From the NCBI RefSeq assembly GCF_009914755.1, contig NC_060933.1: DNA of 64,000 nucleotides. One strand, given 5' to 3'. Below are positions 1 through 64,000 of this stretch, piece by piece (position 1 is the stretch's first letter; the number at the start of each line of letters is the position of its first letter). A program made the translations under genes and the position numbers. Under the pieces are notes generated by a model. That model had not been told where the DNA came from, searched no databases, and saw only the letters and a program-made list of their open reading frames with translations. This DNA is from the human T2T-CHM13v2.0 reference genome, Homo sapiens.

Positions 1-2640
1 CCTTCTCAAATGCTTCTATAAAATTGAACTGGAGGGAACACTTCGAAATTCATTTTATGAGGCCAGCATTACCCAGATACCAACGTCAGACAAGGATAGT
101 ACAAGAGAAAAAAACTATAGGTCAATATCCCTGATGAACATAGATGGAAAAATCCTCAACAAAATACTAGGAAATTCAATCACATATCAAAACAATCATT
201 CACCATGACCAAGTGAGATTTATCCCAGGGATGCAAGGATGGTTCAATATACACAAATCTATAAATGTGATATACCACATTTACAAAATGAAGTATAAAA
301 ATCATCTGATCATCTCAATAAATGCAGAAAAATCATTTGATAAAATTCAACACTCTTTCATGGTAAAAAAACAGAACTCTTAACAGATTAGGTACAGAAG
401 AAATGGACTTCAACACAATAAAGGTCACATAGCTAACATAGTACTCAACAGTAAAAAATTGAAAGATTTTCCTCTGAGTTCAGGGACAACACAGGGATGC
501 CCACTCTCATCATTTCTTTTCAACATAATACTGGAAGTCCTAGCCAGAGCAATTAGGCAAGAGAAAGAAATAAAAGGCATCCAAATAGAAAAGAAAAAAG
601 TAAAATTTTCTCTGTTTGCTGATGACATGATCATATATATAGAAAATCCCAAAGATTCCACCAAAAAACTGCTAGACCTGATAAACAGATTTAGTAAAGT
701 TGCAGGATACAAAAACAACATATGAAAATTAGTAGCATTTCTAAACACTAATAACAAACTATTCAAAAAGGAAACAATTACATTTACAATAGTAACAAGA
801 AAAAAATTTAAACCTTAGGGGTAAATTTAACCAAGGAGATGAAAGACCTCTGTACTGGAAACTACAAATCACTGATGAAATAATAGGAGGAAACACAAAC
901 AAATGAAAGATATTCCATGTTCATGAAGCTAAAGAATTAATATTGTTTAAAATGCCTATACTACCCAAAATTGTCTATAGATTCAATGTAATCTCTATGA
1001 AAATTCCAATGTCAGCTTTCAGAGAAATGTAAAAAAAAAAAAAATCCTTAAATTCATGTGGAACTACAAAAGAACAAAGCTGGAGACATCACACTCCCTG
1101 ATTTCATAGTATGTTATAAAGCTATTGTAATCAAAACAGCATGGTAATGGCATAAAAACAGACACATCAACCAACGGAAGAGAATAGAAAGACTGTAAAT
1201 AAACCCACACATATACAGTCAATTGATTTTTGACAAAGGTTCCAAGAACACACAATGGAGAAAGGATGACCTCTTCAACAAATGGTGCTGGGAAAACTAG
1301 ATATCCACATGCAAAAGAATAAAATTAGAAACTTATCTGACACCATGAACCAAAAACAACTCAAAATGAATTAAAGACTTAAACATAAAACCTGGAACTG
1401 TAAAACTACTAGACAAAAGCATAGGCAGAAATCTCCACAACATTAGCCTGGGCGCAATGGTTTTTTGGATATGGCCCTGAAAGCTCAGGCCACAAAGGCA
1501 AAAATAGACAAATGTAATTGTATCAAACTAAAAAGCTTTGACACAGCAAAAGAAACAATTAACAAGGTGAAGAGACATCTTTGCAACTATGCAACTATAT
1601 ACCTGATAAAGCTTAATATTTAAAATATATAAGAAACTCAAATAGTGAATTTCTCAATAGTAAGAAAAACAAATAGCCCAATTTAAAAATAGGTAAAGAA
1701 TCTGAATAGGCCCTTCTCAAAAGAAGACATACGAATGGCCAACAGGGCCATGAAGAAAATGCCCAATGTCACTAATTATCAGGGAAATAAAAATTAAAAC
1801 CATAATGAGATATCATGCCACCCTTGTTAGAATGGCTTTTATCAAAAAGAGAAAAGATAACAAGTGTTGGTGAGGATGCTGAGAAAAGGGAACCCATGTA
1901 TGCTGTTGGTGGAAATGTAAATTGGTATAGCCATCATGAAAAAATTGTGTGTAGGTTGCTCAAAAAAGTAAAAGTAGAACTCTGTACAATCCGGTACTCT
2001 CATTTCTGGGAACATATTCAAAGGAATTGAAATCATTGTATCAAAAGGATATCTGTACTCCCATACTCCCAATAGCCAAGATAAGGAATCAACCTGTGTT
2101 CACTAACAGATAAATGAATAAAGATAATGTATGTCCAGACAATGGAATACTATTCAGTCTGTAAAAAGAAGGCAATTCTGTCACTTGAAACAACATGGAT
2201 AAATCTGGAGGACAGTATACTAAGTGAAATAAGCCAGGCACAGAAAAACACGTACCTCGTGATCTCACTTATATATGGAATCTTTAAAAAGTTGAATTCA
2301 TAGCAGTAGAAAGCAGAATGATGGCACCAGAACCTGGGAGTATGGGGATCAAGAGAATGAACGGGGAATTATTGGCCAAAGGGTACAAAGTTTCAGCTAG
2401 ACAGGAACAATAAGTTTTGAGATCTACTACACAGAAGAGTGACTACAGTCAATAACGTATACTTCAAAATAACCAAGGGAAGAAATCTCAAATGTATTGC
2501 CACAAAAAATATCAAGTAAGGTGATGGTTATGTTAACTAGTTTGATTTAATCATTTCACATTATATACATATATCAAAATACCACAATGTACCCCATGAA
2601 TGTATACAGTTATGATTTGTCAATTAAAAATAATACTAAT
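1..2640 (+). mobile_element. L1 (L1MA-type) ORF2 RT/C-terminal region and 3' UTR, degenerate
   Basis: ORF 459-725 translates to the L1 RT motifs GTTQGCPLS...SLFADDMI; many stops and frameshifts; L1MA-like 3' end near 2580-2640. Confidence 0.9.
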
Positions 2641-2849
2641 TTTTTTAAATGAAAAAAACTTCAGAAGAAAACAAAGCATAATGGAAAATAAAAGTGTTGT
2701 GGAGAGGGAGGCTAGATCAAACAAGAACAGCAAATTGTTGAGGCTGGGTGCTAAAAACAAGGAGATTCATTATATTGTCTCATGTTTGTTTGAAAATTTT
2801 CATATTAAAGGTTTACTTTTTAAAGATGAAATGTTAAATAAAATAAATT

Positions 2850-3780
2850 TTAAAATGCTAAAACAATTTAACTTTTGTGCTTCAGTGAACACCATCCAAA
2901 AAGTGAAAAAAACCCACAGAATGGGAGAAAATATTTGCAAATTACACCCCGTTAAGGAAATTGTATACCAAGTATATAAAGAACTCTTACAACTCAATAA
3001 TAAAAGGGCAACCCAGTTTTAAAACAGGCAAAGGATTTGAATAGACAGTCCTCCAAAGATACACAAATGACCAATAAGCACATGAAGAGATGCTCAACTT
3101 CCGTAATCATTGAGGAAATGCAAATCAAAACCACAAGATCCACTTCACATCCACTGGGAAGGCTATAATCAGGCAGATAATAACAAGTATTGTCAAGGAT
3201 GTGGAGTGATTGGAACCCTAATACACTGTTGATGGGAATGTAAAATGGTGTGGCTGCTTTGAGAAAATGTGTGGCACTTCCCCAAAAGGTTAAACACAGA
3301 CTTACCATATGATTCAATAATTCCATTCCTAGGTATATGTCCAACAAAAGCAAAAATGTATGTCCACACAAAAATTTGTATACAAATGTTCATAGAAGCA
3401 TTCAAAATAGCCACACACAAAAAGTGGAAACAACCCAAATGTTCGTCAGCGGATTAATGAATAAATAAAATGTGGCATATTCATACAATAGCATATTATT
3501 TTGCAATAAAAAAATGAAGTGTGTAGTTATGCTAAGTGAAAGAAATTAATCCCAAAAGACCACATAGTGTATGAATTCTTTTATGTGAAATGTCCAAAAT
3601 AGCCGGCAGAGTGGTTGGGGAGAAATGGGGAGTGATGGGTACATGGTTTCATGTTAGAATGATGAAAATGTTCTAAACTTGATGGCAGCGATGCTTGCGT
3701 AACTCTGTGAATATACTAAAACCATTGAATTATACACTGTTAATTGTATGATATAAGAATTATACCTCAAAAGGTTGTCA
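2850..3780 (+). mobile_element. Older L1 (L1MB/ME-type) ORF2 end and 3' UTR
   Basis: WKQPKCSS-type C-terminal remnant (ORF 3269-3457) followed by L1M 3' UTR. Confidence 0.8.
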
Positions 3781-3801
3781 TAAGTAATAAAAAGTAATCT
3801 C

Positions 3802-3962
3802 TTTTTTTTTCTTTAGAGACAGGATCTCACTCTGTCACCCCAGCTGGAGTACAGTGGCACAATCATAGCCCATAAAGACTGGAACTCCTGGGCTCAAGTG
3901 ATCCTCCCACCTCAACCTCCCAAAGCCCTGGGATTGCAGGTATGAGTCACTGCATCCAGCCG
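3802..3962 (-). mobile_element. Partial Alu (J/monomer-like)
   Basis: poly-T then agagacaggatctcactctgtcaccc...gagtcactgcatccagcc. Confidence 0.85.
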
Positions 3963-5321
3963 AAAAGCAATATCTTAATCAAGTCTTGAGAAATACCCAG
4001 ATCAGAAAATGTTGCAATTGGAAGAATTCCAGGTTTAGTGAAAAGATATTCAGTGGATTTTCAAGAGAACTTCCAATTCTTAAATTTAGTTCATTAAAGT
4101 GATACTATTTAGTTTAAAAGGATTTAGAGTATATTTGCTCTTAAACTTGATTTATTAGGGAACCTAGTATCTGTTTTACTGTGGATAATTTAATAAAGAG
4201 TGGTCTTTTTATTTTAAATTCTTGGGGTAAGAAAAGGTAGTAACTCCCATTATATTGGAATAATTTCAAATCACCAACTTGCACATACAACAGTGTGCTC
4301 TAACTACAATCTTGGATGAGGTATAAAACTCTCCATAGCAGAATCTGTTAACCTAAACAAGCAAAAACATAACAAAAAGTTACTCACTTTGTATGTCCTT
4401 GGTAATAAGTTTAATGCAAATTTAGAAGAAAAATGAAATATTGGTGAGATGCTATATTTTTACTTCAAAGCCCTGGAATTAGCATTTGGAGAGGTTCCCA
4501 AACATTATTTATGGTGTCAGTGACTCTGTTCTCAAATTGAAGTACCATTTTTGACCTAGATTTGAGATCAGGTACAATTAATGAAGCACCTGGGGAAATT
4601 TTTCAAACAGATCCAGATAATCAGTTTCAAGTTGTAAGAGACGTTGCAATTTGGGATCGATAAGCCTATAGCCTCTTGAACATGGAGCACGTCTCACTCA
4701 TAATGAATCAATGTTTTAAAAACTGAACTTATTCCACTAAACACAAGTCCTCTCCAGATGATATTTAAGATCTTCACCAACCATGACTTACAACTCATTT
4801 CCAGAGCCAAGAGTAATATTTTCCATCCCAAATTATTCCATAGCTTTCCAATCTCTTCTATTTTTGAGAATTCGCTTTAGAGAAACTATTATTTCTTATT
4901 TTTACTGGCTTTTCTGCACAAAAATTTGTCCTGGTAAAAATTTAAGTTGCTTCAAAAAAATAACATGCTGACTACATTTCATTTTGGAAAACTTCAGTGT
5001 TAAGAACATCTCGCTACTCACACTTGATTCCCCTCAACATAGAACCAGACATGTCCCATTCCTGCCAGCAGAGGGAGGGGTAGAAGCCCTTTCTAGCAAT
5101 ACCATCAGCAATTTGTAATGCAAAAGCCTTCCCCCTGCCAGCCCCATTTTCTCACAATACCGTACTAGCCACATTTCTATTATATTTTTTCCAAAGGAAA
5201 GTACATATTTACCATTTTACTCAAAGTATAATTAAAATTACATTACCAGATCCATCAGACACACTTCAATTTACATCTTGCTTTAGATATAATCTAAATT
5301 AGATATAATCCCTTGCATTAG

Positions 5322-5622
<301 letters not shown>

Positions 5623-5778
5623 AGTGGAAACTCTTTCTTGTCTTCCCTGAACCCACCTGATCCTGGTTTTCCTCCTGCCTCTCTGGCCTTGCCTCTTCAG
5701 CCTCCTTCGATAGTGATTCCTCTTCTGCCTGACTTCCAAGTGTTTGGCTCCACAGGCTCTGTTTAAAATAAGTCTCTT

Positions 5779-6082
<304 letters not shown>

Positions 6083-7099
6083 TTATCTCCTCCTCCTCCT
6101 CCTCCTTGTCTTACTCCTCTTTTCCCTGTCTCAGTCAGGAGCATTTTAACTTCTTATATTCCCTCCACATCCAATCAGCCTCCTTCCTAGCCTTCACTCT
6201 TTCATCCCCGTTAATTTTAGAGTGAGGAAGTCCAGCGAAGGGGGTGTTGGTATTGTCACTCCATCTCTCACCTCCCCTTTCAGCCACTCATCTTCTTCCA
6301 TAAAGAACTTTGTCATGGACAGAAAGTTTTGTTTCTTGAAACCTGTGTCTTATGAGATTTCAAGCAAATTTCACTTTGCTTTTAAAATTGTGCCACACCT
6401 CTTGTAATTCTCCTTGAGAAACAATAAGAGGAAGAGCCAGCACTCCTCTCAGGGAATAAGGCAGGCTCAGGAGCCCAAATGCCTGGGTTCTAGTCCAGAT
6501 TCTGCACTCATTGCTGTGGGACTTGATCTCTCTGTGCAACAGCTGTCTGATCCGTGAAATGGATCGATAATAGGACAAATGAGGTGTCACGCAGTGTTAG
6601 CTCTATTCATTATAATAGACTTCTATTATTGAATTAAGTAAATAAAGCCTCACAGGGGCTTGAAAGACATGAAAGACAGAGGCAGGGAACAAGAATAAAG
6701 CATTTCAATTCACCTTTCGTTTAAGTCTGAGGTTTCTTAAACTAGAGCCTCATTAAAACCTTAGGAACATCACTTCTCTCATTTGGAGCCTCTCGGGGAG
6801 ACTGGCAAACCCTGAGTCCTGCTATGTCTGGGTTGTAAACTTTGTGGGCGGTGGCAGCAGCCTGGAAGACACAGCAGGATTGTGAGGGAGCCAGGAAACC
6901 TCCAGGGCAGCCCTGCAGGATGCCACCGCCAGAGCTCAGCCTCATTCCATATGAAATGGAGCCCACTCAGCCAGGAGGAACAAGGTGCTTCCTGCAGCAA
7001 AGCGAGCAGCCAGGACCAAAGGCTTAAGGATCCAAAGAACCCAACCAGTAAGGGGGCAGTCTTGGAAGAAACTCTATATATAATGCAGTAATAGAAACT

Positions 7100-7540
7100 C
7101 TTATTTGCCTAATCTGACATTCATTGTTTCTTCCTCTCTATTCACAGAATCCCGCTTTTTACCTGGGCACATTGCTACCTATAAAGAGTGCATTTCCCAG
7201 GATCCTTTGGAGTTGGCTGTGGCTATGCATCTAAATTTTGACCAATGGAGTGTAAGCAGCATTGAGCTTATACTCACCTCTCTTCTTCCTTCCTGCTGCC
7301 TGGAATACAGACTTGATGGCTGGAGCTCCAAGCAGCCATCTTGGGCCAAGAAACGCTATGTAGAGAGGCAGAGAGACAGGAGCGTGAGTCTCCTATGATT
7401 ATGTGCAACTACCATCCACAGAACTTTCTACTTTCAGAGCTCTTTATGCAAGTTAGAAATAAACTTCCAACTTATCTAAGCTATTGTTATTTTTTGGTTT
7501 TCTGATACATGCACACAAATGTAATCCCAAACAATAGAGA
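7100..7540 (+). mobile_element. MLT1-type MaLR LTR (old)
   Basis: gtggctatgcatctaaattttgaccaatggagtgtaagcag and the aataaacttcc...aagctattgttatttt 3' end typical of MLT1H-J. Confidence 0.65.
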
Positions 7541-7834
7541 AATTCCACACAAGTATTATCTAATTAGATTTTTTTTAAGTTTATGAGTGCACAGCATAAT
7601 CAGGGAAACTAAATACTTCAGGTTGGCTCCTTAGAAAGGGCTAATGAATATCCCAAGTGGAAAATAAGAGATAAACAGGAACCTTACCTAATGATAAAAG
7701 AATAATGTCCACAGGAAGATTTTTTTAATCTTAAATTTGTATGCACTTAATATGACAGCTTCAAATTATGTAAAGCAAAAGCAACCAAACTGAAAAGAAA
7801 GAGAAACAAATCCACAATCAAAGTTGGAGATTTT

Positions 7835-8116
7835 GGCTGGGTGCGGTGGCTCACGACTGTAATCCCAACACTTTGGGAGGCCAAGATGTGTGGATCACTT
7901 GAGGTCAGAAGTTTGAGACCAGCCTGGCCAACAGAGTGAAACCCAATCTCTACTAAATATACAAAAATTAGCCGGGTGTGGTGGTATGTGTGTACCTGTA
8001 ATCCCAGCGACTCAGGAGCCTGAGGCAGGAGAATCACTTGCACCTGGGAGGCAGAGGTTGCGGTGAGCCAAGATCATGCCACTGGACTCTAACCTGTGCA
8101 AAAAAAAAAAAAAAAA
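7835..8116 (+). mobile_element. AluS
   Basis: Full dimer with poly-A; TSD aaagttggagatttt on both sides. Confidence 0.92.
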
Positions 8117-8579
8117 GTTGGAGATTTTAACAACCTCTCCCCTCTTAGTAAAATAACTGTTATGGGCTGAATTGTGCCCCCCTACCAAAATTCATCTGTT
8201 GAAGTCCTAACCCCCACTCAGTCCCGCGGGGAAAACTTCTCAGGCCACAGAGGCAGGAAGGGATGTGCTCTCCTGAGAAGCCTTTTTGGGTTTACCTTAC
8301 AACAAATTATTATGTTTTCCCTTCTGCCCTAGCTGCTAGGGAACCTGCAGCCACAGCAACTTAAGAGGGCTATTGAAATGTGCTCTGTGCCCTAACCCTA
8401 CCCCTGGGCTTCATCTTATTTTCCTCACTGTGCTTTCTTTTATCCCATTTTCTCAACTATTTTGTCTTCTTATACATATCCTTGGAAGCTGCCACAAGTC
8501 CTCTTTTAGGATCTATATAAGGCATAAATAATTAAGAAGGGATATGGATGAGGGAGGCAGCCCAATGAGATAAAGAGTG

Positions 8580-9712
<1,133 letters not shown>

Positions 9713-10372
9713 TAAAGTAAAGGCAAGAAAGACAAGCTTATTTTTTCACAATTTTTGCCCAGCGTACATCCTGATGTCAAGTTGAAAGGAGCTGGTGGTT
9801 TCATTTGGAATCTGTCCCATCCCCACCCTAGCCTTTCAGGAGAAGTAGGGAGTATTTTACATCCAACCAGTGAGAGTAAAAATAATCACCTAGCTTGGAG
9901 GTAAACAAATATTCAGGATTTGAACAAAGAATACTTTCACTTGGATAAGTATTCTTAGGTATTCTTTTTCCTAAGTAGGATTGCCCCAAAACTGTAATTG
10001 TTCATCTTGAATATGTAATCAGAACCACATTTGTGAGACAGAATTTTTTTTCTTTCAACTTCTCTCTCAACATCTACTCCCTTGTTCTAATCTGCTTATG
10101 ACAATGTACCTCCCACACGCAACTAAAAAAGCAAAAATGTCAAGTGAAGTGTTTTATGTTAAGGATCCAGATTACTGAACAGACTGTGTCACTAAAGCAT
10201 GTTAATAGTGTAAGCAGAGGGAAATATAGGTTAGTGAGTCAACTCTTTTCTAGTTCATCAGAGGCCAAGCAATCTTTTCAAATGATTGATGTTTTGTTCA
10301 GTCTTGGCTAAGTGATTCTTCCTTTCCCTTCCAACCTAAAGGCCATGCTAATGGGAGGTTCCCATGCCATGG

Positions 10373-11817
<1,445 letters not shown>

Positions 11818-12106
11818 TTAAAACAAAGATAAGTTTCATTCGGATGTCTGCTTTTAATGTCATATGATAAAATCTGGAGTTAAATCAAGAAACAAAATTG
11901 AGGATAAATGTATAAAGTGAGTTTTCTGTCAAATTAAAAAGTGAAGAATGGCTTGCTACATCCAGCATACATCACCTCACACCCAAGTGTAAGAACTGAG
12001 TTAAATTTAAATGGTGATCACTTAATGACTTGCCCTATGACCCTGGGAAACCCTCTGACTTCCATCTTATTTTTCCCACCCATAAAATTATTATAAACAA
12101 GACATA

Positions 12107-12401
<295 letters not shown>

Positions 12402-12831
12402 AAATAAGATGTACTTCTGATTCAAGACATCCATTGCTGTTTAAAGGACAGATGCACCAGGAACTCTCAAAAGCCTTGAAGTAGCCATGCAATAGACTGG
12501 CAGGCTGGGAAGAACCTCATTAAGCAGTTCTACAACCATGGCAGTCAAGAGGTCTTCTCCATTTTGGCCCATGGTGGGGAAAGATTCCATTCCATTCATG
12601 TGGGGCTGTGTTCCCACAAATGGTCCACATACACAGGTGGTCTCCAAAGGTCTATCAAGCAGTGTTTGATAGCTCAGCTATTTCAGGGGCAAATGTGATC
12701 AAATAATTTTGTTTACATAGATCTTAGAAATTTGAAATGGAATATTAAATTATCTTAATTTTCACAGACATCATATTACATCCTTAATAGTCATTAAGGA
12801 TGACTTTTTCTACATTTATAAAAGCTCTACG

Positions 12832-13158
<327 letters not shown>

Positions 13159-14223
13159 TTATCTTGGAGTATTTTTACCTCACCAGCACATTACTATTAA
13201 TGGAATATGGTAATATCTAAAATGGTGGCTAGGATGGGAATAGACTTTAAGATTAAATAATCATCATCTAATACCACCAGCACTTCTGTAGCTTTTTGCA
13301 GTTTACAATTGCTTTCACCTTCATTTTAAGCAAACCATGAGAGAGACAGAGCAAGTATTCTCCAATTATTAAGAAGCAACTAAGCTCTAAAAGTTTAAGT
13401 GATATGTTTCCCAAGAAGAGATAGCTTCTGATGTATTAATAGTAACTCTATTAAAATTTGGAATATAATTTCAGGAGAGACAGAGAAGCTTTAATTCTTT
13501 TTTGCAAAAATCCATGATCAAGAGAAATTTGTTTTTAATTGTTTTTATTTTGTACTGATGATGAGGGACTGAATTCATTAAGCAGATATCAAAAAATGTT
13601 TTTTGTTTTATTAACATTCTGTTAATAATTCAGAACATTCTGTTTCTGAATTATTTCAAGCATAAAAACTTCTATTTATTTTCAAAAAAAGTATTATTCC
13701 ATGATACTAATAGTTCAGAGTAAAGATAGTTTTTCTTATTTCAGTTGGGCCTGCTCCATGGATCTCAAATGAACTGTCTTACGTATTCATTCAGAGCCAA
13801 AATTTGTCAAGTTGTAATATGAGAAAAGGATATCAGGACATCATAAGAAGAGTGGCCTGTTGTGCAAACATCAGGTCGTGGGTTGGCTCTTTCTTAAAAG
13901 TTGATGGTTTTCTTCATTGTTTCAAGAATAAAATCAACACGTGTTGTTGGGCATATTTTTACATCATATGCAAATGCTGGAAATGTTAAGAATGACTTTC
14001 CAGGGCTGAATGAAGCCAGACTGTAGTAGGAATCCTTCTCCTTCACAACATCTGTGTGATGCTGGCTGATTTAGCATCTGATGGAGCACTGAACACACTC
14101 ACCAGTGAGCTATGCCCATCATTTCTGTAAATGCCAGCACCATCTGACGGAGCTCTTCAATGCTTGCTGCAGTTTCTCATGACTTAACATTGTGATTTGG
14201 TATTCTCAAAATTAGTAGAAGTA

Positions 14224-14592
<369 letters not shown>

Positions 14593-14736
14593 CTATACAT
14601 AGACACTCTGTGAATGATTCCAAACAATATCAACCCTCCCACTAATATGAAACCATTATCATTTTTATGGTCAATTTTTTTATTCTGCTTTATTGTTATT
14701 ATTTTAATATTTGTGACATATTTTGTAATTAACTGA

Positions 14737-15034
14737 ATTTTTTTTTTTTTTGAGACAGTCTCACTCTGCCACCCAGGCTGGAGTGCAGTGGCACGACCTC
14801 GGCTCACTGTAACTTCCGCCTCCTGGTTGGTTCAAGTAATTCTCCTGCCTCAGCCTCCTGAGTAGCTGGAATTACAGGAGTGCACCACCACGCCCAGCTA
14901 ATTTTTGTATTTTTAGTAGAGATGGGGTTTTGCCATGTTGGCCAGGCTGGTCTCAATCTCCTGGCCTCAAGTGATTTGCCCACCTCAGCCTCCCAAACTG
15001 CTTGGATTACAGGTGTAAGCCACCATGCCCGGGC
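14737..15034 (-). mobile_element. AluS
   Basis: Antisense dimer; flanks aactgaa. Confidence 0.92.
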
Positions 15035-15385
15035 AACTGAAAGATTTTTATCCACATGTTTCTTCAAACTTTTGTATGAAGGGCCTACAGTGAGAACAAA
15101 ACTGAGAAATACTATATAGGGGTTTGCAAACTGGGTCATAGGGAACACTCATTTTTCCATGAGATGGACCAACATGTTTTGCACTAAAATACTACAATGG
15201 CAATTCATATTTTACAAATCCACAGAATAATATGTTTCTAGACAGAATTTTCTCAAGATGTTTTTCTTCCATACATTTTCTAAGTTTTTTGATACCTGCC
15301 AATCTTGTCTGCAAATGAGCATCACCAGTAAATGATTAAAACAATAAGCTGATAACAAAATAATATTTCCTGAATATTTTAATAA

Positions 15386-15711
<326 letters not shown>

Positions 15712-15861
15712 GATATAAAACATTTTTCTCTGGTAAAATTATTCCTAGTTGACATGACAAAATAAATGTCAATATATTTCAGTATATTCTATAAAAATGC
15801 CATGGCTTATAGTTTCATTTTAAAAAATTATTCTAGAAATTATGTTAGGTAAAAATCTTAA

Positions 15862-16252
<391 letters not shown>

Positions 16253-16934
16253 GAGGTTTTTATAATTCAGTGAGAAAAAAATGAACCAACAGAAAAAATG
16301 GAGAAGGATATGAATAGGTATTACTACCCAGCTACAAATACACAAGTCTTCGGTGATTCCTGTAACAGAAAATAGTGAACTCGACAGAGCAATAGTGATG
16401 GCTCCTTAGAGTCTTTCATGGCTTATGGTAAATATCTACTGAGCCCATTCAATTCCTTCTCACTCTAAATCCATGTCCACCAAGCAATCTTCTGATTGAT
16501 AAATTGTTAAATTGTTTTCTCAGGTTTTTGGAGCCTGAAATGAGATGGGTTGGATTGTAAATCGCAAATGCATAAATTATCTCTGAGACTTATACATCGA
16601 TCTTATATTAAAATAAAATTACACTGTATAGATATTTTTAGACAACAAAATACTTTTATCTATTGTGAGTCTGGTTTTGAATCACTTCTCTAGGCCTGAA
16701 CAACACTAGATAGGCTGATAGAAATCAAGTTTATAGACTTGCAAAGCCAAGAATCAAAACTTTTACATGCTGACTACAAATATATAAAAACCACTAACCA
16801 TTAAAAAATGACTGATACATTGGACTTCATTGCAATTATATGTACAAGACATATACGAGAATGTTTATAGCAGCATTGTTTTCATTAAAACCCCAAACTA
16901 GAAGCATCTGAAATGTCCATCAAGAGTAAAATGG

Positions 16935-17611
<677 letters not shown>

Positions 17612-17968
17612 TCACAGCAACAAGGACGATGTAATGTTGATCAAAAGACAGTAATCTCTAAAGATTTCATTTGTATATTTCCCCCAAAACAGGCAAAAAT
17701 TAATCTGCTATAGGGCAGAATAGTGGCAATCTTTTGGGAGGTGTCAGCTTGGAGAGGGGGCATAGGCAGCCATTGGAGGCCTAGAAAGGTGCTATGTGAT
17801 GATCTGAGTAGTGGTTAGGGCTACATCCACATATAGATTTTCATTGAGCTGTACCCTTTAGATGTGTGTTTATATAATTTATACCTCAATAAAAGAAATT
17901 TTTAGTTTTTAAAAACTTTGAACACCTGGAATAAGGAGTTATATTGTCCATAATCATTTACCTAGTAA

Positions 17969-18313
17969 TTTTTTTTTGCTCAGTTTCCACAGAGGTGGAG
18001 GTTGCAATGAGCCAAGATCACACTACTACACTCCAGCCTGGGCAAGAGAGTGAGACGCTGTCTCAAAAAAAAAAAAACAAAAAAAAAAACCTATTTTGGA
18101 AGAAAATACCTATTAAGAAGCTTGTTGAGGAAGAGAACGTAAAGACATGAATCAGGAGTCAAGGCAACCAAAGACTATTTTGCCAAGTCAAAAATTGCCA
18201 ATGCCAACTATATGCCAAATCATCCTGGTAAGGTATTGGGAATAGTTTTCAATTATCAATAATCGTGCCTCAGACAAACCTCACTGGCTATGATACTGCC
18301 ACTGCACAAAGTT
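17969..18313 (-). pseudogene. U4 snRNA processed pseudogene (RNU4-P type), interrupted by an insertion
   Basis: Reverse complement of 18187-18313 (aactttgtgcagtggcagtatcatagccagtgaggtttgtctgaggcacgattattgataattgaaaactattcccaatacc...ggcattggcaatttttgac) matches U4 from the 5' end through the Sm site. U4 3' end (ctctgtggaaactg) is at 17981-17994, poly-A at 17969-17977, TSD t(a/g)cctagtaa at 17959-17968 and 18314-18323. Confidence 0.92.
17992..18177 (+). repeat. Local duplicate of 19855-20031 (Alu 3' end + 87 bp unique flank)
   Basis: 18091-18177 vs 19945-20031 differ at 5 of 87 positions by hand alignment. Confidence 0.95.
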
Positions 18314-18485
18314 TGCCTAGTAAGTTTCATGTGCGCATTCACTAATGTAGAAAGTTTTGGAGATTAAGCAACTAATCATAATTATATAGTGATGTTCTGC
18401 TGGGAAAACCTTGAGACTGTGAAGAGAAATGCCTCCTTTGTGTATGTTAGTGTATGGTTTAGCAGGAGAAAATTTCTAGTGAGAT

Positions 18486-18539
18486 GCCAATAGTCCAATC
18501 CTGCTTATATAGGCCAGTAGTCCAATCCTGCTTATATAG
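18486..18539. repeat. 27-bp tandem duplication
   Basis: gcca(a/g)tagtccaatcctgcttatatag x2. Confidence 0.95.
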
Positions 18540-18816
18540 GAGCTACAACTTGTCTGGGAGGTGTTGGACAATGAACGTGAAGCCAAAGGGAGATAAAGAA
18601 GCCAAAGGGGTGAGCCATGTTGTCTCCAAGAAAGAATGGACTCCACGGACTTTCCCAACCTTTCTCCTTCCAGGAAGCCAAAGCTCTGGAGGGAGGGGCT
18701 GCAGAGGCAGGTGCCTACCCAGAGGCACATCTTCCAAGTACCAGGGGACTCAGAGACCTGGGGGGATTCTCAGGAACCTGAGAGTGAAGAGGGCTAGCCA
18801 GGGAAAGGTTGGAATT

Positions 18817-18835
18817 TGGCGCCCCCTACAGGACA
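18817..18835 (-). promoter_or_regulatory. Candidate CTCF site
   Basis: Reverse complement tcctgtagggggcgcca is close to the CTCF core CCAGYAGRKGGCRC; CpG retained. Confidence 0.5.
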
Positions 18836-19188
18836 AATTTATGCCCAAGAAGACACTGCTGGAAGTAAACCAAGTCACCCAGAATCTCTAGGGACATTTA
18901 CTGAGGCAGGGGCAATTCTGCCAGCCGTGCATCCCCCAGGCCCAAGAGCACCTGTCCAATGTGGAAGCGGCCTAGTGCAGAAAGCTGGCATCCCAGAGGA
19001 GAGATGAGGAACTTACCACAGATCTAGACCTCACTGGGTGGACCTGGACAACAACACCCCAAGCAGGATTCAAAGAGGTGCCATAGCTAAATCTGCTGTT
19101 TGTCTTCTATTCACATACTTCATGGGAAATCCTTGTGGGGCACTTTTGCAGGAGACTGCAAATGTTTTATATGGGGAAAATTAATTCA

Positions 19189-19944
<756 letters not shown>

Positions 19945-20819
19945 CTATTTTGGAAGAAAATATCTATTAAGAAGCTTTTTGGGGAAGAGAACATAAAGAC
20001 ATGGATCAGGAGTCAAGGCAACCAAAGACTAAATTTCTCTACATGGGAAAGGAACTAGAATTTTGAGCCGAATTAGATATCTGAGCCTTCAAAATGACAG
20101 CCATGTGGAATATTATATAGTGTGAGACAGTCAAAGAAATATCCCAGTCATGGGGTAGGCCAAGGGCTGTTAGTAAAAAAGATGTCTAATACTCCGCTTT
20201 GTGTTTGCATGGGCCTCTGTGCCAAGTTTCTTAGTGTGCTACCACCACAAAGGCCTTATAAGGTGAATGTGTTCCTGGAAAATTGCAGAGGGGCAGAATC
20301 CCTCATCTGGGCAAGGTAGTGAAGGGGTCAGGGCCATGGGAAAGGAGGAGCCAGGGTCAGAGATGACACTGGGAAGAGAAGCTCTGAAGAGTCTACAGTC
20401 TAGAGTGAGGACAGGGATTGAGCAATCTCACAGAGCAGGAGGCCTCTGGCTTCTGCATTACACAACTTACCAAGCAATTTCACGAACAAGGTTCACACAG
20501 CACTGACACAGTTTCCCTGCTTTCTCCTTTCTGTCTTCACATATTGAAGTATAGGAGTAGCCAGATAATTGTGGCTTTTATTTCTTCTACACTTAATAGA
20601 ATTAACAGTCTTGATGTAACATAGTTCAAAGGTTCTGATGTGAGCATTCAACTTCCTCAGGCTTCAGCGTTGAAAGAATCTTCTCCACTGAAGGAATCCT
20701 TCATAGAAGAGGCCATGGAAATATCTATGAGGCTTGCTCTCATATCAGCATTCCAGAGACTCATCTCTGTGTGGTCCTTTCCCCCACCTCGCCTGCTCCA
20801 TGGAGGGAGGAGAGGGATA

Positions 20820-21309
20820 TGTTGGAAACAGTGAGTTCCTCTTCAAAGGTTCCTGTCTTCTATTTTCAAAGCCTAACTTCCTTGCCTCCTTGCCCCTAGT
20901 TACGGCAAACAACCTTCCAGACATTCCCAATCTGTAATCCACATCCATTCCCAATCTGTAACTCACATCAATTCCCAATCTGTAACCCACATCTGTTCCC
21001 AATTTGTAACAACCCACATCTGTTCCTTATTTGGCACGCTTAGTTCCGAAACTGCTCTTCCTGCTGCTGTAGCCCCCACCCCTGCTCCATTTGAAGTAGC
21101 TAATCTGGATCAGCTTAGATTGTGTGGTCCGACCCCAGCCAAAGGGGACTGAACATAGTAGCAGGGACTGACTGCATTAGGGTTAAAACCCACTTCCCTC
21201 CTTTGTTTGCTGTGCTCTCGCAGTGACCAGAAGAACAAGCAGCACCCTTCTGAAGAAGTAAATTTGCCTTGCTGAGTGCTCATTTTCTTTATGACTCTTA
21301 TTTCCAACA
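20820..21309 (+). mobile_element. ERV1 solo LTR, LTR10-like (C/D/E group)
   Basis: TGTT...AACA termini; gagttcctcttcaaagg start; cagcttagattgtgtggtccgaccccagcc and aagtaaatttgccttgctgag motifs; internal ~24-bp tandem repeat. Confidence 0.7.
20923..21026. repeat. ~24-bp tandem repeat (~4.3 copies) within the LTR
   Basis: (a/g)ttcccaat(c/t)tgtaa..cacatc units. Confidence 0.9.
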
Positions 21310-22292
21310 TTCTCACCTTAACCAAGCCAGAGAGGCTTGAAAAAAACTACATGGAGAGTTTGATGTGTTTCCTGGGAGGTGGGGTATGCAAGATCTAGCA
21401 TCTAGTGTGAAAGTCTGAAGGTGAGCAGTTTCAGCCAGGCTCAGAGGCTAGGATGGGTGAATGGCAGCCTCTCCAGAGCCTGGCAGAATGAGGGTGCCCC
21501 ACTGCTGCCCATGGGCCAGACTTAGACCTTATGGAAGACAGACGGTCATCTTAGAATGAACTAGACCAAGAAACTTTCCTGGGGAAAGTTGAGAGCTAAG
21601 CTCCTGAATGCTGGAAGCTGAGGAATGAGTGGCTGGAGTCTTCGCAACCAGCAAATGGAGCAAGAAATACAAACTCTAATAAGAAGAAATACAAATTCTA
21701 ACACCCACCACCCATGAAACAGCCCCAGCAGAGAAGCTCCAATGTACCCAGAGACCTCTGACATCAGATGAAAGCGCAACAGCCTGTTAATACCTGGACT
21801 TTTTTCTCGAATGCCCCATCTCCTTCAGAGAGGAGGTAAAGAGAAAGACAAATGAACCAGGCCCTCCTTCCCCACGGCAGACCCACAGGATAAGTCAGGC
21901 AAGAGCCGAGAGAGGTAAGAGATTTCCATGGGAAAGGAGGCTGGGGCTTAGAGATACATTATTTTCATCCCTTGGCTCATGGTCCCATTCCTCCATAGTC
22001 AAAACCAGTAGTAAGGTATCTTGTCTTGTTAAATAAGGTAACCTTCATGGTTCCAGGGATTAGGACTTGGATATCTTCAGAGGGCCACTATTCAGCCCAC
22101 CATCATGGCCTTGGTGAAAATGTTCTCAAGGTAGTAATGGGACAGGACAAACCAGGCTACAGAGAGTGGAAAACTGAAAAGTGAGCAAGTGGAGACCCCA
22201 AGTATAGTCCACTATTTCAGGACGTTGGGCTATGAAGGACAAGAGAGTGAATAAAGTCAAATGAAGGTTTCATTCAAGATGGGAGAGGTTTG

Positions 22293-22445
22293 TCAGGTGT
22301 GGTGGCTCACACCTGTAGTCCCAGCTACTCAGGAGGCAGGAGGATCACCTGAGCCCAGGAGTTCGAGGCGCCAGTAAGCTACGATCACACCACTGTACTC
22401 TAGCCTGGCTGATAGAGTGAGGCCTTGCCTCTAAAAACAAAAAAG
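22293..22445 (+). mobile_element. Alu monomer/partial inside an L2 remnant
   Basis: Short Alu with A tail; TSD aagatgggaga.gtttg. Confidence 0.8.
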
Positions 22446-23329
22446 ATGGGAGAAGTTTGGGCAAGTTTAAATTCCAGTGACAAGGAGCAATTCAAAGGAA
22501 ACAGTGGAGAGAGGAGAGAAGTGGATGGCTTGGCCCTAGACAGGAGAAGCAGAGCACGGAGCATGTGATGCACACAGGTTTGGTGGAAAGAAGCCGAGGT
22601 TGTTTTGTCTCTGCCCATGGGGGACTGAAGGAAGTCATCTGTGGAGACTGAAGGAGGGTCACCTGAGACTTGAGAAAAGGTGAGAAAGTGTGAGATGGTT
22701 TCTACAGAAAACTGGAAAAGTGCTGGAAAGAGAAGGGGATGGTGCTCTCCAGGCTCCTCTAGGCTTCCTCGTGGACATCCTTTCTGATGCCAATGCCCAC
22801 GTGACCTAAAACCACTGGCCCTCATGCTGTCTTCACTGTCCTGGAGGCAGGCGGAGATTCGGGCTGAGACAGGATGAGGGTCTCCCACCTGAGACCCAGC
22901 TCACCTCTGTACAAGGACTCAGGCCCAATCCTGGAAGCCCTGGTGGGGCACACATGCTGTGCTTCCCACCACCTCCTTTGTCTATTACCTGAGACGCCAA
23001 GCAGAGCTCCTCCTCCTGGTACAGCCTTGTTCTTCCTATGCATATCAGCTCTTGCAGATGGCAGCCTCGAGAGAGGGCTCATAATCCAGCAGTTCTGCAT
23101 AAACAGCCGGACTCTGATTTCAGTTTGGGCTTAATCTGGATGTCTCCTACCCACAGGCCGAGGAATGTTCTCCTTGCCTATACTACAGCTTTTTCTCCTG
23201 GGCAGTGCCCTCAGACCTCTTTATGCTCCCAGAATCCTCTCTTCCTGGTTTTTTATCAGAACCTGGGAGGGTGGGGCAGGGGCACAGGAGTAATCCTCAT
23301 CTGTCATGCAGTCATGCAGCTACAGTGGT

Positions 23330-24050
23330 GTCATCTATTCAGTGAACACTTGTTCCCAGAGCACCTTCTCTGTGCCAGGCATTGTACCGATGATTGGGAC
23401 ACAATTGTAAGGAAAACAGGTATATCAGGATCCACATGGAGCTGGCAGTCTAGTATGGGACAGGCATTAAACCAAACACACAAAATAAATGCCTAAGTAT
23501 AAATCATGACACGTGCTATGAAGGAAAAGAGCAGATTCTATGATCAGGAGAGATGGGAGAGGGGCAGTCAGGGAAGTCCTGTCTGAGGAAGTGACAGAAG
23601 TCCCCTGTGAGCTAGGACCTGAAGTGTACACCCGAGTTAAGAGGAGTTAGTGGTGGGTCAGAGAGAGCAGCAAGTGCAAGGGCCCAAGAGAAAACACACC
23701 TGAAAAATTAAAGGGCTTTAACTAAGGCCAGTGCATAGTGACAGTAAAAGACAGGGCTCGAGAGGTAGGTAAGGGCCAGATCACATGGAAAATTGCAGGT
23801 AATGTTAAGCACTTGAATTTAATTCTAAGTGTGATGACTCCCCATCCAGCGTCTGCAGCGCAACAGCGATGGTCTATTTCTAAAAGATCCTCTGGACGCC
23901 ACATGTAAAATAGATCACTAGAGTGAGGAGACACAGGGTACACCAAGAGTAGACGCAGGACAACAAAACGAGGCAATTGCAGCAGTTCAGAGGGACCAGG
24001 TGGCTTGGACTAGAAGAGTGGTGTGGAGATCAGGGAAAATAGATATTTGG
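23330..24050 (-). mobile_element. L2 remnant
   Basis: Typical L2 3'-end antisense signature (tgaacacttg...tgtgccaggcattg...gggccagatcacatgg). Confidence 0.7.
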
Positions 24051-26931
24051 GGAATATGTTTCTCCATATGCACAGAAAGGCATGGAACTAGAGGAAGGAC
24101 AGAAAGAGAAGAGAAAACCACCCAGCACTGAGTGTTCAGGAGCCCCAACACTGAGTGACAAGAGTCAGGCTGTCACAAGGTAAAGCTGGTAACCATGACC
24201 ATAGTCCACAACAATACTGAGCACTTGCCCTGTGCCAAATTCTGGGCTAAATTTTTACACGTATTATCACGTTGAATATTCTATGACCCTATGACAGAGC
24301 CTTGGTACCCAATGACCATGGGACCTTCCACGCCAGCCTGCACTGGCTAATTCCAAAAGTCTTTGACATGAAAAAATACAAACCTCTGCCTTATTTCAGG
24401 CACTGCTGTTTCCAGCCTGTTACAAGTAGCTGCACCAAGTCTAAACCAATAGGGAAACATGTCGAGATATCTCATGGAATCCACAGAAGAGGTAAGCCTT
24501 CAGGTTTAGAGATGGGCCAGCACCAGGACAGCTTGGGTGCCTCAACAGGAGGCCTTGGGCTCTAGAGCACTGCCCTTCACCTGCCTTGGCTTGGGGATCT
24601 CCCAGGGTCAGCTCCACATTCCAAATTCCCAAGAGATAATAATCTGATTGGCTCAGTCTGGGTCTCATGTCCTTCCCTGGACCAATTGGCTACGGTCTAG
24701 GGGGCAGGATTGCTGCTGGGCTCCCCACTACCACCGAAGGTCCACTGCTGACAACTAACAGAGTGACCACTGCTAACAACTAACGGGGTGGTAGCAGTGA
24801 GACTCCGCACACACACCCCAGGGCCTTTAAACATGCTCCTCCCTCTCTCTGGGTCCTCTCCCCACTATTCCTTGCCTGAGTAGCTCCTCTTAGCCTTCTG
24901 ATCTTGCTAAAATTTTCACTTTTTCAGGGACGCCTTTCCTACCCCACTCTCAATCCAAATTAGGTCCCTCTGTTACAGCTTCTCATCCTCTTCCTTTACA
25001 TGAAGGAAAATATTTCTGGTGCGCCTTATTTCATGTTTAGGCCTGCCTCCTCCACCAGTCTGTAACCTCCTGGATGGCAAGAACCACATTTGGGCTTCCC
25101 CCCACTCTACCTGCCAAGCTTTGAACCTAATGTCTAGCACACAGTTTGTGCTCAATAAATATGTGTTGATTGAGTGAACCAGAACAAACGTATCACATTT
25201 TCAACATTCTCGATTTTCCGGAGACTGCTTTCTCAAGATACAGCCTGACACGTTCAGCCTGTGGCCCACATGGGCCTGTTCTAACTTTCCTGGATGCCTT
25301 AAATTTGTGTCAGGGAGGACCCTGGTATAGCACGAGAGGCTCTGGACAAGGCAGCAGGGGATGGGGTTTGGGTCCCAGCTCTGGATAAGTCACTTCACTC
25401 AGTTGAATAACAAGTTTCCTCATTCAAAAATGAGGTTTTTGGATGAGATGATTTACAAAGCTCCTCTAGCACAAATGTCTGGAATTCTGCTGATAACAAT
25501 TCAATATTCTGTCCATGGTTGAAATTGCCCTGAACATGTGAAAAGAGAGAGATGTAAAGTGTTTACGGAGAGAAAGAATATATATTTCAGACAAAATCCA
25601 CACCAGCTAGCTGTTCTTTAATGACAATCATTATAGATAGAATTTTTTATTGTGGCCAAAAAGCAATAAAAAGTACAGAGTTGAAGATAATGAGAAAAAC
25701 TGCCCATGAATGGAAAAATAGGGGTTCTTCTAGTAACATAAAGTGAAAGGCCCAGGAACCTGAGTACCAGAGTGTAAAGAGCTCAACCTGCATCCCTTTG
25801 TAGAGGGATGGGAAGGAAAGGGGTGTTCCCCACCCTAACCTCCCAACTATCACCAGTTAGCTCAGCCTGCACTAAAAGAAACCTCTGTAGCTGGAGTCCT
25901 AATTTCTTAATCCAATCTCAGATGTGGCCAACAGCCAAGTAAGTTACTGTTGAGACCCACATCCTCCCCCAAGAGATGACCAACATGCGCAAGATTTTGT
26001 GGCTATTCTATATGCATGACATACTGAGACACAATGTCACATAAATAATGAAATGGCACACCATAGGAGTGTGTCTCTCCTGAATTGTTCAGCATGTTCT
26101 TTTACCTTCATAACTTTGGCTCTTTGTGTTAAATGTAAAATCTTTTTTAACATAATCTTGTACTTACATGCATACTTCTCCCTTCAATTGCATTTAGTCA
26201 TATATATTTTTAAATAAGGTATATATTGTAAAAACAAATGGGCTTGGAATTATCCATCCCAAATTTGTAATAGGACACTATTAAAACCAAGGTCCTTGTA
26301 TAAATCACCTTGAATCATGTGATGTTATGGTTAAAACTGAAAGGATTTTGGATTTAGTGTCAGACAAGAATTTTTTCAAGCCCCCAGTTCACCATTTATT
26401 AAGCAGTTCTTCAACCTCATGGCACCTGTTTTCTCGTCTGCTAAATCCCAATCTTACAAGGTCACTGTGAAAAGTAAATGAGATGCTGTATTTAAGTGCC
26501 GTGCCCTGCATCTGAATCACTGTAAGCCTCTCCTTTTCCCTCTCCCACTCACCAGGTGGTGGGATTTCAGGGGTCAGACCAACAGCTAGAGGCAGAGCCA
26601 GGTGTCCCAGAACCCCAGCTACTGTGTCTCAGAAGTGTAATAAAGGCTCAAGCCAAAGAGGGGCCTTAGGAATCATCTACTTCACTGACCCTCTCCCCTT
26701 GATCTAACAGATTAGAAAATTGAAGCCAACAGAACTGATTTCCTTTTTTACCTTATTTAACCAATAAGTTTATTTATTTGTTGAGCAGTTGCCATGAAAG
26801 GCACTGTGTTAGGTCACTGGCGTTCAAGTACTAATTTTGAATGCAGCAGTGTGCTAGGTGCTATAAACATGAACCATATCAAGGATGAAATATACTTAGA
26901 GACATGCCAGTCCTCTCAAAACCCCAGTCCT

Positions 26932-27240
<309 letters not shown>

Positions 27241-28407
27241 AATCCTAGAGGAAGTTGGGAAGGAGGTGCAGAGGGTCAGAAGAAGACTATGGAAAAGGTT
27301 ATGAATGATCCTTTAAGATATAAAAAATAAACTAATCATCAGCATATTGTATCAAGTCAACATTATTGCTAATCGTGATAAATTCATCCATATTGAATCC
27401 ATCACTATCTATCATGAACCAGGCCATTGTTAATCAATAAGCACCATCTTGCACAAAACATCACCATGGCAAATGCTTTGCCTCAGCATATTCAGTGGAT
27501 GTTCTGCAGAATGTGACTCTGCTCCCCAGGAGGAAAAGGAACATTCACAGCAGTACCAGCTGCTTTCCAGAAACCCCGTGTGCAGAAACTCTTGAGGTAC
27601 TTTTCATGTCTGTAATTCTGAGGGACTGTTATTCTTTTCCTGCTCATCCTCAGTGAATAGACTACTTCTGGAACCTGCTGCAGTCAACTCAAACAGTAGA
27701 CAGGTGTCATGACAGTGCAGAAGAAAAAACAGTGATGATATGTGAGTGTGTCTGGGAACCCGTGGGGCAGAAGTCAGAGTGGAAAAGGGCAGAACATCAG
27801 TTTGTATCAAACAACCACAAATATCAGCAACACCCAACATTCAGCATTTACTTCTCACACGGCTATGGGTTCTGCCCTCTCAGCTGAGCCCACCCAGGTA
27901 TCTACAGATTGATTGGCAGTTGCCTCAGCTGGGCAGCTTGGCTTTAAGGTAAAGGTCTAACTGGTTGGGGCTACTCATAGCAGGTTGGGCTTACATCTGC
28001 TCTATGTGTGTCAATTCTAGGGGGCAGGAGATAACAGTCTCGTAGGCAGCAGCAAACTCTTCTCAAGGTGATGGCAGAAGCATAAGCAGTCAAGCAGAAA
28101 AAGTGACACGTCTTAAGGCCTAGGCTCAAAACTGGCACACTGTCACCTTCGCCTTCACTCCATCAGCCAGAGTAAGTCAGATGGCCAAGCCCAAAGACAA
28201 GGGGCACAGTGCTTCACACAGAGGACTGCAGAGTCACATGGTAAAGGCAAGGGATGTTGGTACAGAGCGGAGTGAAAAAAGGGGCCACTAAGTCAGTAGA
28301 CCACAGACAGGGGCAGAAAGAAGTATCTAAACCAAACAGAGCACAAAATCAGGGTAATGCCGTCTACCAGTGTCTGATCAACAAGAAATACAGGTATAAG
28401 AAAGTAT

Positions 28408-29372
28408 CCGTCCTAGCCAGAGCAATCAGACAAGAGGAAGAAATAAAGGGCATCCAAATTGGTAAAGTGGAAGTCACATTGTCACTGTTTGCTGATGACA
28501 TGATCACATACCCAGAAAAACCCTAAAGACTCATCCAAAAAGCCCCTGGGTACATGAATTCAGCAAAGTTTCAGGATACAAAATTAATGTACACAAATTA
28601 GTAGCCCTGATATACACCAACAGTGACCAAGCTGAGAATCAAATCAAGAACTCAACCCCTTTTACAATAGCTGCAAAAAAATAAAATAAAATACTTAGAA
28701 ATATACTTAACCAAGAAAGTGAAAGACCTCTGCAGAGAAAACTACAAAACACTGCTGAAAGAAATCATAGATGACACAAACAAATGGAAACACATCCCAT
28801 GTTCCTCGATGAGGAGAATCAATTACAAAAAATGACCATACTGCCAAAAGCAATCTATAAATTCAATGCAATTCCCATCAAAATACCACCATCATTCTTC
28901 ACAGAACTAGAAAAAAAAATCCCAAAATTCATATGGAACCAAAAAAGAGCCTGAATAGCCAAAGCAAGACTAAGCAAAAAGAACAAATCTGGAGGTATCA
29001 TATTCCCCTACTTCAGACTATACTATAAGGCCATAGTCACCAAAACAGCATGGTACTGGTATAAAAACAGGCATACAGACCAATGGAACAGAATAGAGAA
29101 CCCAGAAATAAAGCCACATACTTACAGTCAAGTGATCCTCTACAAAGCAAACAAAAACATGAAGTGGGGAAAGGACATCCTAATCCACAAATGGTGCTGG
29201 GATAATTGGCAAACCACATGTAGAAGAATTAAACTGGATCCTTATCTCTCATCTTATACAAAAATCCACTCAAGATGGATAAAAGACTTAAATCTAAGAC
29301 CTGAAACTATAAAGATTCTAGAAGATAACATTGGAAAAAAACGCTTCTAGACATTGACTTAGGCAAAGACTT
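28408..29372 (+). mobile_element. L1PB ORF2 fragment
   Basis: [27 protein letters not shown] and KWCWDNW remnants. Confidence 0.9.
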
Positions 29373-29726
29373 TGTTATGGTTTGGCTGTCTCCCCACTCA
29401 AATCTCATCTTGAATTCTATCTCCCAGAATTCCCACGTGTTGCAGGAGGGACCCAGAGGGAGGTAATTGAATCATGGGGGCCAATCTTTCTCATGCTATT
29501 CTCGTGATAGTGAATAAGTCTCATGAAATCTGATGGGTTTATCAGGGGTTTCCCCTTTTGCTTCTTCCTCTTTTTCTCTTGCTGCTGCCATGTAAGAAGT
29601 GCCTTTTGCCTCCTGCCATGATTCTGAGGCCTCCCCAGCCATGTGGAACTGTACGTCCAATTAAACCTCTTTTTCTTCCCAGTCTTAGGTATGTCTTTAT
29701 CAGCAGTGTGGATACAGACTAATACA
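29373..29726 (+). mobile_element. THE1 (THE1A-like) MaLR 5' LTR
   Basis: tgttatggtttggctgt...cagactaataca, 354 bp, THE1 consensus features. Confidence 0.88.
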
Positions 29727-30786
29727 ATGAATTGCTACCAGTAGAGTGGGGCATTGCTGAGAAGATACCTGAAAATGTGGAAGCGACTTTGGAACTGGGT
29801 AACAGGCAGAGGTTGAAACAGTTTGGAGGGCTCAGAAGACAGGAAAATGTGGAAAAGTTTGAAACCTCCTAGAGACTTGTTAAATGGCTTTGACAAAACT
29901 GCTGATAGTGGTATGAACAATAAAGTCCAGGCTGAAGTGGTCTCAGATGGAGATGAGGAACTTGTTGGGAACTGGAGCAAAGGTGACTCTTGTTATGTTT
30001 TAGCAAAGAGACTGGCGGCATTTTGCCCCTGCCCTAAAGATCTGTGGAACTTTGAACTTGAGAGAGATGATTTAGGGTATCTGGCAGAAGAAATTTCTAA
30101 GCAGAAAAGCATTCAAGAGGTGACTTGGGTACTGTTAAAAAGCATTCCGGGCCAGGCGCGGTGGCTCATGCCTGTAATCCCAGCACTTTGGGAGGCCAAG
30201 GCGGGCGGATCATGAGGTCAGGAGTTCGAGACCAGCCTGGCCAACATAGTGAAACCCCGTCTCTACTAAAAATACAAAAATTAGCCAGGCATGGTGGCAC
30301 ACACCTGTGGTCCCAGCTACTCGGGAGGCTGAGGTAGGAGAATTGCTTGAACCTGGGAGGCAGCGGAGTTTGCAGTGAGCAGAGACTGCGTGCCACTGCA
30401 CTCCAGCCTGGGTGACAGAGTGAGACTCCATCTCAAAAAGAAAAAACACTCCATTTTAAAAAGGAAACAGATCATAAAAGTTAGAAAAATTTGCAGCCTG
30501 ATGATGCAGTAGAAAGAAAAACCCATTTTTTGAGGAGAAATTCAAGACAGCAGCAGAAATTTGCATAAGTAGCAAGGAGCCTAATGTTAATCCCCAAGAC
30601 CACTGGGAAAATGTCTCCAGGCCACGTCAGAGAACTTCACGGCAGCCCCTCCCATAAGAGGCCCAAAGGCCCAGGAGGTAAAGGTGGTTTTGTGGGCTGG
30701 GCCCAGGGTCCCCATGCTGTGTGCAGCCTAGAGACTTGCGTGTCCCAGGCCGCTCCAACCATGGCTGAAAGAGGCCAAAGTACAGT
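29727..30786 (+). mobile_element. THE1 internal region (truncated), with AluS at 30150-30446
   Basis: ORF 29823 matches the MaLR-int peptide (EVVSDGDEELVGNWSKG...[15 protein letters not shown]); Alu TSD aaaaagcattcc / aaaaacactcc. Confidence 0.88.
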
Positions 30787-31376
<590 letters not shown>

Positions 31377-31867
31377 ACACACACACACACACTTGGCAGC
31401 TGGGGGGAAGAAAGTACCCCATTTTTCAAGATGAAAAAGTTCTAGAGCTCTGAGCTCTGTTGCATAACAATGTGAATACACTTAACACTACTCAACTGTC
31501 CACTCAAAAATGGTTAAGGTGGTAAATTTTGTTTTGTGGGGGTTTTTTGTATAAATTTAGGGGGTACAAGTGCCATTTTGTTACATGAAATATTGCACAG
31601 TGGTGAGGTCTGGACTTTTAGTATAACCATCACCTGAATTGTGTATTATACCCAATAAGTAATTTCTCATCCCTCAGCCCCTCCCACTCTCCCACCCTTC
31701 TGAGTCTTCAATGTCTATTATTCCACACTTTATGTCCATATCTACACATTAGTTAGCTCCCACTTATAAGTAAGAACATATGGTATTTGACAGTTTTCTG
31801 GGGCTTTTTTTTTACTACAACTAATAATGTTTTTTAAAAGGAGGATTTACTCCATTATAAATTCTGT

Positions 31868-32350
31868 CTGTGGTAGCCAGCCTCCAAGACAACACCCCCA
31901 ATAATTCCTACTTCCTGACATTCACACCCTTGTATAATTCCCTCCCATATTGTTCCAGAAGTGACTGTGACACAAGATTAGGTTATAAAAGGTTGTGGCT
32001 TTCATCTTGGTTCTCTATCTCTGTCTCTGTCTCTCTCTCATAACTCACTCTGGAGGAAGCCAACTACCATGTTGTGAAGCCACTCAGGCAACCAATGGAG
32101 AAACAGATGTAGCGAGCAGCTGAGGTCTCCAGCCAACAGCCAGCAAGAAACTGAGGCCTCCAACAATATGTGAGTGAGCATAGAAGCAGCACCTTCCCCA
32201 GCTGAGCTTCCAGATGAGTCTGCAGCCCTACTGACAGCTTCACTGCCAGTCCAGATTCCTGGCCCTCAGAAACTGTACTATAATAAATGTTTGCTGTTTT
32301 AAGCTGCTACGTTTTGGGGTAATTTGTAATGTGGCAATAGGTAACTACAA
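31868..32350 (+). mobile_element. MLT1F-like LTR
   Basis: tgtggtagccagcctccaag start; taataaatgtttgctgttttaagctgctacgttttggggtaatttg end. Confidence 0.75.
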
Positions 32351-32413
32351 CCCTATGTGATGATCATTGATATTTATAATGACCCAGGGCACTTAAATAT
32401 TCTGACATATTTT

Positions 32414-32552
32414 CTTTTTATATATATATAAAGAGAGAAAGACAAGGTTTTCCTATGTTGCCTGGATTGGTCTCGAAATCCTAGCCTCAAGCAGTCCTTC
32501 TGCCTTGTCCTCCCAAAGTGCTGTGATTACAGGCATGAGCTCTGTGCCCGGG
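32414..32552 (-). mobile_element. Alu monomer (FLAM)
   Basis: Left-arm only; TSD tctgacat(a/g)ttttc. Confidence 0.85.
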
Positions 32553-32663
32553 TCTGACATGTTTTCTGAATCTTCAATAAAAGATGCAACTACAGAAAGT
32601 TTTCTAATATCACTGAAGACTTAGTATACTCAAATTCCCGGTGTGACAATAGGTGTGACTCTC

Positions 32664-32775
32664 AGTCTACAAGGAAATTTGATTGAGTTGAAATCCACAT
32701 CCCCCTATGCTTCAGGCTAAGTCTACAAGGAAATTTGATTGAGTTGAAATCCACATCCCCCTACCCTTCAAGCTA
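32664..32775. repeat. 56-bp tandem duplication
   Basis: agtctacaaggaaatttgattgagttgaaatccacatcccccta..cttca.gcta x2 (3 mismatches). Confidence 0.95.
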
Positions 32776-33785
32776 ACTAAGAATTTATTACAGAGAAGAA
32801 AAAAAAGAGTGTGAGATCAAGGCCAAATAATAAGCAACTTAGCCATTTTCTTTTATTTAAGAAATTGACCTTAAAAGAAATTTAGAAAATGTATATCACA
32901 TGAGCAAAAGTTTTGAAAGGCTGGCATAATTGGATTGACCCAAGAATAGCCAACTAACTTTTCTTCAAGAGAATAAAGAATAAAGAGGAAGCTATTTTTA
33001 TAAGAGTAATGCAGCATAACTGTGTCTTCCACTCAAAGAAAATTTTGAGAAGCTTAATTATCTGGGGAATTTGTACTTGTAAAAATTATCATCATTACTG
33101 TATAGATGAAAGAATGAGAGAAAGTGTACTTGAAGCGCATTAGAAAAGAAGATAATAGGTAATGCATGTCATCATTTAAAGTGTTGCCTGAATCAACTGG
33201 CCACTGTTAGAGGAGATAAGGACATACTCTGTCAAAGACATACTAAAGGGCATTTTTATTTTGTTTTGTTTTAAAGTGGACTTAATTTTTTTTAATAAAA
33301 TGTAACTCTTATTTAGTGGCAAGTATTCACATACTAACACCTGTGAAGGAGTATTATGCAATGTCATTGGTGTCCGAGATAGTTATCAGCAAGTGCAATG
33401 TCAGCAGAAACACTAGCGGCCAGTTAGGGAATAAATCAAGCTGGAGGAGAGGAAGGTCGAGATCAATTTAGATTTCTAGCATACCAGACATTATTCATTC
33501 CTGCTTTGCCTGCAGGGGACACTTTCCTGGGTCGCTCACTGCTGCCGGCACCCGTAAATTAGGCAGGGAAGATCCCAGTTAAGTGTGTGTGTGATACATT
33601 ACACACAAAGAAGTATATAAAATCTACATGTACAGCTTGAAATAAAAGAATAGATAAACATCTGTGTAATCAATATCTAGGCTAAGAAATAGAACATTAC
33701 CAGTTCACTAGAGGACATTTGGTGCCTCTTCCAAGAGCTTTCGTTTTGAATTTTAGGTTAATCATTCTTTTCTTCTCTGCATAGT

Positions 33786-33789
<4 letters not shown>

Positions 33790-33833
<44 letters not shown>
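33790..33833. repeat. (GT)n microsatellite, ~22 units
   Basis: Direct observation. Confidence 0.97.
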
Positions 33834-33834
<1 letters not shown>

Positions 33835-34109
33835 TTTTAACTACAAATGTATTGCTTAATTTTCTTGTTTTTAAATTTTCTGTAATTGAGGATCATACGG
33901 ATTGTATTCTTACAATCAGCAATATGGCTTTGATATGCTTTTGTAGCTGTAGTTTACTCATTTTATTTGTTGTACAGGGCTCCCTTGTTTGAATATGACA
34001 TGACTTATAAAACCACTTCACCACTGATAGATATTCAGATTATTTCCAATTCGAGAGTATTGTGAACAAGACTTCTTGCACATTTGCGTACGTGTTTCCT
34101 GGTGTATAA

Positions 34110-34218
34110 ACCTAGGAAGGGAATTGCAGAATTGTATTTGATTGCAGTTTTTAGATATATAGACCTAGGAAGGGAATTGCAGAATTGTATTTGATTGCAG
34201 TTTTTAGATATATAGACC
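34110..34218. repeat. Perfect 53-bp tandem duplication spanning an L1PA 5' junction
   Basis: acctaggaagggaattgcagaattgtatttgattgcagtttttagatatatag x2, identical. Confidence 0.97.
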
Positions 34219-35603
34219 AAAGGAACAGACCAGAGAACTCAGAAATAACACCACACATCTACAACCATCTAATCTTCAACAGACCTGACAAAAGCAAGCA
34301 ACGGGGAAAGGATTTCCTATTTAATAAATGGCTGGGAAAACTGACTAGCCCATATGCAGAAAACTGAAACTGGACCCCTTCCTTACAACTTACACAAAAA
34401 TTAACTCAAGATGGCTTAAAGACTTAAATGTAAGACCTAAAACCATAAAAACCCTAGAAGAAAACCTAGGCATTACCATTCAGGACATAGGCATGGACAA
34501 AGACTTCATGATTAAAACACCAAAAGCAATGGCAACAAAAGCCAAAATTGACAAATGAGATCTAATTATACTAAAGAGCTTCTGCACAGCAAAAGAAACT
34601 GTCATCAGAGTGAACAGGCAACCTACAGAATGGGAGAAAAATTTTGCAATCTATCCATCTGACAAAGGGCTAATATCCAGAATCTACAAAGAACGTAAAC
34701 AAATTTACAAGAGAAAAACAAACAATCTCATCAAAAAGTGGGCAAAGGATATGAACAGACGCTTCTCCAAAGAAGACATTTATGCAGCCAACAGACATAT
34801 GAAAAAATGCTCGTCATCACTGGTCATCAGAGAAATGCAAATCAAAGCCACAATGCAATACCATCTCATGCCAGTTAGAATGGCGATCATTAAAAAGTTA
34901 GGAAACAACAGATGCTGGAGAGGATGTGGAGAAATAGGAACGCTTTTACACTGTTGGTGGGAGTGTAAATTAGTTCAACCATTGTGGAAGACAGTGTGGC
35001 GATTCCTCAAGGATCTAGAACTAGAAATACCATTTGACCCAGCAATCCCATTACTGGGTATATACCCAAAGGATTATAAATTATGCCACTATAAAGACAC
35101 ATGCACACGTATCTTTATTGCAGCACTATTTACAATAGCAAAGACTTGGAACCAACCCAAATGCCCATCAATGATAGACGGGATTAAGAAAATGTGGCGC
35201 ATATACACCATGGAATACTATGCAGCCATAAAAAAGAATGAGTTCATGTCTTTGCAGGGACATGGATGAAGCTGGAAACCATCATCCTCAGCAAACTAAC
35301 ACAAGAACAGAAAACCAAACACTGTATGTTCCCACTCACAAGTGGAAGTTGAACAGTGAGAACACATGGACACAGGGAAGGGAACATCACACACTGGGGC
35401 CTGTTGGGCGGAGTGGGGGGCAAGCAGAGGGAGAGCATTAAGACAAATACCTAATGCATGCGAGGCTTAAAACCTAGATGACCGGTTGATAGGTGCAACA
35501 AACCACCATGGCACATGTATACCTATGTAACAAACCTGCGCATTCAGTACCTGTATTCCAGAACTTAAAGTAAAATTTTAAAAAGTAATTAATTTTAAAA
35601 AAA
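34206..35603 (+). mobile_element. 5'-truncated L1PA (L1PA7/8-like) inserted in an older antisense L1M
   Basis: ORF 34610-35269 is ORF2 C-terminus; 3' UTR gcttaaaacctagatgaccggttgataggtgc; A-rich tail. Confidence 0.93.
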
Positions 35604-36336
35604 AGTAATGGCACTAACCTAATAGGATATGTGCATATTCAGTTTTACTCTATCAGGCGAAACTGTTTTTTCCAGAGCAGTGATAACAGTTTACATTTCC
35701 TTCAGCAGAGGACGAGTGTCTTCAAGCTTCACACCCCAGCCAGCATTTGGTACTGTTCCACTTTGTATTTTTCCAGTTTGCTTCGTATGTACATGGTACC
35801 TCATAATTTTATTTTGGTGGTTTGTTTTTTGTTTTTTGTTTTTGAGACAGGGTCTCACTCTGTAGCCCAGGCTGGAGTGCAGTGGTAGGATCACAGCTCA
35901 CTGCAGCGTCGACTTCCTGGGCTCAAGCACTCCCTACAACCTCAGCACCTCCCCACCCCCATCCAGTAGCTGGGACTACAGGCGCAAGCCACCATGCCTG
36001 GCCTTTATAATTTTAATTGCATTTCTCTAATTACTAATAAGGTTAAGATTAAACATTTTTTCCTATGTTTATGGACCACTTGTGTTTCCTCTCCTATTAA
36101 ATTCTTGTTTGTGTATTTTCTTTTTTTTTTCTATTGGGTTTTCTGTCTCTTTAATATTGATTTTAGGAGACCTCCTAATAGTCTCGATACCAATCCTGCA
36201 CGGGGGAAAAAAAAAAAAGCTCTAGGCTCATTCTGTGACTTTTCATTTCATGCTATACATGGCAAGGTCTTAAAAAATGTGTATCCATCTTTTCTTTATG
36301 GATTTTGCCTTCTGCATCTTGTTTAAAAAATTCTTA

Positions 36337-36645
<309 letters not shown>

Positions 36646-36737
36646 CTATACTCACCTATAAGGTCTAAGGTCTAATGTTTTAATTTTTCTTTCACAGCTA
36701 AGCCTTTAATCTACCTGGACTTGTGTAAGATATGGGC

Positions 36738-37215
36738 AGTGTGATTGACAGAGTGCACAGATGTCTGCAATTATTTCCTTCGCTGTATCCATGTCCCTTT
36801 GTAATGTTACTTTTCAGTTTTTACCATCAAGAGACAGAGCCTACTTTCCCAACTCTTGAAAGTGCTGCTGTGCTAGTTTCAAGTCTGGACCTCAAAAGGC
36901 CTATACAATTACGCCTGATGTCTTAGAACCCTTCCTCCACCACAAGAATAAGCCCAGACTAACCTGCAGGAAGATGAGAAACCATGTGAAGCCGAAACAA
37001 GACGTCCTGGGTGAAGCCATCTCAGGCCAGTCAGCCCCTAGCTGACCCAACAGCTGACCACAGATGCATGAATGAACCCAGTCAGGGCCAGAAGAACCAG
37101 CCAGGAGCTCAATCAAAATTGTTGACCCATAGAAAGAAGACCTAAATAAATGCTCGTTGTTTTAAATCTCTGCCTTTTGGAGAGATTTGTTATGCATCAA
37201 AATGCTAACAGATAT
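36738..37215 (+). mobile_element. MLT1 (G/H-like) LTR
   Basis: gccagtcagcccctagctgaccc...aataaatgctcgttgttttaaatc...gttatgcatcaaaatgctaac. Confidence 0.7.
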
Positions 37216-37444
37216 AGGTAGAAATCCATTTCATATTTTTCCACATGGATAATCACCTGTGCCTGTATCATTTATTTATGAATCCATCCTTCCTCATTAA
37301 TCTGCAATGCCACTTCTCTCAAATAGCAAATATCAATATGTGGAAGGGTCTGTGGGCTTTCTCTTCTGTTCCATTGGTTTGTAAGTCTATCCTTAGGCCA
37401 ACGCTACACTGTGTGGTTTACTATACTTTTATAATAAAGTGTAT

Positions 37445-37772
<328 letters not shown>

Positions 37773-38406
37773 TAGAAACATTCCTTCCATCTTGTTCTTC
37801 TTCCTCAATAGTTATCTCTTCCTATCCCTTTGCATTTTTATATAAATTTTGAATTAAGCTTCTGAATATTCATGAAATATCTTATTGGAATTTTGATTGA
37901 AAATGCATTGAATTGTTAAATCAATTTTGAGAAAACCGACATCTTTACAATATTGAATCTACTATTAAAGAACATGGCATACCATTTATTTGGTCTTTGA
38001 TGCCTCTAAAATTTCTAGAATTTTCTTCATCAAGATCTTGCATACCTTTGCTGGACTTACTTCTAATTCATTTTCAGTAATATTGTAAATAGTATCTTTT
38101 TATAAATTTCACTTTCATTGCTGTTGCCCTACAGACCTGCTATTATCTTTTAACAACTTTAAAATTCACAGACCATAAAATTTACCCAAAATATACAATA
38201 TAATGATTTTAGTATTTTCACAGAGTTATGCAATCATTACCATAACCAATTTTGGAAGTTTTCATCACTCCAAAAAGAAACTTCATATCCATTGTCATTT
38301 CCTCCCCATTTTCTCCCAACAGCCACCCTTTCTTTCCTGACAACTACTAATCTACTTCTATCTCTACAGATTTGGCTATTCTGGACATATCAGTTAAATG
38401 GGATCA

Positions 38407-38726
<320 letters not shown>

Positions 38727-39188
38727 TTATCATTCATACTGATTTGTCAGCCTTCTTTTGGTGAAGTCTCTCGCTTTTTATTTTCAAGAATTTCAAGGGT
38801 CTGAGTAAAACTGGCCCCTAACCCTCAAGAACTAGATGGGGATAGATAAAAAAGTTTTTTATATAGTCAAGCTTTGTGAGTGTTACTGGTCACTGACTCT
38901 CCTCTTATGAGGTCCCTCTCTTACATAAGCAATATGATTAAAACTGATGAAATATTTGTGTACATTATATTCAAAGAGGAGGAGCAGTTGCAGCATATTT
39001 TGTATTTTGTAGGCTTTTATTTTATTTTGTATTTTTTGTTCCTAATGCTTAGTTTTCTCAAGCTTTTTACTAAATGACATTTTGAGTTGATCTGAGAGTT
39101 TAATCTTTATTTCTAGATGTCAGGATTTCAGTGGTTCTTTTAAAAATAATCAGCTCTACTGCTTACTCTGATTAATTATTTTCCCTAG

Positions 39189-39304
39189 GCCTCAGGATCA
39201 TTCAGCTCAGCAAACAAATACCGCTGGAAGCAATGTTACTACATCATCAACTCCTGATAGTAACTCCATATCTGGTTCTGCTACTGGCAACCCTTTTGGT
39301 TTAG
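39189..39304 (+). pseudogene. Duplicated (unprocessed) copy of UBQLN1 exon 3
   Basis: ttattttccctag|G CCT CAG GAT...GGT TTA G|gtgtct; 116 nt encoding [38 protein letters not shown] vs recalled ubiquilin-1 [38 protein letters not shown] (35/38); no other UBQLN1 exons recognised in the window. Confidence 0.88.
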
Positions 39305-39767
39305 GTGTCTTTAGTCATTCCAATAGAAATGCAAAAAAATACCCCTTTCTGTTTCTGGGTAGTTTCAGATAAAATGAGAAAATAAAACTTTATGTCACTT
39401 TAACAACAAAAATCTTAAAAACTAATTTATATAGTCCTACAATTGTAGATATTAAGGAAGTGGTTGGGGATATGGATGTCCTGGGTTACCTTACATTTAA
39501 TAAGTGGTCAATAATTGGCACATTTCTTTTTAATAATGAAAAAGATGCAGTGTATGTATACCTGATCTGACTACCACATAATTTAGCATGAGTAAGATTA
39601 GTTAATTGTTCATCATAAGCCAGCACCTCTGAGTAATAATTTTCTCATTTGTAAAATGAAGGGATGGGACTGCATTAGTTATTTTTGTAACTGTCCTGAA
39701 TACATGGAAGGGCTGGGGCCTGGGAAGCCAGCCCAGCCTAAAACTGCTTTTACTTTTCTTATAGTCG

Positions 39768-40001
39768 TTTTTTTGTTTGTTTTTTGTTTTGTTTTGGTTT
39801 GGTTTGGTTTTTGTTTTTTAGTTTTTTGGTTTTCTTTAAGAGAGGCAGGATCTTGCTCAGTCACTGAGGCCAGAGTGCAGTGGTGCCATGATAGCTCACT
39901 GCAACCTCAAACTCCTGACTTATGGGATCCTGTTGCCTTGGCGTCCCAACCTACAGCATCTATAATGCTGAGGTTACAGATGTGAGCCACTGCGCTTGGC
40001 C
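39768..40001 (-). mobile_element. Partial AluJ
   Basis: T-rich tail then degenerate antisense Alu. Confidence 0.8.
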
Positions 40002-40625
40002 TATATTAGATTTATATATTGAGGTTCTGTGGAAGATTTTGTTGAGGATGAAAGTACTCTGAAGCTTAACAGAAGTTGAAGTAGATAGATAAATGGCTTA
40101 ATGCTTCTTTTGATTCTTGTATGACTAGTATAGCACCCTGAAATGGCATATTTATGCACAGTTTTTACATATCAATGATCATGCCTTTTATCTCTTCCAT
40201 AAGATTAATTCAGTTGTGCCATGCCAAATGTATGTTAGAGGCATTTAAGGTATGGCATGGCTTGACATAGGTTCACATTCACTGTTAGTTTTGTTTTAAA
40301 TGTTTCCTGTCCTTATTTTCCAAAAAGATCTTGTGTTAAGTCTTTTGATTGAGGAAGGTGTGTTTTAGTTGTCAAAAATTATTCATATGAACAATCTAGA
40401 GAAATTAGGATGAAATGATTTAGTGTTCAGACCTATGAAAGGTATTGTTGAGGTAATTCTCTCCTGTCTTCCTTCATGTTATAGGCAGAGATCTTGAATC
40501 AGAAAGAGGCTTTTAGTTATTTTGTCAGAGGCTACGCAACCCCCATATCCCTTCATTTCTAGTCTCATTCCCACATCCTCCTTCTATCTCTGCAGCTTTT
40601 CTCCATCAATTAATTCATCAATTAA

Positions 40626-40710
40626 TCTAACTTCAAAGATCATACTTTTCCTACTCTGTTAAAGGCCCTGATAATCCATTAAACAAATGATTGACAAGAA
40701 GTGAATCAAG
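40626..40710 (+). repeat. Copy of IDNK intron-3 segment 55515-55603
   Basis: 85 bp, 4 substitutions and one 4-nt indel by hand alignment. Confidence 0.95.
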
Positions 40711-41030
40711 TCCAGGCACAGTGGCTCATGCCTGTAATCCCAGTACTTTGGGAGGCCGAGGTGGGCAGATCATTTGAGGTCAGGAGTTTGAGACCAGCCT
40801 GGCCAACATGGTGAAACCCCATCTCTACTGAAAATACAAAAATTAGCCAGGCGTGGTGGCGCATGCCTGTAATCGCAGCTACTCAGGAGGCTGAGGTGGC
40901 AGGATCACTTGAACCTGGGAGGCGGAGGTTGCAGTGAAGAGATTGTGCCACTCACTCTGGCGTGGGTGACAGAGTGAGACCCTGTCTGCCTCAGAAAAAT
41001 AATGATAATAATTTAATAAATAAATAAAAT
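40710..41030 (+). mobile_element. AluS
   Basis: Full dimer with AT-rich tail. Confidence 0.9.
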
Positions 41031-41034
41031 TTAT

Positions 41035-42040
41035 TTTTATACATGTGTAAATCCAGTTGTTGTAGCACCATTTGTTGAAAAGACAGTTCTTTCCTCATTG
41101 AGTTGTCTTGTCACCCTTGTTGAAAATCAATTTCCCATAAACTTATGGATTTATTCCTGGACTCCCAGTTATATTCCATTGGTCTGTACATCTATCCTTA
41201 TGTCAGTACCAAATTGACTTTATGAGTATATAAGTGAAGTAAGTTTTTTAAATGGGAGATGTGAATACTCCAACTTTTCCCTTTTTCAAGATTTTTCTAT
41301 CTCCTTCAAATTTCCATATGAACTTCAGAATCAGCTTCTCAGTTTCTGCAAAGGAGCCAGCTGGGATTTTCATGAGGATTGTGTTGAATCTGTATAATTT
41401 GGAGGGTGTTGCCGTCTCAAAAATATTGTCTTCCAAATCATGAAAACAGGCTGTCTTTCCATTTATTTAGGCCTCCTTTAATTTCTTTCAAAAATGTTTT
41501 GTCGTTTTCAGACTACCATTTTATACTTCTGTTAAATTTCTAATTATTTTGTTCTCTTTGATGCTCTTGTAAATGAAAATTTTTTTAATTTTTTCCTTGC
41601 AGATTGTTTAGAATTACAATTGATTTTATACACTGATCTTGTAACCTGTCACTTTCCTGATCTCACTTATTAACTCTAGTAGGTTTATTGTGGATTCCTT
41701 AGGTTTTCTATAAACAAGATCATGTGATCTGGAAATAGAGATAGTTTTACATATTCTTTTCCAATCTGGATGCCTTTTATTTCTTTTTCTTATCCAATTG
41801 CCCTGGCTAGAACCTCTAGCAGAATGTAGAATAGAAGCGGTGAGAGAAGACATTCTTGCCTTGTTCCTGATCATAGGGAGAAACATTCAGTCTTTTCACC
41901 ATTAAGTATGATGTTACCTGGGGTTTCACAGATACTTTTTATCTAGTTGGGAATTTTGTATTCCTGGTTTGTTGAGTATTTTGATCACAAAGGGAAGTTG
42001 AATTCTGTGAAGTGCTTTTGTTTTACATCTATTGAGATAA
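41035..42040 (-). mobile_element. L1M ORF2 fragment
   Basis: ORFs 41248-41436 and 41626-41886 are degenerate L1 ORF2 (EKLILKFIWK, LLELISE). Confidence 0.85.
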
Positions 42041-42814
42041 CAGATACCATTTTGCCTTTCTGCAAACTTTGTTCTGGATCTTTAGAGTGGCCACTTTTAA
42101 TTATGAAGATGTGAAGCAAGTATACAGCCATTACTTCCAGAAGAAAGTGTAACAAGCTACTTGGCTAAGACCTGGGATTTGACTTTTAAGCTCTTTCATG
42201 CATCTATTTGAACTCTCAGAATTAAACTGGGATCAAGGACTCTCCTGGAAGGGAAAGGGGGAAGATCCAAACTCTTCTCAATTAGACATATCAGAGCTGT
42301 GAGGCTCCTGGTATGTGAATATCTGTCCCAACCCAGCCATCTTTGTGGATGATTTGCCTCCCAGGGAAGTGCCTGTGCGCATTAAGGTGCTCGTCACTGA
42401 GCTCTGTTTAACCGCTGTGGAAATGGTCAGCTTCATACAGGAGCACTGCCATTTCTGTTTGAGACTTACAGTACATGCTGTCCAGAATCTGGGGGTGATC
42501 TGGACTTGAGTGACTATAGAAACGCATGCAAGAAGCTGTGCCTCGCTAGGGACTCGGGGTTTCCAGAGTACCATGTGCCTCAGTACAACAGTTCTTGCAG
42601 TAGACAGGACCTAAAACCAGACCAATATTCAGCATCTGGGTTGCCCCATAGTAACAGCTGGGAAGCACCGAGACAACCAGGACCAGCAGGTGGCACTCTT
42701 TGGAAAGCAAAAAAAAAAACGTGGAATTCAGCTCTTAGGGGCACCTTTGAAGTTCCGCTGTCCTGGAAGCAGGCACAGAGTTTCACTGACACTGGCATGC
42801 TGGGTATCTTTCAT

Positions 42815-43315
42815 TGGTACCTCCAGATACAATCTCCACCCTTCTCTTCCCTGCTCTGAGCCCAGGAAATTGGCATGCATGGGCACCGCCGGACTCCCTA
42901 GCTCTCCACCTTCCAATTGGGTTTGGCTGGTGGGGTTTGGCCACGAGCAGGAGATCACAGGGCAAGAGGAGGGGAGGGGAGGTTATTTATTCTCCTGATT
43001 ATTTTTCTGCTGGGTCAACAAGGAATGTCTATCTCTCTCTTCCTAAGGCTACAGTCCTGTCAGACACTTCTTTCTATATGGTCTATTCTCTCTGTCTCTC
43101 TCCTTCCATTCTCTTCCCTTCCCATATAAAGGCTCCCTCTCATCAGCCCCTTTCTATTTAAGAGTGAAAACACTTCTCGGTTACTCAGATGTGGACTCTG
43201 CCCCTAGTTGCTTTTTCTGACCCTACCCACACCTGTGCTAATAGTCCCTTTGTTAAATCCTGTTCACCTGCCCCAATTTGAGCATGCTGTTTCCTGCCAC
43301 CACCCTGAGCAGCAC
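42815..43315. mobile_element. ERVL LTR33/LTR16-like element
   Basis: tctccacccttctcttccctgctctg...ttccaattgggtttggc...gcaggagatcacaggg...tttgttaaatcc...aatttgagcatgctgtttcctgc. Confidence 0.6.
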
Positions 43316-43835
43316 AGCAAGTTTAAGATCCTTGGACATGTCTGGGGAAAGAAATCCAAGGAGAAGAATCAGATTTTCTGCTAATCATTCTGATTTGAAC
43401 ATTGAAAGAAATATGAGCTTTTTTTTTTCATACTGAGCTAGCGAAGCAGGGCACGAGTTAAGAGTATTTGCATACACATCTATTCCTCTTATCAAGCTTG
43501 AGAATGCCTAGAGGGTAATCTTTTAAATGAATATTAATATGATATTAACCAGCACATGGTAGATGTTCAAGAAATGTGTATTGACCATAACTGAATTGTA
43601 AGACCTCTCTCCAAGCCTCAATTTCTTCACCTGTACAGCCCCCATCCAGATTGAAATCTCACCTACTCGGGCTAAGTATATGAAAAACAAAGGCAGTGCA
43701 GGGGTAATTGAACTATTCATTAGATAAATGCTTTTATGTCACTTTTATTGTTTTCTAGGACACAGAGTAATACCTACCTTGGTTAACAAAAGACCAAAGG
43801 AGGTGATGCCAAATGCGGTTAGAAGTGCTTTTAAT

Positions 43836-44101
<266 letters not shown>

Positions 44102-44549
44102 AGAAGTGCTTTTAATCAAATAGTTCAAACGACACATAATTAACATTGTTTTAAAGCAAATGGACACTTTAAAGTGGTGCTCCTTCCTCTTAAAGCCCCA
44201 ACCAGTGCTGGATTTAACAGCAGAGCCATACAGCCAAGACATATGCTGCTACGGTCAACACTCAACCCTAAGTTTGACACCAAAAGATGGCCGCCATTTA
44301 TTATTGTGACAAAAGGCCAGATTACAAAACGCTGTGTACGGCCTGATCCCAGTTTTACAAAATACTCATACCCATCTATCTACGACGGGGCGCGGGGAAA
44401 GGGGAGTCGTTTTAGGAAGTGCTGCTTATTGCTGCCTGGTGTGGGAAATTATGAGTCTTATTTTCTGTTTATTCTTTTTACAAGAACATTTTTATAAATG
44501 AATGAATGAATGCTTTCCATGGGTGGATGAGGATCCGGCCTGCCAGGGT

Positions 44550-45410
44550 GAGGATCCTCTGGAACCAAGAGGGGCCGGGGCAGTAGAACGACAGGTGGCG
44601 GGGCTTTGGGCGGCTCCCTCCAGCCCAGGGAGACGCGAGTGCCAGGCCGGGCGCGCGCTTCACTTCCGGGAAGAGGAAAGAGGGAGGGGAGGGGAGAGGA
44701 AAAGAAGGGGCAGGAGAGAGAGGCCGGGAGGTTGGGAAAGGGAGGAGGAAAGCATGGAAAAGGGGCGCGGGAAAACGGGGAGGGCGCAGAGGGGCACGGC
44801 CCTCACTGCCCCGGCCGGGGCGAGAGCGGCTCCGCCCCTCGAGCGCCGGGTAGGCCGGGGCCGGCGGGGCCCGGAAGGCGACGGGAAGGAGCCGAGCTTG
44901 GGTCATGGCGGCGCCGGGCGCGCTGCTGGTGATGGGCGTGAGCGGCTCGGGGAAGTAGGTCCGGGAGAGGGCGGGGGGCGCCCGGGACAAGTGTTGCGGG
45001 CGCGGCGGAGGCCGGACGCGTCGCCGTCCCTGCCGGTGGACTGGGGTCTTGGGGACCCCCCACCCTTCCCTTTGCAGATGAAGAAACCGAGGCCCGCGGC
45101 TGCCGCGCCCTCTCCCCGCCCTCCAGCCTGCTCGCGGGGCGCCCATCCTGGGACCGCATCCGAGCTCCGGGTTCCCGCTCTAAGACGGGGAGGCTGCGGC
45201 GACCGCAGGCTCAGGGAGGAAGCCGCTCCTGAACAGGCGGCTGCGGGGCCGCGCAGGTGGAGGCCTAGCGAGCGGCGCGGGGCTAGGTTTCGGGGCGCCT
45301 TGTCGGGGCCAGGCGGGAGGGCGCACGGCCTCTAGCGAGAGGACGCAAACCACGGCCCAGGCTCTCACAGACCTTTGGCCATCTGGACACACAGCGGCCT
45401 CCTCCTATGA
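44550..45410 (+). promoter_or_regulatory. IDNK: CpG island / IDNK promoter and first exon
   Basis: Very high GC and CpG density; ETS/GABPA motif cacttccgggaag at 44661-44673; GC boxes; no TATA. Confidence 0.9.
44905..44954 (+). CDS. IDNK: Gluconokinase (IDNK) coding exon 1
   Basis: gtcATGg Kozak; MAAPGALLVMGVSGSG(K) P-loop; donor AA|gtaggt. Confidence 0.96.
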
Positions 45411-46099
45411 GGCCCTGGACTTCTCCGATTCAATTTTGGAAAGTGAATCGTTTTCCCCTTCCTTTCATCAGCTTAACCTGGAAGGAGACAGCGTTAATAT
45501 GGAGGGTGGCTCCTGAGGGTTTGGAAAGAAAGAAGAGAATTGTGGAAACCACAGAGGTAGCCCAGTGTGCTAACCTGGAGACTGAGGAGTTAACATTTGG
45601 CTTCCTGTTTAAACCAAAGTCTAACTGTGCCCTTTATCAGAAAAGACAGCTGCTGTACCATTCGACCACAGGCAGCAAAGGACAGAACTTGATCAGCTAA
45701 AACATCATAACCTTCAAGGGCCTATAGGACCCTTCTAGAATTTTCTGAATCAGGAACGGCCCATGTTGTGGCCTGTGTAGTCAGGTGTATATTAAAGATT
45801 TACTCCAGGTAGATGGGTTTTGCTTTCCAAAATTATTGTAGGGTTCTCAGCCACAAAGATAAAAAGAAATCTTGAACTGCAATTGAAATAAAACATGGAG
45901 CCCCCAAATCCCTAGCTGCCATATGATTTGAATCAGTTGGAGAATGTAAAATCATTGCCATGGTGTGATGTAACAGGAGTGAAGAGCCCTAGGTCTTGGT
46001 TCTGTTGCTGTCTGGCTGTGTGAGCCTGGGCAGTTCATGTACCCCCTCTGAGTCTTGAATCAGATGAGGGAGGCCTAATCCCTATGATGTATAGCTTGT

Positions 46100-47370
<1,271 letters not shown>

Positions 47371-48139
47371 CTTTGTGAACCCCTATTGGAGCCTTACAGG
47401 ATTTTTTAATTATACTCCATAGCATTTAGAAAAATATTTATCACAGCCTAATGGCTGAAGAGAACAATAGTCTCAAAACAGAAAGACTCCATTTAGAACA
47501 CTGTTAAAACACAGTGACCTCAAGGACTAAGTTTGTTACTGTCTTCCCCCACCTGAATGTAAAGGATTATTTTCCTTTTTATTTACTGATACATGTGTCT
47601 AGAACAGTTCCTGGCATTTCGTAGATACTAAATACTTGTTGACTTAATGAATGGATGGATGGATGGAAGACGGCAGGCATCTGAGTGGGTGGCAGAGTTA
47701 ATTTTCTTTATATTTTCACAATCTTAATGAAGCCACCCTTAACATCTCCTTCCAGGTTTCCTTCTCTTTGCTGATGAAACAAGCTCAGACCTTTTGAATA
47801 TCTTTCTCATTGATTCTGCATCCCTTCCTTCTCCCCCATTGGTCTGTGTTGTCTTTTTAAGTCCCTTGCCCCTGATTTAGACCAACCCACTGGGAGACAT
47901 ATGGACCCCAAATCTTGATTTGTAATCCTGGGTCTGACCAGTATTTTTGGGCCCAGCACTGTGCCTTATTTCTGCCAGGGTCTTTGGTGCATATTCAAGA
48001 GTCCAGGTGTTCTCTGGTTTAGACAGACAGTGGTTTTTCTTTTCCCATCTTCTTCCTGACAGTCTACACCCACATCTCTTTACCTCTGCTTTCAAATTAT
48101 GAGTGCTGGCTGGCATGTTCATTCATGGCTAATCTAACT

Positions 48140-48440
48140 TGTTTTTTTGTTTTTTGTTTTTTGTTTTGAGACAGACTCTCACTCTGTCGCCCAGGCTGGA
48201 GTACAGTGGCGTGATCTCGGCTCACTGCAACCTCTGCCTCCTGAGTTCAAGCGATTGTCATGCCTCAGCCTCCGGAGTAACTGGGGTTACAGGCGTGCAC
48301 CACCACGCCCAGCTAAGTTTTGTATTTTTAGTTGAGACGGGGTTTTGCCATGTTGGCCGAGCTAGTCCCGAACTCCTGGCCTCAAGTGATCCGCCTGCCT
48401 CAGCCTCCCAAAGTGCTGGGATTATAGGCGTGAGCCAAGG
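48140..48440 (-). mobile_element. AluS (IDNK intron 1)
   Basis: Antisense dimer; flanks ctaacttg. Confidence 0.92.
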
Positions 48441-49906
48441 GCTCAACCTAACTTGGTCTTAAGTGTGATTTCTGCTATGCACACTTCTGGCTTCACCAGC
48501 CATGGAGTTTGGCCGGGATGGTCTACTCATCCGTAGGCTGCATGTCTCCCTGCGCAGCCTTCAATAGAATGAACTAATGGGAAAGGTTTCACTGCTCTCG
48601 CAACCTTTGGTTACATCCAGGAGCAGATCTCAGTTTGGTACAACTGTGTCTAACACCTCTCTGATAGCTTTTTAGTGAAAGAAAGAGGACCTTTGTTAGG
48701 CAACAGTATCCAGCTAGAATTTAATCACATTGTTCTGTTTTCATTATATACAGCTTTTCAGGTACCTTCTATTCAAGGCAAGTGATGATAGCTTCTTGTG
48801 CAAGGGAATGAAAGAAAGTTTCCTTCTTTAACACACTTATTTAATTTTTAAAAGTGAAGCAATTAAATAAAAACATCAAAATGTTGAGGTGATATGTAAA
48901 ATTTAAGAGGGCATGATAAAATAGTATGGGGATAGGTAAAAATTAGGAAGATAGTGCTTAAATAATTGGCATTTGGGCAACACTTTAAACACTGAAAGCG
49001 AGAAAGCACTTTATGGGTCATTGTCTGCTGGCCTCCACCCCTACCTACCCTATGTACTAGACTGTTTAGGAAGGCTGAGGCCATGTGTCAGTGAGCTTAC
49101 CGTTACATCCTGGGAACTGGTAGGTGCTCAATAAAGAAATGAAATGTAGGTGGATGGATACATCATGTGGCTCAGATCCCTTGTTTTGCAGGTGAGAAAA
49201 CTGAGGTTTAAAGGAACAGGTGACTTGGCTGGGAGCACTCAGTCATTTAGTGGCAGTAGGCAACTGTGGCCCCATCTCCAGTACTGAGTCCCGAGCCCCT
49301 TTCACTAGCACATGCTGCCTGGTAGAGTATGAACAGATAGTTACCAAATGCTCTACACAGAGAACATTTAACCCCCAGTCTTAACAAGTGCCGGTGATTC
49401 ATGAGATATTGACCCATGTCCTTTATTTTACGAGTGTGTCTCTTTTAAACTCCAAAAATGTTTTTATGCTTTTATGAGTGTCCTGAACTTTACATGGGTG
49501 CTGCTGGAGATTAAATCCTCCATCAGACCCCTCCATTCAATATTTTCAGCAGAATTTTATCACTATGAATTCAACATCCCCACCACAAAAAAAAAAAAAA
49601 AAAAATACACAACAGGGACCAAAAACTGATTACTGAAGAAAAAACTTGGGTTTAATGAGATCTTATATATTGCCTTTAGAGAAAGAAATAGTGTTAACTA
49701 ATTATTTCTTCATTGACATTCGTGGGGATCAGCTAAGGCCAGTCTCCAGACTCCACGGTCACGGGCATCACTGCTTTAGGATTACACAGTGATTGGTGTT
49801 TAAATTCCTGCTAAGGCAGCCATCCCTTTCCCAGACATCCTTGCACAGAAGGAAGCTCCACACATTGGGCAGGGCAGTAACGGGAACATCTGTGTCCTCT
49901 CCACAG

Positions 49907-49937
49907 ATCCACCGTGGGCGCCCTGCTGGCATCTGAG
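49907..49937 (+). CDS. IDNK: IDNK coding exon 2 (31 nt)
   Basis: tcctctccacag|A TCC ACC GTG GGC GCC CTG CTG GCA TCT GAG|gttagt = (K)STVGALLASE, in phase with exon 1. Confidence 0.95.
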
Positions 49938-50100
49938 GTTAGTAACCTGTCCTAATGCCTTCCGAGTGCTTGTCCCATTGTGTTCTGGTCTCCTTGCATC
50001 TCTGCCTTTTTTCTGCTTTGTACAGACACTTCCACATGGCTTTGAACCCCACTGGAGCAATTTTGTTTTTCTCCTTGGTGATTACAAATAGTGATGAATA

Positions 50101-50391
<291 letters not shown>

Positions 50392-50532
50392 GTAATGAAT
50401 TAAAGGAGGCTGTGGTAGCCCAGTCATGGGGGTTGTGAAATGGCATGACAAGGTGCTTCCCTCCTGGGGGTTGTCCTTGGGGTTGATGGGAACCAGGCGG
50501 GTGGTATTGTTTCTACACCTGCCTGTTAGTAA

Positions 50533-50736
<204 letters not shown>

Positions 50737-52698
50737 TGAGCTCTCTACAGCACTTGCTGTAGTAGAGTTCGTGAGTCCTAAGGTCACTGTACAGGGGCTA
50801 CAAAGAGCCAGGTGCCCAGTAGATCCTCTACATATGTTAGCTCCAGTCCTGAACAACTGTCTGAACATGGCCCCAGGAACAATGCCACCCTCTGCCCCAG
50901 CCTGAACAGGCTCTGCCAAAACACCTTGTTGTGGGATTTTAACCTGAAGAATGTAATTCCTGAGAGGTCAGAGGCTCCCTGTGCCTCATACATGGGGAAG
51001 TCCTCATCTTCTCTTCCCAGGTGCTGTCAGCCTACCACTATCACCGTACTCTAGCATTCACCCTAAAGCCAGAGTGATCTTTGAGAACTCAAAGCTGGCC
51101 ATGTTTCTTCTGCCTGTGACCCTTTAGAGGCTTCCCACCAACCTCAGGATCAAGACCAAACACTTACACCGCTAAGCATGCATGGCATGGCCTCCACATG
51201 GCTCCAGCCTCTTTAGGAGCCATGCGCCTCCATATCTCCACAGGAGCTCCCTGGCCTCTTCCAGCCCCTCCCACTGCAATGCTTCTCCCATGGGGCCTTT
51301 GTATCCCTGTTCCCTTCTTCCCTGAGCTAGCCCTTCTCATCCTTTGATCTCAGCACCCATGCTGCTTCCTCAGGGAAGTGAAACCTCCATGATGGACTCT
51401 CATGGTGCCATTTCATTGTTGCACTTGTCCCTGTGGCAGCTCAACAACTGATGGTCTGAGAATTTGATTAATGTTTGTCTCTGCAACTAGACTTTACCCC
51501 TAAAAGGGCAGGGACTGTGGCTGTTTCTGTTAACCATTGTACCCCCCAGGCCTGACACACAGTAAACATCAGAAAATAGTTGTGGCATGTTTTCGAGTGA
51601 ATGAATGGATGAATAGCACTCTCCTGTGTGCAGGCCGTGAGGCCATCCCCTAGAGTGTCTCACACCAGAGTTACAAACTCGCTGGCATAACTGGCCATAG
51701 TTCAGGAGAGATGAGGGCAGGTCAAAGGCTGGGGCCACGCACTAAGTGTGTCCAAAGGGCAAGAACGAATGGAACTGGCCGCAGACCAACACTGTTGTTT
51801 TCACTTTCAGTGGGGCTGGGCTCACCCCCAGGTGTCCTTTCCCTAGCTCACTGTCTTTTTCTTTTTTGTGCCTTGAGCCATTAAACCATTATTAGGTCTA
51901 TTCTAGAGCACCCCAAGAGTGCACTTCTCTTTGTTATTGGGGGTACAGCTTGAGTTTGCAGTGCTTCAGGCCTTGAATCATCACAGGTTTGCAACATTTG
52001 ATTTTAGAAGATAGGGCAATAGAACTATAAAAGAGAGTAATAATAATGAGAGTAATAATAGTATAATAGAGTAGTAATAAAAAAGAGTAGTAATAATGTT
52101 GATACTAAACTAGAGATAATAAACATAGGCAACCTGGTTCCACCACCAGGCTTGTATGAGCTTGACAAAGGGCTTAGTCTCTCTGTGCCCCATTTTTCTC
52201 CTGTGGGGTAGGAATGGTAACAGGATCTATTTGATTGGATTCTTGGAAGTATTAAATGAGATAATACAAAAAATATGCACAGAAAAGTGCCTGTAGCATT
52301 CAATAAATATCACGTTTTAAAATTATTGCTAACCATACGCATACAACATAAATCATATATACATGCCAATAACCATTTCTAAGGGAGTGTATAAAATGTG
52401 ACTGTGCCAGTGTTATTTTAGGTTTCTCTTTGGTGACTGCAAATAAAAGGTAAGTTAAATAACAAAATAAAGCAACCAAAATTGATAGATTTTAAAATGG
52501 AATTTCTGTAGTCTTCCTCTTCTTCACAAGTGATGCTTGTTAAGTGGACTCTATGGATTGGGGGGTAGAATTCAGAAGAGAAATTTATGTACAGGAGAAA
52601 AGATTACTGGAAGAGACACAAGTTACTTACTAAATTTTTTCAGAAAAAAAAACTACAAGCTAGGCAGACCTTAGAGATAACCAAAACAGAGAGATAAG

Positions 52699-52759
52699 GA
52701 GGTAGAACGACAGATGGTTTACATTCTCAAGAGGTAGAACGACAGATGATTTTCATTCT
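52699..52759. repeat. 32-bp tandem duplication
   Basis: gaggtagaacgacagatg.ttt.cattct x2. Confidence 0.9.
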
Positions 52760-53039
52760 TGATAAGAATCCAACGAGTCTAAGACTGAAGATATGGGTCA
52801 CAGCTGGGCTGGCACCAATACAGCTCCTGGTTGCCCCGGTAACCGGTCCCCACCCTCCCCGCACTGCCCCCATGCTACAGAGCTGAGGAAAGCCCCCTGT
52901 GAATGGATTAAAGCGTGTCCGTGTCCAAGTCAGAGGCCCTGGTTCTCCCTTGAGGAAGAGTCTAGGGAGGACGTGGGGAGAGTTTTGTGTTCGGAGGGCT
53001 CAGAGCTGCAGTCTGTGTAGAACATGTTAAGGGCTCCCT

Positions 53040-53500
<461 letters not shown>

Positions 53501-54185
53501 GCCAGTCTAGAAACATTCTACCCAAGCTGTGATAAATTATTAGCGTTATGATGAAATTAATAATAAAGAATTTCAAAGCCACCAGTCAGTGAGTCTCCCC
53601 TAGGTGCCCAGCCCACAGTGTCCTATCTGAGCCTGCAGGGGCACCTGAATAGTCTTCAACTTCAAAGTCTATTGTAAAAAGAGGGCTTTTTTTGGGAAAA
53701 AAAAAATCCTGAAAAAAATCTCCTGATTATAATTGTAATATTTGCCCTGTATAGAAAATTTGGAAAGTACTAAAAAATTTTTTCACAAAATATATTACCC
53801 TTGGTCTCATCTTCCAAAAATATCTATGAATTGAATTTTGGAATTCTTCTTTTTCATGGAGGGGGTCAGTATATAACATTCTATATACTTAACTTTTGCA
53901 TCAGGTAAAACACACCCATCTCCCCGCCATTCCCACTCCCCATCTTCCTTCCCGTCTCTCTCCACCCATATTCTACCATTATCTGTTCTCTCTTTACCCA
54001 TCATCCCCTTCCAAAAGACATTTAATTTCTCAAGATGTTTCCATAGGCCAAGAAAGCTTTCTCTAGCCTCATGACATTCTGATTTCACTCTTCGTAGAAC
54101 ATTCATTGTGCTCACCTCCGAGCACTGGGCTGGGAGTCGGGAGTGCACTGCCTTCCCCATCTTTGCGTGTAGGGACTGTCTAGAG

Positions 54186-54409
54186 CAGGGGTGTCCAGTC
54201 GTTTGGCTTCCCTGGGCCACACTGGAAGAAGAATTGTCTTGGGCCACACATAAAATACACTAACATTAACGATAGCTGATGAGCAAAAAAAAAAAAAAAA
54301 AAAAAAAAATCACAAAAAAAATCTCATGTTTTAAGGAAGTTTACAAATTTATGTTGGGCCACATTCAAAGCCGCAGTAGGGTTTGCGGGCTGTGTGTTGT
54401 ACAAGCTTG
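54186..54409 (+). mobile_element. MER30 hAT-Charlie DNA transposon
   Basis: caggggtgtcc...acaagcttg termini; 8-bp TSD gtctagag / atctggag. Confidence 0.88.
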
Positions 54410-54785
54410 ATCTGGAGTGTGAAAACCTTGAACATCAGAGCCATAGGCAGAGATGCTAATTTGGATTGTCTCATTTCTTTCCTCTAAAACTTCTGTGTGT
54501 TTGATTTTCATAACTTATTATATTGTCCACAGTAACTGTCTGGAAGGCACAGAGCTCAGTGAATTTGCTCTAATATCTCCTTCTTCCAATTTCTTCACTG
54601 TAGAGAGATCTCAATTCCCCCCTTTCTTCATTATGAACATAAAATTTGGAGCTCATGTGTCTAGGTCCTTCCTAGCACCTTTACAATAAGGTCCACACTC
54701 CTTAGCAGGCCAGTCAAGGTCTTGAAATTATCTTTATCTTTTAAGATTTACTCTTTCCAAGGCCTGATCAAGATTGGCCTGTCCT

Positions 54786-55108
<323 letters not shown>

Positions 55109-58100
55109 TTATCATAGCCCTTCTTAGTATATCTCCCACAGCCCTCATCACTGCCCTGCAGGTGACTTAATAGATTACTCATTTGCCTCTTCTCTTTGAG
55201 GACAGGAACCACACCATTCATATTTATCCCCAGTGCTCACTCAGTATGGTGCTTTGCAGCACATTTAATGTTTGTGGAATTAAGGCCCAGTGCCTACCAA
55301 ATTCATGAATTTAAACTCTTTCAAAAATTCAGAGTTGGAAATAAGTACTGTTTATTTCAACTGTTAAATCAACCAAAAAATAGTTTATTCCTTTTCTTAT
55401 TTAAATCCCAGAGCAGCTCAATGAATTATATACGATCCCCACTTTACAAATGAACAAAGAGAGGTGCAGAGAAATTAAGTAACTTGAGCAAAGCCACACA
55501 GCAAAGGGAGTCTTTCTAACTTCAAAGATCATACTTCTCCTACTGTGTTAAAGGCCCTGATCATCCAACCATTAAACAAATGATTCACAAGAAGTGAATC
55601 AAGGTTTGTTAAATTGAGAGAAAAGGGTTAGACAGAGGGTGAGAATGACAGCAGGAATGAGAGGGGCAGTTCCCCACAAGCACATCCATGGTAGGGGTTA
55701 GGCCTTAAAGATGTCTGAGGCACTGACTTAAAGGGTGGTCATGACGGCACTGACATGGTAGCCTGGCTTAAAGCAGGTCAGGCACTAGAACTTGAATTTC
55801 TACACTGGCGCTGCCTTGGAAAAAACCTTTCTCCTTGTGGCTTTATGGGAATCTCCAAAGAAAATTCATAATCATTTAATTATGATTCACTATTTGGAAA
55901 TTTCAGGAATAATGTTCAAAGTGCTGCTCTTTTATTTCCAACCCTCTCTATTGTTTTTATGACTGATGGACACAGTCCTTACTGGTGCATGGTCATTAAT
56001 CTGGTCTGCCATAAATTCCGATAAGGTGGATGTCTAAAAGCACCTATTTTTGTTTAAATAGTTTTATATTTATGTTTATTATGGCTTTCATAGTTGAGAT
56101 TCTGAAAAACTTTATTATGACTAGATGAAGCAGTGTGCTTTATTATTGACTAAAGCATCCATTAAGGCACTATTAAAACAATGAAAAAACATGTATTCAA
56201 AGTAAAGCTCTATTTCTTTGTACACAAGATAGAGAACTTATTACCCAAATATGTTTTCTGTAATTTTTGTTTGTTTCATTCTTATGAAATATTTCAGGCA
56301 CATAGAAAGTATAATGAATAAGATAGTCAACACTCAGCTTAATGAAAAGTATATTTGTTTCCTAAGCCATAAAATAATACAGAGATTGATCTCCATTTCC
56401 ACAGCACAAGCAAATAGAAATATTTGTGCAGATGGAATGGCGGAATGTACAATCTGAGCAAAATAGCAAAATGCAAGTTTGTGCCTCTGCTAATAAGAAA
56501 GAAATTCTGGTATTTAAACAAATTGTCCTCTCTCTTTGGTTCACCCCAAACTCATTATGAACATTTACTCGTGCCAAAAAGAAATTAATTTTTTTCTGTG
56601 TATTTCATCTCTGAGTCAGTCCTAATTCATAGTTCGAATTGCCCCTTAACTCTAAGTAGATATGTGATCATGTAAATTAGCATTCAGCCCTCAGAACTTT
56701 CCAATCACTTCCTCTTCTAAAGCATTCTTCTTGCTGAATGGAGATTCGCAGCCCACGGCACTAGTCTTAAATAAAGCCTTAAAAGTCCCATCCAGAGACT
56801 TCTACAATGACAAGGGGTGCACCTTGGAAAAGGCTGGTTGACTACCCAGCTGGGACTCCAGGGCTGGCTCTCTGTCTTGCAGGCCCAGCCCCCTTGATAT
56901 TGTCAACACACTGAACATGGATTCATCTGTCATGTGAGACCCCTACCAATCAGGTTTACAAGTTCCTGCATAAACCAAAATGCCAGTTGATCAATGTACC
57001 AAAAGAAATACAACTGTCACGTGGCCTGTAACAATCACATTAGTACCCACATTTTCAGAAACCAACATACAGAGGTTTCTTAGTGAACATGGGAGAGTTA
57101 GGACCAAAGAATCTGGTGGCGCGAGACCATGCATTAGTAGGAAAAGGCTTGCTAATGAGAATACGATGTTCAAAGGCCAATGGCCAAGGCACCATGTCCG
57201 CTGGACAGTGCTTCACATTTCAATCTACAGTGCCCTGCTCTGGCCTTCTTGCCTACCCAGCCTGCCTGGGACAGACATGCTTCCTCTAGGTATGTGAAAA
57301 TATTAAGATGGATCACAGTGATGCCTTGCTAGCCTGGGAGTCATTCTAACTCCTTCGCATGACCTTACACATCGCTGCCCCTTCCTTTTAACTGTTGATC
57401 TTTAAATTTAACCCTTAGAGAACAATCTTATTTCCTTCTTTTCCAAGTCCTTAGGAAAGCACCTCGCTGTGGTCCTCATTTTCTCAAAGATAAATCCTTT
57501 GACTCATAGCTTTGTAGAAGTTGACATAATTTCTATGATTTGAAGGCAGATGCCTCCATTTTCATGTAAAACATACTCTGGGGTTAGAAATCAGTCCCCT
57601 AAATGCTTATTCTATGCGGGCCAGTACATGCCACATTTTTATAGGACTGAATCCCAGAGTGGGAAGTAGAACCTCCTGCTAATGTGGGAGGCTTCAAGGC
57701 CCAGTGCCTTCTTTCATTACAACTGTCTGTTAGAGGAGCTGTTTTAGAAAATATATCCAAGAGGGTTTTTTTATAAAAAGCTGACATATAGCAGTATTAT
57801 CTTTTTCATCTCCATTAGCCTGTGAATGTAGTAGAAAAGCTTGGCTAATTACAAGGGGAATAAGAGAAAGAAAGGAATTTAGAAAGATGAGTTCAAATGG
57901 TACCTTAGGAATTACTCAAACTTAGAATGATCATATCTAGGGTATTGGACCAAAAGCACCTACAACAGTGGCTGGGTCTCCCTACACACACAATCAGCAC
58001 TTATAAATGGATAAAGGAAAGTGGAAATCCAAATTTGTGCTTGAAAGGGCAGCTTCTCCCCAGGGGCAATTTTCCATCAAAAAATACTTCAGAGGTCAGT

Positions 58101-58389
58101 CAATCCAGCTAATTGTCCCTGTAGCCTATAATCCTTGACATCCTTCTTCCCCATTCCCCACCATAAGCCCAGAAAACACTGAATTGCAATGGTAGTTTCA
58201 AGTTGCATAAATGTAGACTGCCCAACTTTTTTTCTCTTCACAGAGTGTCCAGAACATCTAGTTTTTTAGTAGGATGTCCTAGAAAACCTTGCCAATAATA
58301 AGCATTAAATATATACACTCTTCTCCAAGAGCACATAAAGTCTCCTCATATATTCTAACATTAATAACTTTATTTTGTGTTTTATTAAC

Positions 58390-58633
58390 CACAAAAGAAA
58401 GACATTTTCTGACACACACAAAGACAGAAGGGCAGACTGTCAACTTCTCAGTCTAATGGAGAAATTTCAAAAACCTTTCTTGAAAATTTATACAGCAAGC
58501 AGACAAAAGAAATTATGAGTAAGGATACAGAAGATTTGAATAAATGCATTAAGTCTGACATAGGCATTAATGAAAAGTAAATAACCATATTATTTTCAAG
58601 TATATGTGGGACATTTGTAAAAATTGACCATGT
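58390..58633 (+). repeat. Local duplicate of L1 segment 60534-60763
   Basis: Shared sequence cacaaagacagaaggg..gactgtcaacttctcagtctaatgga...gacataggcattaatgaaaa...gtgggacattt.taaaaattgac. Confidence 0.9.
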
Positions 58634-61169
58634 GGTCTGCAAATATGGAGCTGGTAAGCCTCATCATCTTGTTACTGCATTTACAAAAAACCACACTTGT
58701 TTCACTACATACACCTCCCAGACAAGTGCTAACATAAACAGATGTTTCATTTGTTAAGTACATTTCAGCTCTAAGTACATACATGACAGTAACTGTTGTG
58801 ATTTGAGTAATGATTTATGTTAATTATGTAGCTATTGACATTTAGATTATAATTTGTGTAAACTGTGTGACTGTCATCATTTGATCTGTACATTTTGTGA
58901 TTTTTGTAGCTATTACATTTGAACTCCTAAGTGATCTCTGGTTAAATAGTGTGTGCATGGAAGTAAAGTCTTAAGAGTTCTATGATTAATAAACTTACGG
59001 GACCCTCAATCCTACATTAGCACGCAGTGCTTTAAAAATAATCTTGTATTTGATATGAAGAAAAAGAAATATTATTTCTAATTCTCCTCTTCCTTCTATG
59101 GAGGGTGGATCCAGGTAACTAGAGGGTTTTTGACTTGCTGAGCACAAAGTGATAGCCTTGGTAGAATGACCTTGCACTTACTGAAGATAAATTACTGTGA
59201 ATAAGAAATGGCCTGAGCCCAGGGGAGATACCCAGGAGCTAAAGGTGGTTACCCAGAGCTGGAGAGCTTAAAAGGCTCCTCATGGAAAAGATCAAAGGAA
59301 AATAAAAATGGCCAAAGTCCAAAGCAAAACGAGAACATCTCATGTGCCAAAATCAAAGTGTGGCAAGGCTGAACTAAACCAGAATAACCCACTCCCCCAC
59401 ATTTTTTGACTGTATAAAAGCCAGGAGAGCAGGAGGCTGAGGTTTTGATGAGCCTATAGAGATGGGAGATAAGATTGTAAGCCTGTATGAAGCATGGAGC
59501 TGGACCTGAGTATCTTACATAAAGTCTTGTTGTTGTTGTTAGCATTGATGTCAAGTTGTAGAATATAAAGTCCTCATATAAGGGCTGTCTTTGAATGAGG
59601 ACTAAAAATATTGCCACCCACTGAACTCAAAAGGAGCAAAAAATCTAGCTGCCTCCCTGGGCCACAGGTGGGAAAAAACAATCATCCTTGAGAAACCTGA
59701 GCTCCGGCTACACCCAAATTCACACTATATGACAAAGAGGCACCAAGCTTATAAACTGACATAAAACTGTTCTAGAATTGGTGAAACTGCCCGTGAAAGT
59801 GTTTCCAAAACTTAGGACTCCCACAAAGGAAAAAAAAAAATCCTTTGCTGAAGATGAAACTACAATCAGAAACTATAAACTATATGGGAAAATGGACCAC
59901 TATGAGAGAGAATCAGCAAAAACACTAATGGTAAGATGTTGTTCTCCAAGAACTAGACATAATAGAATCAAATGGAAGACAAGAATAGGAAAATTTGAAA
60001 AAGAATGAAATAAAAATATTAGAAATAAAACAATCAATAGATGGATTAAACAATAAACTAGTACAGCTGAAGAGAGAACTAGTGAATTAGAAGAAAAGCA
60101 GATTGGAGGATATTACCCAGGATGAAGAAGAGAGCTAAACAGAAAATATTCAAGAAAAATGAATAGATGTGTATGATAAAATGTCAAACTTCCTGGATAG
60201 CTACAAGGAACCCAAGTAAATAGAATAGGAGAAAGGCTATATTCAAATAGGTAGTAACAACTTTTCCAGGGTATGAGTACTCACACTGAATACGCAAAAT
60301 AAGTCCTGAGCAGGGCAAGAATAAAACTGCAAAGCCGCTCAAAGACAAAGAGGCTTTTCCCTACATAAAGCTACCAGAGATAAGATATATTTTCTAAAGG
60401 ATTGACTAATACACTAAAAGAGACTTCTCAACAATAAAGGCCCAAACAAAATGAAATAATTATTCAAACTATTGAAAAATAATGGTCAACCAAGAATTCT
60501 TCACCAACTAAAAAAATCTTATTCACAAGTAAGCACAAAATAAAGACATTTTCTAACATACACAAAGACAGAAGGGTGGACTGTCAACTTCTCAGTCTAA
60601 TGGAATTTCAAATAACTTGAAAAATTGATACATAAAGTAGACAAAAGAAATTATTAGTAAGAATATAGAAGATTTGAATAAATGCATCAAGCCTGACATA
60701 GGCATTAATGAAAAATAATATTCTTTTTAAGTACATGTGGGACATTTATAAAAATTGACATGTACTAGACCACAAAGAGTATTGCCACAAATTTCAAAGA
60801 ATCAGTATCATACCACTCACATTTTTTACTATAATGAACTGTAAATCAATAATAAAAATGCACACACATCACCAAAATGGTTGGGAACTCTAAAAATAAA
60901 TAAGCAAATTTTTTAAAAAATTAACATTCATATAAATAATTTATGTTAAAAGTCACAATGGAAATTACAGAATATTAAGTAATATACAACAAAAGTACTA
61001 TCAATTAAAATTTGTGGGATGCAGTTACAACATTACTTAGAGGGAAACTAGCCTCTAAATACATTTTTGGGAAATAACAAGAATGAAAAGTAACGAGCTA
61101 GTTACTCAGTTCAAGTAGAAAAAAATAAATGCAGGAAATAACAGAAATGAATGCTAGTGAAAACAAACT

Positions 61170-61210
61170 GGGCACATGTTCTCAGGATCTCCTGAGGGCT
61201 GTGTCATGGG
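61170..61210 (+). mobile_element. 41-nt MER4-group LTR fragment with TSD-like flanks
   Basis: gggcacatgttctcaggatctcctgagggctgtgtcatggg flanked by aaaacaaact / aaaataaact. Confidence 0.7.
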
Positions 61211-62284
61211 AAAAAATAAACTATGAACAAAAGCTAGTTGTTTGACAAAATAAAAATAGATCTCTGGTGAGACTCATCAAGAAGAAAGCAGCACAATTGA
61301 GATGAATAATGAAAAGAGGGAGGTGGAAAACCTGATGCCAGTAAATTTGAAGACTTAGACAAAATTGGATAATTTCAGTGAAAAATATCAAGACTGGGGA
61401 AAATGGGGTTGGATGGCAGTGATCTAGTGGCAGATACTGCTTAGGGACACCTGCTTTTTCCCCAGTGAAATTGTGACTATTCTGGTGCTGCATTTGGCTT
61501 AAGCAGCAGAAGGTCCAGAGAGCTGTATAATTTATAGTAAGGGCATGGATTGTTTATGTTACTCCTTTGAAGTAATGACAAAGGTGATAAAAAGTGACTA
61601 TCTTGTACAGCAAGTGTAACCTACAGATACGAACTGTGTTCAAGGTTCTGGAGGCCTGGAAGCTGGGCTGAAATGAGCTGAATCTGCTCCTGCTGTGTGG
61701 CTGCCTGGCTTCCACCAAGTTCCTGATTCTTTAGCCAAGTAAGAGGATGCAGTAAGAGATGGGAAGGGCAGGGATGGTGGCTCACCTGTCTAAGTGTGGT
61801 CTCTTCCTGCCATCATAAATGTTGTAGCTACCAAAAGTGAATCAGGAATAGAAAACCTGAATACAATACAATGCTCATTAAAGAAATTGAATCTGTAATG
61901 AAAGATCTCCCCTCAAAAAAGGCCCCAGGCCCAGAAGGTTTTTCAGATGAGTTTTATCAAACATAATATATTATATACAAGCTGTTTGAAAGAACAGGAC
62001 AAAAGGGAAAACTATCCTACTCATTTTATAAAGCTAGTAAAGCCCTGATACCGACATTTAATATGGACCATATTTTTAAAATATAGGCCCATCTCAAGTA
62101 TATAAAATCAAAAATTCTAAATAAAACGGTAGTAATCAAATGCCTAAAAGCAAGGACTTTTAAAAACACATCATGTTTCTGGAATCAGCTTCAAAATAAC
62201 CTAGGATGGGATTATTTGGGATGTGGGATGTGGTTGGGGGCATACGTATAACAAGACTAATAGTGGGTTGAAAATAGCTGAAGC

Positions 62285-62637
<353 letters not shown>

Positions 62638-63273
62638 TCAGTGTGTTTAAATTTTTCAATAATAGAAAGTTTTTTTTGTTTTGTTTTCCAATGCATTATG
62701 GCCAATAATCAGGATTTGCGCCAGGAAGGAGAGAATTTACTTGTCTCAGGAGGATTTCTTTGTGAAACACTGTAGCACGTGCTACGTAAATTTCATCTGT
62801 CTTCTCTTTGGCAAAAATATAAATTTCTTAAAATAATTTTATCTGAGGGGAATTTTGTTCTTTGGAGGGTTTGAAGAATAGGACCAGGGGACAGCTGACG
62901 TAAGGGTTTATGTGAATATCTCTCTACATTTGAGATCAGAGATACCTAAAGAATACAGGCAGTACAATAAAAGATTTGTAAACGTATCAGAACCAGGGAG
63001 GACACGTGTAAAATGGGGAGATTAATATGGGGAGATACATACTGGTACTTTAGGGCAATTTTTATTATTATGAAAAGAGCCACTGACACCAGCTGAAAGA
63101 AAATGTTTCTGCCCAGCAGCTGGCCCCTCAGCCTTGTGCATGGCCCACTCCTCACACCACTGAGCTCTCGCTGGACCTTAACATTTGTGAACATGATATA
63201 ACTGTTTCTCTACAAACAAACAATACCTGGAGAAGTCACGTAGTGTCTGGGTTTTTGTTTTTGTTTTTTTCAG

Positions 63274-63317
63274 GACCGGATTCCATGGCTCTGTAACTTG
63301 CATGACATTTTACTAAG
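63274..63317 (+). CDS. IDNK: IDNK coding exon 4 (44 nt); CDS continues beyond the window
   Basis: ttttttcag|DRIPWLCNLHDILL(R)|gtaaga; in frame with exon 3; GntK DR.PWL motif. Confidence 0.96.
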
Positions 63318-63489
63318 GTAAGAGACCACCAGGCCTTGGCATAAGCCAAAGCCAGCAGGTAAAGAAAACCCTCAGAAAAGACAGGGAAAAAAAATACACT
63401 CCTGAAATCACAACTGACTGATGGTAAAGGATTCTAGAAACTGGCTGCACTTCTATCAGGTAACCACAATGATTTCAACCAGCCACAGG

Positions 63490-63720
63490 CAGCATGGAGT
63501 TTAGTCGGGCTCTGGAGACAAACCTTCTAGACAGCTCCACACAGTTACTAGCTAGCAGTCTTGATCAGCTACTTGGTTCCCATAAGTCTGTTTCTTCATC
63601 AGTAAAATGGGAATTAATATAGTTCCTACTCACAGATTTTTGTAAGGAATAAGTGAGTTGGTGAGTGGGCAACAGAACAATATCTGATACATAGTAAGTG
63701 CTCAAAAAGTGTCCACTGAT
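63490..63720 (+). mobile_element. MIR
   Basis: ctgtttcttcatcagtaaaatgggaattaatatagttcctactcacagatt core. Confidence 0.75.
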
Positions 63721-64000
63721 GCCACTTCTGTTATTGCCTATCTCAGTCAATTTTTCTTCCCTTTACTTCAAGCTGTGACTACCAGGAAGGCCTGAGGTCA
63801 TTTGTGAGTGAACAGGTAATTAGCCACCAGGATTAGAGTCCACATTGCCCAGCTCTGCAGCATGCCCCTGAGCGAACAGGGTCCCCCCCCAACAGCACCC
63901 ATGACCCCAGTGGAAATCCTGGTCGGGACGTGGAGAAGGATAAGGAAAAGGCAGGGAGTGGGTTACGGATCTTGCTTTCTAAGATGAAGTCATATTTTAT

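What the first reader, a model, noticed from the sequence alone, without database searches (positions are those of the whole stretch)
40604..40710. 85-bp copy of IDNK intron 3 at the right end of the UBQLN1-derived block: a possible multi-template rearrangement scar
Seen: 40626-40710 matches 55515-55603 (4 substitutions, one 4-nt indel), 15 kb away. The 55515 copy is continuous with a MIR remnant and so is the donor; the 40626 copy starts mid-MIR. Its left junction has a 12-bp tandem duplication (catcaattaatt/catcaattaat), and its right end runs straight into an Alu 5' end. Inference: UBQLN1 piece plus IDNK piece, bracketed by two same-orientation Alus (38422, 40710) without visible TSDs, looks like one fixed template-switching event (FoSTeS/MMBIR or polymerase-theta type). 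It may have used neighbouring genes in spatial proximity as templates and replaced part of the host L1.
Basis: partly seen in the sequence, partly recalled or inferred. Interest (0 to 1): 0.72.

Follow-up and report, generated by a model that had tools for sequence, protein, structure and literature searches.

The report
Ancient two-gene DNA repair patch
A 2-kb stretch just upstream of the human IDNK gene holds copied pieces of two neighbouring genes, UBQLN1 and IDNK, and is likely an old DNA-break repair patch from a primate ancestor, a known and ordinary kind of scar with no sign of function.

Summary
The 85-bp match is real: 40626-40710 = 55515-55603, 4 substitutions and one 4-nt indel, with no other copy found genome-wide.

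(1) Detectable UBQLN1 homology ends at 40037, not at the IDNK piece; 566 bp between them match nothing else in the genome. The UBQLN1 intron has a truncated Alu without TSD exactly there, so the donor likely lost this DNA later. (2) The left Alu is not a bystander: the copy starts at the TSD of a UBQLN1 Alu, so this is an Alu/Alu or A-tail junction. (3) The right end sits at the first base of an Alu and may not be a primary template switch.

About 0.93 kb of host L1 is missing. Divergences (8.9%, 4.7%; p=0.23) fit one age, likely early simian. Best reading: a two-donor repair-mediated duplication (Pace et al. 2009), with unusually distant donors (15 and 65 kb). Single-event status and mechanism need primate orthologues, which I could not search. 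Known kind, low interest.

The parts
38160..38422 (-). Host old L1 remnant, left piece (L1 identity and orientation recalled)
   Evidence: 40 of 40 scored candidates match, 70-78% apart from itself; collinear with the right piece in L048 and L037
38423..38713 (+). Alu A with A-tail: start lies in host L1, tail joined to UBQLN1-derived sequence; likely host/donor junction
   Evidence: No TSD; 14.8% non-CpG difference from the donor Alu and 0 shared rare variants over 287 columns, 8.9% in the last 100 columns
38714..40037 (+). Inverted copy of UBQLN1 intron-exon-intron (donor at window places 105892 to 104007, minus strand); begins with the TSD of the donor's Alu; has empty sites for two Alus the donor now carries
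   Evidence: 109 substitutions in 1225 aligned sites (8.9%)
39189..39304 (+). Copy of a 116-bp UBQLN1 coding exon (exon 3 by recall); acceptor intact, frame open, splice donor weakened by a 4-nt deletion
   Evidence: 5 substitutions, 3 amino-acid changes in 38 codons; no exon in the hub's annotation
40038..40603 (+). 566-bp orphan, likely ancestral UBQLN1 intron later deleted from the donor
   Evidence: No other match genome-wide or by nhmmer in 309 kb; the donor has a 5'-truncated Alu without TSD where homology ends; GC 0.353 vs 0.357 in the block
40604..40626 (+). 11/12-bp tandem duplication at the internal junction; 1 base (T) shared with the IDNK donor
40626..40710 (+). 85-bp copy of IDNK intron 3
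40710..41029 (+). Alu B with tail: 5' end meets the IDNK piece, tail meets host L1
   Evidence: 18 of 22 CpG sites decayed
41027..42045 (-). Host old L1 remnant, right piece; about 0.92-0.93 kb is missing between it and the left piece
55515..55603 (+). Donor of the 85-bp piece, in IDNK intron 3, at the 3' end of a MIR-like remnant (55380 to about 55540)
   Evidence: intron number from the hub's exon table

Best explanation
The stretch 38714-40710 holds 1.3 kb copied from UBQLN1 and 85 bp copied from IDNK, and was likely made in one DNA-break repair event in an early simian ancestor, with the broken end likely copying nearby chromosomal DNA through successive template switches. Inferred steps: (1) a break near Alu A in the old L1 paired with the inverted UBQLN1 Alu 67 kb away, late in the element or through the A-tail; (2) synthesis copied about 1.9 kb of UBQLN1, including the 566 bp since lost from the gene; (3) the end switched to IDNK intron 3 with 1 base of microhomology, leaving an 11/12-bp duplication; (4) it rejoined the host L1. 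The present right end is set by Alu B. It is most likely a later trim (an Alu inserted into the IDNK-derived part, then recombined with a host Alu), less likely a direct return. About 0.93 kb of L1 was lost at the event, at the trim, or both. The patch is likely neutral.
For: Both donors are single-copy, unspliced and within 70 kb. The copy begins exactly at the donor Alu's TSD behind an A-tail, while Alu A's body is unrelated to that Alu. The junction duplication is rare by chance (0.07%). The host L1 halves are collinear with 0.92-0.93 kb missing in 2 of 2 copies that show both flanks close together, and six more copies join the missing piece to the right flank. Divergences are compatible: 109/1225 vs 4/85, Fisher p=0.23. 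The insert has no poly(A) end and no flanking TSD. Two-donor repair duplications inside old transposons are documented: 20 of 1,136 (PMC2671141). For the trim: an endonuclease-like site lies 14 bp upstream of Alu B inside the IDNK piece, the commonest TSD length among 34 local Alus, with a score reached by 10.7% of random positions; Alu-Alu deletions are mostly under 1 kb with a hotspot at Alu positions 24-45 (PMC2041999).
Against: No orthologue was examined, so one event is inferred, not shown. The 566-bp orphan has no proven donor. 85 bp gives a wide interval (1.3-11.6%), so equal age is weakly tested. Alu A shares no rare variant with the donor Alu, so its hybrid nature rests on the TSD position alone. 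Alu B is not demonstrably hybrid: half-to-half asymmetry p=0.067, and its diagnostic pattern is mixed within the 3' half. The endonuclease-like site is only modestly unusual. In Pace et al. every two-donor case had one donor within 5 kb, and breakpoint deletions were 1-15 nt; here donors are 15 and 65 kb away.
Confidence: 0.55

Rival explanations
1. Alu B's own retrotransposition made the structure: priming at the L1 site under its tail, copying to its 5' end, then jumping onto IDNK and UBQLN1 templates (DNA or nascent pre-mRNA), and closing by annealing of the copied UBQLN1 Alu tail to Alu A, which deleted 0.93 kb.
For: Explains in one step why the IDNK piece ends at Alu B's first base. One G is shared there, and the donor continues with a second G. 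Both pieces are in gene-sense orientation, the same as Alu B (1 in 4 by chance). Insertions carrying templated genomic DNA are reported: 22 in PMC-listed bioRxiv 10.1101/2024.08.27.596794 and three in PMC11702581.
Against: Those templates were typically under 250 bp and within 15 bp of the site. Alu B looks as old as the Alus that precede the copy: 18/22 CpG decayed vs 30/39, against 28/50 for the three later donor Alus (p=0.06). Free RNA templates would not be expected to come from the two neighbouring genes.
Confidence: 0.22
2. Two or more separate events at different times: a UBQLN1 capture at Alu A and an independent small IDNK capture beside it.
For: The point estimates differ (8.9% vs 4.7%). 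A second local two-copy duplication exists nearby (58386-58633 / 60530-60763), so such events recur at this locus.
Against: The difference is not significant (p=0.23). Two rare long-range captures would have to land side by side with no host L1 left between them.
Confidence: 0.13
3. Three templates: the 566-bp orphan came from a third donor that has since been deleted or that the search missed.
For: No part of the orphan matches the present UBQLN1 intron.
Against: Homology stops exactly at the tail of a donor Alu that lacks about 30 5' bases and any TSD, and the copy keeps the pre-insertion site. A surviving donor at about 90% identity should have been found.
Confidence: 0.08
4. The 85 bp is a multi-copy repeat, a chance match or an assembly artefact.
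For: The donor adjoins a MIR-like repeat; the genome search gives lower-bound counts.
Against: E 2e-28; 2 copies only, while the adjacent repeat part hits 23 other loci; the copies differ by 5-9%, which an assembly duplication would not.
Confidence: 0.02

Closest known systems
Repair-mediated duplications (RD), two-donor chimeric type; Pace, Sen, Batzer, Feschotte 2009, PMC2671141 (read parts 1-3 of 8 and all 107 chr9 places of Table S1)
   Same: Single-donor genomic DNA inserted in an old transposon; no poly(A) or TSD; microhomology, filler and target deletion; two donors; intron-exon-intron copies reported; divergence like their all-primate class.
   Different: Donors 15 and 65 kb away (their proximal class under 5 kb; each of their 20 chimeras has one donor within 5 kb); 2 kb long (proximal maximum 619 bp); 0.93-kb deletion (theirs 1-15 nt); both ends at Alu termini. 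No Table S1 chr9 row lies between 84.14 and 87.17 Mb of hg18, where I recall the locus lies.
Alu/Alu-mediated rearrangement; Song et al. 2018, PMC6071635 (4 passages read)
   Same: Left junction joins a host Alu to a donor Alu in register; template switching at Alus is the proposed mechanism.
   Different: The crossover cannot be placed; it may be only the A-tail. This is a fixed insertion, not a disease CNV.
Alu recombination-mediated deletion; Han et al. 2007, PMC2041999 (12 passages read)
   Same: An Alu without TSD between flanks that do not belong together; deletion of about 1 kb.
   Different: Neither parent Alu survives, so chimerism of Alu B is not shown.
Class 2 templated sequence insertion polymorphisms; Onozawa and Aplan 2016, PMC5110952 (abstract and outline read)
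   Same: A DNA patch at a break, without TSD or poly(A).
   Different: Those are polymorphic and from distant regions; this one is old and from neighbouring genes.
L1-mediated insertions with templated DNA or RNA chimeras: bioRxiv 10.1101/2024.08.27.596794, PMC11702581, PMC13174262 (passages read)
   Same: Extra sequence at the 5' end of a retroelement, in the same orientation.
   Different: Templates there are short and adjacent to the site, or are small RNAs and spliced mRNAs, usually with TSDs.

Membership tests
Repair-mediated duplication (Pace 2009) | Insertion of 50 bp or more interrupting an old transposon | tested here: met
Repair-mediated duplication (Pace 2009) | Each inserted piece has one other copy in the genome | tested here: met
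   the 566-bp orphan has none
Repair-mediated duplication (Pace 2009) | No poly(A) end or TSD for the insert; microhomology, filler or deletion at junctions | tested here: met
   The flanking A-tails belong to Alus.
Repair-mediated duplication, proximal class (Pace 2009) | Donor within 5 kb of the acceptor | tested here: not met
   15 kb and 65 kb; it falls in their distant group, which they did not confidently call RD
Repair-mediated duplication (Pace 2009) | Empty orthologous site in outgroups | not testable with these tools
   No other eukaryote genome is held (no relatives)
Alu/Alu-mediated rearrangement (left junction) | Both breakpoints in Alus at matching register | tested here: met
   Copy starts at the donor Alu's TSD behind an A-tail
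Alu/Alu-mediated rearrangement (left junction) | Chimeric Alu with a locatable crossover | tested here: inconclusive
   0 shared rare variants; donor Alu ties for nearest of 63 over the last 100 columns only
Alu recombination-mediated deletion (right end) | Chimeric Alu with unmatched flanks | tested here: inconclusive
   Flanks unmatched; mosaicism p=0.067; endonuclease-like site in the top 10.7%
Retrocopy / L1 transduction | Spliced or poly(A)-ended insert with TSDs | tested here: not met
   Introns retained, no TSD
FoSTeS/MMBIR versus polymerase-theta end joining | Pathway-specific genetic dependence | not testable with these tools
   Junction features overlap between pathways and are old (own knowledge)

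The most novel reading that the evidence does not exclude
A fixed germline three-part retrotransposition chimera: the reverse transcriptase copying Alu B ran off its 5' end onto nascent pre-mRNAs of the two neighbouring genes (IDNK, then UBQLN1) and the cDNA closed by pairing a copied Alu tail with Alu A. The patch would also be the only human record of 566 bp of ancestral UBQLN1 intron.
Probability: 0.1. Interest if true: 0.55.

Novelty: new member of a known kind. Interest (0 to 1): 0.22.

Why it matters
It adds one old example of long-range, two-donor templated insertion fixed in the primate germline, of the kind seen in disease CNVs and tumours. It also shows that later Alu events can erase primary junctions and donor sequence, so such scars are easy to misread. 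The copy likely preserves the earlier state of a UBQLN1 intron (three empty Alu sites and 566 lost bases). Nothing points to function: no annotated exon or element overlaps it, and the splice donor is weakened.

Tried and rejected
Multi-copy repeat: rejected. A surviving third donor for 40038-40603: none in three genome searches, in BLAST against 214 kb around the locus (output partly cut) or in nhmmer on 309 kb. Alu A as a full copy of the donor Alu: rejected, 14.8% different, rank 49 of 63. Alus A and B as halves of one element: rejected, flanks differ and 0.93 kb of L1 is missing. A TSD-like match between the IDNK end and the L1 right of Alu B scored 7, chance level. In one search Alu B was missed by the length filter, so the rows labelled B there repeat Alu A and were ignored; B was added. 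Of 14 L1 loci only L048 showed both flanks; L037 was the second. Rfam on 38000-41500: 16 matches, none at gathering score, mostly Alu-derived. A structure search with the next UBQLN1 exon gave nothing significant. The 29373-30778 match 40 kb upstream is a high-copy element, not a local duplication. Literature: UBQLN1+IDNK+duplication gave 2 papers and UBQLN1+intron+Alu+primate+deletion gave 3; I saw listings only and none appears to describe this insert. Subscription journals, database tracks and bioRxiv supplements were not visible, so absence from print is not established.

Full report
Observation. Window 40626-40710 matches 55515-55603 at 91.0% over 89 columns, E 2e-28, with 4 substitutions and a 4-nt gap. 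A genome search with 40500-40712 returned 2 matches from 2 candidates: itself and 55515. A search with the donor region returned 25 matches: itself, the copy, and 23 loci that cover only the upstream part, about 55386-55517. So the copied part is two-copy and the part before it is a dispersed repeat. A profile built from fetched copies scores 55380-55506 at E 4e-8, and two weak single-query hits run to 55539-55546. The copy lacks the upstream repeat part, so 55515 is the donor. The name MIR is recalled. The tandem duplication at 40604-40626 is real, and such a repeat occurs in 0.07% of 20,000 random windows.

The UBQLN1 block. 38715-40037 matches chr9:95833892-95832007 on the minus strand (window places 105892-104007) in three pieces. 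The two breaks are Alus in the donor, each with a TSD, whose empty sites are in the copy. There are 109 substitutions in 1225 sites, 8.9%. The block holds a 116-bp coding exon with 5 substitutions, an intact acceptor, an open frame and a 4-nt deletion at the splice donor.

The orphan. 40038-40603 has no second match in three genome searches or by nhmmer in 309 kb. So the IDNK piece is not directly attached to detectable UBQLN1 sequence. In the donor, homology ends at the tail of an Alu that lacks about 30 5' bases and has no TSD, and the copy keeps an A-rich pre-insertion site there. I infer that the donor lost the orphan when or after that Alu inserted. This is untested without outgroups.

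Left junction. The donor has an Alu just before the block, with a TSD. The copy begins with that 13-bp TSD directly behind the A-tail of Alu A. Alu A starts in the host L1. Among 64 local Alus it differs from the donor Alu by 14.8% at non-CpG sites (rank 49 of 63), shares no rare variant, and ties for nearest only over the last 100 columns, at 8.9%. The junction is therefore late in the Alu or at the tail. An independent Alu insertion at the same base is possible but needs more steps.

Host deletion. The flanks are collinear pieces of one old L1. L048 has 924-930 bases between them and L037 about the same after one insert; six further copies join the missing piece to the right flank. About 0.93 kb is lost. 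Thirteen of the 14 loci showed only the left flank.

Right junction. The IDNK piece ends at Alu B's first base with one shared G. A random return to that base is unlikely, so I weighed two Alu-based causes. A later insertion plus Alu-Alu deletion predicts a TSD-like stretch before B: an endonuclease-like site lies 14 bp upstream, the commonest length among 34 local TSDs, and 10.7% of 20,000 random positions score as well. Such deletions are mostly under 1 kb and cross over near the Alu 5' end (PMC2041999 passages), which would leave B looking old, as it does (18 of 22 CpG decayed). B's mosaicism is not significant (p=0.067). The alternative, that B's own insertion captured both templates, fits the exact end and the shared sense orientation. 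Against it, reported templated pieces are short and adjacent to the site, and B groups in age with the Alus that precede the copy. Neither is excluded.

Age. 4/85 vs 109/1225 is compatible (p=0.23); the interval for the short piece is 1.3-11.6%. The copy postdates one donor Alu and predates three. In Table S1 of PMC2671141, the 24 chr9 proximal rows present in all primates have a median divergence of 7.8% and the 8 catarrhine rows 5.4%, with 3 of those 8 at 8.5% or more (my tally). An early simian origin, roughly 35-45 million years ago (date from own knowledge), is likely; a catarrhine-stem origin is not excluded.

Mechanism. Shown: two local donors, the junction positions, the L1 loss, empty Alu sites. 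Inferred: one event, the order of switches, DNA rather than RNA templates, the orphan's origin, the cause of the right end. I put a DNA-templated repair capture entering through the Alu pair at 0.55, capture during Alu B's insertion at 0.22, separate events at 0.13, a third donor at 0.08 and artefact at 0.02.

Known kinds. Pace et al. (PMC2671141; parts 1-3 of 8 read) found 1,136 such insertions in interrupted transposons, 824 proximal, 20 with two donors, and two with a whole exon. This locus works like those, but fails their under-5-kb criterion and is longer, with a larger deletion. I read all 107 chr9 places of their Table S1 and searched it for the gene names; none is at this locus, whose hg18 position I recall as about 85.4 Mb. 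Two gene-name literature searches (listings only) showed no description. Other papers seen: PMC6071635, PMC11702581, PMC13174262, PMC2912911 and 10.1101/2024.08.27.596794 as passages; PMC5110952 as abstract and outline.

Verdict. Real, old and probably neutral: a new member of a known kind with somewhat unusual donor distances. Interest 0.22.

Noticed in passing
window 58386-58633 and 60530-60763: A second local two-copy direct duplication in IDNK intron 3: 248 columns, 85%, 2.1 kb apart; 4 other weak genomic hits at 69-80%. The 60530 copy looks like part of a longer old L1 (recalled), so it is the likely donor: a typical proximal repair duplication.
   Followed up: partly
L026 3755-4010 (window places about 103755-104010, UBQLN1 intron): A 5'-truncated Alu with an internal gap, no TSD and a (TA)n run in its tail; likely marks a deletion of 566 bp or more from the UBQLN1 intron.
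   Followed up: partly
window 29373-30778: High-copy LTR-type element (THE1-like by recall) with an Alu inside; 12,704 candidates, best other copy 40 kb upstream at 91%, others 88-91%. Observed only.
   Followed up: partly
L032, window places 155120-155690 and 156958-157560: A direct pair at 80% over 635 columns, 1.8 kb apart, seen once in the 214 kb compared; not checked genome-wide.
   Followed up: no
window 61169-61210 and place 76668-76708: A 42-bp match at 88% (E 1e-5) seen once locally; may be a repeat fragment.
   Followed up: no
window 39790-40003: An old reverse Alu monomer shared by copy and donor; its tail has grown a longer T/G-rich simple repeat in the copy.
   Followed up: no
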